From the NCBI GenBank assembly GCA_050872745.1, contig JBNMHL010000002.1:1-51963 (forward strand): a DNA stretch of 51,963 nucleotides. Direction: 5' to 3'. Of the stretch, positions 1 to 51,963 are shown piece by piece; position 1 is the first letter of the stretch, and every line of letters starts with the position of its first letter. The stretch is from Clostridiales bacterium (GTDB lineage Bacteria; Bacillota; Clostridia; Christensenellales; UBA1242). The notes under the pieces were generated by a model. That model did not search any database. It was not told the DNA's origin and worked only from the letters and a program-made list of their open reading frames with translations. The translations under genes were made by a program, and so were the position numbers.

Positions 1-115
1 ATGTATTTTCATCTAGAGCAATAATCCCCTTTTGAACACAATCACTTATAACTTCCTTAGTTATAACAATCACATCATCAGAATTAGCAGGAGTTGTTTT
101 AAATGCTAATTCTAA
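1..115 (-). pseudogene. rarA: Continuation of RarA/MgsA in a shifted frame; runs off the window start
   Basis: Minus-strand translation starting at 115 reads LELAFKTTPANSDDVIVITKEVISDCVQKGIIALDENT with no stop. This is the expected continuation after ...GDLRNALNT of ORF 112-768. Confidence 0.6.
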
Positions 116-768
116 GTGTTTAGTGCATTACGCAAATCACCACAACAAGACCAAATTATATAGTTCATTGCATCATTATCAATTGAGACATTATACCTTC
201 CGAACCCATTTTCTTTATCAGATAATGCGTGATTGATTGCAGACTTGATATCATTAGCATCAAGAGGTTTAAATTCGAACACTTTACATCTCGAAACAAT
301 TGCTTTTGTCATTGCTATATATGGGTTTTCAGTGGTTGAACCAATAAAGGTAATGTAACCTTTTTCGATCGCTTCAAGCACGCAATCAGATTGAGCTTTG
401 CTCCACCTATGGCATTCATCTAGTAACAAGAATGTTTGCTTGTTGTATAAGTTTAAGTTTGTTTTTGCTTCTTCAATTATCGCTTTAGCATCCACAACGC
501 CTGACGACACAGCATTTAATTTTCTAAAAATCCCATTGCACGTGTTTGCAACAATATTTGCAAGAGTTGTTTTTCCTGTTCCAGGTGGTCCGTAAAAAAT
601 ACAACTACCTAAACTATTAGATCTTATCGCCCTGCTCAAAAAACTATTTTGAGATATAATATGTTTTTGACCATAAAAATTATCAAGAGTTGATGGTCTC
701 ATTCTATCTGCAAGTGGCTGTTTAATATTGAAATAAGTTTCATCATTATAAAATTGATTAGTTTCCAT
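112..768 (-). CDS. rarA: Replication-associated recombination protein A (RarA/MgsA), N-terminal AAA+ part, ended early by a TAG created by a 1-nt frameshift
   Basis: Walker A GPPGTGKTT, Walker B LLLDECHRW and the GDLRNALN sensor region are present. At 218 aa it is about half the usual length. Confidence 0.85.
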   Translation of the reverse strand: METNQFYNDETYFNIKQPLADRMRPSTLDNFYGQKHIISQNSFLSRAIRSNSLGSCIFYGPPGTGKTTLANIVANTCNGIFRKLNAVSSGVVDAKAIIEEAKTNLNLYNKQTFLLLDECHRWSKAQSDCVLEAIEKGYITFIGSTTENPYIAMTKAIVSRCKVFEFKPLDANDIKSAINHALSDKENGFGRYNVSIDNDAMNYIIWSCCGDLRNALNT

Positions 769-780
769 ATTTTATATTAC

Positions 781-905
781 CTGAAGTTGTTAGCAAACAG
801 CCCGATGGGATACTTGCTATCAACAAATGTTAATCAAAACAGTGATACCACAAGATATTGTGGAAATTGCGGTAGCAATTAAAAATTTTAACTCACTTAA
901 ATTTT
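781..905. repeat. Four-hairpin intergenic element, copy A (homologous to 51842-51963 in inverted orientation)
   Basis: By hand alignment, 781-840 matches the reverse complement of 51904-51963 at 52 of 60 positions. Hairpins lie at 786-824 (CCC-loop-GGG tip), 848-864, 865-880 and 882-905. Confidence 0.7.
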
Positions 906-1066
906 CATCACCTAGTTTACATTATAACACACTGAATTTATTTTTTAAACGCTTTTGCTAAAATAATTGTAAACTTTTATATTTGCAAACTCATATAGAA
1001 AACCAATTAAATTTTGAACAAAAACCTTAAATAGACAATTTACAATTTGTATATTTATACACAAAC

Positions 1067-1987
1067 TTATATAATTATAGAGTCAAAATTGTAATACTTC
1101 ACTCCATTAATTTTTATAACCTTTTTATTATTAACTTTACATAAAACATAGGAAATATTGTTAATAGAAATAGATGCACTACGATTATATGAAAAATTTT
1201 TAAAACTAACACATCTACCATTTATTTTAATTTTAAGATAAAAAAACAAATAATAAATTTTAAGAAGATCTAGTTTATTAGATGATGATAGATTATTAAT
1301 TACAAAATTAAAAGCTAAATCATTTGTTAAGTTATGTTTTATTAGCATTTTAATACAGTTTTCAATTTGATATAAGTTACTAAATATTATTGAATTTAAT
1401 AAATTTTGATTATTGATTTTTTTATCAAATATTTTTATATTATTGACAATATCAATTGCATTATTGTCAATTTTATATATGATATTGTCATTGTTACAAT
1501 AATTATTGATATAAATTCGTATTTTCACATAATTATTACCATAAATTAAAATAGCGTTATTTTTTAATAAAAATTTACAATTATCACTAAGTACTATTCT
1601 ATATTTCGTATTAAATATATCAATAAAAAGCATTTTACTGTTTGATTCAACACAATCAATTATGTTTTTATTAAAAACAATTTTTAGTTTATTACTAAAG
1701 CCCACATCTATGGCTATTGAATTTTTAAATTGATTAAAACAAAAAGTAGTTTTACTTTTTTCATTTGGAAAAGTTTTAGCGTATATAAACCTGGCATTCA
1801 TAGCAATGAATTTCAACTTATTATTAAATAGCATTTTAAAAAACGGAAAATTGATTTTACTAGAATACCAACTACCCTTTTTATTAAATTTATATGCATA
1901 ATTATGCATATAAATTTTACTATTTTTAAATAATTCTATTAAAAAATAATCCATTATAAAAACATAAAATATGATATTAAAGTTCAT
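1067..1987 (-). CDS. Hypothetical protein, extremely N/I/K-rich, no recognisable domain
   Basis: A 306-aa ORF in the most AT-rich part of the window. I recognise no motif in it. In such AT-rich DNA an open frame this long is not expected by chance. Confidence 0.5.
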   Translation of the reverse strand: MNFNIIFYVFIMDYFLIELFKNSKIYMHNYAYKFNKKGSWYSSKINFPFFKMLFNNKLKFIAMNARFIYAKTFPNEKSKTTFCFNQFKNSIAIDVGFSNKLKIVFNKNIIDCVESNSKMLFIDIFNTKYRIVLSDNCKFLLKNNAILIYGNNYVKIRIYINNYCNNDNIIYKIDNNAIDIVNNIKIFDKKINNQNLLNSIIFSNLYQIENCIKMLIKHNLTNDLAFNFVINNLSSSNKLDLLKIYYLFFYLKIKINGRCVSFKNFSYNRSASISINNISYVLCKVNNKKVIKINGVKYYNFDSIII

Positions 1988-2051
1988 AATTAATTATTTC
2001 ATATTTCATAAAATTAATAACACATAAATAATACTTTTATTTTTGCATAAC

Positions 2052-2075
2052 AAAAAAACTCCGCATTAAGCGGAG
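2052..2075 (-). terminator. Intrinsic terminator after rnpB
   Basis: CTCCGC/GCGGAG stem (2059-2075) with a 5-nt loop, followed on the minus strand by a U-run (the A-run 2052-2058 on plus). Confidence 0.8.
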
Positions 2076-2077
2076 CT

Positions 2078-2408
2078 ATTAGAATGAAAATAAGCCGAGT
2101 TTTGTTTTAGATGATTATCTATCTAGAATTATCGTTACCGATAATTTCAAGCGGTGTATAGAGAGACTAGCGAGTAGCGTTAAAACATCTCTCAACCTTG
2201 CATCATGTGGAGTTTACAGAACAAAATAGTCACCTATTCTGCTAGTTGGCTCTTACCCAACTTTTCCACCCTTACACACTAAAGTGTGCGGTTTATTTCT
2301 GTTGCACTTGTCTTGAAGTCGCCTTCACTGGCCGTTAGCCAGCACATTACTCTTTGATGCTCGGACTTTCCTCAAGTGATAACACTTGCAATCATCTTTT
2401 CATCTAAC
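2078..2408 (-). ncRNA. rnpB: RNase P RNA, bacterial type A
   Basis: The minus strand carries GAGGAAAGUCCGAGC (2359-2373), CAAGUGCAACAGAAAUAAACCGC, GUAAGGGUGGAAAAGUUGGGUAAGAGCCAAC, GUAAACUCCACAUGAUGCAAGG, CUAGAUAGAUAAUCAUC and ACAAAACUCGGCUUAU. These are colinear with E. coli M1 RNA. P1 pairs roughly 2397-2406 with 2081-2090. Confidence 0.95.
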
Positions 2409-2521
2409 TCTAGTATTATAACACATTATATTACTATTTTCAAGACATATATTTAAATATTCTAATTCTATATCGCAACAATTCAAACTTTAGATTCTAA
2501 CACAATCATTGTTGAAATACT

Positions 2522-3220
2522 TTAAAAATAATCAGAACGTTTCATTTTAGATTGCATAGTCTCCAGTGCTTTCTTTTCTAATCTTGAAATGTAGCTCCGG
2601 CTAATTCCAAGTTTTTTAGCAACTTCTCTTTGCGTTAATGCAGGCATATCATTTAGTCCATAACGCATACAAATAATTACATATTCTCTTTTTGTTAAAT
2701 TCTCTTTTAATAATGTATTTAAAGTTTCACTTAAAATATTGTTTTCAGCAATTTTAGCAACATCATTTTCTTCAGAATAAGCTAGATCAACAACACTAAC
2801 CTCATTATCTTCATCATCAGAACATAGCACATCTTCTAAACTAATAGTGTTTTTATGTTTTTTGTTTATCCTTATCAACATTAATATTTCATTTTCTATG
2901 CATCTTGCTGCGTATGTACTAAACTGCGTTCCAAAATTAGGTTTATATGTTTCAATGGCTTTAATCAAACCTAAACTTCCAACCCCAATAAAATCATCAG
3001 CCTCTCCAGCTTGGTTATATTTTTTAACAACATGGGCGACCAGCCTCAGGTTATGATGCACAAGCTTTTCTTTGGCCTTTTCATCACCGTTTTTGTATTT
3101 TTCCAATAATTCAGCTTCTTCACTTGGTTTTAGTGGCTTAGGAAAAGATGAATTATTGTTTATATATGATGTGAAAAACATTAATTTTTGCATAAATGCA
3201 ACAAAATTTTCGACTACCAT
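2522..3220 (-). CDS. sigK: Sporulation sigma factor SigK (pro-sigma-K), uninterrupted
   Basis: MVVENFVAFMQKLMFFTSYINNNSSFPKPL...HNLRLVAHVVKKY aligns with the B. subtilis pro-SigK N-terminus. Region 4 reads ISRSYISRLEKKAL. The ATG at 3220 has an AAGGTG SD; the GTG start at 3229 in the track lies inside that SD. Confidence 0.9.
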   Translation of the reverse strand: MVVENFVAFMQKLMFFTSYINNNSSFPKPLKPSEEAELLEKYKNGDEKAKEKLVHHNLRLVAHVVKKYNQAGEADDFIGVGSLGLIKAIETYKPNFGTQFSTYAARCIENEILMLIRINKKHKNTISLEDVLCSDDEDNEVSVVDLAYSEENDVAKIAENNILSETLNTLLKENLTKREYVIICMRYGLNDMPALTQREVAKKLGISRSYISRLEKKALETMQSKMKRSDYF

Positions 3221-3326
3221 ACAAAACACCTTAGATTATTTTGTTGAAAAATGTAGAAATTTCAACAATAGTAATGTATATGTTTTAGATGTTTCAATTT
3301 TGCTTGTACAAAAAATATTGTGGAAT

Positions 3327-3354
3327 AAAAAAAGTATGAGCGAACCCATACTTT
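3327..3354 (-). terminator. Intrinsic terminator after the ruvX-DUF1292 pair
   Basis: AAAGTATG/CATACTTT stem (3331-3354) with an 8-nt loop and a U-run on the minus strand. Confidence 0.6.
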
Positions 3355-3387
3355 AAAAATTATTACAATTCAAATGAAAATTAATGA

Positions 3388-3702
3388 CTATTCTTCAATG
3401 CCTTCAGCTTTAAGCATTTCATAATATTGATCAAAAACTTTATCGATAACTTTATCATCTTCAGTTACAACAAGCACTTCTTCATCATCAACTTCTTCGA
3501 TATTGAATACTAATGCTTCATCATCTTTCATTCCTTCGAAAGCTTCAATTGGTCTTAAAATCGCATAAACTTTTTCATCCATAGGAATAACAGCTATTTG
3601 TTCAAATTCAACACCATCTCCATTTTCATCATATAATGTGATATTATCACTATTATTTTCATCTAGCAATAAATCAATAGGTGATACTTCTTTTTCACTC
3701 AT
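3388..3702 (-). CDS. DUF1292 family protein (YrzB-like)
   Basis: An acidic 104-aa protein immediately downstream of ruvX, as in the B. subtilis yrrK-yrzB pair. It contains the ...FE.IA.I..... YA.L.P motif. Confidence 0.75.
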   Translation of the reverse strand: MSEKEVSPIDLLLDENNSDNITLYDENGDGVEFEQIAVIPMDEKVYAILRPIEAFEGMKDDEALVFNIEEVDDEEVLVVTEDDKVIDKVFDQYYEMLKAEGIEE

Positions 3703-3703
3703 A

Positions 3704-4141
3704 TTATAAACTCCTTTTTAAATTATCCAAATAATCTTGAAGAATAATAGTTGCAGAAATTTTATCTATAACCATTTTCCTTTTTTGCCTGGAAACATCA
3801 GCCGAGATCAACATTTTTTCAGCAATAAGAGAAGTTAATCTTTCATCTGAAAAAATAATTTCAATATTATCATCTAAATTTGATTTTAATAATTCAGCGA
3901 AATTTTTTGTTTTAATTGTTTGATTACTTTCAGTTCCATCCATATTTAATGGCAAACCAAACAGAATTTTTTTCACATTATTCTCGTTAATTACTTTTTT
4001 TAAATGAATTATATCTTCCTTAATTGATTTTCGCGTGTAAGTTTCAAAACCAGATGCTAGCGTGTGAGTTAAATCACTTAGAGCAACTCCAATCCTTACA
4101 TCACCATAGTCTAAACACATTATTCGATACATTGTTTCCAT
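3704..4141 (-). CDS. ruvX: Putative pre-16S rRNA nuclease / Holliday junction resolvase-like YqgF (RuvX)
   Basis: N-terminal LDYGDVRIGVALSD and a central LPLNMDGTES motif typical of the YqgF family. 145 aa. Confidence 0.85.
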   Translation of the reverse strand: METMYRIMCLDYGDVRIGVALSDLTHTLASGFETYTRKSIKEDIIHLKKVINENNVKKILFGLPLNMDGTESNQTIKTKNFAELLKSNLDDNIEIIFSDERLTSLIAEKMLISADVSRQKRKMVIDKISATIILQDYLDNLKRSL

Positions 4142-4198
4142 ACTCTATTAATATATCATATTATCAAAAATTAACAAAGCATATTTCAACAAATTAAA

Positions 4199-4235
4199 TA
4201 AAAATAGATATGAAAAATTATTTTCATATCTATTT
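4199..4235 (-). terminator. Intrinsic terminator after the small ORF 4243-4380
   Basis: A perfect 15-bp stem, 4202-4216 with 4221-4235, and a 4-nt loop. It is AT-rich, and T residues follow on the minus strand. Confidence 0.55.
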
Positions 4236-4242
4236 CAACAAA

Positions 4243-4380
4243 TTATTTCATTTTTTCAATTGAATTTTTAACTGCCTTTTTAGTTTTTTCAACCACTTCT
4301 TGTGCCTTTTTATTGTTTGAAACAATTAATGCACCCGCAATTAAACCTAATGCCATACTGATCAGAACGCAATCTTTCAT
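4243..4380 (-). CDS. Small membrane-anchored protein (45 aa), absent from the ORF track
   Basis: ATG at 4380 is preceded by GGAGGTG (4386-4392) at 5-nt spacing. The product is MKDCVLISMALGLIAGALIVSNNKKAQEVVEKTKKAVKNSIEKMK: one TM helix plus a charged amphipathic tail (YtxH-like flavour). It has its own terminator. Confidence 0.6.
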   Translation of the reverse strand: MKDCVLISMALGLIAGALIVSNNKKAQEVVEKTKKAVKNSIEKMK

Positions 4381-4462
4381 ATAAACACCTCCGATGTTAT
4401 ATTTTTTACATTTTTAGACAAAATTATACATATTTTTAACTTATAATAATTATTAAAAATAA

Positions 4463-4494
4463 AAATAAAAAACAATTCAAAATTAATCGAATTG
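4463..4494 (-). terminator. Probable intrinsic terminator after the Fe-S operon
   Basis: CAATTC (4473-4478) pairs with GAATTG (4489-4494); a long U-run follows on the minus strand. Confidence 0.45.
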
Positions 4495-4615
4495 CTTTTT
4501 ATGGTTTCTAAACTAAAACATTAATTAAAATAAAGAACATTATTAAAATCATATTATTTTTTAGATTGTGCTAAAACTAATATTTATTTTATCGTTATAA
4601 ATTAATTAATATTCA

Positions 4616-5020
4616 TTATTTACTTTTTTTAGTTTTTGTTGATGAGTTGGTGTTTTTATTATTTTTATAATCTTCAATTGCCTTTTCAATTGCTTCTTTA
4701 GCAAGAACACTACAATGAATTTTTTGTGGTGGTAATCCACCTAAGATATCTATAATTTCTTGGTTTTCAAGCTTTAATACTTCATCAATGGTCTTGCCCT
4801 TTATTAGTTCAGTTGCAACCGATGATGACACAATAGCAGCAGTACAACCAAAAGTTTCAAAACTTGCATCATCAATAATTTCATTGTCATTTATTTTTAA
4901 ATAGAGTTTCATAATATCGCCGCAAACTTGATTACCAACCATCCCCACACCATTAGCATCTTTAATTGCACCAACATTTTTTGGATGTTGAAATAAATCA
5001 ATTACTTTTTCATTATACAT
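4616..5020 (-). CDS. nifU: Fe-S cluster scaffold protein NifU/IscU
   Basis: Three conserved Cys contexts are present (VCGD, FGCTAAI, IHCS). 134 aa. It overlaps nifS by 8 nt. Confidence 0.9.
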
Positions 5021-6212
5021 TTATATTCTCCTTTATTTTGTTCGATTTTTTGGTTAATTTTAACGGACTCATATCTCTTAATCTTTGAACAATTTGAGAT
5101 AGTTTTTCAATAACATAATCAACATCATCAATAGTAATTTCAGGAGAAAAAGAAAATCTAATTGCGCCGTTAATTAATTCATGGGATAATCCCATCGCCT
5201 TTAAAACATGGCTTTTTTCAAGTGAACCAGATGCACACGCAGATCCAGTTGAAACAGCAATACCTTCCATATCTAAAAGCATTAAAATACTTTCCCCTTC
5301 AATTGCTTTAAAACTTACATTTACAATTCCTGGTGCTTTTTGGTTTTCGTTTCCGTTTATTTTAATATCTGAAATTGAATATTTTAATTTGTTAATAAAA
5401 TAATTTGTTATTTCTTTAATTTTTTTTAAAGAATCATTAAGCAACAACTTGTTAAGTTCCATAGCCTTGCCAAACCCAACAACATTTGCAACATTTGTTG
5501 TCCCGCCACGCTTATTCATTTCTTGCTCACCACCAAGCATAAATTTTTTTATAGGCGTTCCTTTTCTAACGTACAAAGCTCCCATTCCTTTAGGTCCGTG
5601 AATTTTATGTGAAGACATTGATAGCAAATCAATGCCCATATCATCAACATCAAAATCAATAACACTCATTGCTTGAACAGCATCAGTATGAAAATACGCA
5701 CCATAATGCTTAACAGTTTCACCAATAGCTTTTATGTTTTGAATAGTTCCAACTTCATTATTAACACTCATTATTGAAACTAAAATAGTATCTTTTCTTA
5801 AGTTATGAATTAAGTCTGTTAATGAAATTAAACCGGTTTCATCAACTGGAAGATAGGTAATTTCAAAGCCTTCTCTTTCTAAATCCTTACAAGTTTCCAA
5901 AATTGCATGATGCTCAATTTGTGTTGTTATAATATGCTTTCCCTTTTTCTGATTTGCATAAGCGATACCTTTAATAGCCCAATTATCAGCTTCAGTCCCG
6001 CCAGAAGTAAAATAAATTTCAGTTGGGCTAGCCCCTATTGATTTTGCAATAATATCTCTAGCTTTATCAACTCCTTTAGCAGCCTCTCTTCCAAAAGAAT
6101 GCAAACTATTTGCATTTCCATAAATTTTTGTTAAATAAGGCATCATTTCATTCAAAACTTCACCGCTTAAACTTGTTGTTGCAGCATTATCTAAATATAC
6201 TCTTCTATTCAT
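5013..6212 (-). CDS. nifS: Cysteine desulfurase NifS/IscS (class V aminotransferase)
   Basis: PLP-lysine motif [10 protein letters not shown] and catalytic loop SACASG. 399 aa. Confidence 0.9.
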
Positions 6213-6603
6213 AATTCCCCCTGATCATATCTTCTAATGAAAAATCATCTAATACTTTGTTTATTTTTAAATATAATGCATTAAATATATTCTTGTTTGG
6301 ACAATTGATATTTGGGCACTTACCAGCATTACAATCGGCCAAATATAACTTACCTTCAAGCGTACGAAGAATGTCGCCTATAGATATATCTTTAGCATCT
6401 TTTGCAATCATATAACCGCCACTTGCTCCACGCATTGATATAACCAACTTTGCTTTTTTTAAAATTCCCATCAGCTTTTCCAAATATGCTGACGAAGTTT
6501 CAGTTAATGTTGCTAATGTTGTTATCGATAAATTTTCATTTGGATTTTTAGCTAGAAAATACATAGCTTTTAACCCGTATCTACCTTTAGTTGAAAGTTT
6601 CAT
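6205..6603 (-). CDS. Rrf2 family transcriptional regulator (IscR/CymR-like)
   Basis: [15 protein letters not shown]-terminus and a C-terminal Cys cluster ([11 protein letters not shown]). It is the first gene of the nifS-nifU operon. Confidence 0.85.
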
Positions 6604-6662
6604 AATAATACCCTACCAATTTAGTCTGATATATTCTACAATAATAAATACACGTTGTCAAT

Positions 6663-6696
6663 AAAAAAAATAAAACTTTCACAAGTTTTATTTTTT
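6663..6696. terminator. Bidirectional intrinsic terminator
   Basis: TAAAACTT/AAGTTTTA stem (6671-6690) with loop TCAC, flanked by an A-run (6663-6670) and a T-run (6691-6696). Confidence 0.6.
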
Positions 6697-6790
6697 ATCC
6701 TCACTTTATTTGGAATATTTTAATTAAACTTAATAACTCAATATCAAATACAATTTGTGTAAATGTATAGAGATAAAAATATTTTTAGAA

Positions 6791-7099
6791 TTAATCTATA
6801 TATTTATCAAAAGTATCAGCAATAAAATCAGCTGTTCTAAAGCCAACAATTTTTTCACACTGAAAACCATTTTTAAAAAGTAGCATACTAGGCGCGAGAT
6901 TAATATCAAACTCTTTAACTAGTTCTTCACATTCATTCATGGATACATTGATCATAAAAACCTTTTTATCATATCCTTTGTTAATGAGTTTATCAATTTC
7001 AGCGGTTAACATCCTACACGGAACACACAAAGGCTTTTGAAATCTAACAAAAACCAAATCGTTTGATTCAACTATTTTATTTAAATCCGCTAATGTCAT
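6791..7099 (-). CDS. Thioredoxin-family protein with a CVPC active site
   Basis: 102 aa with the motif FQKPLCVPCRML (variant of WCGPC). Its start lies 1 nt after the helD stop codon. Confidence 0.75.
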   Translation of the reverse strand: MTLADLNKIVESNDLVFVRFQKPLCVPCRMLTAEIDKLINKGYDKKVFMINVSMNECEELVKEFDINLAPSMLLFKNGFQCEKIVGFRTADFIADTFDKYID

Positions 7100-7100
7100 A

Positions 7101-9167
7101 TTATTCTCCTTTGTTTAAACCATTAAAATAATCTCGAATATAATTAGGATAAGCAGAGTCTGAGTGAATAAATAAATTATGAAGTGCTCTCGAACACATA
7201 ATATATAACAGCTTTCTATCATACTCACTCACAAAGTTTTCTTCAGAAACATTGTAGCAAATAACAGCATCAAATTCCATACCTTTAGAGTTAAACGCAC
7301 TAAGTACGCAAATATTAGAATTTAAAATATCTGAACTATTTAAGATTAGTTGAATATTATTATCGCTCAATAAATCAAAGACTTCCCTAGCTTGCTTATT
7401 ATTTTTTGCAATTATCGCGATTGAATTATATTTAGATTTTAACACTTCAATAGATTTCTTTATATCAGAAATATTGTTAATTAATTTTGGATTATCACCA
7501 TTTCTTAAAACAACTGTTGTGTTCTTACTATTATTGATATAATTATAAAATGATGCAATTTGATAAGTTGGACGATAGCTCTTATTTAAACCAATGTGGC
7601 AAAAATCACCACCCATAATTTCAGAAATATTATCAAAATTATTGTGGGCTAAATTTGGAATAATAGACTGCTCTGAATCCCCCAACATAGTTTTTGTGCA
7701 TGGAAATATTTTCGAAATAATATATAGTTGCACTGCAGAATAATCTTGCAACTCATCAATAACTAAATGTTTTATCTTTGAATTTGCATTAAAACCAAAA
7801 AGTGTTGACCAAATTACGAATATTGGACTAGCATCTTCATTTTTGATTTTACCATTAATAAGTGTTAACCTTAAATTAAGAGTAGTTAGAAAATCAGAAT
7901 ATAGTTTAACGCAGTTTTTAGTTTCAAACATATTATATAACTCTTCAAAAATTTTTTGTTTAATCATTTTTATTTTTAATTGATTCGTTATATAGTATAA
8001 TTTTTCACTAACAATGTAGTCACATATAAAACAAATTCTATTAAATATGTCCAAATGTGAAAATTTGTCATAAAATAAATATTTTATGACAGAAACTTCA
8101 ATAACAATATCATTAATTGTAATACTTTTGGCAATAAATGTGTTTTGTATCGTATTGCAAAACGCTAATAATTGTTGCAAAAATTCAAATGAAAATTTAA
8201 AACTATAATCATCAATATACTTTTGTTTTGAAACTAATCTTTCCATTTGCTCAAATTTTCTTTCAAGTAAAAAATGTTTTTTTAATGGTTTTCGTATAAC
8301 ATTATCTAATTGAATTTTTTTCACATCATCTTCAGCAAGGTCAGGAAGAACAGTAGAAATATACTGCGAAAATGCATCGTTTGGCGAAATTATAACCACA
8401 TCTTCCGATGCTAGTTTATTCTTTAATTTATAAAGCAAAAATGCAATTCTATGAAGTGCTATTGCAGTTTTACCAGAACCTGCAACACCATTAACAATAA
8501 GATTTTCATATTCATTAGAACGGATTATTTCATTCTGTTCTTTTTGAATAGTTTGAACAATTGATTTCATTTGATTATTTTTTGACTCACCTAAAGCATC
8601 TTTCAATATATTATCATTAATTGTTAGATCTGAATCAAAATAATATATTAACTTCCCATCTTCAATTTTAAATTGTCTCTTATTTATTAGCTTGCAATAA
8701 GTTTTATTTTCATCAATTTTAATATAAGCATCACCTAAATCAAAGTTATAAAAAATTTCTGATATCGGAGAACGCCAGTCAATAATTCTAAATTCATTAT
8801 TTTCCATCAAAGAATGAATGCCAATATAATAATCTTCATTTTGAGGTTCATTCATATTAATTGATATTTTTGCAAAATATGGTTTATTTAACATTTGCCT
8901 AAATATCTTTATTTCCCTATCAGCTTGATTAACTGAATCAACTAAATACTCCAAATTCTGTTGAGTTTGAGATAATTCCAGCATAGTATCATCATTCATA
9001 CTATTAAGTTTCATATCCCTCATACTTTGAAGATATTCTGTGTTGCTTTCATTAAATTTATAAGAAAAAGTATTAGAGATATTTTCGTTATCTTTAATTG
9101 TTTTCTTCAATAAATTTATTGTGCTATTTAAATAATCGTTTTCAAAATTAAACTCTTTTGTATCCAT
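7101..9167 (-). CDS. helD: HelD-like UvrD/helicase IV family ATPase
   Basis: N-terminal PYFAKI...YYIG...IIDWRSPISEIFY motif, Walker A GVAGSGKTAIALHR and the DELQDYS motif. 688 aa. Confidence 0.8.
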   Translation of the reverse strand: MDTKEFNFENDYLNSTINLLKKTIKDNENISNTFSYKFNESNTEYLQSMRDMKLNSMNDDTMLELSQTQQNLEYLVDSVNQADREIKIFRQMLNKPYFAKISINMNEPQNEDYYIGIHSLMENNEFRIIDWRSPISEIFYNFDLGDAYIKIDENKTYCKLINKRQFKIEDGKLIYYFDSDLTINDNILKDALGESKNNQMKSIVQTIQKEQNEIIRSNEYENLIVNGVAGSGKTAIALHRIAFLLYKLKNKLASEDVVIISPNDAFSQYISTVLPDLAEDDVKKIQLDNVIRKPLKKHFLLERKFEQMERLVSKQKYIDDYSFKFSFEFLQQLLAFCNTIQNTFIAKSITINDIVIEVSVIKYLFYDKFSHLDIFNRICFICDYIVSEKLYYITNQLKIKMIKQKIFEELYNMFETKNCVKLYSDFLTTLNLRLTLINGKIKNEDASPIFVIWSTLFGFNANSKIKHLVIDELQDYSAVQLYIISKIFPCTKTMLGDSEQSIIPNLAHNNFDNISEIMGGDFCHIGLNKSYRPTYQIASFYNYINNSKNTTVVLRNGDNPKLINNISDIKKSIEVLKSKYNSIAIIAKNNKQAREVFDLLSDNNIQLILNSSDILNSNICVLSAFNSKGMEFDAVICYNVSEENFVSEYDRKLLYIMCSRALHNLFIHSDSAYPNYIRDYFNGLNKGE

Positions 9168-9175
9168 AAGTCATA

Positions 9176-10489
9176 TTACAAAATAAATTTCTTTAAATCA
9201 TATTTCTTAGTTGTTTCTTTAAAAGCATTATCCACATATGCTTTATCAATGTTTACTTGGCTCATTGGATGAGTACCGCAAGCATTGAACGAAATATCTT
9301 CCAATAAAATTTCAAGCAATGAGTGCAATCTTCTAGCTCCAAGATTTTCGTTAGTTTCATTTTCTTTTTCTGCCAAATCAGAAATTGTTTTTAAAGCATC
9401 ATCAGAAAAATTCAAATCAACATTATCAACTTTCAACAACTCTGAATATTGCAAAGTTAAAGCATTTTTTGGCTGAGTTAAAATTTTATAAAAGTCTTCA
9501 GAATTTAGATTCTGTAATTCAACTCTAATTGGGAATCTTCCTTGAAACTCTGGAATTAAATCTTCAATTTTACTAATGTGGAATGCACCTGCAGCTATAA
9601 ATAAAATATAATCCGTTTTTATATTACCATATTTGGTGGTAACGGTTGATCCTTCAACCAAAGGTAAAATATCTCTTTGGACACCTTCCCTACTAACATC
9701 AGGACCTTTGCCGCTGCCTTTTCCTGCAATTTTATCTATTTCATCAATAAAAATTATCCCATCTTGTTCGGCGCGTTTAATAGCTTCAGCATTAATATTG
9801 TCATTATCAATAAGTTTTTCACTTTCTTCGCTCATCATAATTTCATAAGCTTTACCAATGGTTACGCGTTTTTTCTTTCTTGATTGAGGAAAAATACTTC
9901 CAATTACACTACCAAAATCCATGTCCATTCCCATTCCAGGCATAATTCCAATTGGCTTGATTGATTCAGCAACATTGATTTCAATAGTTTCATTATCATA
10001 TTTACCAGCTCTTAAATCTTCTAAAATCTGAGCTTTCAATATTGTGTGTTCACTTTCTGGAACATCCTTTGATTTATTAGCAAAAATTGCATCAGTTAAA
10101 CGATTTTCAACCATTGTTTTAGCTTTTTGTTCAACCTCATGAATTTTTTCATCTTTGACCATTCTAACTGCAACTTCAACTAAATCCCTAATCATACTTT
10201 CACAATCTCTACCAACATATCCTACTTCAGTAAACTTGGTAGCTTCTATCTTCAAAAATGGCGCCTTAACAAGTTTTGCAAGTCTTCTTGCAATTTCTGT
10301 TTTACCAACGCCTGTTGGACCTTGCATAATAATATTTTTAGGTGTAATTTCATCTCGCAATTCTTGCGGTAACATACTTCTTCTATATCTATTTCTTAAG
10401 GCAATTGCAACTGCTCTTTTTGCATTGTTTTGACCGATTATATATTTATCTAACTCATTAACAATTTCTTTTGGTGATAAATGATTCAT
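9176..10489 (-). CDS. hslU: ATP-dependent protease ATPase subunit HslU (ClpY)
   Basis: LSPKEIVNELDKYIIGQ and GPTGVGKTEIARRLA. The ATG at 10489 has a GGAGG SD 7 nt upstream, so the earlier track start at 10507 is unlikely. Confidence 0.92.
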   Translation of the reverse strand: MNHLSPKEIVNELDKYIIGQNNAKRAVAIALRNRYRRSMLPQELRDEITPKNIIMQGPTGVGKTEIARRLAKLVKAPFLKIEATKFTEVGYVGRDCESMIRDLVEVAVRMVKDEKIHEVEQKAKTMVENRLTDAIFANKSKDVPESEHTILKAQILEDLRAGKYDNETIEINVAESIKPIGIMPGMGMDMDFGSVIGSIFPQSRKKKRVTIGKAYEIMMSEESEKLIDNDNINAEAIKRAEQDGIIFIDEIDKIAGKGSGKGPDVSREGVQRDILPLVEGSTVTTKYGNIKTDYILFIAAGAFHISKIEDLIPEFQGRFPIRVELQNLNSEDFYKILTQPKNALTLQYSELLKVDNVDLNFSDDALKTISDLAEKENETNENLGARRLHSLLEILLEDISFNACGTHPMSQVNIDKAYVDNAFKETTKKYDLKKFIL

Positions 10490-10491
10490 AA

Positions 10492-11028
10492 TTAAACCTC
10501 CTCGCAAGTGATATGATCATTTGTGTAAACACAAATTTCACTAGCCATTTTAATGCTTTTGATAGCAATATCCTTTGCGGACATATCTGTGTTTTCAAGC
10601 AAAGCTCTACCACAAGCAAATGCATAATTTCCACCGCTTCCAATAGCGATAACATCCTTCTCAGGTTCAATAACTTCACCTGTTCCTGATATTAGCAAAA
10701 TTTGAGATGAATCAGCAACAAGCATCATAGCTTCTAATTTCCTTAGATATTTATCATCTCTAAAACCAATTGCTAATTCAACTGCACTTCTCATTAGATT
10801 TCCACTAAATTTTTGTAATAATTCCTCAAATCTAGCAGACAACGCAAAAGCATCAGAAACAGAACCAGCAAACCCAATAATAACTCTATCATTAAATATT
10901 CTTCTAACTTTAACTGCATTGCCTTTCATAACAACATGTTCACCAAATGTTACTTGACCATCACCAGCAATCGCAGTTTTACCATCTCTTTTAACAGCAA
11001 CAATAGTTGTTCCTCTAAATTGTTCCAT
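10492..11028 (-). CDS. hslV: ATP-dependent protease subunit HslV (ClpQ)
   Basis: The N-terminus reads GTTIVAVKRDGKTAIAGDGQVT. 178 aa. Confidence 0.92.
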   Translation of the reverse strand: MEQFRGTTIVAVKRDGKTAIAGDGQVTFGEHVVMKGNAVKVRRIFNDRVIIGFAGSVSDAFALSARFEELLQKFSGNLMRSAVELAIGFRDDKYLRKLEAMMLVADSSQILLISGTGEVIEPEKDVIAIGSGGNYAFACGRALLENTDMSAKDIAIKSIKMASEICVYTNDHITCEEV

Positions 11029-11057
11029 AAAATTCTCCTTTAAATCAATTTTTGGTA

Positions 11058-12401
11058 CTAAATTAAATCATAATCTGTTATAATTTTTTTTAAATCATTA
11101 ATAGCCTTGAAACTTAAAACTTTATTCTTTTCTTTCTTATCTTTTATATTGATTCCATCTATATTAATCAAACCCATATTTGCACTCATTGGTTGAAAGT
11201 TTTCAGGTGTTGCATGAGATATAAATCTAGCAAGTGCGCCTATCATTGTCCTTTCACTAAATTCAATCATATTTTCACCAATTAATTTTCGATACATATT
11301 TAAACCAGCAATCAATCCACTAGAAATACTCTCAATATAGCCCTCAACACCACTTAATTGACCAGCAATAAAAATATTTTCATAAGATTTCATTTGATAA
11401 TATTCATTTAAGCAAGTTGGAGCATTAACATAAGAATTTTTATGCATAGTTCCATATCTTAAAAAATCTATATTTTTAAGTCCAGGTATCATTGAAAACA
11501 CTTCTTTTTGAGCAGGAAATGTTAAATTTGTTTGAAAGCCAACAATATTAAACATATCGTTTTTATTTGTTTCTTTTCTTAATTGAACAACAGCGTATGG
11601 TTTTTTCCCTTCTTTATCAGCAAGTCCAACTGGCTTCAGTGGGCCAAAACGCATAGTATCAAATCCACGTTTTGCTAAAACCTCAATTGGCATACAACCT
11701 TCAAAAACTTTATTGTTTTCAAAATCATGTAATTTTACTGTTTCAGCATTAACAAGAGCGTTATAGAAATTCGTGTACTCTTCTTTATTCATAGGGCAAT
11801 TAATGTAATCACCATTTCCCTTATTATATCTATCTTGAATAAACGCTATTTTGAAATCAATAGAAGCTTTAGATATAATTGGTGCTATTGCATCAAAAAA
11901 GTAATAATATTCTTTACCTATAAGATTTTGAATACTTTTTGATAAATCATCAGATGTTAATGGGCCTGTCGCGATAATTGTTGGAACGTTAGAATCAATT
12001 TGTGTTACTTCTTCGCTAATAATTTTTAAATTTTTAAATTTCTTAAGTTCTTTAGTTACAGATTCGCTAAATTTAACCCTATCAACAGCAAGTGCAGAAC
12101 CAGCAGGCACAGATACTTTATCGGCAACTTTTATAAGAAGTGAATCAAGCAGTCTCATTTCCTCTTTAAGCAGTCCACCAGCTGTGATAGGATCATTACT
12201 TTTTAAACTATTTGAACAAACCAATTCAGCATACGAATTAAGTTTGTGTGCTGGCGAATGTTTAATTGGTTTCATTTCATACAAAGTTACATTAACGCCA
12301 CGCTTCAATAGTTGATATGCTGCTTCGCACCCAGCAAGGCCAGCACCTATTATGTTAACATTCAAATTACTCAACTGATTCTTCAGTGCTTTTTTCATCA
12401 T
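11058..12401 (-). CDS. trmFO: Methylenetetrahydrofolate--tRNA-(uracil-5-)-methyltransferase TrmFO (Gid)
   Basis: FAD-binding VNIIGAGLAGCEAA, 447 aa, in the conserved position after topA. The start is uncertain because it overlaps the end of topA. Confidence 0.88.
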   Translation of the reverse strand: MMKKALKNQLSNLNVNIIGAGLAGCEAAYQLLKRGVNVTLYEMKPIKHSPAHKLNSYAELVCSNSLKSNDPITAGGLLKEEMRLLDSLLIKVADKVSVPAGSALAVDRVKFSESVTKELKKFKNLKIISEEVTQIDSNVPTIIATGPLTSDDLSKSIQNLIGKEYYYFFDAIAPIISKASIDFKIAFIQDRYNKGNGDYINCPMNKEEYTNFYNALVNAETVKLHDFENNKVFEGCMPIEVLAKRGFDTMRFGPLKPVGLADKEGKKPYAVVQLRKETNKNDMFNIVGFQTNLTFPAQKEVFSMIPGLKNIDFLRYGTMHKNSYVNAPTCLNEYYQMKSYENIFIAGQLSGVEGYIESISSGLIAGLNMYRKLIGENMIEFSERTMIGALARFISHATPENFQPMSANMGLINIDGINIKDKKEKNKVLSFKAINDLKKIITDYDLI

Positions 12402-14514
12402 TCTTAACCTTTTTCTCTATTAGTGTGTAGTCACATTTTTCATTACTACATTTATATCTTGTGTTATTATAAAAATCTTTTTTAGTTAAATAAGCTCCAC
12501 ATTTAGGACATTTTTCACTAGTAGGTTGTTCCCAAGATGCAAAACCACATTTTGGATAATTTTCACAGCCATAAAATATCTTTCCCTTTTTTGATTTTTT
12601 TTCAAAAATCTTACCGCCACATTTAGGGCAAGTGCCAACACTATCCTTTGCTATATTTTGTATATTCTTACATTGAGGATAGTTTGAACATGCCATAAAT
12701 TCACCAAATCTGCCAGTTCTAATAACCATTGGGTGACCACATTTTTCGCAGATGAATTCGGTTGGTTTTGGTGGTTCTTTAAACGTTGCACTGTCTTTAT
12801 CTGCAATCAATAGTCTTTTCATAAACTTTGCATAAAATCCAGCAACAATGTCTTGCCAAGCACGACCAGAATTAGCCACTTCATCAAGCAAATCTTCCAT
12901 CATAGCAGTAAACTTAACATCAATAATATTATCAAAGTATTTGTTTAATAAATCACTAACTTTAAATGCAAGTTCTGTTGGTTTTAAAAACTTACCTTCT
13001 TTTTCGGTATATTTACGATTAGACAAAACCATTATTGTTGGAGTGTATGTTGCCGGACGACCTATCCCCTTACTTTCCATTTCTTTAACCAATGTTGCTT
13101 CAGTAAATCTTGGAAGTGGCTTCGTAAATTTCTGAGCAGGTAGCAATTCATTAAGATTTAAAACATCACCTTCATTCAACTCTGGAAGATTTGAATTTTC
13201 ACTTTCATCTTCCTCTTCATCATTTTCTTCTTTCTCTTTTTGTTTAGCTGTTAATGATCTATACACAGCATTAAAGCCATCAAACACAGGTGTTTTACCT
13301 GTTGAATGAAAAGTATATTCTCCATTTTGAATATCTGCAGTGATAGTATCAAACGTTGCTTCAGCCATTTGGCTAGCAAGAAATTTTTTATATATCATGT
13401 TATATAGTTTATAATTATCTGGAGTTAAATACTGCTTAACTGATTCAGGAGTTCTATCAAGTGAAATTGGTCTTATAGCTTCATGGGCATCTTGAGCAGA
13501 TTTTTTTACTTTATATATATTAGGTGTTTTGGGAACATACGCATTACCATAATTTGCTTCAATATAATCTTTTGCCATTTTCATTGCTTCTGGCGAAACT
13601 CTAACAGAGTCTGTTCTGATATAAGTGATTAAAGCGGTTTTTCCTTCATTTCCAATAGAAACATCCTCATATAATTCTTGTGCACACATACTTGCTTTTT
13701 TAAGATTCATTCCAAGTTTATTCAAGGCATCTTGTTGCATAGTACTAGTGGTGTATGGAGCAGATGGATGAACTTTTGTTAATGATTTTTTAACTGAAGA
13801 AACAATAAACTTATTTTGCTTTAAATCATCTAAAACTTTGTCCATCTCTTCTTTATTATGAATTTCAACTTTTTTATTTTTAAACTTAATTAAGCTTGAT
13901 TTAAATAAATCCTTTATTGAGTTTTTAAAAAGTTTAGCAACTAGTGTCCAATACTCTTCCTTAACGAAATTGTTAATTTCTCTTTCTCTATCAACAATCA
14001 TCTTCAAGGCAACACTTTGAACTCTGCCAGCGCTTAAATTTGGTTGAATCTTTTTGCAAAGCACTGGTGATAATTTATAACCCAATAACCTATCAAGAAC
14101 TCTTCTTGCTTGTTGAGCGTTTACTAAGTTTATATTTATTCCTCTTGGATTTTTAACAGCGTTTGTTACGGCATTTTTACTAATTTCGTTAAATTCAATT
14201 CTTATTGGATCATCAGGATTCAAATTTAAAACATACGCCAAATGCCAACTAATTGATTCACCTTCTCTATCAGGGTCGGTTGCAAGGTATATATGCTCAG
14301 CTTTAGCACTTTTAGCCTTTAGTTTTTTAACAATATCTTCTTTATCAGGCATTATAACATACTGAGGTTTAAAATTATCATTAACATTAACACCTAAAGA
14401 TTTTTCAGGCAAATCGCGAATATGACCTTTTGTTGCAACAACTTCAAAGTTGCTTCCGAGGTATTTTTTTATAGTGTCTTGTTTACCAACACCCTCTATT
14501 ATAACTAAATTCAT
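12367..14514 (-). CDS. topA: DNA topoisomerase I
   Basis: TOPRIM domain (LVIIEG...ATDPDREGE), the catalytic Tyr region and C-terminal C4 zinc ribbons. 715 aa. Confidence 0.95.
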   Translation of the reverse strand: MNLVIIEGVGKQDTIKKYLGSNFEVVATKGHIRDLPEKSLGVNVNDNFKPQYVIMPDKEDIVKKLKAKSAKAEHIYLATDPDREGESISWHLAYVLNLNPDDPIRIEFNEISKNAVTNAVKNPRGININLVNAQQARRVLDRLLGYKLSPVLCKKIQPNLSAGRVQSVALKMIVDREREINNFVKEEYWTLVAKLFKNSIKDLFKSSLIKFKNKKVEIHNKEEMDKVLDDLKQNKFIVSSVKKSLTKVHPSAPYTTSTMQQDALNKLGMNLKKASMCAQELYEDVSIGNEGKTALITYIRTDSVRVSPEAMKMAKDYIEANYGNAYVPKTPNIYKVKKSAQDAHEAIRPISLDRTPESVKQYLTPDNYKLYNMIYKKFLASQMAEATFDTITADIQNGEYTFHSTGKTPVFDGFNAVYRSLTAKQKEKEENDEEEDESENSNLPELNEGDVLNLNELLPAQKFTKPLPRFTEATLVKEMESKGIGRPATYTPTIMVLSNRKYTEKEGKFLKPTELAFKVSDLLNKYFDNIIDVKFTAMMEDLLDEVANSGRAWQDIVAGFYAKFMKRLLIADKDSATFKEPPKPTEFICEKCGHPMVIRTGRFGEFMACSNYPQCKNIQNIAKDSVGTCPKCGGKIFEKKSKKGKIFYGCENYPKCGFASWEQPTSEKCPKCGAYLTKKDFYNNTRYKCSNEKCDYTLIEKKVKNDEKSTEESVE

Positions 14515-14515
14515 A

Positions 14516-15622
14516 CTATCTCCTTACTTTGCTATAAATATTACCTGGTAATTTTTTTATTAAATCTTTTAATTCTAATTGCATCAAAGTTGTGTTTAAA
14601 ATTTTAGACTCAAGCATTGATTGGGTTAACAACTCTTGATAATGTAAATCATTATTTAAAAGCAAATTAAATACTAACTGCTCATTGATTGACAACTGCA
14701 AACATTTAACCATTCCCGTTTCTCTTTTCAAAATTTTATCATATATTTTTAACACATCATCAACACTTGTTAAAATATTAGCTTGGCAATCCTTAATAAT
14801 TTGGTTACAGCCTAAACTATAAATATCATTTAATCTTCCTGGAACAGCAAACACTTCCCTATTGCACTCCATTGCAAAATCTTTTGTGATTAATGCACCA
14901 CTTTTTAAGGGTGCTTCAGTTACAATTAAAGCTTTACTTAATCCAGCAATTATTCTATTTCTCATTGGAAAGTGAAATGTTTGTGGTTTTTCGTTTGGCT
15001 GGAATTCAGAAACAAGAAGCCCGCCTTTTTCAACAATTGCATTTGATAAATCAAGATTATTTGCAGGATAAATATAATTAAAACCACTACCCAAAACAGC
15101 GATTGTTGGGTTATTCAAGTCAACTGCAGATTTATGTGAAATAGTATCAACACCATCTGCTAAACCACTCACAATAGTTAATCCAGAATTTGAAAGCTGA
15201 GTTGCAATTTTCGCAGTTATTTCTTTGCCATATTTTGTGCACCTTCTTGTTCCAACAATGCTAACACATGCGGATTTTAATATTCTCACATCTCCCTTGC
15301 AGTATATAACAATTGGCGGAGTTGATATTTCTTTAAGCATTTCAGGATATTCTTCACTATAAATTGTTAAGACTTTGATATTTTGGTTGTCTAAATTACG
15401 TAAATAGTTTTTCAAAATATTTTCATCAAGACTCATAACCAATTTATTATAACTATTTTCATCTACTAAACGCATTAAATTTGATAAGAAATATTCATCT
15501 TTATTAAAAATATTTTCATAATCAGACAATTCATTTAAAATTATGTGCTGTTTTTTATTTGTTAAACTTGTACAAAGACTTAACCAAAACGCAAACAGCT
15601 CTTTGTTTGATAAATTTTGCAT
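14516..15622 (-). CDS. dprA: DNA processing protein DprA (Smf)
   Basis: The Rossmann core reads SIVGTRRCTKYG...SGLADGVDT. The ATG at 15622 has a GGGAG SD and overlaps the comM stop as TAATG; the track start at 15634 is a TTG. Confidence 0.88.
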   Translation of the reverse strand: MQNLSNKELFAFWLSLCTSLTNKKQHIILNELSDYENIFNKDEYFLSNLMRLVDENSYNKLVMSLDENILKNYLRNLDNQNIKVLTIYSEEYPEMLKEISTPPIVIYCKGDVRILKSACVSIVGTRRCTKYGKEITAKIATQLSNSGLTIVSGLADGVDTISHKSAVDLNNPTIAVLGSGFNYIYPANNLDLSNAIVEKGGLLVSEFQPNEKPQTFHFPMRNRIIAGLSKALIVTEAPLKSGALITKDFAMECNREVFAVPGRLNDIYSLGCNQIIKDCQANILTSVDDVLKIYDKILKRETGMVKCLQLSINEQLVFNLLLNNDLHYQELLTQSMLESKILNTTLMQLELKDLIKKLPGNIYSKVRR

Positions 15623-17157
15623 TAATACTCCCAATATTTATTATCTAAAGACCTATAAGAAATTGCTTCCATTAGGTGATCTAATTGTATATTTTCAGAA
15701 TTATCCAAATCGGCGATTGTTCTTGCCACTTTCAAAATTCTATTATATGCTCTTGCAGATAAATGAAGCTTTTTAAATGCCGATTCCAAAATAGCGCTAC
15801 TTTGGTCATCAATTTTACAATACTTTTTTAATTCTTGGTCATTCATTTTTGCATTGCAGACATTATCAGAATTCTTAAATCTCTCAATTTGAATTTCTCT
15901 AGCCTTATCAACCCTTGCTTTAATATCGGAGCTAGGCTCAGATAGAGTTTCATCACGTAGATCATTGTATTTAACATTATCAACTTCAATATGCATATCA
16001 ATTCTATCCATAATAGGTCCAGATAACTTATTTAAATATTTATGTATTTGTTGTGGTGTGCACTTGCACTCTTTTTCGCTACTACCATAATTTCCACATG
16101 GGCAAGGATTCATACTTGCAATTAGTGTGAAACTAGCTGGATATTCAACAGTGCTTTCAACACGGGAAATTGTAATTGTGCCATCTTCTAATGGTTGACG
16201 CAAAGTTTCTATGCTATTCCTAGAGTATTCAGGCATCTCATCTAGAAACAAAACACCTGTGTGTGCAAGGCTAATTTCACCCGGTTTTGCTAGCCTACCC
16301 CCGCCAGTTAATGCGAGTGTGGTTGATGTGTGGTGAGGCGACCTAAATGGTCTTGTGGTTATTATTCCTTCATTCATATCAAGAACACCTGCAATACTAT
16401 GAATTTTCGTTACTTCCAAGGCTTCTGCAAATGTTAGATCTGATAAAATAGTTGGGAATGCTTTGGCAAGCATAGTTTTGCCAGAGCCTGGAGGACCTAT
16501 CATCAAAACATTATGACCACCTGCTGCAGCAATTTCCAATGCTCTCTTTGCGTTTTCTTGACCTTTAATATATTTAAAATCCGTATGATATTTTTTACTA
16601 TTTTTAACCGTTGAGAAATCATTAAGTTTTATAGGCTCGATTGTAATATTTCCATTTAGAAAACTCACAACTTCACTTAAACATGATGCAGGATAAACTT
16701 CCAAACCTTCAATAAAACTAGCCTCTTTTTCATTATCTTTTGGTAATATTATTTTCTTAAAACCAAGCTGCCTTGCACTTATTAAAATCGGCAACACACC
16801 ATTGACTTTTTTTAAATCACCATTAAGCCCAAGTTCTCCAATCATAAGATATCTTTGAGCTGATGCTATATTAACTTGCTCGCTGGCTGATAAAATTCCA
16901 ATTGCTATTGGCAAATCATAAAGAGGACCTTCTTTTTTAGTATCTGCAGGTGCTAGGTTAATTGTTATTTTCAAAATTGGATACTTAAAACCACTATTTT
17001 TTATAGCGCTTCTTACTCTTTCTTTACTTTCTTTTGTTGATGTTCCAACAAGCCCTACCAAATCGTAGTTTGGCAGACCTTGATTAAGATCCACTTCAAC
17101 ATTAACCAAATAGCCATTAATACCAGTTAACCCAAAACTTTTAATTATTGATAACAT
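15622..17157 (-). CDS. comM: Mg-chelatase-like ATPase YifB/ComM
   Basis: Lon-like N-terminal domain, Walker A GPPGSGKTM and Walker B LFLDEM. 511 aa. Confidence 0.9.
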   Translation of the reverse strand: MLSIIKSFGLTGINGYLVNVEVDLNQGLPNYDLVGLVGTSTKESKERVRSAIKNSGFKYPILKITINLAPADTKKEGPLYDLPIAIGILSASEQVNIASAQRYLMIGELGLNGDLKKVNGVLPILISARQLGFKKIILPKDNEKEASFIEGLEVYPASCLSEVVSFLNGNITIEPIKLNDFSTVKNSKKYHTDFKYIKGQENAKRALEIAAAGGHNVLMIGPPGSGKTMLAKAFPTILSDLTFAEALEVTKIHSIAGVLDMNEGIITTRPFRSPHHTSTTLALTGGGRLAKPGEISLAHTGVLFLDEMPEYSRNSIETLRQPLEDGTITISRVESTVEYPASFTLIASMNPCPCGNYGSSEKECKCTPQQIHKYLNKLSGPIMDRIDMHIEVDNVKYNDLRDETLSEPSSDIKARVDKAREIQIERFKNSDNVCNAKMNDQELKKYCKIDDQSSAILESAFKKLHLSARAYNRILKVARTIADLDNSENIQLDHLMEAISYRSLDNKYWEY

Positions 17158-17264
17158 AATAACCTCTCAATTAACCTATCTTACTATTATACAATTATTA
17201 TGATATTAAAACAAGCAATTAAATTATTTAAATATATAAATTTGTTCAATAATCATATTGCAAT

Positions 17265-17292
17265 AAAAAACCACTAGCTATAAAGCTAATGG
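17265..17292 (-). terminator. Intrinsic terminator after rplS
   Basis: CCACTAGC/GCTAATGG stem (one mismatch) at 17271-17292, with a U-run on the minus strand (A-run 17265-17270). Confidence 0.55.
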
Positions 17293-17302
17293 TTGAAAAT
17301 TA

Positions 17303-17644
17303 CTAAATTCTTTCTTTAATTTTTGCAGCTTTACCAGTAAGATTTCTTAAATAATATAATTTAGCTCTTCTTACTTTACCTTTCTTAACTACTTCAATTT
17401 TATCAATTCTTGGTGAGTTTAATTGGAATATTTTTTCAACCCCAACACCGAAAGATATTCTTCTAACCGTGAATGTTTCCCTAACGCTAGAATTTTTTCT
17501 TGCTATAACAACACCTTCAAAAACTTGGATTCTTTCTCTAGTTCCTTCTACGATCTTGTTATATACTTTAACGGTGTCACCAACATTAAATTCAGGTAGT
17601 TCAGGTTTAACATTTTCTCTTTCTAATGCCTCAATTAATGTCAT
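17303..17644 (-). CDS. rplS: 50S ribosomal protein L19
   Basis: 113 aa with the motifs [20 protein letters not shown] and RRAKLYYLR. Confidence 0.95.
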
Positions 17645-17720
17645 TTGACTTTACCTCCTTAATATACTTGTTGTTCATGTTTTTATGATAAAAGCAGAGG
17701 ACCAACCGAAGTCACATTAA

Positions 17721-17749
17721 ATCTTATCATATAATATCACAAATTACAA
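17721..17749 (-). promoter_or_regulatory. Sigma-A-type promoter for rplS (TTGTAA, 17-nt spacer, TGaTAAGAT), followed by a roughly 70-nt leader
   Basis: The -35 is at 17744-17749, the extended -10 at 17721-17729. The leader contains GUGACUUCGGUUGGUCCUCUGC, which might be an L19 autoregulatory leader. That identification is unverified. Confidence 0.4.
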
Positions 17750-17815
17750 GTGTTTTTGTAAAATAATCTCTAAAATTGAACAAAAAAATAAAGAGATCAT
17801 ATTCAAAAATATTCA

Positions 17816-18175
17816 TTATCTAAACGCATCTTTTATATATTCAACAATGCCATCATTAACTTCTGCAACATCAAATCTAACAAGTGCGTTAATTAAATCA
17901 TTTGATTTTAAATAAGCCATCGCAACAGTTTTAATTTTTTGTTGTTTAAAAAAATTAACCATTTCCCTTGGGCTACCAAACACTTCACTAGTTTTCATTT
18001 TAACTTCAACAAAGCATATAGTTTTTTTATCTCTTGCAATTATATCAATTTCGCCAATTGGATTTTTATAATTACGTTCAATAATTTTATATTTTAAAAA
18101 TTTTTTTATGAACTTACAAGCACAATCTTCTCCAGCTTTGCCCTTAATACTATTTAATGATTTAGTTTTCAACAT
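17816..18175 (-). CDS. yraN: YraN family endonuclease (UPF0102)
   Basis: 119 aa with GEIDIIA...FVEVK, the motif typical of UPF0102. Confidence 0.8.
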   Translation of the reverse strand: MLKTKSLNSIKGKAGEDCACKFIKKFLKYKIIERNYKNPIGEIDIIARDKKTICFVEVKMKTSEVFGSPREMVNFFKQQKIKTVAMAYLKSNDLINALVRFDVAEVNDGIVEYIKDAFR

Positions 18176-18187
18176 TATTCTCTCTTT

Positions 18188-18775
18188 TTAAACAAAGTGT
18201 TTTATAAATGAATTTCTATGAATCTCACACTTGCCATACATTTTCAAGTTTTCAATGTGTTCTCTAGTACCATATCCCTTATGTTTTGCAAAATTATATT
18301 CAGGATATTTTTTATCAAAATCTTTCATTAGCCTATCTCTATACACTTTTGCAAGAATAGATGCACAAGCAATATTATAACTTTTTGCATCGCCCTTAAT
18401 TAAACTATCAGTTGGAATTTGAACATCTAACTTCACAGCATCAATAAGTATTAAATCTGGCTTTATCTCAATATTTTCAACGCATTGCATCATACCTAAT
18501 TTGGTCGCGTTTAAAATGTTAATTTCATCAATTTTGATATTATCCACCTCTTCTATATCATATGCAATTGCAGTATTTATTATTTTATCGAAAAGAATTT
18601 CTCGTTTCTTTTCAGTTAACTTTTTGCTATCATTAATTCCATCTATAATCTTATCTTCATCCAATGGCATAACAACCATAGCGCACACAACAGGACCTGC
18701 TAATGGGCCACGCCCAGCTTCATCTATTCCACCAATTAAAATATCTTTTCCATATGCCAAATCAAAGTTATGCAT
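18188..18775 (-). CDS. rnhB: Ribonuclease HII
   Basis: GIDEAGRGPLAGPVV catalytic motif. 195 aa. Confidence 0.92.
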   Translation of the reverse strand: MHNFDLAYGKDILIGGIDEAGRGPLAGPVVCAMVVMPLDEDKIIDGINDSKKLTEKKREILFDKIINTAIAYDIEEVDNIKIDEINILNATKLGMMQCVENIEIKPDLILIDAVKLDVQIPTDSLIKGDAKSYNIACASILAKVYRDRLMKDFDKKYPEYNFAKHKGYGTREHIENLKMYGKCEIHRNSFIKHFV

Positions 18776-19682
18776 TTTTTAACCTATCTTTTACTTGTAG
18801 TTTCTTTAAATCTTTATATGCTTCTAATGTTAGAGCACCAAATTTTCCTTGCTTAAAATCACTAATAATTGCCTTGCAACATCTATCATAATCAGGCTCA
18901 GCTCCTCTAAGCAAAAATTTTCTTGCATCACATATTTTATCCAACACTTCAAGATTTTCATCGTTTTCTAAAATTTGAATAGAATATCTATTCTCCAAAA
19001 TATTTGGATTGATTTTTCTTATATCATCTATAAAATAAAACGCTAAGTCATTAACATCAAGCACTTCTTCTTTAATACTTCCAATATATGCCAGAGTTCT
19101 AGCAACCCTGTTATTATCAAATGCCGGCCATAAAGTTCCAGGGGTATCAAGAAGCTCAATTCCACTTGCAATTCTAACCCATTGTTTCCCTTTTGTTACG
19201 CCTGGTTTATTTCCAGTTAAAGTTTTTGCTTTACCACACAAGTTATTTATTAATGTGCTTTTCCCGCAATTAGGAACACCAACAACCATAGCACGAAGAG
19301 TGCAAACTAAGCCTTTTTCTTTATACTTATTTATTTTTTCATAACAAGCGCTTTTTATAGCTTCCTCCAACTTTTTTCCCATTCCAGATGCTGTTGAATT
19401 CATAACTAAACAAGTGGTGTTATCTTTTTTAAAAAATTTAAACCATTCATTAACTTTATCTTTCTCCGCCATATCTATTTTGTTAAAAACATATATAATA
19501 GGCTTGTTATCAATAAAGCTTTGAAACTTCGGATTTACGCACGAAAAAGGTGCTCGACTATCAAGCACATAAATTATAGCGTCAACTATTTTTAAGTCTT
19601 TCTCCATAGTTTTTAGGGCTTTATTCATATGCCCAGGAAACCAATTTATTAACATATTAGTTGTTTTATTCTCATCACTCAT
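18768..19682 (-). CDS. rbgA: Ribosome biogenesis GTPase A (RbgA/YlqF)
   Basis: INWFPGHMNKA, with circularly permuted G motifs (NKIDM ... GVPNCGKST ... DTPG). Confidence 0.9.
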   Translation of the reverse strand: MSDENKTTNMLINWFPGHMNKALKTMEKDLKIVDAIIYVLDSRAPFSCVNPKFQSFIDNKPIIYVFNKIDMAEKDKVNEWFKFFKKDNTTCLVMNSTASGMGKKLEEAIKSACYEKINKYKEKGLVCTLRAMVVGVPNCGKSTLINNLCGKAKTLTGNKPGVTKGKQWVRIASGIELLDTPGTLWPAFDNNRVARTLAYIGSIKEEVLDVNDLAFYFIDDIRKINPNILENRYSIQILENDENLEVLDKICDARKFLLRGAEPDYDRCCKAIISDFKQGKFGALTLEAYKDLKKLQVKDRLKNA

Positions 19683-19705
19683 TTTATACCCTTTAATTTA
19701 AAAGA

Positions 19706-20377
19706 CTATTTATCGCTCAATAAATCAGGTCTATATTTTTTAGTTTCAATTATTTTTTGATTTTCACGCCATTTCTTAATTTCTGCATGATTGCCTGATA
19801 TTAACACATCAGGTACCTTTTTACCCATAAATTCATATGGTCTAGTATATTGAGGGTACTCAAGCAAATTATCAGAAAAACTTTCATCACACACGCTATT
19901 TTCATTTCCAAGCACATTAGGAACATATCTTAAAATTGAATCAATTAAAACCATAGCTGGAAGTTCGCCACCAGTTAGAATATAATCGCCTATACTCACC
20001 ATTTCATCAACACACATTTCAATTATTCTTTCATCAATACCCTCATAGTGCCCGCAAATAAGAATTAAATGTTCATAAGAACTTAGTGATTTCACGATGC
20101 CTTGCTTTAAAACTTTCCCCTTTGGAGAAAGATATATAGTATGTGAATTTTCACGTTTTACACTCATTATCGCATCATATAGAGGTTGACATGCCATAAG
20201 CATTCCATCTCCACCACCAAAAATATAATCATCAACTTTTTTATGTTTATCTTTAGAAAATTCCCTTATATCAACAACTTTGAATTCAAAAGCACCTTTT
20301 TCAATAGCTTTTCCAATCAAACTAGAATTCAACGCTTGAAACATTTCTGGAAACAATGTTAAAACATCTATTCTCAT
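19706..20377 (-). CDS. trmD: tRNA (guanine37-N1)-methyltransferase TrmD
   Basis: MRIDVLTLFPEMF and GHYEGIDERI. Confidence 0.93.
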   Translation of the reverse strand: MRIDVLTLFPEMFQALNSSLIGKAIEKGAFEFKVVDIREFSKDKHKKVDDYIFGGGDGMLMACQPLYDAIMSVKRENSHTIYLSPKGKVLKQGIVKSLSSYEHLILICGHYEGIDERIIEMCVDEMVSIGDYILTGGELPAMVLIDSILRYVPNVLGNENSVCDESFSDNLLEYPQYTRPYEFMGKKVPDVLISGNHAEIKKWRENQKIIETKKYRPDLLSDK

Positions 20378-20877
20378 ACCAAAATTTCTTTTAACCTTTT
20401 AGAATTAACTTTTATAAGTTTGCTCTTAACATCAACATTAATAAAAATGTCGCTAACGAATGGAAACATAAATTCTTTGCCATTATTATCTTTATAGCAG
20501 ATAACATCAGTTGCCCCGTGGTTAGTTAAAACATCGAAAATGTCACCTAAAAACACACCATCATCAAGCATTAGTTTACAACCTTTAATATCATCAATAT
20601 AATACTCACCTTCAGCTAGTGGTTTTAATTCATCGTATTCATAATAAACATCAATATTTCTTAGGTCTTCTACCATCTCGCAACTTGATATTCCATCAAC
20701 TTTTAAGATGTAAAAAGCATCTCTTGAAACTATTTTATCTAATTTATATTTTTTACCATTTATGATTATCTCTTTCATATCATCAATAAATGGAAAATTA
20801 AAGCTTTCAGGTTTAACTCTAAACTCACCTTTTAAACCTTGAGGTTTTGTTATAATACCAAATTTAATCAATTGCAT
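20374..20877 (-). CDS. rimM: 16S rRNA processing protein RimM
   Basis: GIITKPQGLKGEFRV N-terminus plus a PRC barrel. I chose the ATG at 20877; the track start at 20883 is a TTG. Neither has a good SD. Confidence 0.85.
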   Translation of the reverse strand: MQLIKFGIITKPQGLKGEFRVKPESFNFPFIDDMKEIIINGKKYKLDKIVSRDAFYILKVDGISSCEMVEDLRNIDVYYEYDELKPLAEGEYYIDDIKGCKLMLDDGVFLGDIFDVLTNHGATDVICYKDNNGKEFMFPFVSDIFINVDVKSKLIKVNSKRLKEILV

Positions 20878-20900
20878 AAACAAAATAAAGAGATGAAAAA

Positions 20901-21143
20901 TTATTCCACCTCTTTTTCTCCTATTTTTAAAATATATCTTTTGCCTGGTGTTGATAAAGATTTGATAATTGTGCGTATTGCAGATGCAATTTTACCATTT
21001 TTGCCAATTACTCTGCCCATGTCTGATTTTGCAACCTTAACATTAACAACAGTAACTCTTTCAGATTCTTCAACAATATCAATTTCAACTTCATCTTTTT
21101 TTTCAGCAAGTTCATTAATTATATATTTAATTAATTCTTCCAT
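20901..21143 (-). CDS. KH-domain RNA-binding protein (YlqC/UPF0109)
   Basis: 80 aa with the motif GRVIGKNGKIASAIRTI, located between rpsP and rimM. Confidence 0.85.
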   Translation of the reverse strand: MEELIKYIINELAEKKDEVEIDIVEESERVTVVNVKVAKSDMGRVIGKNGKIASAIRTIIKSLSTPGKRYILKIGEKEVE

Positions 21144-21159
21144 TTAACACCACCGATTA

Positions 21160-21450
21160 TTAGTTTTGTTTTTTCTTTTTATCGGTTTTAGGTGCACGTT
21201 TTTTCATAGGTTCTAAGATACCAGCAGAAACAAGTAATGTTCTTGCAGTTTCAGTTGGTTGAGCACCGCAAGCTAACCATTTTCTAGTTAATTCTTCATC
21301 AAGTTTAATTTCAGCTGGTTGAGTAAGAGGATTGAAAGTTCCTAATTTCTCAAGATACTCACCATCTCTAGCTTTTCTAGAATCAGTTACAACTACTCTA
21401 TAAAATGGTGATTTCTTATCTCCTAATCTAGTTAATCTAATTTTTACCAT
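21160..21450 (-). CDS. rpsP: 30S ribosomal protein S16
   Basis: It starts [21 protein letters not shown]. An AAGGAG SD lies 9 nt upstream of the ATG at 21450, so the longer track ORF is an upstream extension. Confidence 0.95.
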
Positions 21451-21544
21451 AATATTTTTCTCCTTTAGTTTTTTTAAATTTATATACAATTTTTTAGTGA
21501 TACCACAAAAAATATTAAAAACAATTAAATGTGATAGTGAAATA

Positions 21545-22882
21545 CTATCTTCCTTGAAATCTTCTTGCCATCATAGCACCAAGGCCTTTTCCACATTTCA
21601 TTTGCTTCATAACTTCTTTAGATTGGTTATATTGCTTTAATAGAATATTAACATCTTGAATAGATGTCCCACTGCCACTCGCAATTCTCTTTTTATGACT
21701 GCCTTTTAAAATATCAGGATTGTTTCGTTCCTTTTTAGTCATGCTTAAAATAATTGCTTTATTTTTAGCCATTTGTTCATTTGAAATTGCATTTTCACTT
21801 AATTTTAATTTATTTGAACCTGGAATCATAGATAACAATTGATTAATATCACCCATTTTACTAATTTGGTCAAACTGAATTAAATAATCCTCTAATGTAA
21901 ACGAGTTTTCGCGAAATTTTTTCTCAAGTTTCTTTTGTTCTTCTTCATTAAAATTTGCTTGAGCTTTTTCGATTAGTGTTAGAACATCACCCATATTTAA
22001 TATTCTGCTAGCCATTCTATCTGGATGGAACACTTCAAGATCATCCATCTTTTCGCCAATTCCGCAGAACTTAATAGGTTTGCCAGTAACAGATCTTATG
22101 CTTAATGCTGCGCCACCACGAGTATCACCATCAAGTTTAGTTAAGATAACACCTGTTATATCAAGTTGCTCGTTAAAGCTAGTTGCAACATTAACAGCAT
22201 CTTGACCTGTCATACTATCAACAACAAGTAAAATCTCAGTTGGTTTTGTTATCTTTTTGATATCTTTCAATTCATCCATCAATTCTTCGTTGATATGGAG
22301 CCTACCAGCGGTATCAATGATAACAGTGTCGTAACCTTTTTTGTTGGCATATTTTATTGCATTATCAGCAGTTTTTTGAGGTTTATTTGTGCCTTCATCG
22401 TAAACTTCAACATCAACAGATTTTCCAACAACTTTTAATTGATTAATTGCAGCTGGCCTATAAATATCACACGCCACAAGCATAGGTTTCTTGCCTTGAG
22501 ATTTTAGCAATTTTGCTAGTTTACCACACATAGTTGTTTTACCAGCACCTTGCAAACCACACATCAAAATTACAGTTGGCAACTTACTAGAAACTTCTAA
22601 TTTGGCATTATTGCTTCCCATTAATTGAGTTAGTTCTTCATGAACAATTTTAATAACTTGTTGCCCAGGAGTTAAACTTTTTAAAACGCCTTCACCAATA
22701 GATTTTTCAGTGACATTTTTTATAAAATCTTTAACAACCAAAAAGTTAACATCAGCTTCAAGCAAAGCAATTCTAACTTCACGCATAGCATCTCTTATTT
22801 CAAGCTCAGTTAATTTACCACGTTTAGTTAATTTACTAAAAATATGGTTTAGTTTTAAACTTAAATTACCAAATGCACCCAT
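21545..22882 (-). CDS. ffh: Signal recognition particle protein Ffh
   Basis: NG domain motifs [14 protein letters not shown] and TKLDGD, plus a Met-rich M domain. Confidence 0.95.
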
Positions 22883-22883
22883 A

Positions 22884-23210
22884 TTACTCCTTAATATTTG
22901 AAATTAAATTATCAATTTTTAAATTAATGCCACTATCTTTGCAACAATTTTTAATCTCTAATAACTCATTGCGTATTCGCTTTAATTTTTTATCAATCTT
23001 CAATTTACTTTCATAATTTGTTAAAGATTTAACAACATTTTTTAAAGTAAAATCAACAGCCTGGCGAGATATATTATGATTATCCGCAATTTCACTTAAT
23101 GATAAATTATCAAAATAATACTCTTCAAAAACTTCTTTTTGATTGTTTGTTAGCATATTTCCATAGATATCATAAAGTTCCATCAAACCAATTCTTTCAT
23201 TATAATTCAT
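22884..23210 (-). CDS. ylxM: YlxM/UPF0122 putative helix-turn-helix protein
   Basis: MNY...LT..QKEVFEEYYFDNLSLSEIADNHNISRQAV aligns with B. subtilis YlxM and sits upstream of ffh. The ATG at 23210 has an AAGG SD. Confidence 0.85.
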   Translation of the reverse strand: MNYNERIGLMELYDIYGNMLTNNQKEVFEEYYFDNLSLSEIADNHNISRQAVDFTLKNVVKSLTNYESKLKIDKKLKRIRNELLEIKNCCKDSGINLKIDNLISNIKE

Positions 23211-23364
23211 ATTTAACCTTGACAAGTAATTTTACTTTACAATGTATTATATAACCAAAATACAACAATGTCAATAGAAATATTAAAATTTATTATTTTG
23301 TTATAAATTTTTCACATTAACTTCATGCTTACATCATAACAATTTACAGGTATTATGCAACAAA

Positions 23365-23392
23365 TAAAAAAGTGAGAAACTTCTCACTTTTA
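23365..23392 (-). terminator. Intrinsic terminator after ftsY
   Basis: AGTGAGA/TCTCACT stem (23371-23388) with a U-run on the minus strand. Confidence 0.7.
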
Positions 23393-23408
23393 AATTGATA
23401 ATGAAATA

Positions 23409-24299
23409 TTATATAATAGAATTAACAAACTCCTCAGCATTAAACTCTTGAAGGTCATCAATTCCCTCACCAACGCCGATATAAACTATTGGAACATTAT
23501 ATTTAGAGACCAAACTAAACACAACACCACCTTTAGCAGTTCCATCAAGTTTAGTTAAAATAATTCCATCAATTCCAACAATATCGTTAAAAATTTCCAT
23601 TTGCGATAAAGCATTTTGACCAGTTGTTGCATCTAAAACTAGATAGTTTAAAATTTGCCCGTTCCATTCTCTTGAAATAATTTTTTCAATCTTCCTTAAC
23701 TCTTCCATTAGATTAGCTTTATTATGCAATCTTCCAGCAGTATCCACCAAAACCACATCTTCTTTCTTTGCCACAGCGCTCTTAACGCCATCAAACACAA
23801 CTGAACCAGGATCAGCTCCTTCAACATTTTTAACTATTCTAACATTCGCTCTCTTTGCCCATTCTGCAAGCTGGTCTGAGGCTGCAGCCCTAAATGTATC
23901 ACCAGCTACCATCAAAACACTTTTCTTTTTTTGCTTAAAGTTATAAGCAAGTTTGCCAAGTGCCGTTGTTTTACCAACTCCATTAACTCCAACCACAGTT
24001 ATAAGCCTTGGGTATTCTTCATCAGGTTTTTCAACAGCGGTTAGAATTTTAATCATAGAATTTCTTAGTAATTTCTTAAATTCATCTTCCGTTTTAACTC
24101 TGTTTGATTTAGCCTCTTTTTTTATATTTGCAATTATATTTTCCACAACATCAGGACTAATATCAGATGAAATTAAAACCATCTCTAAATCTTCATAAAA
24201 CTCAGCATTTAATTCGCCAACAAATATCTGCGATAGCTTTTTTGCTATCGCATCTTTTGTTTTCTTTAAACCATTAAATATTTTAGAGAAAAATCCCAT
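23409..24299 (-). CDS. ftsY: SRP receptor FtsY
   Basis: GVNGVGKTT, DTAGR and TKLDGT. 296 aa (short A domain). Confidence 0.95.
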   Translation of the reverse strand: MGFFSKIFNGLKKTKDAIAKKLSQIFVGELNAEFYEDLEMVLISSDISPDVVENIIANIKKEAKSNRVKTEDEFKKLLRNSMIKILTAVEKPDEEYPRLITVVGVNGVGKTTALGKLAYNFKQKKKSVLMVAGDTFRAAASDQLAEWAKRANVRIVKNVEGADPGSVVFDGVKSAVAKKEDVVLVDTAGRLHNKANLMEELRKIEKIISREWNGQILNYLVLDATTGQNALSQMEIFNDIVGIDGIILTKLDGTAKGGVVFSLVSKYNVPIVYIGVGEGIDDLQEFNAEEFVNSII

Positions 24300-27200
24300 T
24301 ACTTCACCTCAGCCATTTTAACAGCATCACTTAATTTAACAGAAACTACTTTACTAACACCCTTTTCTTCCATAGTTATTCCATAAAGAACATCAGAATA
24401 TTCCATTGTTGGCTTTTTATGGGTTATAACAATAAATTGAGTGTCTCCAGAATACTTTTTCAAGTATTGAACAAATCTATAAACATTCGCTTCATCTAGA
24501 GGAGCCTCGATTTCATCCAACAAACAGAATGGCATTGGTTTTAATCTTAAAATTGCAAATAATATTGCAATTGCAACTAACGCTTGCTCACCACCAGAAA
24601 GAAGTTGTGTGTTTTTTAATTTCTTTTCAGGCGGTTCAGCATATATTTCAACACCTGATTCAAGAATATTGTTTTTATCAGTTATTTCAAGCCTTGCATT
24701 ACCACCACCAAACAATTCCTTAAATATTATTCCGAAGTTCTCATTAATCTTATTAAACTCAGTTACAAATCTATTTACCATCTCATCAGATAAATCTTTA
24801 ATAATAGTTTTAATATCTTGTTCTGCTTTGATTAAATCTTGTGCTTGTTCATACATAACCCCATGCCTATCAAGCAAGTTTTGATAGTCTTCAATAGCGT
24901 TAACGTTGATATTTCCAAGCAGTGTGATTTGTTTCTTTATTTTACTAATTTCTTGTAAGCCCGATTTAACATCAAACATCTCAAGTTTAAATGGAAGTGC
25001 TGAATTATATGTAAGTTCATAATCTTCCCAAATCTTTTCTTGCATTGTTTCTATATCAGTGTCAATCTTTATCAAATTCATTTCTTGTTGGTTTTTCTTA
25101 TCTTGAAGTTTATTTACCTCAGTTGAAAGTCTCATTTTATCATCATCTAAGAAAAGAAGCCTTGATTGAATAGTCGTTTTTTCTTTTTCTAACTCATCAC
25201 GTTTCGCCTTAGCTTCCTTTAATTGAGCCTGAACTTCACTATATTTTGAATTAGATTCTAATTCATCTTTTGAACGAGTAAATTGGCTTAAGATCTTATC
25301 ATTTTCAGCCTTTAATTCCTTTGAGTGTTCTAAATTATTATTTAATTGCTTTAACTCAAAATTTAATCTATCAATATCTTGTTCAATTGCAATTAACTCA
25401 CTTTGAACTGTTGCAATTTGAATTTTTGCATGAGTTAATTTTTGATTATATTCATCTTTGGTTTCTTTTAATGAGTTAAACTGACTTACATTTTTATCCA
25501 AAGTTTCTTCAGAAACATTATAATCAACGTCACTAATTTTATTTAATTCATTTTCTATTCCGTTAAGTATTTGACTATACTTTGCAACATCGCTATTTGT
25601 TTTATTAATCAAACCTTCAACTTCATTTAAATTAAACTTATGCTTGTTATGAATTTCAACATCTTTTGCGTATTCAATTTCTAACTGATGCAAAGCCTCA
25701 GTTGTTTCTTTAATTTCATTTGTTATGCTTTCATAATTTGCTATAGCTGACTTTAATGAATCTTGTTTTGACAATTTTTCACTATTCAATTTAGCAATAT
25801 TCTTTTTAATGTTTTCAATCTCATTCTCTCTTCCTAGTAGGTTTGAAACTTGAGATTTTTTACTACCACCAGTGATACTTCCTTGAGGAGAAATAATATC
25901 ACCATCTAAAGTAACAATCCTAAAAGAATATCCGCTTTGCTTTGCAAGATTAACTGCCGTGTTTATATTATTAACAACAACTGTTGTTCCAAGTAAACTA
26001 CTTATTGCGCTATCAATCGATTTATCATATTTAATTAAATCTTTTGCTATTCCAAAACAACCAGCAGAGTTTAATAAATGGCTAAATTTAGCATCAAATT
26101 GCCTTGATTTAATTGTGTTTATAGGAAGGAAAGTGATTCTTCCATATTGCTTTTCTTTTAAATAATTAACTAAAAATTTTGCTTGTTCTTCAGTTTCAGT
26201 AATAATATTTTGAACTGCGTTTCCAAGTGCCATTTCAATTGCAGTTTGATACATTTCAGGAACATTTATAAGTGAAGCAACCACGCCAATCAATTTACTC
26301 TTTAATCCAGAATTGATTTTAGTATCATTTAATAATCTTTTAACAGAACCATTAAAACCTTCATTATCCTTAATAAGCTCTGATAAGATGTTTTGCCTGT
26401 TTTCTAAACTTAAAACATTTGAAGTTATTTCTGAAATATTTTGTTCTAATCCTTTAACAATTCCAAGCTTTGAGTTTTGAGAAGATATTAAACTATTTAA
26501 ATTACTCTCAGTTGTTACCTTTTCGTTTTGAAGTTTTTCCAAAATCAATTGGCTACTATCAGATAATTTTTTAATTTCATCAAATTTTTCGTTTAATTGA
26601 TTTAATTGAATGCTTCCATCATTAACACTATCTTCATATGACTTCTTCTCAGCCAACAATGCAGACTTTTTAGCTTTAACATCACTTAATTTGTTCAACG
26701 ATTCAAACAACTTTCTTTGAGTGTCTAAAGCTTCATCTTCACCGCTTTTCAATTCATCTGAAATTTTATTAAATTTTTCAGTTAATTCTTCCACATTCGC
26801 TTTAAGATTTTCCAGTTCATCTTGTTTCAACTTTTTACTACTATATTTGTTTTGCAAAGTTTCATTTAAACTAGCAAGATTAGTTTCAATAAAATTAATA
26901 TCTTTAGTTATTCTATCATTTTCACTTATTAAATTATTTAATTTCTCTTTTAACAAGTTAGATTCACTGCTTTGCTTTTCAATGCCAACTGATAATTCAA
27001 GAATAGTTTCACCCACCTCTTTAATCAATGAATCAAGGTTATTTCCTTTTTCAAAAGAAGCATTATAATCATTCATAGCATTATCTAACTCAGTTTGCTT
27101 TTGATTTAATTCTTTAACAATTGCATTTATCTTTTCATTAATAATCGCTTTATTATCACTAGCATTATCATATTGATATATATAAGCATTGATTTCAAGT

Positions 27201-27871
27201 TGTTTTAATTGATCACGCAATTCTAAATATTGTTTTGCAACTTCAGATTGATGTTTTAATGGTTTTAATTGTCTATCAATTTCTGAGATAACATTATTAA
27301 TAGTATCTAAATTAATTTTTGTTCTCTCAAGTTTTCTCTCAGCTTCAACCTTCTTTGCTTTGAACCCAGCAACACCTGCAGCTTCTTCAAAAATCACACG
27401 CCTCTCTTCTGGTTTACTATTAACGATTTTACCAACCATTCCTTGCCCAATAATTGAGTAACCATTTTTTCCAACACCACTATTATGAAGCATTTCAGTG
27501 ATTTCTTTCAGCCTACAAATTTCCTTATTTATCCTATATTCACTTTCACCATTTTTATATAGTTTTCTTGTTATCTCAATTTCTTCATATGGTGAGTTAA
27601 ATATTTTATTTGAGTTATCAAAGCATAAAGACACTTCACAAAACGCCATTCCTTTTCTTTTTTCAGTGCCTTTAAAAATAACATCTTGCATTGATGTTCC
27701 ACGCAAGTTTTTACTACTTTGTTCCCCTAAAACCCATCTAATTGAATCTGCAATATTACTTTTACCACAGCCATTTGGACCAACAATAGAGGTTATTCCT
27801 TCATTAAATGGAAGAATCGTTGGATCAGCAAACGATTTAAAACCTGTGATTTCCAATTTTTTTAAATTCAA
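24299..27871 (-). CDS. smc: Chromosome partition protein SMC
   Basis: 1190 aa. N-terminal GPNGCGKSN, long coiled coils, a hinge, and C-terminal LSGGE and LLDEIEAPLD. Confidence 0.97.
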   Translation of the reverse strand: MNLKKLEITGFKSFADPTILPFNEGITSIVGPNGCGKSNIADSIRWVLGEQSSKNLRGTSMQDVIFKGTEKRKGMAFCEVSLCFDNSNKIFNSPYEEIEITRKLYKNGESEYRINKEICRLKEITEMLHNSGVGKNGYSIIGQGMVGKIVNSKPEERRVIFEEAAGVAGFKAKKVEAERKLERTKINLDTINNVISEIDRQLKPLKHQSEVAKQYLELRDQLKQLEINAYIYQYDNASDNKAIINEKINAIVKELNQKQTELDNAMNDYNASFEKGNNLDSLIKEVGETILELSVGIEKQSSESNLLKEKLNNLISENDRITKDINFIETNLASLNETLQNKYSSKKLKQDELENLKANVEELTEKFNKISDELKSGEDEALDTQRKLFESLNKLSDVKAKKSALLAEKKSYEDSVNDGSIQLNQLNEKFDEIKKLSDSSQLILEKLQNEKVTTESNLNSLISSQNSKLGIVKGLEQNISEITSNVLSLENRQNILSELIKDNEGFNGSVKRLLNDTKINSGLKSKLIGVVASLINVPEMYQTAIEMALGNAVQNIITETEEQAKFLVNYLKEKQYGRITFLPINTIKSRQFDAKFSHLLNSAGCFGIAKDLIKYDKSIDSAISSLLGTTVVVNNINTAVNLAKQSGYSFRIVTLDGDIISPQGSITGGSKKSQVSNLLGRENEIENIKKNIAKLNSEKLSKQDSLKSAIANYESITNEIKETTEALHQLEIEYAKDVEIHNKHKFNLNEVEGLINKTNSDVAKYSQILNGIENELNKISDVDYNVSEETLDKNVSQFNSLKETKDEYNQKLTHAKIQIATVQSELIAIEQDIDRLNFELKQLNNNLEHSKELKAENDKILSQFTRSKDELESNSKYSEVQAQLKEAKAKRDELEKEKTTIQSRLLFLDDDKMRLSTEVNKLQDKKNQQEMNLIKIDTDIETMQEKIWEDYELTYNSALPFKLEMFDVKSGLQEISKIKKQITLLGNINVNAIEDYQNLLDRHGVMYEQAQDLIKAEQDIKTIIKDLSDEMVNRFVTEFNKINENFGIIFKELFGGGNARLEITDKNNILESGVEIYAEPPEKKLKNTQLLSGGEQALVAIAILFAILRLKPMPFCLLDEIEAPLDEANVYRFVQYLKKYSGDTQFIVITHKKPTMEYSDVLYGITMEEKGVSKVVSVKLSDAVKMAEVK

Positions 27872-27881
27872 GACCTTTCTC

Positions 27882-28535
27882 CTATTTTATTTTTTCAAGT
27901 GCTTCTTTTGCACAATTTTGCTCTGCTTGTTTCAGTGATTCACCATTGCATACTGCCAACACATCATCATTAAGGCTTAATTCAACTTTAAATGTTGGGC
28001 AATGTTCAACACCTAATTTTGAAACCAAATTATATTTTAAATAAATAGCATTTGAACCTAACTTTTCTTGAAGCATTGATTTAAAATCAGTTATTTGGTT
28101 ATATATTTCATCAATTTTATCAACACTTACTAATATATTGTCACTCACGAACCTATGAGCATCCTCAAACTCAGAATCCAAATATAAACTAGCAATTATA
28201 CTCTCAATAACATCTGCTTTAATGTTTAGAGGAATAATTTTTATAGACTTTCCAACCTTAATAAATTTTGTAATATTTAAACTATCACAAACATGCTCTA
28301 GAAATTTAGCAGATACTATTTTAGCACGAAGCTTAGACAACTCACCTTCAGATAAGTGATGATATCCCATTATTTCTATTGAAACAATAGTTTGCAACAA
28401 TGTGTCCCCTAAAAACTCCATTCTTTCATAGGATTCAACATTATTGTCGTTTGCATAACTAGAATGCGTTAATGCAGTGTTTAATAAATCAATATTCTTA
28501 TATTTATGGTTTAATATTGTTTCAATTTCACTCAT
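27882..28535 (-). CDS. rnc: Ribonuclease III
   Basis: ERMEFLGDTLL signature and a C-terminal dsRBD. 217 aa. Confidence 0.92.
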   Translation of the reverse strand: MSEIETILNHKYKNIDLLNTALTHSSYANDNNVESYERMEFLGDTLLQTIVSIEIMGYHHLSEGELSKLRAKIVSAKFLEHVCDSLNITKFIKVGKSIKIIPLNIKADVIESIIASLYLDSEFEDAHRFVSDNILVSVDKIDEIYNQITDFKSMLQEKLGSNAIYLKYNLVSKLGVEHCPTFKVELSLNDDVLAVCNGESLKQAEQNCAKEALEKIK

Positions 28536-29547
28536 TTATTTCACCATACTTCAAAACATTATTTTCAATTACATCACATAAATTAGCGTTGTTGGCTTGT
28601 GCTACTTGAACTATTGCCCCATGGATACTTTCTGATAGACTGTTTCCGTGACATTTAACAACCACTTTTTTAGTTCCTAACATAACTGCTCCTCCATAAG
28701 AAGAATAGTCCAATTTTTGCTTTAAAGTTTTAAATGTTTTACCCATAAAGAGTGCACCTAATTTACTAAAAAATGATTTTTGAATACCACTTTTAAGAGA
28801 TTTCAATACAAATTTAACGGCCCCTTCAGATGATTTTAAAAGAACATTTCCATTAAATCCATCACACACCACAACATCAACATCGCCTGAAAACAAATCT
28901 CTTGCTTCCATGTTACCCACAAAATTTATATCTTTAATTGACTTTAGCATTTCAAAAGTTTGATGAGTTAGTTCATTGCCTTTATGATCCTCAACACCAA
29001 CATTTAATAATGCAATTCTAGGATTTTTAATTCCATACACATACTTCATATATGCATTTGCCATTAGTGCAAAATGGACTAAATTAATTGGCTTACAATC
29101 AACATTAGCTCCACTATCAATAATAGCAACAGAACCACCATTAAAAGTTGGAAGGATTGGACAAGTTGCTGGCCTTGATATACCCTTTATTCTTCCTAAC
29201 TTTAAAAATGCACCAGTTAACACAGCTCCCGTTGAACCTGCACTAACAAATCCCACACAATTATCATTTAACCTCAATTCATCAAATGCTTTAACAATTG
29301 AACTATCCTTCTTAGTTCTAATTGCAGTTGTTGGTGACTCATTGTTAGAAATAATTTCTCTTGCATCAATTATTCTTAATCTATCTTTTGGATATGAAAA
29401 CTTAGATAAAATAGAATTTAATTCATTTTCATTACCAACCAAAACTATATTAAAATTATTATGCTTATTTAAAAATTGAATTGCCCCTTTAACTATTTCG
29501 AAAGGCGCATTATCACCGCCATAAGCATCAACAATAATTTCTTTCAT
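28528..29547 (-). CDS. plsX: Phosphate acyltransferase PlsX
   Basis: It starts MKEIIVDAYGGDNAP. An AGGAGAG SD precedes the ATG at 29547, so the track start at 29613 is an upstream extension. Confidence 0.92.
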   Translation of the reverse strand: MKEIIVDAYGGDNAPFEIVKGAIQFLNKHNNFNIVLVGNENELNSILSKFSYPKDRLRIIDAREIISNNESPTTAIRTKKDSSIVKAFDELRLNDNCVGFVSAGSTGAVLTGAFLKLGRIKGISRPATCPILPTFNGGSVAIIDSGANVDCKPINLVHFALMANAYMKYVYGIKNPRIALLNVGVEDHKGNELTHQTFEMLKSIKDINFVGNMEARDLFSGDVDVVVCDGFNGNVLLKSSEGAVKFVLKSLKSGIQKSFFSKLGALFMGKTFKTLKQKLDYSSYGGAVMLGTKKVVVKCHGNSLSESIHGAIVQVAQANNANLCDVIENNVLKYGEINE

Positions 29548-29709
29548 CTTCTCTCCTAAATAGTTTGCATATAATCGCTCATAACATTTTATCATATTTA
29601 TAAAATAAATCAAAATATATTACACAAAAAATAGTTTCTCAATGTATAAAATATACAATAATATTTTAAAGTTATTATAGCTATTACCATATAATTCAAG
29701 CTTTAAGCC

Positions 29710-29748
29710 AAAAAAGAAAAACCCATATGCCAAAATAACATATGGGTT
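29710..29748 (-). terminator. Intrinsic terminator after rpmF
   Basis: A 10-bp stem AACCCATATG/CATATGGGTT (29720-29748) with a U-run on the minus strand. Confidence 0.75.
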
Positions 29749-29767
29749 AACTTGAAAACTTATAAAA

Positions 29768-29962
29768 CTAAGCTTCTTTCTTTTCTTTTTCAACAATTAT
29801 TTTTTGTTCGCCATTATAATATCCACATTTTTTGCAAACTGCATGGCTAGCTTTAAGTTCGTGGCAATGAGAACATTCAACTAAAGAAGGTGAAGTCATT
29901 TTCCAGTTTGCTTTTCTAGAATTACGCCTTGCTTTTGAGATTTTTCCTTTAGGTGCTATCAT
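29768..29962 (-). CDS. rpmF: 50S ribosomal protein L32
   Basis: MIAPKGKISKARRNSR... with the zinc ribbon CxxC...CxxC. A GGAGGTG SD lies upstream of the ATG at 29962. Confidence 0.93.
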   Translation of the reverse strand: MIAPKGKISKARRNSRKANWKMTSPSLVECSHCHELKASHAVCKKCGYYNGEQKIIVEKEKKEA

Positions 29963-30063
29963 AGTTAGAACACCTCCTTTTATTATTCGCTGAAACATTA
30001 TATAGTAAAATAAAAAATTTGTCAATTATAAACTTAAAATTATTTTTAAAATATGTTAAAAAA

Positions 30064-31266
30064 CTACTTGTTTGCAGACAATAATTTAACACTTTCAAGT
30101 GCGATTGCCATTTCTTCATCTGTTGGGATTATTAATACTTTAACTTTAGAATCTTTTTTAGTTATATCAAAATCGATTCCACGAGTAAAATTCTTATTTG
30201 CATCTTCATCAAAATCAACACCTAAAAATTCTAATCCCCTAATAATTCTTGCTCTAATCTCTGCTTGATTTTCACCTGTTCCAGCTGAGAACACAATAAC
30301 ATCAACCCCACCTAGAATCGCAGCATAAGCACCAATATATTTTTTAACTCTGTAGCAGAACATATCAACGGCAAGTTTAGCTCTTTCATTTGTGTCCATA
30401 ACAGCCAACGAATCTCTAACATCGTTTGAAATTCCGCTGATACCTAAGAAACCACTTTCTTTATTTAAACAATTTAAAACTTGCTTAATATCCCAATTTT
30501 TCTTTTTCATCAAAAATTCAATTACTGCAGGATCAAGGTCACCACAGCGAGTTCCCATCATTAATCCTTCAAGTGGTGTTAAACCCATTGATGTATCCAC
30601 ACATTTACCATCTTTAATAGCGGCAACACTAGCACCATTTCCTAAGTGACAAGTTATAATTTTTAAATCATTTAATGGTTTGTTTAAAAATCTAGCAGTT
30701 TCTTCAGCCAAAAACTTATGACTCGTTCCATGAGCGCCATATTTTTTAACACCAAGTTCTGTGTAGAACTCATATGGTATAGGATAAACACAAGCATATT
30801 CTGGCATTGTTGCATGAAAGCCTGTGTCAAACACGGCAACATTAGGTATTTCTTTTGCAACTTTCATACACGCTTCCACACCTAAAATATTAGGAATCAT
30901 ATGAAGTGGAGCAAAGTCAACACTCGCTCTTAATTCGTTTAATATTTCTTCATTTAACAAAGTTGGTTGGTTATAATTAACACCGCCTTGAACAAATCTA
31001 TGACCAAAGACACTAATTTCATTCAAATCTTTAATAACACCCATTTCTTTATCAAGAAGAGTTGATAAAATCATTTGCATACCGGCACTATGATCTTTTA
31101 TTTCTTTTTTAAATTCATACACTTTGCCATTTACTTTATGGGTTAATTCTGAGCCATCAATACCTATTCTTTGGCAATTTCCTTTAGCTAAAACTTCTTT
31201 TTTATCAATATCAATTAATTGATATTTTATTGAACTACTTCCAGCATTTATAACTAAAACTTTCAT
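30064..31266 (-). CDS. ackA: Acetate kinase
   Basis: It starts MKVLVINAGSSSIKYQL. An AAGGAG SD precedes the ATG at 31266. Confidence 0.95.
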   Translation of the reverse strand: MKVLVINAGSSSIKYQLIDIDKKEVLAKGNCQRIGIDGSELTHKVNGKVYEFKKEIKDHSAGMQMILSTLLDKEMGVIKDLNEISVFGHRFVQGGVNYNQPTLLNEEILNELRASVDFAPLHMIPNILGVEACMKVAKEIPNVAVFDTGFHATMPEYACVYPIPYEFYTELGVKKYGAHGTSHKFLAEETARFLNKPLNDLKIITCHLGNGASVAAIKDGKCVDTSMGLTPLEGLMMGTRCGDLDPAVIEFLMKKKNWDIKQVLNCLNKESGFLGISGISNDVRDSLAVMDTNERAKLAVDMFCYRVKKYIGAYAAILGGVDVIVFSAGTGENQAEIRARIIRGLEFLGVDFDEDANKNFTRGIDFDITKKDSKVKVLIIPTDEEMAIALESVKLLSANK

Positions 31267-31277
31267 ATTTTTCTCCT

Positions 31278-32273
31278 TTATTTTTGAATACAAGTTATTG
31301 CAATTGTAATAACAATTTCATCAACAGATGCACCACGGCTAACATCATTAATCGGCTTTCTAATACCTTGAGCAATAGGTCCAAATGCGAAATAGCCACC
31401 AAACCTTTGCATTATTTTGTAACCAATATTTCCACTCTCTAAGTTTGGAAATACTAAAACGTTAGCATCACCTTTAATTGTTCCATTAGGATTTTTTAAA
31501 TTAGCAACAGTTGGAACAACAGCACAATCCAACTGAACTTCACCATCAAATGTGAAGTTAACGCCCTCATCTTTTAATAATTGTGTTGCACCACGCATTT
31601 TTAATGCGCAGTCACCTTCTGCACTGCCTTTTGTTGAATAAGAAAGCAAAGCAACTTTAGGATCTAAAAATGCAATAGATTTTGCTGAAAAAGCAGATGA
31701 TTTTGCGATCTCAACGATTTCTTGCATATTTGGATTTATATTAACGCCACAATCTGCTAGCAAGAATACTTTTTCATCAGCATTTTCTTGAGGTTTAACC
31801 ATAACAAAAAAGCTACTAATAATACTATCTTTTGATTTTGCTTTAATAATTTGGAACGCAGGTTTAAATGTTTTTGCTGTGCTTATTTCAGCACCCGCAA
31901 CTAAGCCATCAGCCATATCCATTTCAACAAGCATTGTTCCAAAGTATACTGGATCTTTTAATAATTTTTGAGCATCTTCAAATGTTAATCCTTTATTTTT
32001 TCTTAACTCAACAAGTTGATTTGTCATTGTTGGAAGAATATCATTATCAATGTAATTAATAACTTTAATATTCTCATAATCCTCAACGCCATAATCTTTA
32101 AAATTATCATTTCCATCTGTTAAGAAGATAACTTTACAAATGTTATTTTTAGCACATTCTATGCCCGCTAAAGTTATTCTTTCACTAAAACTTGCTTCTG
32201 GAAGCACAATCGTTCTATTTAAGGTTTGAGCACTTTCAATCCATTTCTTTTCAATATTTGTGTTAAATTTCAT
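31278..32273 (-). CDS. pta: Phosphate acetyltransferase
   Basis: A 331-aa short-form Pta directly upstream of ackA, with conserved ...SYSTKGSA... and DVSRGAS regions. Confidence 0.9.
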   Translation of the reverse strand: MKFNTNIEKKWIESAQTLNRTIVLPEASFSERITLAGIECAKNNICKVIFLTDGNDNFKDYGVEDYENIKVINYIDNDILPTMTNQLVELRKNKGLTFEDAQKLLKDPVYFGTMLVEMDMADGLVAGAEISTAKTFKPAFQIIKAKSKDSIISSFFVMVKPQENADEKVFLLADCGVNINPNMQEIVEIAKSSAFSAKSIAFLDPKVALLSYSTKGSAEGDCALKMRGATQLLKDEGVNFTFDGEVQLDCAVVPTVANLKNPNGTIKGDANVLVFPNLESGNIGYKIMQRFGGYFAFGPIAQGIRKPINDVSRGASVDEIVITIAITCIQK

Positions 32274-32387
32274 ATTTTCACCTATTTTTCCTAAATTATT
32301 TGTAGTTTAATATTTTTTAATATATAATATACATAATAATATTACAACATTTAATTCTAAAAAGTAAATCAAATTATTGAGGTAAAG

Positions 32388-33641
32388 ATGAAAATTTGTG
32401 CAATTATAAGCGAATATAACCCATTACACTATGGGCATATGAAACATATAGAAGAATCAAAAGAAAAAACAGGTGCAGATGCAATAATGTGCATAATGGC
32501 TGGTAACTTTGCGCAACGCGGTGAACCAACAATCGTTAATAAGTATGCAAGAGCAAAAATGGCATTAGAAGCTGGTGCCGATATTGTTGTTCAAATTCCA
32601 ACCCCATATTCATGCAGTTCAGCTGAAATATTTGCCCTTGCTGGTGTTAAAATTGCAAATTCATTCGATAATGTTACTCACCTATCGTTTGGTTGCGAGA
32701 CTGCTAATACTAATCTGTTAAAAAAAATAGCTGAGTTTTTAGTAAAAGAGCCTAAAGTTTATAAAGACTTGTTAAAAAAATACCTAGATGAGGGCCACTC
32801 ATTTGCCTCATGTAGGCAAAAAGCTATGTGTGAGCTTGCTAAAAACGGAAACATATCTTTTGGCTCAGATAAAGAAATAGAAGAAATATTAAACCAGCCA
32901 AATAATATTTTAGCCATAGAATATATAAAGGCACTAATAAAAACAAATTCAAAAATTGAACCAGTGTTCACACTACGAAAGAATAGTGATTATTTAAGTG
33001 ATTTGGTGAACGGAAAAGATACAAGTGCAAAAGCAATTAGAAACCATCTATACACCACAAAAAGTATTAGAAAAATAAAAAAATTAGTTCCAAGATCTTC
33101 ATTCGAAATTATTAAAGAAGAGTTAAATCATTTTGGATTGCCAGACTTAACGCTTTATAACGACTTATGTACATTTGTTTTAAACATTAAATCTAAAGAT
33201 GAAATTAAAAATACTTATGATGTTTCAGAAGGACTTGAAAATAAATTCAAAGAAAGCATAAAGAAACTAAAAGATTTAAACGAAGTTTTATTAGATGTTA
33301 AATCAAAAAGATATTCTTACACTAGGCTTAAAAGAATTGTGTTAAGATTGCTATTAAATATCGACTCAGAAACTGTAAAGAAAATATATGAAATTGACAA
33401 ATTACCATTCATAAAGGTTCTAGCCTTTAAATCTAATAGAAAAGATTTATTGAGTGGGATTAACGCCAACACAAACTTAGTTATTAGAAATTCAAATGTT
33501 GAAAAAAATCCATCAGAGTTTTATGAAAAACTTTCTCTAATTGAAGATAACGCAAACGCAATTTATAATCTTCTATTAAAAAAATCTAAAACAATTAAAA
33601 ATTATGCACCAGACTTACTAACAAAAACAATCATTGATTAA
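32388..33641 (+). CDS. tmcAL: tRNA(Met) cytidine acetate ligase TmcAL (YlbM/UPF0348 nucleotidyltransferase)
   Basis: N-terminal IISEYNPLHYGH (HxGH class nucleotidyltransferase). 417 aa. Confidence 0.8.
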   Translation: MKICAIISEYNPLHYGHMKHIEESKEKTGADAIMCIMAGNFAQRGEPTIVNKYARAKMALEAGADIVVQIPTPYSCSSAEIFALAGVKIANSFDNVTHLSFGCETANTNLLKKIAEFLVKEPKVYKDLLKKYLDEGHSFASCRQKAMCELAKNGNISFGSDKEIEEILNQPNNILAIEYIKALIKTNSKIEPVFTLRKNSDYLSDLVNGKDTSAKAIRNHLYTTKSIRKIKKLVPRSSFEIIKEELNHFGLPDLTLYNDLCTFVLNIKSKDEIKNTYDVSEGLENKFKESIKKLKDLNEVLLDVKSKRYSYTRLKRIVLRLLLNIDSETVKKIYEIDKLPFIKVLAFKSNRKDLLSGINANTNLVIRNSNVEKNPSEFYEKLSLIEDNANAIYNLLLKKSKTIKNYAPDLLTKTIID

Positions 33642-33692
33642 TTTTTGTGCTTTATTAATCAATAATTTATTTTAAAGTATTAAGATGTAAAT

Positions 33693-33727
33693 AAAAAGAT
33701 TATGACAAATTAGATCATAATCTTTTT
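33693..33727. terminator. Bidirectional intrinsic terminator between convergent tmcAL and the patatin gene
   Basis: AGATTATGA/TCATAATCT stem (33697-33722), flanked by an A-run and a T-run. Confidence 0.7.
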
Positions 33728-33798
33728 TACTTACATACTACATAATAAACTTAATAATATATAGATCAAATGATTTAATAAAATAATTATTATTTACA

Positions 33799-34602
33799 TC
33801 ATTTGTTCTCAGCAGTCCAATTATCAATAACCCTCTTAATCTCACTCATTTTCTGTTTGGCTGCAATTCTTCCACTTGCTATACTTTTTAAAATCAATTT
33901 CTTTTTAAATGACATTTGAAAAACATCATATTGCTTGGGTTCAATTATAACATCGGTGAAGTTTGGTTTTAGTTCTTGAACGCGTTTATTACACAAACAA
34001 AAAGCGTTCATAATTGCATCTATGGATGATTTGGCATGAGTGTGACAATATTTATAATTCTTTAAAACATCAACTCCAATAACTATATCAGCACCCAGAT
34101 CTTTAGCCACATCATCAGGATAGTTATTTAAAATTCCACCATCAATCAATAGTTTATCACCTAATTCGATAGGAACAAAAACGCCGGGTATATTCATACT
34201 TGCTCTAACAGCAGAAACAATATCACCTTTTTGAGCAATATATTGTTTTGTTGTTTTGATATCAGTTGAAACACAAGCGAACTTTATTTTGCAATCTTCA
34301 ATGTTTTTTACCTTATATATATTTGCTAGAAGTTTTGAAATTTTTTTCCCAGAAAAAATCCCGCCACGCTTAAAATTTAAGTCAATAAATTTTGATAAAT
34401 TCATTTTTTGTGATGATTGTTTTAAGTCATCAATAGTTAATCCACTAGCAAACCCAGCACCAACCACCGCACCCATACTGGTGCCTACTACTAAATCAAT
34501 TTTTATATTATTTTTTAATAATTCTTCAATCACACCAACATGTGCAAATCCAAGAGCTGAGCCTCCACTTAAAACAAGTGCAACAACTGGTTTTTCACTC
34601 AT
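33799..34602 (-). CDS. Patatin-like phospholipase
   Basis: Oxyanion GGSALG, nucleophile elbow GTSMG and catalytic DGG. 267 aa. Confidence 0.85.
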   Translation of the reverse strand: MSEKPVVALVLSGGSALGFAHVGVIEELLKNNIKIDLVVGTSMGAVVGAGFASGLTIDDLKQSSQKMNLSKFIDLNFKRGGIFSGKKISKLLANIYKVKNIEDCKIKFACVSTDIKTTKQYIAQKGDIVSAVRASMNIPGVFVPIELGDKLLIDGGILNNYPDDVAKDLGADIVIGVDVLKNYKYCHTHAKSSIDAIMNAFCLCNKRVQELKPNFTDVIIEPKQYDVFQMSFKKKLILKSIASGRIAAKQKMSEIKRVIDNWTAENK

Positions 34603-34683
34603 AAATTAACCCTCTTTAAACATATAAATATGTGTAATGTATTAATACTTATTTTGCTGTTATTATATCAAAATTATTATAAT

Positions 34684-35658
34684 ATGAAAAGAAAAAAAAT
34701 ATATCTAAGCCTTGTTTTAATTTTTATTTTAATCGCACTAATTTTAAATCCATCATCTAACATGGAAGCATTTTCAAAAGGAATACGTGTTTGGGCAACT
34801 AATGTTTTACCTGCACTTTTCCCTTTCTTTTTATTTACGAAATTACTCTGTGAATTAAATATAATTGAATCTTTCACAAACTATCTTAAGCCAATAACAA
34901 GAAAGCTTTATAATTGTGGTGGAATTTCAGGTTATATTTATCTTATGAGCATAATCTCTGGCTACCCAGTTGGAGCTAAGCTAGTTAGCGACTTTTATAA
35001 AAATGGAATAATAACTAGCGGACAAGCTCATAGAATAATTACATTCACTTCAACTAGTGGTCCATTTTTTATCATAGGCACAGTTGGAATAGGAATGTTT
35101 TTCAATCAAAAAGCAGGCTTTATCATATTAATTTCGCACTTTATTTCCGCAATACTAAACGGACTAATATATAGAAAATATAAAAACAATGAAAAAACTC
35201 CAGAAAAAATATATTCTTTTAATAATGCGGATAACAAAAACATACTACAAGATTGTATGCTAAATAGCATACAAAGCATATTAATTGTTGGCGGTTACGT
35301 TTCTATATTCTTTCTGCTAATAAATATGATTAATGATTTGCACATTTTTAACCCATTGCTAACACTTATCACCAATTTATTTTCAGAACAATTATCAAAT
35401 ATATTAAAAGCCATATTTAACGGATTAATCGAAGTAACGCATGGTTGTTTAGATTTATCAGAAATTGGTTTAAGTATTGAATTAAAAACGATACTTGCAA
35501 CAGCATTAATATCTTTTGGTGGTTTTTCAGTTCATATGCAAGCATACACATTTCTAAAACAAAGTGGAATTAGTTACAAATTTTTCCTTTTACAAAAAAC
35601 AACCCATACTATTATATCTGTTATTATATCTTTGTTATTTACTAGAATTTTATTGTAA
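34684..35658 (+). CDS. ylbJ: Sporulation integral membrane protein YlbJ (nucleoside-recognition/Gate domain)
   Basis: A polytopic membrane protein. The N-terminus from MKRKKIYLS... aligns with B. subtilis YlbJ (...ASIRGLDMWW..VFPSLLPFF). Start taken at the second Met of the track ORF. Confidence 0.7.
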   Translation: MKRKKIYLSLVLIFILIALILNPSSNMEAFSKGIRVWATNVLPALFPFFLFTKLLCELNIIESFTNYLKPITRKLYNCGGISGYIYLMSIISGYPVGAKLVSDFYKNGIITSGQAHRIITFTSTSGPFFIIGTVGIGMFFNQKAGFIILISHFISAILNGLIYRKYKNNEKTPEKIYSFNNADNKNILQDCMLNSIQSILIVGGYVSIFFLLINMINDLHIFNPLLTLITNLFSEQLSNILKAIFNGLIEVTHGCLDLSEIGLSIELKTILATALISFGGFSVHMQAYTFLKQSGISYKFFLLQKTTHTIISVIISLLFTRILL

Positions 35659-35747
35659 ATTTTCACACTAAAATTTAAAAGATAGTTTTAATTAAAATAC
35701 ATATAATGAGCTAAACATAAATATCTAAAAGAAAAGCATTTAGCAGT

Positions 35748-35778
35748 AAAAAAAAAGCCACTGGTAGTGGCTTTTTTT
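35748..35778. terminator. Bidirectional intrinsic terminator
   Basis: AGCCACT/AGTGGCT stem (35756-35772) between an A-run and a T-run. It abuts the stop codon of the minus-strand ORF. Confidence 0.8.
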
Positions 35779-36565
35779 AATTGTTTGAAAGAGTATTAAA
35801 TATTTTAATCAAACACATTTTAACATTATCATATTGAATTTTAACTCTTTTATCTTTTCCCAAAATATACTCTAAAGGAATAACTAAAGCGTTAACAATT
35901 TTAATATTTTCAATTTTCAAAGCTTCTTTAATTGCATTTGTTATAATAAAAACTTCATTTTTTTGATCAGCTTTAATTTTATCATTTTTCAATACGGCTG
36001 AATACAGGTCATTAACAGCAACAACCAAATTAGCGTATAATATTTTATTAGTGTCATTCACTTGAATTTGTTCTTCCATTTTTCCTATTCCCTTTATTGT
36101 TTCGTTATTTTCTTCAGTTGTTTCTTGAGCAATGTTACCATTTTCATCAGCATTCAAAACTTCTTGAACAGCATTTTTAAATGGAACCAAAAAGTTATGA
36201 GCAAAAGATGCATAACTATAATTATACCCTTCTTTATGATAAAAATATTCATTTATGAAACTTTGCAATGAGAATTTTTGATTATCCATATCAAGCAGAA
36301 TACAAAATACCAATGGCAATAGCTTGCTATTATCTTCAGGAAGAACAAAAAAACCACCATCACACGCTTCTGTTCTAATTGCGTTTCTAAATTCTTGCTT
36401 ATAGTTAAAGTTTACTAAACTCTTAGCAAATAAATTATATAATTCTTCACATGTTGCAATGCTTTTAAGTAAATTTGAAATTTTGATATCAGAAATAATA
36501 AATTTCCCTGAAATCATTTCATCGCAACGTTCAAAAAATGTTTTTATCTTTTCATTTTGAGCCAT
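35777..36565 (-). CDS. Hypothetical protein (262 aa), no recognised domain
   Basis: A long ORF with a normal amino-acid mix and its own terminator. It is divergent from the DUF4364 gene. Confidence 0.6.
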   Translation of the reverse strand: MAQNEKIKTFFERCDEMISGKFIISDIKISNLLKSIATCEELYNLFAKSLVNFNYKQEFRNAIRTEACDGGFFVLPEDNSKLLPLVFCILLDMDNQKFSLQSFINEYFYHKEGYNYSYASFAHNFLVPFKNAVQEVLNADENGNIAQETTEENNETIKGIGKMEEQIQVNDTNKILYANLVVAVNDLYSAVLKNDKIKADQKNEVFIITNAIKEALKIENIKIVNALVIPLEYILGKDKRVKIQYDNVKMCLIKIFNTLSNN

Positions 36566-36654
36566 AATACTTCCCTTTTACCCTACTATTATATATATTT
36601 TGCAGATTATAATCAAATAAATAATTGCAATTTATAATTTTTAATTTTAATAGT

Positions 36655-36683
36655 TTGAAATATATAACCCTATGTGATATAAT
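36655..36683 (+). promoter_or_regulatory. Near-consensus sigma-A promoter for the DUF4364-TSCPD pair
   Basis: TTGAAA (36655-36660), a 17-nt spacer ending in TGa, then TATAAT (36678-36683). A GAAGGA SD lies before the ATG at 36716. Confidence 0.55.
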
Positions 36684-36715
36684 TATTCGTAGCAAGTTTT
36701 AAAGAAGGAAAATAT

Positions 36716-37264
36716 ATGTACTATGTTGATAACACAATAAACAAACTTATTCTATTGTTTGTTTTGGATAAAATGGATATTCCACTAACTGAAAATAGCA
36801 TTATTGATATTTGCACAAGCAGAAATAAATGGTTAACATATTTTGATTGCAAACAAATTATGCTAGATTTAATAGATGTTGGTCTAATTTATGTTAATGA
36901 CAAAAACACAGAAAACAATCCAGAAGAAATTAAATATGCAATTACGGTTGATGGAAGAGATTGCTTAAGTAACTTTTATTTAAGAGTTCCACTAAGTGTT
37001 AGAGAAGATATAACAAATTTTGCAAAAGAAAATTTAATGACATTTAAAAAAAGCCAAGAATATTTATCGGACTATCAAAAAAATCCAGATGGATCATTTA
37101 AGGTTATTCTTAAAATTAAAGAACCTCAAATTAATTTATCTCTTATTGAAGTTTCAATAAAAGCTCCAAATAAAGCGACTGCAATTGCAACTTGCAATAA
37201 ATGGACAGATAAAGCACCAAAAGTATTTGAATTTTTATACGATAATTTAATTGAAGAAAATTAG
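36716..37264 (+). CDS. DUF4364 family protein (PadR-like winged helix)
   Basis: 182 aa. The N-terminus INKLILLFVLDKMDIPLTENSIIDIC is typical of clostridial DUF4364 proteins, from memory. Confidence 0.65.
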   Translation: MYYVDNTINKLILLFVLDKMDIPLTENSIIDICTSRNKWLTYFDCKQIMLDLIDVGLIYVNDKNTENNPEEIKYAITVDGRDCLSNFYLRVPLSVREDITNFAKENLMTFKKSQEYLSDYQKNPDGSFKVILKIKEPQINLSLIEVSIKAPNKATAIATCNKWTDKAPKVFEFLYDNLIEEN

Positions 37265-37273
37265 GAGATCATT

Positions 37274-37525
37274 ATGTTTACTTATAAAACTAAAGGAACA
37301 TGCTCAAGAGCAATAAATATTGAAATTGAAAATGATATTATTAAAAATGTTGAATTTGTGGGCGGTTGCCTAGGAAACACTCAAGGAGTTGCAAAACTTT
37401 GCATTGGCAGAAATATTGATGATGTTATTAAAACTCTAAAAGGTATTCAATGCAGAAATAATACTTCTTGCCCAGATCAATTAGCAACCGCATTAGAAGA
37501 ATATAAAGCAAGTAAAAATCAATAA
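37274..37525 (+). CDS. TSCPD-domain protein, TIGR03905-like (4-Cys)
   Basis: 83 aa with the motifs F.GGC.GN, GI.C....TSCPDQLA. Confidence 0.7.
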   Translation: MFTYKTKGTCSRAINIEIENDIIKNVEFVGGCLGNTQGVAKLCIGRNIDDVIKTLKGIQCRNNTSCPDQLATALEEYKASKNQ

Positions 37526-37580
37526 TATAATATTGATAAAAAAGCATTAGCACGATTTTAGATATATATTATAATACAAT

Positions 37581-37623
37581 AAAATCACTAGTTAAATAAT
37601 TGATTATAACTAGTGATTTTTTG
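37581..37623. terminator. Bidirectional intrinsic terminator
   Basis: AAAATCACTAGTTA/TAACTAGTGATTTT stem (37581-37620) followed by a T-run. Confidence 0.75.
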
Positions 37624-37694
37624 TTTCTATATTAATTTAATAACTTATTGATATTGAAATATATAACACCTTAATAATTATTTATTAAGAAATT

Positions 37695-39860
37695 TTACGC
37701 TCGATTTGAATCTATATATTGCAGAACATTATATTTATACAAGTATTCAACGAATTGCTGTTTATATAGAAATGTTTTTGCGTTTGCAACATATCTGACA
37801 TAGTCTTCATCGGTTGCACTTTCTTTTCTATATAAAACATCTTTTAAATCAAATGTAAAAAAGTTATTATCTAAAATACCATTCATAAGCGAAACATAAC
37901 CCGTTTTATTTGCATCTTCATTTAAAACAGAATACCCCGTGTAAAAAGCAGAATTATATTTAATTCCTAATATATCTAACATAGTTGGAACTATATTATG
38001 TGCACTTGCAAAATTTGTGTTTTCAAGCTTACCACTATTATTATCTTTATATGCGGTTGCAAGTTTTGTATCAAATATCATACAAGGAATATTATATAAA
38101 CTTGATACTTGGAATTCGTTACCATTCAATCCTCTAACAGAACCACCTAAGTTATTAAAATATGCATAATGATCAGCATAAAGAATTACAGTTGTTTTAT
38201 CTTGTAAGCCTTTAGCATACAAATCTTCAAATAGGAGTTGAATTGCTCTATCCAAGTCTATCATTGCCGCTTTATATGTTCTTATAGCCTTACGATAAAC
38301 CATATCAGAATTTATATCAAAAAATCCCGAGTAATACTCGTTAATATAGTCAACGGCATAATCAAAATTTGTTTTACCTTCACTATACTCTTCATCTAGT
38401 ATATCATAGTAACCCATCTTTTCAAGTCTACTTCTATTTATTGTGTAATCCCCATGGGTTGTGATAGTTGAATATTGAGTGTAAAATGTTTTGCCATCTT
38501 CTAAAACTGGAATCATATTATCTTTTTGTGCATTAACAAATTTTTGTTCAACTATAAAATCATAAAAATTTGATGGTTTTTTATCACCTATGTCAGCGTT
38601 ATTTGTGAAATATTGATTATCTATTCCAAACAAATTTAAATAGCCATCTCTTCCATACATACTTGAAGTGTCTCCAAGGAAATATGAAGAAACAACATTC
38701 TCAACGCCCCTGTCTGATTTGATTTTGTTTGGCAAAGAATAGTCAAATCTTAGTTTTGTATTGAAATCAACAGGTCGTAAATTTCTAGAAAATTGAGTTT
38801 CCTTAGCAAAATTTCCAACCATAGATAATGATTCAGCTTGATTTGTTTTATTTCTCCCATAAAACTCAGATAAAAACAAGGTGTTGTTTGATAAGTTTTG
38901 ATGAAATTCATCAGTTTTAACTAAAGATTTGTCTAACCTCGAGTCATTAGAAATTAAAGAGTATAGCGTTGGAGTTGTTACAGGATCCACACCGAATGCA
39001 TCAAATGATTCCATTAAAACTGATATAACATTATTTCCTTTTGAAACACCAAAATAATCACCAGAATTGATAATTTTCGCATATTCAGAATTTGTTAAAT
39101 AATCAATTGTGTCATTAATATTCTTCTTTCTATCATTGTTTGTTTCAATTGATAGAGTGTTTGCAAGATTCTTAATATAAAAACCAAAAGTACCAAACTT
39201 TTTGTAAGAAGACACTTTGAATTGTAATGAGTTATATAAGTCCAAATCAGTATATTCATATTCTTCATCAATATAATCATCACCAGATGATTTTGAAATT
39301 GATAGATAACCAAGTCTATTTATTCCAGTACCTAAAACAATTGACATCGCCATAACAAAAATAAGCAAAAGTGTTGTTCTTTTGTTAATTGGAATACTTT
39401 CATATGGAGTATGTTTGTGATACTTGTTGTAGAAAAAATAAACCGCTACCATAAGCGCTGTGAAAGTTAAAATAGCCCACCAGTCAAAAACTGTAAAGTT
39501 AATTGCTATTATTGCTTCAACTCCAACAGATAACATATCAAAAGAGAAAAAATCTCCAAATAGTGAATAAAGCGAAGTGTTAACACAATTTAACACGCAT
39601 TGAATTGTCAACAAAGTCAAAATTACTATTTTTTTAACCCTAAAACTAGGAATAGCAAATAAAATTAACGATGTGAAAATCAGATATGAGATATTAAATA
39701 ATACATATTTAGGAAAAACTCCAAAGCCTAAAAATAAAAAAACTAATAACTCAAATAATATTGTGAAAAAAACAAAAGAAAGAATCAATACTAATTCTTT
39801 TTTGAATTGATACTTTCCTAAAATTATCTCATTTTTTTCAACATTATTTTTCTTGCTCAT
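37695..39860 (-). CDS. LTA synthase family protein (sulfatase domain, polytopic N-terminus)
   Basis: About 5 N-terminal TM helices followed by a sulfatase core beginning VISVLMESFDAFGV..TTPTL. 721 aa. Confidence 0.8.
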   Translation of the reverse strand: MSKKNNVEKNEIILGKYQFKKELVLILSFVFFTILFELLVFLFLGFGVFPKYVLFNISYLIFTSLILFAIPSFRVKKIVILTLLTIQCVLNCVNTSLYSLFGDFFSFDMLSVGVEAIIAINFTVFDWWAILTFTALMVAVYFFYNKYHKHTPYESIPINKRTTLLLIFVMAMSIVLGTGINRLGYLSISKSSGDDYIDEEYEYTDLDLYNSLQFKVSSYKKFGTFGFYIKNLANTLSIETNNDRKKNINDTIDYLTNSEYAKIINSGDYFGVSKGNNVISVLMESFDAFGVDPVTTPTLYSLISNDSRLDKSLVKTDEFHQNLSNNTLFLSEFYGRNKTNQAESLSMVGNFAKETQFSRNLRPVDFNTKLRFDYSLPNKIKSDRGVENVVSSYFLGDTSSMYGRDGYLNLFGIDNQYFTNNADIGDKKPSNFYDFIVEQKFVNAQKDNMIPVLEDGKTFYTQYSTITTHGDYTINRSRLEKMGYYDILDEEYSEGKTNFDYAVDYINEYYSGFFDINSDMVYRKAIRTYKAAMIDLDRAIQLLFEDLYAKGLQDKTTVILYADHYAYFNNLGGSVRGLNGNEFQVSSLYNIPCMIFDTKLATAYKDNNSGKLENTNFASAHNIVPTMLDILGIKYNSAFYTGYSVLNEDANKTGYVSLMNGILDNNFFTFDLKDVLYRKESATDEDYVRYVANAKTFLYKQQFVEYLYKYNVLQYIDSNRA

Positions 39861-39912
39861 AACACTACCCTAAAATATAAACTTTAAAAGCATTAATATT
39901 TTTGAAATTAAA

Positions 39913-40335
39913 TTAGTCCTTAAGATTTCCCACCATATTTTTAGGACCAAATGAATGTGGTAAAAGCTCAGCGAGTTTATATGATTTAATAATCAAATCT
40001 TTCTTTTCATCATATTTGCCTAAAACCACTTCAATATCAGGAGCAAACTCACTAAGTGCCTGCCTGCAAACGCCACAAGGAAAAGCAAAATCATTTAACT
40101 TTCCACCCACAACAGCTATTTTATCAAACTCAGAATATCCTTCTGCCACCGCAGAAAAAAGCGCTGTCCTTTCACCACAATTAGAAACTCCATATGCTGA
40201 ATTTTCAATATTGCAACCATAAAAAAGTTTACCATCTTTAGTTTGAATGCAAGCACCAACAGGATATTTTGAATATGGAGAATAGCTATTTTTTTGAGCT
40301 TTAATTGCTTCTTTTATTAAATCCACATTTTCCAT
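39913..40335 (-). CDS. cdd: Cytidine deaminase
   Basis: Zinc motifs CGERTA and PCGVCRQ. 140 aa. Confidence 0.92.
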   Translation of the reverse strand: MENVDLIKEAIKAQKNSYSPYSKYPVGACIQTKDGKLFYGCNIENSAYGVSNCGERTALFSAVAEGYSEFDKIAVVGGKLNDFAFPCGVCRQALSEFAPDIEVVLGKYDEKKDLIIKSYKLAELLPHSFGPKNMVGNLKD

Positions 40336-40340
40336 ATAAA

Positions 40341-41009
40341 CTACCTTTTATTTTGAGCATTATACTCATCAATTATTTTAACACCATTACTTGTTCCTAT
40401 TCTGTCAGCACCACAAGCAATCATATCTAACATAGTTTTAACATCTTTAATTCCGCCAGATGCTTTAACTAACATATCTTCGCCAACACAATCTTTCATT
40501 AATTTAACTGCTTCAAGCGTTGCTCCTACTTTATAAAAGCCAGTACTTGTTTTAACAAATTTAGCACCTGCTCTTAAGCATACTTCACAAGCATCAATTA
40601 TCTGCTGATTAGTTAACATCCCAGTTTCTAGAATAACCTTAACTGGTAATTTAGTATCATGAACTATTTGCATAATTTCGTTAAAGAAATAATCCCATTC
40701 ACCCATAACAATAGATGAAATAGATGCCACCACATCTAATTCATCTGCACCGCTTTGTTTTGCAAGCATAGCTTCTAACTGCTTTATTTCAGATGTGTTT
40801 TCTCCTAATGGAAATCCAATAACAGTTATAACTTTAACATTACTTCCCTTCAAATAATCTTTTGCAAACTCAACATATCTAGGATTCACACAAACAGAGT
40901 AAAAACCATATTTTCTTGCTTCATCACACAACTTCTTAATATCTTCAAACGTTGCGTTTGGTTTTAAGTTTGTGTGGTCTATGTATTGTGCTAATTCACC
41001 CTTTGTCAT
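40341..41009 (-). CDS. deoC: Deoxyribose-phosphate aldolase
   Basis: IDHTNLKP, VKTSTGF and KASGGI motifs. 222 aa. Confidence 0.92.
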   Translation of the reverse strand: MTKGELAQYIDHTNLKPNATFEDIKKLCDEARKYGFYSVCVNPRYVEFAKDYLKGSNVKVITVIGFPLGENTSEIKQLEAMLAKQSGADELDVVASISSIVMGEWDYFFNEIMQIVHDTKLPVKVILETGMLTNQQIIDACEVCLRAGAKFVKTSTGFYKVGATLEAVKLMKDCVGEDMLVKASGGIKDVKTMLDMIACGADRIGTSNGVKIIDEYNAQNKR

Positions 41010-41021
41010 ATAAACTCCATT

Positions 41022-43634
41022 TTATTTTAATAATTCTAAAGATTTCAATAAAGTTTCTTTCATCTTATTATATTTATCTAACTTAGCTTTTTCATTTTGA
41101 ATCAAGTTTGCAGGTGCTTTACTAACAAAACCTTGATTAGAAAGCATTCTATTCGCCCTTTCTATTTCAGCTTCAACACTTGCTAATTCTTGAGTTAGTC
41201 TTTTGATTTCTTCATCTTTATTTTTCAAATCTTTTGTTGAAATCAACACTTTAGCAATTGAATTAACCACTGTGGTAGCATCAGTTATATTTTTTATTTC
41301 ATCTTCAGAAACAATTTCAACATCTTTGCCTTTAGAAAGTTTTTCAATAATCGCAATGTTATTTAAAACAATTTCTTTTTCTTGTAATGGTTCAACATAT
41401 AATTTTGTTTTTTGATTTTCAGCAACTTTTAATTCATTTCTAGCGTTTCTTACGCTCTTTATTATATCCCTTATTTCATCAAATATTTTAGCATCTTTTT
41501 CAAACACTAATCTTTCATCATATTCAGGGAAAGAACTTATCATAATAGATTCATCATGATTTGGTATCTCAAGATAAATCTTTTCAGTTATAAAAGGAAT
41601 GTATGGATGAAGAAGTTTTAAAAGAGTTGTTAGTGTGTGAACCAAAGTTGCAACAACTGAATCTTTGTTCTGATTAATAGTAATTTTAGAAATTTCAATA
41701 TACCAATCACAAAACTTAGTCCAGAAAAAGTCATATAGGTCGCTTGCAGCCATTCCAATATCATATTTATCAAACTTAATATTTATGCCCTTAACTAAAT
41801 TATTAAGTTCGTTTAACATCCATTTATCACTAAGAGTTAAATCAACATCATAAATTGACTTTACATCAGAATCTTTTATTTGATTTAAAACAAACAAGCT
41901 TGCATTCCAAATTTTGTTAATAAAGTTTCTATTTATTTCAACTTTCTTTTCAGAAAACCTTGAATCCATATCAATTGAAACGCCATTAAATAACGAGAAC
42001 CTAAGAGTATCTACACCATATTTATCTATAATATAGATTGGATCAACACCATTTCCTAAAGATTTACTCATCTTTTTACCATTGGCATCTTTAACCAATC
42101 CATTGATTAAAACATCTCTGAATGGAATTTTACCAACATACTCTAATCCACTAAATATCATCCTAGCAACCCAAAGTTGAATTATTTCTTGACCAGTTAC
42201 CATAACATCTGTTGGATAAAAAACTTCTAATTCTTTAGTTTTATTTGGGAAGCCTAAAGTTGATAAAGGCCAAAGTGCAGAACTAAACCAAGTGTCTAGT
42301 GTGTCAGGATCTTGCTCAATGTTTTTACTTCCACATTTTGAACATACAGTAGGATCATCTTTTTCGCACATAACTTCACCACAATCACAGCAGGTAAAAA
42401 TTGGGATTCTGTGACCACTCCAAAGTTGCCTTGAAATGCACCAATCTTTAATATTTCTCATCCAGTGCAAATATATCTTTTTAAATCTTTCTTCAACAAA
42501 ATGAACTTCATCTTTTTCAACAACTTCAATTGCCGGTTTAGCAAGTTCACTCATTTTAACAAACCATTGATCTGAAATCATAGGTTCAATAACAGATTTA
42601 CATCTATCACAGTGTCCAACATTGTTGTCATATTTTTCAATTTTAACTAAGTTTCCAAGTTTATCTAGGTCTTCAACAATTGCTTTTCTAGCCTCTAACA
42701 CCGTTAAGCCCTCATATTTGCCAGCAAGTTTATTCATTGTTCCATCATTATTTAGAACACAAATTTGCTCTAAGTTATGCCTAACACCAACTTCAAAATC
42801 GTTAGGATCGTGTGCAGGAGTTATTTTAACAACGCCTGTTCCAAATTCCATTTCAACATAATCATCTGCAACAACAGGAATTGGCTTATTTAATATTGGA
42901 AGAATGACATTTTTACCAACTAAGTTTTTATATCTTTCATCTTTTGGATTAACTGCAACAGCAGTATCACCAAGAAGTGTTTCTGGTCGGGTTGTGGCTA
43001 ATTGAATATAATCATTTGTACCTTCAATTTGATATCTTAAATGCCACAAATTTGTATGGTTATCTTGGAAATCAACTTCGGCATCAGATATTGATGTTTT
43101 GCAGTTAGGGCACCAATTTACTGGTCGTTTACCTTTATAAATATAGCCTTTTTTAAATAAATGAACAAAAACCTCCCTAACAGCATCAGAGTTAGTTTTG
43201 TCCATAGTGAAAGCAAGTCTATCCCAATCACAAGAATAGCCCATTCTTTTAAACTGTTCAATTATTGCACCTTTATACTCTCTATACCATTCTGCAATAT
43301 ATTCACCAAATTTTTCTCTTCCAATATCCTCTTTGCGAATGCCTTGTTTTTTTAGTTTATCAACAACCTTTGCTTCCGTTGCTATTGCAGCGTGGTCAGT
43401 TCCTGGCAACCATAGAGCTTCATAACCTTGCATTCTCTTTCTTCTAATAATTATATCTTGAATTGTTTGTTGGAATGCATGGCCCATATGAAGAACGCTT
43501 GTGATATTAGGTGGTGGCATAACTATTGTGAATGGTTTTTTTGTTGTGTTAACATCTGCATGAAAATACTTTTTTTCTAGCCAATTACTATATATTTCTT
43601 GTTCAAATGATTTTGGGTTATAAATTTTATCCAT
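41022..43634 (-). CDS. valS: Valine--tRNA ligase
   Basis: HIGH-type motif (VLHMGHAF), KMSKS and a C-terminal coiled coil. 870 aa. Confidence 0.96.
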   Translation of the reverse strand: MDKIYNPKSFEQEIYSNWLEKKYFHADVNTTKKPFTIVMPPPNITSVLHMGHAFQQTIQDIIIRRKRMQGYEALWLPGTDHAAIATEAKVVDKLKKQGIRKEDIGREKFGEYIAEWYREYKGAIIEQFKRMGYSCDWDRLAFTMDKTNSDAVREVFVHLFKKGYIYKGKRPVNWCPNCKTSISDAEVDFQDNHTNLWHLRYQIEGTNDYIQLATTRPETLLGDTAVAVNPKDERYKNLVGKNVILPILNKPIPVVADDYVEMEFGTGVVKITPAHDPNDFEVGVRHNLEQICVLNNDGTMNKLAGKYEGLTVLEARKAIVEDLDKLGNLVKIEKYDNNVGHCDRCKSVIEPMISDQWFVKMSELAKPAIEVVEKDEVHFVEERFKKIYLHWMRNIKDWCISRQLWSGHRIPIFTCCDCGEVMCEKDDPTVCSKCGSKNIEQDPDTLDTWFSSALWPLSTLGFPNKTKELEVFYPTDVMVTGQEIIQLWVARMIFSGLEYVGKIPFRDVLINGLVKDANGKKMSKSLGNGVDPIYIIDKYGVDTLRFSLFNGVSIDMDSRFSEKKVEINRNFINKIWNASLFVLNQIKDSDVKSIYDVDLTLSDKWMLNELNNLVKGINIKFDKYDIGMAASDLYDFFWTKFCDWYIEISKITINQNKDSVVATLVHTLTTLLKLLHPYIPFITEKIYLEIPNHDESIMISSFPEYDERLVFEKDAKIFDEIRDIIKSVRNARNELKVAENQKTKLYVEPLQEKEIVLNNIAIIEKLSKGKDVEIVSEDEIKNITDATTVVNSIAKVLISTKDLKNKDEEIKRLTQELASVEAEIERANRMLSNQGFVSKAPANLIQNEKAKLDKYNKMKETLLKSLELLK

Positions 43635-43708
43635 AATGTGAATATTTCCTTAATAATAAATTAAAAATTTCCACCCTAAACATTTTTAAAACTTAAATTT
43701 CCAACTAA

Positions 43709-43966
43709 TTAAGCAGTAAAAATAAAAATCAAAGCTGAAGATAAAACAAAAGCAAGTGATATACATTTGATAGTAATTAAAACAGCATCTGAATTTTCAA
43801 TATCGTTTCTATCTCTAATAACACGAGCAAATCTTCTTGCAAGAACCGCAACAGATAAGCCAACAACTGCTAAGACTATAGCAATTATAATTTCTGTTGA
43901 CTGGAGTCTTGGGAGAAATGAATCCCAAAATTCTGTGAAAAATGAATTTGCTAATAAAAATTTCAT
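43709..43966 (-). CDS. Small two-TM membrane protein, hypothetical
   Basis: 85 aa. A GAGGT SD lies 8 nt upstream of the ATG. It has two hydrophobic segments. Confidence 0.55.
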   Translation of the reverse strand: MKFLLANSFFTEFWDSFLPRLQSTEIIIAIVLAVVGLSVAVLARRFARVIRDRNDIENSDAVLITIKCISLAFVLSSALIFIFTA

Positions 43967-44014
43967 AATATTACCTCATATTTTAACATATTGATATAAA
44001 TTTTATCACAGCAA

Positions 44015-44078
44015 CAAAAAAATTTCAATGCTTAATCCATATTTTTTTGATAAAAATGAATTTTTTTGCATTGAAATT
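44015..44078 (-). terminator. Probable terminator or long-loop hairpin after the YkvI-like gene
   Basis: An 11-bp stem, 44021-44031 with 44068-44078, encloses a 36-nt A/T loop. A U-run follows on the minus strand. Confidence 0.4.
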
Positions 44079-44106
44079 TATTAAAACACACAAATTTAAG
44101 ATTATT

Positions 44107-45144
44107 TTATTGTTTAAACTTTTTTAATAATAATTTATTCTTTTCATTTTTGGGCACTAACATTAAAAATAAGAACACAATTCCAAAAACACCAGCAATT
44201 GAGTATAGATATGAAACAACAAAACTAAACCCAAATAAACTAAGTATAAAGCCCATACCCATAGTGATGATTATGCAAACATATTTATTTTTGACGCACT
44301 TATTGATATAATTTGAAGCCACAAAAACACACGATATTAATGTTGTGAAAAGCGCCAACCATAAAACCACAGAGGCTAAAACACCATAAACCTTACCAAA
44401 GTTGAACGTTATAGATAGTAAAGGCATTTCAGCATTTAAAATATTTTGCCCCCAAATAAGCATTGTTATTGCATATGAAAGAATTAGAATTCCAAGAATA
44501 GCTGATGAAAAAAGTGCTGTTAAATTAATTTCTTTTTTATTATAGTTTTTTCCTATTTGAAGCAAAAGCACGCCAAGTGTCATAAAATTTGAACACAAAT
44601 AAAACACGAACATTGCAAAACTCATTAAATAATTATTACAAAATTCATTATAACTCGAAAGTGTTCCCCCAATTGCAAACGTTCTAATTCCAATAAAAAG
44701 CAAATAAAAAACTATCATCGGAACAGCAAATAAATTGCAAACTCCAATATTAGAAATCCCACCTGCACAAATATAAAAAGCAAGTAAAATTATTATAATT
44801 TGAATATAATAATTATTACCTTCAAACAATATTTTGCCAACACTTCGAGAACCTGATAAAGTTCCAGCAATGGTAATTATTGCAGATGCACAAATAAAAA
44901 AATTAATCAAAAAACTATATTTACCAAAAAACTGTGAATAATCTTTATTTTCTTTATCTAAGTTCTTTGAGATATTCATTGCTTTTTTTATTAAAAAATA
45001 ATAACAAACCGAAATAATTACTATAAAAGGAACAGAAATATAACCATATTTTGCAAGAAAACAAGAAATTTCTTTACCGCTTGCAAAACCTGCCCCTATG
45101 TAAGTACCTATTATTGTTGAAACTAATAAAATAACTTTTAACAT
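44107..45144 (-). CDS. YkvI-family (COG3949-like) polytopic membrane protein / putative transporter
   Basis: 345 aa with about 10-11 TM helices. The N-terminal GAGFASGKEI motif is characteristic of YkvI-like proteins, from memory. Confidence 0.7.
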   Translation of the reverse strand: MLKVILLVSTIIGTYIGAGFASGKEISCFLAKYGYISVPFIVIISVCYYFLIKKAMNISKNLDKENKDYSQFFGKYSFLINFFICASAIITIAGTLSGSRSVGKILFEGNNYYIQIIIILLAFYICAGGISNIGVCNLFAVPMIVFYLLFIGIRTFAIGGTLSSYNEFCNNYLMSFAMFVFYLCSNFMTLGVLLLQIGKNYNKKEINLTALFSSAILGILILSYAITMLIWGQNILNAEMPLLSITFNFGKVYGVLASVVLWLALFTTLISCVFVASNYINKCVKNKYVCIIITMGMGFILSLFGFSFVVSYLYSIAGVFGIVFLFLMLVPKNEKNKLLLKKFKQ

Positions 45145-45200
45145 ATCAATATTACATATGTTTTCACAACCAGTTTTATGCTTAAGTTCATTTTTTAATC

Positions 45201-45229
45201 AAAAAACATCACACATATTGCGTGATGTT
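45201..45229 (-). terminator. Intrinsic terminator downstream of the four-way-junction element
   Basis: AACATCAC/GTGATGTT stem (45205-45229) followed on the minus strand by UUUUUU. Confidence 0.75.
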
Positions 45230-45238
45230 TTATTTATG

Positions 45239-45336
45239 GGTTTAGGGTGCGGTTTTCGTTTGATAAAATCAAACCGAATTGCATTAATGCAATTCGAAAG
45301 TTTCAACACAGTTGAAACTTGAAAACCGCACTAACC
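45239..45336. other. Near-perfect four-way-junction (cloverleaf-shaped) palindromic element; candidate structured RNA or DNA cruciform
   Basis: The closing stem pairs 45247-45257 with 45321-45331 (11 bp). The arms are 45258-45274 (7 bp), 45275-45296 (a perfect 22-nt palindrome) and 45298-45320 (10 bp). Only one nucleotide at the junction is unpaired, and all pairs are Watson-Crick. Confidence 0.7.
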
Positions 45337-45358
45337 TGCCACCCTGAAATATTTAAAA

Positions 45359-47842
45359 TTAAATAATTACATAATCATAAACTTCTTTAACGATGTTATC
45401 ACCTTTAGCCAATTCATTAACCTTACCAATATTTTCTAAACTATCAATTTTGAAATCACTATTAGCAATAAAAACAAGACTTCCACTTTGGGTTTCAATA
45501 ACGTAATTACTTGATGGTTTTAAAACACTTCCGTATGCCAAGTGTGCATTTTTAAGTTTTGATGGAATGATCTTCGTTCCTCTTTTATTTCGAAGCGTTT
45601 CAAACGCCATGTCATTTTTAATACACTTGTAATTACCACAATCAAATATTAGCGTGAACAAATCATTTGGCAAGCATTGCGATGCAGAAATAACATAATC
45701 ATCAACCCCCAAAGATATGCCCTTAACTCCCAAACTAACTCTTGCTGTCGATTGAATATCATCTTTAGGAACAACTGCGATGTAGCCTTTATGAGTAAAT
45801 AAAACAACATCACTTGAGCTTGTTTTATATTGAACACAAATAACTTCATCTTCTTCTTTTAGCTTAATACCCGCAATTGATTGTTTACTTGCAAAATACT
45901 CCTCAACTTTTGATACTTTAATCATTCCTAGTTTCGTAACAAAAATCAATTCATCATCTTTGTTGCTTTCATTCAACTCCAAAATTGTAACAATTTTTTC
46001 TTTACTTTTTAAAGATTTATAGTGTTGTGAAATATTAGCACCACGATCTTTAAACTTACATTGATCAAGATTTGCAACATCAATTTTAACACAGTTACCA
46101 ATATTAGTGAACAAATAAATTGATTTATTAGTTAAAGTTGGAACAAAGATTGAAGGCACTTCAAATAACGTTCCATTTTGATTTAATGTTTTCGAAGCTA
46201 AATTATAACTTTTTTGATTAACGGCTTTAATTGTATTTTTAGGAGTTGTTACAACATAAACGCTTTCAACATCTTCATCTATATATCCACTTTCTTCAGA
46301 TTCAATAGTTATGCTATCGGCATCTAAAAACTCACTTTTTCTTGGCTTGTCATATTTTTTACTTATTTCACAAAGTTCTTGTTTAACAATTTTCATTTGC
46401 AATTTTTCACTTTTTAATATTGCAGTAAATCTTTTAATTAAGTCTTTTAATCTATTCAATTCGGCAATTAATTTATTTACTTCAAGACTTGTTAACCTTG
46501 CCAATCTCATATCTAAAATAGCTTGAGCTTGAACTTCAGTTAAAGTAAATGTTTCAATTAATCTAATCTTTGCATCTGTTGTGCTTTTACTTGTTTTTAT
46601 AATTCTAACAACTTCATCAATATTATTAATAGCAATAAGCAACCCTTCTAAAATATGCTCTTTTTTCAAACAAGCTTCAAGGTCAAACTTGGTTCTGTTA
46701 TATATAACTTTTTGCTGAAAATTAACATAATATTCTAAAATTTCTTTTAAAGATAATTGCTTAGGTTTTCCATCGGCAATGGCTACCATATTAGCATTGA
46801 AATTGCATTCTAAATCGGTATTCTTATAAAGATAATTTAAAATTGTGTTAACTTTTGCATCTTTTTTAAGTTTTATAACCGCTCTAGTTCCATTTCGATC
46901 TGATTCATCCAAAATATCTGATATTGCACTCAAACAACCATTTGGATCATTTTCTTTTAAAGTTGCAATTCTTTGCAATAAAGTTGCCTTATTAACTTGA
47001 TAAGGAATTTCGGTTATTACGATATTCTTTTTACCATTATCGCTATTTTCAATATGACACTTTGATCTTATAATAACCTTTCCCTTACCGGTTTCATATA
47101 CTTGCTTAATTTCACTTGTTGATAAAATATAAGCACCCGTTGGAAAATCAGGGCCAGGCATTATTCTCATAAGATCTCTAAGTGGAATATTTCTATCATC
47201 AATATACGCACAAACAGCATCACATGCTTCTTTTAAATTATGTGTTGGAATATTTGTTGCTAAACCAACAGCAATACCATATGCACCATTAACAAGCAGA
47301 TTTGGAAATCTTCCTGGGAGCATAACTGGCTCTTTACATGAATCATCAAAGTTTAACATCCATGGAACTGTTTCTTTGTCAATATCACGCAAAAGTTCTA
47401 GAGCAATTGGAGCCAATTTTGCTTCAGTGTAACGCATTGCGGCAGCTGAGTCACCATCAACACTACCAAAGTTTCCATGCCCATTAACCAAAACTTCTTC
47501 CATATTAAAGTCTTGTGCCATTCTAACCATAGTGTCGTAGATACTTTTATCACCATGAGGGTGATATTTACCCATGCAATCACCCACAATTCTGGCACTT
47601 TTTCTAAATGGCCTATCAGGCAACACACCAACTTCAAGCATGCTATATAAAACACGCCTTTGAACTGGTTTTAGCCCATCTTCAACTCTAGGCAAAGCTC
47701 TATCCATAATAACATATTCACTATATGGCAACATACTTTCATGGATAACTTGTTCTACTGATTTTGTTACAACATTGCCATCATAGATTGAGTAATCTAT
47801 TTTAGGTTTTTCACTACTACTTTTTGTTTTGTTTTCAGCCAT
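45359..47842 (-). CDS. parC: Type IIA topoisomerase subunit A (GyrA/ParC family); ParC-like
   Basis: RALP..DGLKPVQRRVLY, YHPHGD and AAMRYTEAKL. I found no QRRGGKG GyrA box in the C-terminal beta-pinwheel, and there is no dnaA/recF context. The ATG at 47842 has an AAGGAAA SD. Confidence 0.85.
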   Translation of the reverse strand: MAENKTKSSSEKPKIDYSIYDGNVVTKSVEQVIHESMLPYSEYVIMDRALPRVEDGLKPVQRRVLYSMLEVGVLPDRPFRKSARIVGDCMGKYHPHGDKSIYDTMVRMAQDFNMEEVLVNGHGNFGSVDGDSAAAMRYTEAKLAPIALELLRDIDKETVPWMLNFDDSCKEPVMLPGRFPNLLVNGAYGIAVGLATNIPTHNLKEACDAVCAYIDDRNIPLRDLMRIMPGPDFPTGAYILSTSEIKQVYETGKGKVIIRSKCHIENSDNGKKNIVITEIPYQVNKATLLQRIATLKENDPNGCLSAISDILDESDRNGTRAVIKLKKDAKVNTILNYLYKNTDLECNFNANMVAIADGKPKQLSLKEILEYYVNFQQKVIYNRTKFDLEACLKKEHILEGLLIAINNIDEVVRIIKTSKSTTDAKIRLIETFTLTEVQAQAILDMRLARLTSLEVNKLIAELNRLKDLIKRFTAILKSEKLQMKIVKQELCEISKKYDKPRKSEFLDADSITIESEESGYIDEDVESVYVVTTPKNTIKAVNQKSYNLASKTLNQNGTLFEVPSIFVPTLTNKSIYLFTNIGNCVKIDVANLDQCKFKDRGANISQHYKSLKSKEKIVTILELNESNKDDELIFVTKLGMIKVSKVEEYFASKQSIAGIKLKEEDEVICVQYKTSSSDVVLFTHKGYIAVVPKDDIQSTARVSLGVKGISLGVDDYVISASQCLPNDLFTLIFDCGNYKCIKNDMAFETLRNKRGTKIIPSKLKNAHLAYGSVLKPSSNYVIETQSGSLVFIANSDFKIDSLENIGKVNELAKGDNIVKEVYDYVII

Positions 47843-47852
47843 TGCATTTTCC

Positions 47853-49817
47853 TTATTTTTTCTTAGTTTCAAATGTGTCTACTTTATTAAAGTTTGCATT
47901 CTCAATAATATATTTTTTTCTTTCAGTGATATTATCACCCATTAAAATATCAATCATTCTTTCTGCCTCAGCAGCATCTTCCAAGTTTACTTGAACCAAA
48001 ACCCTTTTTGATGGATCCATAGTTGTTTCCCAAAGTTGCTCCGCGGTCATTTCACCTAAACCTTTAAATCTTTGCACGGTATAACCAGTTGTTGCCTTAC
48101 CCACAACCTTATCATAATCTTCATCATTATAGATATAATGAACAACACCATTTTTAGTAATTTTATATAGCGGAGCAATTCCAATATAAACGTGACCATC
48201 AATAATAAGCTGACGCATATACCTATAGAAAAATGTTAATAAAATTGCACGGATATGTGCGCCATCTTGATCGGCATCGGCTAAAATAACAACTTTATTA
48301 TACTTTAAGTTATCAATATTAAAAGTGTCGCCAATATTGGTTCCTAATGCACTAATGATAGTTCTGATTTCTTCATTTTCAAGTATTTGATTTAGCCTCT
48401 TCTTCTCAACATTTAGAGGTTTTCCTCTTAATGGTAAAATTGCTTGAAAGCTTCTATCACGAGCTTGTTTTGCAGATCCGCCCGCGCTATCACCCTCAAC
48501 GATAAATACTTCATTAAGTAAAGCATTTTTTCCAGTGCAACAGCTAAGTTTTCCAACAAGAGAATAGGTTTCAACAGCACTTTTTTGCCTTGTTAAGTCT
48601 TTAGCTTTCTTTGCTGCTTCCCTTGCCTTTGCAGCAAGTTTTGCTTTATTAACGAGAGTTGTTATAACTTCTTTGCAATTTTTACTATCACCAAATTTAA
48701 TTAAAGCATCATAAACAATATTCTCAACTTCAGTTTTAGCTTCAGGATTTCCAAGCTTAGTTTTAGTTTGACCTTCGAACTGAACATTTTTCATTTTAAT
48801 AGCCAAGATTGCAGTGATACCTTCACGATAATCTTCACCTTGCAAGTTAGCATCTTTTTCCTTTAGTATACCTAATTTTCTTGCAATCTCATTTATAGCT
48901 CGAGTTAAACCAGCTTTTAAACCAGCTTCATGAGTTCCGCCTTCACTTGTTGGAATATTATTAACATAACTAAAGATATTTTCAGAAAAACTATCAGTGT
49001 GTTGAATGGCGCAAACAAGATCCACAACATCGGTCGATCCTTCTATATATATAGGATCTTTATACAAAACGCCCTTACCATTGTTTAAATATTCAATAAA
49101 GTCACGCAACCCATTTGTATATTTATAAGTTTTAACCTCGTGTAAATATTCACCAATTTCATCTTTATTATAATTGTCGGTTAAAATTAACTCAACACCC
49201 TTATTTAAAAAAGCTAACTCTTTCAATCTTTTCTTAATTGTGTCAAAATCAAACTTAAGATCACCAAAAATCAAATCATCAGGCATAAAAGTAACTTTAG
49301 TTCCACTTTTTTTAGTTTTTCCAACGCATTTTAATTGAGTAACTGGAACACCACCCGATACTTTCTTACCTTTTCTGATGCTTTCAAATCTCATATGATA
49401 TTCATAACAATCTTTATAAACGGTTACTTCAAGCCATTTACTCAATGCATTCGTAACACTCGCACCAACACCATGAAGACCACCAGAATATTTATAATTG
49501 TCATTATTAAACTTTCCACCAGCGTGAAGTTGAGTAAAAACAACCTGAACACCACTTACTTTTAAAGTTGGATGCTTATCCACAGGAATTCCACGACCAT
49601 TATCTTCAACCGTTATACTCCCATCAGAATTCATAGTCACTTCTATTCTACTACCATAACCATTACTAATTTCATCAATTGAGTTATCAACTATCTCCCA
49701 TAAAATATGATGAAGTCCTTTTGGACCTGTTGTTCCAATATACATTCCAGGCCTCAACCTAACCGCATCAAGCCCTTCAAGCACCACAATATTTTTACTA
49801 TTATACTCTGCACCCAA
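47853..49817 (-). CDS. parE: Type IIA topoisomerase subunit B (GyrB/ParE family); ParE-like
   Basis: VLEGLDAVRLRPGMYIG, the GHKL ATPase domain, TOPRIM EGDSAGG and DADQDGAHI. I prefer the TTG at 49817, which has a GAGGTG SD 6 nt upstream. The track GTG at 49826 lies inside that SD. Confidence 0.85.
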   Translation of the reverse strand: MGAEYNSKNIVVLEGLDAVRLRPGMYIGTTGPKGLHHILWEIVDNSIDEISNGYGSRIEVTMNSDGSITVEDNGRGIPVDKHPTLKVSGVQVVFTQLHAGGKFNNDNYKYSGGLHGVGASVTNALSKWLEVTVYKDCYEYHMRFESIRKGKKVSGGVPVTQLKCVGKTKKSGTKVTFMPDDLIFGDLKFDFDTIKKRLKELAFLNKGVELILTDNYNKDEIGEYLHEVKTYKYTNGLRDFIEYLNNGKGVLYKDPIYIEGSTDVVDLVCAIQHTDSFSENIFSYVNNIPTSEGGTHEAGLKAGLTRAINEIARKLGILKEKDANLQGEDYREGITAILAIKMKNVQFEGQTKTKLGNPEAKTEVENIVYDALIKFGDSKNCKEVITTLVNKAKLAAKAREAAKKAKDLTRQKSAVETYSLVGKLSCCTGKNALLNEVFIVEGDSAGGSAKQARDRSFQAILPLRGKPLNVEKKRLNQILENEEIRTIISALGTNIGDTFNIDNLKYNKVVILADADQDGAHIRAILLTFFYRYMRQLIIDGHVYIGIAPLYKITKNGVVHYIYNDEDYDKVVGKATTGYTVQRFKGLGEMTAEQLWETTMDPSKRVLVQVNLEDAAEAERMIDILMGDNITERKKYIIENANFNKVDTFETKKK

Positions 49818-50314
49818 AATAATCACCTCATATAATTAATAAAACTTTAAAAGTATGACATACCAATTAGGACTATAAAAACAATTTTATAATCATAAAT
49901 TAAAGTTCTAACTATATTGTTTTAAGTTAAAAATTAAAAAAAATCAAATATATTTCACAAATTTTTAATAATTTATGCAACTTGAAAAAAATCACAATAA
50001 TAAAAATGAAGTGTATTATAAAATAATTTACGCATAAATATTTATATTATTGAATATGTATAAACAATTTACTCATTGATACTGCATTATTATTTAATAA
50101 ATTGTATATTTATTTTTAACAACAACCTTGATTGCGTGTATTTTTATACCGATAATTGTATTATTATACCACACAATACGCTCTTAACAACAACTTTATT
50201 TATTGCATAACTTTGATAATTTATTAATAAAATATAATATAATAAGTTCAAACAAATTAATTATTATATACATCTTGAATTAATCAAAAAAACATTAAAA
50301 TCTCTGAGGGTATT

Positions 50315-51385
50315 ATGAAAATTGTATTAACAGGAGGAGGAACCGCCGGCCATGTTACTCCTAACATCGCACTAATTCCACATCTTAGAAAACACTTTAA
50401 TGAAATATGTTATATCGGTAGCGAAAATGGAATTGAAAATAATCTAATAAAAGATATTAAGGATATAAAATTCTACCCTATAACCACAGTAAAATTTATT
50501 AGAGGCTTTACATTAAAAAACCTACTAATACCTTTTAAACTAATCAAAGGCATAAATGATGCAAAAAAAATATTAAAAACAATTAAACCAACTGTCATAT
50601 TTTCAAAAGGTGGCTTCGTTGCCGTTCCCGTGGTTATTGCAGCAAAGCAATTAAAAATACCCATTATTGCCCATGAAAGCGATTCAACCATGGGACTCGC
50701 AAATAAAATTATTTACAAGTATTGCAATAAAATGTGCTTTAGCTTTAATAATTTCGATAATAAATACAAGAAAAAAGGCTTGCACACTGGTTCTCCTATT
50801 CGTGATGAACTCTTCAATCCATGCAAAAACAATCCATATAACAACCTAGAATTCAACAAAACACATAAAACAATCTTAGTGACAGGCGGTAGCCTAGGGG
50901 CAAGCGCAATAAATAATGTAATATTCAATAACATAGAAGAGCTTACTAAAGAATTTAATATCCTACACATTGTTGGCAAAAACAATTTAAACAAACAACT
51001 TATCAACAAATATAAAAATTACAAACAAATCGAATATTGCAAAGATATGCAAAATGCGTTTGACATTGCCGATATTGTGATTTCAAGAGCTGGTAGCAAC
51101 ACCATATTTGAATTATTAGCACTAAAAAAATTATTCATACTTGTCCCCTTGCCAAAAGGAAACTCTAGGGGTGACCAGATTGACAATGCAAACATATTTA
51201 AAAGCTTGGGTTATTGCGAAGTTATTAATCAAGAAGAATTTAATGTTAATAATTTAAGAAACACATTACTAAAGATGATTAAAAATAAAAATACATATAT
51301 GTTAAAAATGAAAACAGAAAACAGCAAAAACGCTAACAAAGAAATAACAAATATTATCATTATGGAAGCCAAAAGAAATATTTAA
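50315..51385 (+). CDS. murG: UDP-N-acetylglucosamine--N-acetylmuramyl-(pentapeptide) pyrophosphoryl-undecaprenol GlcNAc transferase MurG
   Basis: N-terminal GGGTAGHVTP motif. 356 aa. A GAGGG SD precedes the start. Confidence 0.9.
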   Translation: MKIVLTGGGTAGHVTPNIALIPHLRKHFNEICYIGSENGIENNLIKDIKDIKFYPITTVKFIRGFTLKNLLIPFKLIKGINDAKKILKTIKPTVIFSKGGFVAVPVVIAAKQLKIPIIAHESDSTMGLANKIIYKYCNKMCFSFNNFDNKYKKKGLHTGSPIRDELFNPCKNNPYNNLEFNKTHKTILVTGGSLGASAINNVIFNNIEELTKEFNILHIVGKNNLNKQLINKYKNYKQIEYCKDMQNAFDIADIVISRAGSNTIFELLALKKLFILVPLPKGNSRGDQIDNANIFKSLGYCEVINQEEFNVNNLRNTLLKMIKNKNTYMLKMKTENSKNANKEITNIIIMEAKRNI

Positions 51386-51450
51386 CATTAAAATAACACA
51401 TATCTTAATAAAAAAATTGTAATAATTAAAACAAATTTTTAACAAATTAA

Positions 51451-51492
51451 AAATATGGCAATCAACATCATTTTACCGATTGCCATATTTTT
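51451..51492 (+). terminator. Intrinsic terminator after murG
   Basis: A 13-bp stem AAATATGGCAATC/GATTGCCATATTT with a 14-nt loop, followed by a T-run. Confidence 0.7.
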
Positions 51493-51585
51493 ATTATTAA
51501 TAAAACTCTAGTATTCATATTGACAAATTAAATACAAACTATGCGATAAAAATTTAAGCAAGTTAAAATTTTTAATTGCTATTTC

Positions 51586-51683
51586 AACTCCTTGATAAAT
51601 CAATGTATCACTATTTTGATTCTGCGTCAGTTTATATCAAATGCCACTCCGTGTCGCTTACATAAACTTCCTTGAGTATAAAC
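51586..51683. repeat. Tandem 98-nt unit, copy 1
   Basis: Identical to 51734-51831 at 93 of 98 positions by hand alignment. The period is 148 nt. Confidence 0.9.
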
Positions 51684-51733
51684 AATGTGATGTTGCGTTG
51701 TTCACGTTGTTTACAACCCAAGTTGCTAAACGC

Positions 51734-51831
51734 AACTCCTTGATAAATCATGGTATCATTGTTTTGATTCTGCGTCAGTTTATATCAAATGCCACTCCGT
51801 GTCGCTTGCATAAACTTCCTTGAGTATAAAC
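51734..51831. repeat. Tandem 98-nt unit, copy 2
   Basis: See copy 1. The differences are confined to positions 18, 19, 26, 28 and 75 of the unit. Confidence 0.9.
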
Positions 51832-51841
51832 TATAGGAAGT

Positions 51842-51963
51842 AAATTTTGAAACGAGTTCAAAATTTGTGCTAAAGCACCGCAAAGATACTCTTTGCTCTT
51901 CCAGTTTTGATTAACATCAGTTGCTGGCAAGTATCCCTTCGGGCTGTTTGCCGACAACTTCCG
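51842..51963. repeat. Four-hairpin intergenic element, copy B (inverted homologue of 781-905); truncated by the window end
   Basis: Hairpins lie at 51842-51866, 51867-51878, 51880-51896 and 51920-51958 (CCCUUCGGG tip), with the conserved linker GTTTTGATTAACAT. It aligns with the reverse complement of 781-905. Confidence 0.7.

Follow-up and report, generated by a model that had tools for sequence, protein, structure and literature searches.

The locus behind the topoisomerase IV genes raises a simple question: how did a nearly slack-free four-way junction come to lie in the short gap after parC, and does it have any effect there? The stretch of DNA that was analyzed (51,963 nt, hereafter the window) is AT-rich (29% GC), and the genes around the element all lie on the minus strand, in the order parE, parC, element, terminator, ykvI, a conserved 85-aa ORF, and valS. 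The original prediction had weighed an aptamer acting on ykvI through a terminator, a structured 3' UTR or 3'-derived sRNA of the topoisomerase operon, a DNA-level site such as a cruciform, and a small MITE.

The sequence and the folding calculations agreed on the geometry that had been proposed, including its stems, arms, loops, and single unpaired junction base (45297). The 85-nt core contains 37 pairs, all of them Watson-Crick and none G-U, and both strands fold identically. Eleven of the 85 core bases are unpaired, and the loops are 3 to 4 nt long. The extension of the closing stem had been misplaced, at 45239-45244 with 45332-45336; it is formed instead by 45244-45246 with 45335-45337 and by 45238-45241 with 45341-45344. 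This outer helix is real but weak, and its pair 45244/45337 is lost, or is G-T on the plus strand, in most related strains. The features of the locus are collected in Table 1.

Table 1. Features of the parC-ykvI intergenic region and of its flanking genes, in window coordinates.
Feature	Position	Strand	Remark
parE	49826..47853	-	Topoisomerase IV operon
parC, topoisomerase IV subunit A	45359..47872	-	Stop codon 14 nt upstream of the outer helix
ykvI, YkvI-family membrane protein	44107..45144	-	Downstream of the terminator
Intrinsic terminator of parEC, 13-bp hairpin with one G-U pair, plus U-run	45200..45231	-	Same position as the single terminator of the relatives
54-aa ORF overlapping the element	45158..45322	+	Judged spurious
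Core four-way junction	45247..45331	-	Read as the tail of the parEC transcript
Closing stem, plus-strand 5' half, GTGCGGTTTTC	45247..45257		11 bp with 45321-45331
Closing stem, plus-strand 3' half, GAAAACCGCAC	45321..45331		Partner of 45247-45257
Arm 1, 7-bp hairpin, loop AAA (3 nt)	45258..45274		45265 (loop) variable between strains
Arm 2, 22-nt perfect palindrome, 9 bp with loop TTAA	45275..45296		45287 (loop) and 45283 (loop-closing) variable
Arm 3, 10-bp hairpin, loop ACA (3 nt)	45298..45320		Invariant in 13/13 sequences
Outer imperfect helix, left half, GGGT..AGG	45238..45246		Pairs with 45335-45344
Outer imperfect helix, right half, CCT..ACCC	45335..45344		Partner of 45238-45246
Candidate inserted unit, 113 nt	45237..45349		Bounded by two TATTTA direct repeats
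TATTTA, left copy of a possible 6-bp target-site duplication	45231..45236		Chance 4-7%, only suggestive
TATTTA, right copy of the possible duplication	45350..45355		Chance 4-7%

Folded as minus-strand RNA, the whole 214-nt gap between parC and ykvI reached a minimum free energy of -69.9 kcal/mol (z = -8.4, with 0 of 200 shuffles as good), and this fold reproduced the four-way junction next to an independent 13-bp terminator hairpin. Similarly, folding the plus strand of the gap as DNA returned the junction (z = -10.5). For the core by itself, both strands gave -42.4 kcal/mol, and pair probabilities were mostly above 0.97. In a 110-nt sliding scan, the element was the top structural outlier of the 52-kb window on both strands (z = -7.4 and -6.3), and the next unrelated site scored z = -4.8. 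Furthermore, a perfect closing stem around three abutting perfect hairpins was found at one site in the window, the element itself, and at none in 30 dinucleotide shuffles. The observed structure is confirmed and statistically extraordinary, and the element ranks among the cleanest natural four-way junctions to be found; it lies in what we take to be the tail of the mRNA from an essential topoisomerase operon, in a human-gut bacterium that is uncultured. A tRNA-like cloverleaf was rejected: ARAGORN detected no tRNA or tmRNA in the window, and the loops have 3 to 4 nt instead of 7.

On the minus strand, the parC stop codon is followed by 14 nt, the element, 6 nt, the terminator hairpin (45203-45231), the U-run (45200-45205, a T-run in the DNA), 55 nt, and the ATG of ykvI. 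The length of the gap and the spacing to ykvI had been described correctly. Because the hairpin contains a G-U pair, the terminator is specific to the minus strand, and because the element comes after the parC stop and before this terminator, it should be part of the parEC 3' UTR. No Shine-Dalgarno sequence is evident before ykvI, here or in the relatives described below. A simple terminator scanner, which missed the real terminator, called arm 2 instead; we judged this to be an artifact of the scanner's tail rule. The 54-aa plus-strand ORF was likewise rejected as a gene, since a 1-nt indel in a T-run frameshifts it in most related strains.

We then asked how far the element extends beyond this genome. 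Each of the 13 lineage sequences (the window, L001, L002, L009, and L023 to L031) carries it with the same stems. These sequences come from independent assemblies and are 95.7 to 100% identical over this stretch; over 8 kb, L009 is 95.4% identical to the window. Protein searches showed a gap between the lineage cluster and its relatives at 57% (YkvI) or 75% (ParC) identity, and since nothing lies in between, the lineage is isolated. Five relatives were recovered via the flanking proteins: L003, L004, L051, and L052 (ParC 75% identical) and L053 (67%). In all of them, a single terminator hairpin with a T-run comes only a few bases after the parC stop, and ykvI starts about 40 to 50 nt further on, except in L053, where a small extra gene comes first. 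Their parC-downstream gaps measure 62 to 105 nt, and the element is absent from every one of them; indeed, R1, the covariance model of the parC element, finds nothing there. The T-run of the relatives and the TTG(A/T)T(T/C) motif that follows it line up with the terminator of the window. Because of this alignment, the terminator is considered ancestral, and the element therefore amounts to about 115 extra bases between the parC stop and the terminator.

Within the lineage, 13 sites of the 214-nt gap vary, and three of them lie in the core: the loop bases 45265 and 45287, and position 45283 of the loop-closing pair of arm 2, which changes without compensation. In the stems, 1 of 74 bases thus varies, as opposed to 12 of 140 elsewhere in the gap (Fisher p = 0.028). 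No compensatory changes were seen in the element, whose 13 sequences differ at only 3 core positions. These data argue modestly for a constraint on the stems, or for their mutual correction, at the RNA or the DNA level, and the invariance could come from hairpin-templated correction instead of selection. The outcomes that had been named as refuting a dedicated function at this locus were found in part: near-identical copies were not numerous (see below), but the element showed no covariation and was missing from the corresponding gaps of the closest other lineages.

No second copy was found in the window, whether by direct matching with up to 3 mismatches, blastn at a word size of 7, nhmmer, or a covariance model run with filters off, and none was found in 120 kb of related loci. 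Among 185,579 species-representative reference genomes, the closing-stem pattern gave 17 matches. One was true and corresponded to the orthologous locus of a sister strain (a Hadza gut MAG); the other 16 were inverted repeats without relation to the element, and with one exception they came from genomes of 53 to 68% GC. In metagenomes, the arm pattern had 0 matches and the closing-stem pattern had 19, all of them unrelated long inverted repeats. Searches of viral contigs returned 0, 0, and then one match, a chance 20-mer in a GC-rich phage contig, and blastn against plasmid and phage collections returned nothing relevant. The element is single copy in everything searched, and it therefore does not represent a plain REP/MITE family, of which many near-identical copies would have been the sign.

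The expectation that no recognized Rfam family would fit was borne out. With Rfam 15, the best match of the region at E values up to 10 was tsr32, with 20.3 bits versus a gathering score of 98, which we regard as noise, and at gathering scores the sole match in the whole window was RNase P, elsewhere. tsr32 (RF02581), an intergenic sRNA of Staphylococcus aureus known only as an RNA-seq/RT-PCR transcript (PMC4752604), shares with the element a closing helix around three hairpins. However, a 40-nt insertion of the model corresponds to 8 nt in the element and the organism is unrelated, and with a score this far under gathering, an identity of the two was rejected.

The anatomy of the extra bases points to an insertion. 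GC content is 41% over 45238-45344 versus 21% in the remainder of the gap, and deleting 45237-45349 together with one TATTTA copy restores the layout of the relatives. The ends are inverted over about 20 to 25 nt (GGGT..AGG.GTGCGGTTTTC), comprising the 11-bp closing stem and the imperfect outer helices. Two relatives have GGGTTA...TAACCC terminator stems, and we considered whether the outer GGGT/ACCC helix might be a relic of an ancestral terminator; this was rejected, as the present terminator and its T-run align with those of the relatives and no more than about 7 nt of motif are shared. Like MITEs, the element is small (113 nt, below 300 bp), noncoding, and bounded by terminal inverted repeats, but MITEs are repeated by definition and one copy was found.

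Compared with the bacterial MITEs RUP, NEMIS/Correia, ERIC, Bcr1, and EFAR (PMC3733652), the element has in common its small size, noncoding nature, inverted ends, position beside coding sequence (after the stop codon and before the terminator), expected cotranscription, very stable fold, and possibly a short target duplication. It differs in being present in one copy, in having no known cognate transposase, and in forming a four-way junction and not one long hairpin, and it has no sequence similarity to any described MITE family. REP/BIME elements are likewise extragenic palindromes downstream of genes, with proposed roles in mRNA stabilization, termination, and supercoiling (PMC3733652). In contrast to the parC element, REPs are single hairpins of 20 to 40 nt with a GTAG or CGTC tag, are linked to RAYT transposases, and occur in tens to hundreds of copies. 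We thus file the element under no described family, as an atypical member of the small structured palindromic intergenic insertions.

The explanation that we favor, with about even confidence, is that the element is a fossil, single-copy, MITE-like nested palindrome that became fixed in the parEC 3' UTR, is cotranscribed with the operon, and acts, if it has any effect, as a passive RNA structure. We hypothesize that a noncoding nested palindrome of about 113 nt, in which imperfect terminal inverted repeats surround three perfect hairpins, inserted a single time, in the ancestor of one uncultured species-level lineage of gut Clostridia, downstream of the parC stop and in front of the intrinsic terminator that the parE-parC operon already had. 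Transcription of the operon would since have placed the element in the untranslated 3' tail of the topoisomerase IV mRNA, as a compact, fully paired junction just upstream of the terminator. Any effect would then be that of a barrier to 3'-to-5' exonucleases, or of a site for a double-strand-specific RNase that sets the lifetime of the parEC mRNA. Coaxial stacking in such a perfect four-way junction would join the stems into continuous helices of about 21 and 16 bp, and these might suffice for an RNase that is specific for double strands. As to its origin, a small mobile palindromic element is most likely, and this may have been a distant relative of the mobile four-way-junction family of the same genome (see below). 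Transcribed insertions of the MITE/REP type have been reported to stabilize mRNAs or to be processed (PMC3733652). Of the options originally listed, the structured 3' UTR of the topoisomerase operon and the small MITE fit best, given the position between the parC stop and a terminator of conserved position and the insertion relative to all five relatives. The locus would let one ask, in a clean natural setting, whether the recent insertion of a perfect structure alters the stability or the termination of an essential operon's transcript.

Two other readings place a function in the RNA itself. The minus-strand order of structure, terminator, and ORF is what had suggested a riboswitch or attenuator aptamer acting on ykvI via the downstream terminator, but the other evidence speaks strongly against it, and we consider this extremely improbable. 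The partition function of the 214-nt gap contains no competing pairing, as the element (mostly >0.97) and the terminator (0.95 to 1.0) form simultaneously. With one unpaired junction base, there is no pocket, and an aptamer would not typically combine minimal loops with Watson-Crick pairs alone, as had been recognized from the start. Moreover, loop bases differ between strains, no conserved promoter lies upstream, Rfam offers no match, and ykvI keeps the same terminator-to-ATG spacing in the five relatives without the element. We conclude that the element neither senses a ligand nor controls ykvI. A functional RNA of about 160 nt comprising the junction and the terminator, either derived from the 3' UTR or independent, and acting in trans or by binding a protein, seems unlikely to us but would account for several observations: the stems are invariant across strains that are about 5% diverged while loops change, and a proper terminator after the structure is the usual anatomy of 3'-derived sRNAs. 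A promoter-like match, the only one upstream of the element, also lies in the 3' end of parC (45402-45374). However, such matches occur at background frequency (7 observed versus 5.0 expected), and the invariant -10 T of this one is replaced by C in 12 of 12 related sequences. Additionally, hardly any single strand is available for pairing with a target, as some of the 11 unpaired bases are variable and the loops carry no recognizable motif, and the element is restricted to one lineage and belongs to no Rfam family.

The remaining readings concern the DNA. The structure might have arisen in place and with no mobile element, by replication template switching that perfected inverted repeats stepwise, and be selectively neutral. 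Exclusively Watson-Crick pairs, the lack of G-U, and minimal loops are the expected signature of DNA-templated palindromes, and a single-copy element in one lineage would be in agreement with such an origin. Perfect hairpins are indeed documented as products of template switching, which also maintains them (PMC8794818, PMC5941160), and the hairpins attributed to it share with the parC element the perfect stems, the minimal loops, and the abrupt appearance in one lineage (PMC8794818). Those are single hairpins, however, whereas the element consists of four independent nested palindromes with no spare bases, which would need several successive events. No intermediates exist among the 13 strains or the relatives, the GC content of the element looks foreign in its spacer, and the stem invariance suggests constraint, so that we regard this origin as improbable. 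A site acting at the DNA level (a set of palindromes bound by protein, a cruciform, an element sensitive to supercoiling, or a signal for recombination or replication in a folded single strand) would fit the identical folding of both strands and the fact that each arm is a perfect palindrome, like the operators of dimeric proteins. Arm 3 even contains half-sites, GTTTCA/TGAAAC, that we take to be parS-like, though at the wrong spacing, and the adjacency of parEC invites a link to supercoiling. Nevertheless, we find such a site quite unlikely. The neighbors of the element encode ParE, ParC, YkvI, the 85-aa protein, ValS, DeoC, and Cdd, and no recombinase, relaxase, replication, or reverse-transcriptase gene adjoins it; an integron attC, a retron, or an IS200-type site was rejected since no integrase, reverse-transcriptase, or HUH transposase gene is adjacent. 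The GC skew does not switch within the window, and the element is therefore at neither an origin nor a terminus. Furthermore, the 11-bp closing stem, which spans 63 nt, cannot extrude from duplex DNA as a simple cruciform, and the relatives do without the element.

The fossil insertion that we favor gained a possible context from a dispersed repeat of the same genome, to which the parC element led us. The best non-self matches of R1, with filters off, were two weak ones, of 18.5 and 15.3 bits, at 51819-51914 on the plus strand and 828-928 on the minus strand, and both lie in a repeat common to the two ends of the window. Copies of this family occur in the window at 834-917 and 51537-51910, and also in L023, L026, L029, and L031. 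The unit, of about 135 nt, consists of a conserved 5' AACTATG, a 5-bp closing stem around three abutting hairpins, a conserved GTTTTGATT, and a second hairpin module; a TATAAA occurs at the 5' end of the family. One site, between two genes, is filled in L026 and L023 and empty in the window (around 35689-35696) and in L029, and a 9-bp duplication, TTTATATTA, lies on either side of the copy at this polymorphic site; the copy lacks inverted ends. This filled/empty-site polymorphism with its duplication establishes that the repeat family is mobile. In an alignment of nine distinct copies that was itself fitted to the model, the four-helix fold was 94.6% paired. In the same fitted alignment, compensatory changes were seen at 12 of 23 pairs, a number that 0 of 500 shuffles matched, and controls in which the structure was slid collapsed. 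The family thus combines mobility without inverted ends with real helix covariation.

The parC element and the repeat family share a closing stem with three abutting hairpins in the order A-B-C and in the same orientation, and weak covariance-model matches are reciprocal. R2, the model of the repeat family built without the parC element, aligns the parC core arm for arm with 13.0 bits and no noncanonical pair, in a local alignment (model positions 7 to 77) that leaves the flanks unmatched. The E value was 2.3 at the scale of the window (rank 24), in a test of low power, as a true diverged copy without its flanks reached only 15.0 bits. The two differ in that the parC element lacks the AACTATG (5') and GTTTTGATT (3') flanks and the second hairpin module, and in that the closing stem has 5 bp in the family and 11 bp in the element, which in turn has inverted ends and not the 9-bp target duplication. 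A kinship is thus suggestive but unproven. That this genome tolerates and spreads four-way-junction elements nonetheless raises the prior that the parC element came by insertion.

By itself, the parC element is a curiosity that opens no new riboswitch class. Because the family moves, does so without terminal inverted repeats, and keeps its four helices by compensatory changes, one may also envisage, as a rather doubtful alternative, that the element and the family are two branches of an undescribed mobile noncoding class that is recognized as a folded four-way junction, in RNA or single-stranded DNA, with the parC copy fixed and possibly domesticated. If the two were related, this lineage would provide structured mobile elements of a new type, with which the fixation of such elements in 3' UTRs could be studied. 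The arms of both are alike and follow one another in the same order: an A/T-rich arm comes first, an AATTGC..GCAATT arm second, and a TTGAT..ATCAA arm third.

Besides the parC element, the perfect four-way junction between parC and the terminator upstream of ykvI, the genome carries a dispersed repeat family with a unit of about 135 nt, copies of which were present in the window and in four loci of the same species-level lineage (L023, L026, L029 and L031). Its parts are a conserved AACTATG, a four-way junction consisting of three hairpins and a 5-bp closing stem, GTTTTGATT, and either a second hairpin or an alternative 3' module. The four helices covary, with compensatory changes in 12 of 23 pairs, a result matched by none of 500 shuffled controls. 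The family had no match in Rfam. A rarA-like gene has one copy as its 5' leader, tandem arrays were found downstream of murG, and contigs, including that of the window itself, terminate in these repeats. Near the right end of the window, two tandem 109-nt units (92% identity, period of 148 nt) represent hybrid or rearranged copies with the alternative 3' module.

At one site, a copy was present in some strains and absent in others. On either side of this polymorphic copy lies a 9-bp direct duplication, TTTATATTA; the copy lacks terminal inverted repeats. Taken together, the strain polymorphism, the duplication and the missing terminal repeats indicate that the family is mobile without being a classical MITE family.

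Features located in the window and in related loci
Feature	Locus	Position	Strand	Evidence
Repeat family copy	Window	766-928	minus	
Repeat family copies	Window	51531-51963	plus	
Tandem 109-nt units	Window	51585-51693; 51733-51841		
Empty site of repeat family	Window	~35689-35696		
Repeat family copy	L026	35-259		
Repeat family copy (filled site)	L026	16080-16225		
Repeat family copy (filled site)	L023	19409-19554		
Repeat family copy	L029	3500-3589		
Repeat family copies	L031	3217-3660; 19481-19543		
ykvI upstream region	Window	45145-45200		
ykvI upstream region	L003	1060-1102		
ykvI upstream region	L004	880-911		
ykvI upstream region	L051	4410-4452		
ykvI upstream region	L052	3035-3071		
Hydrophobic 85-aa ORF	Window	43709-43966	minus	
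RNase P RNA, bacterial class A	Window	2075-2407	minus	Rfam, 259.9 bits

Two sets of matches to the parC element itself were discounted as signs of kinship. One exact 20-mer, GGGTGCGGTTTTCGTTTGAT, is common to the element's left end and a GC-rich IMG/VR phage contig (L054, 5361-5380); the element's structure is entirely missing from the contig, and we consider the match a coincidence. Similarly, long inverted repeats in several unrelated GC-rich genomes (genome and metagenome loci L007, L010, L019, L042, L048 and others) have the same 11-mer, GTGCGGTTTTC/GAAAACCGCAC, at their base. A palindromic query pattern is expected to yield such matches, and they do not point to a common family.

Upstream of ykvI, no Shine-Dalgarno sequence was found in any of the five lineages compared, the window and four relatives with 75% identical ParC (L003, L004, L051 and L052), and all five harbor an A/T-rich -10-like box a few bases before the ATG. 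The ykvI mRNA may be leaderless or have a very short leader, with a promoter overlapping the tail of the parC terminator.

RNase P RNA was the sole match at the Rfam gathering level within the window. Finally, the hydrophobic 85-aa ORF of the window had no match in Pfam, and an ORF of this length follows ykvI in all related loci reaching that far, namely, the strain loci, L003, L004 and the more distant L053 (ParC 67% identical).
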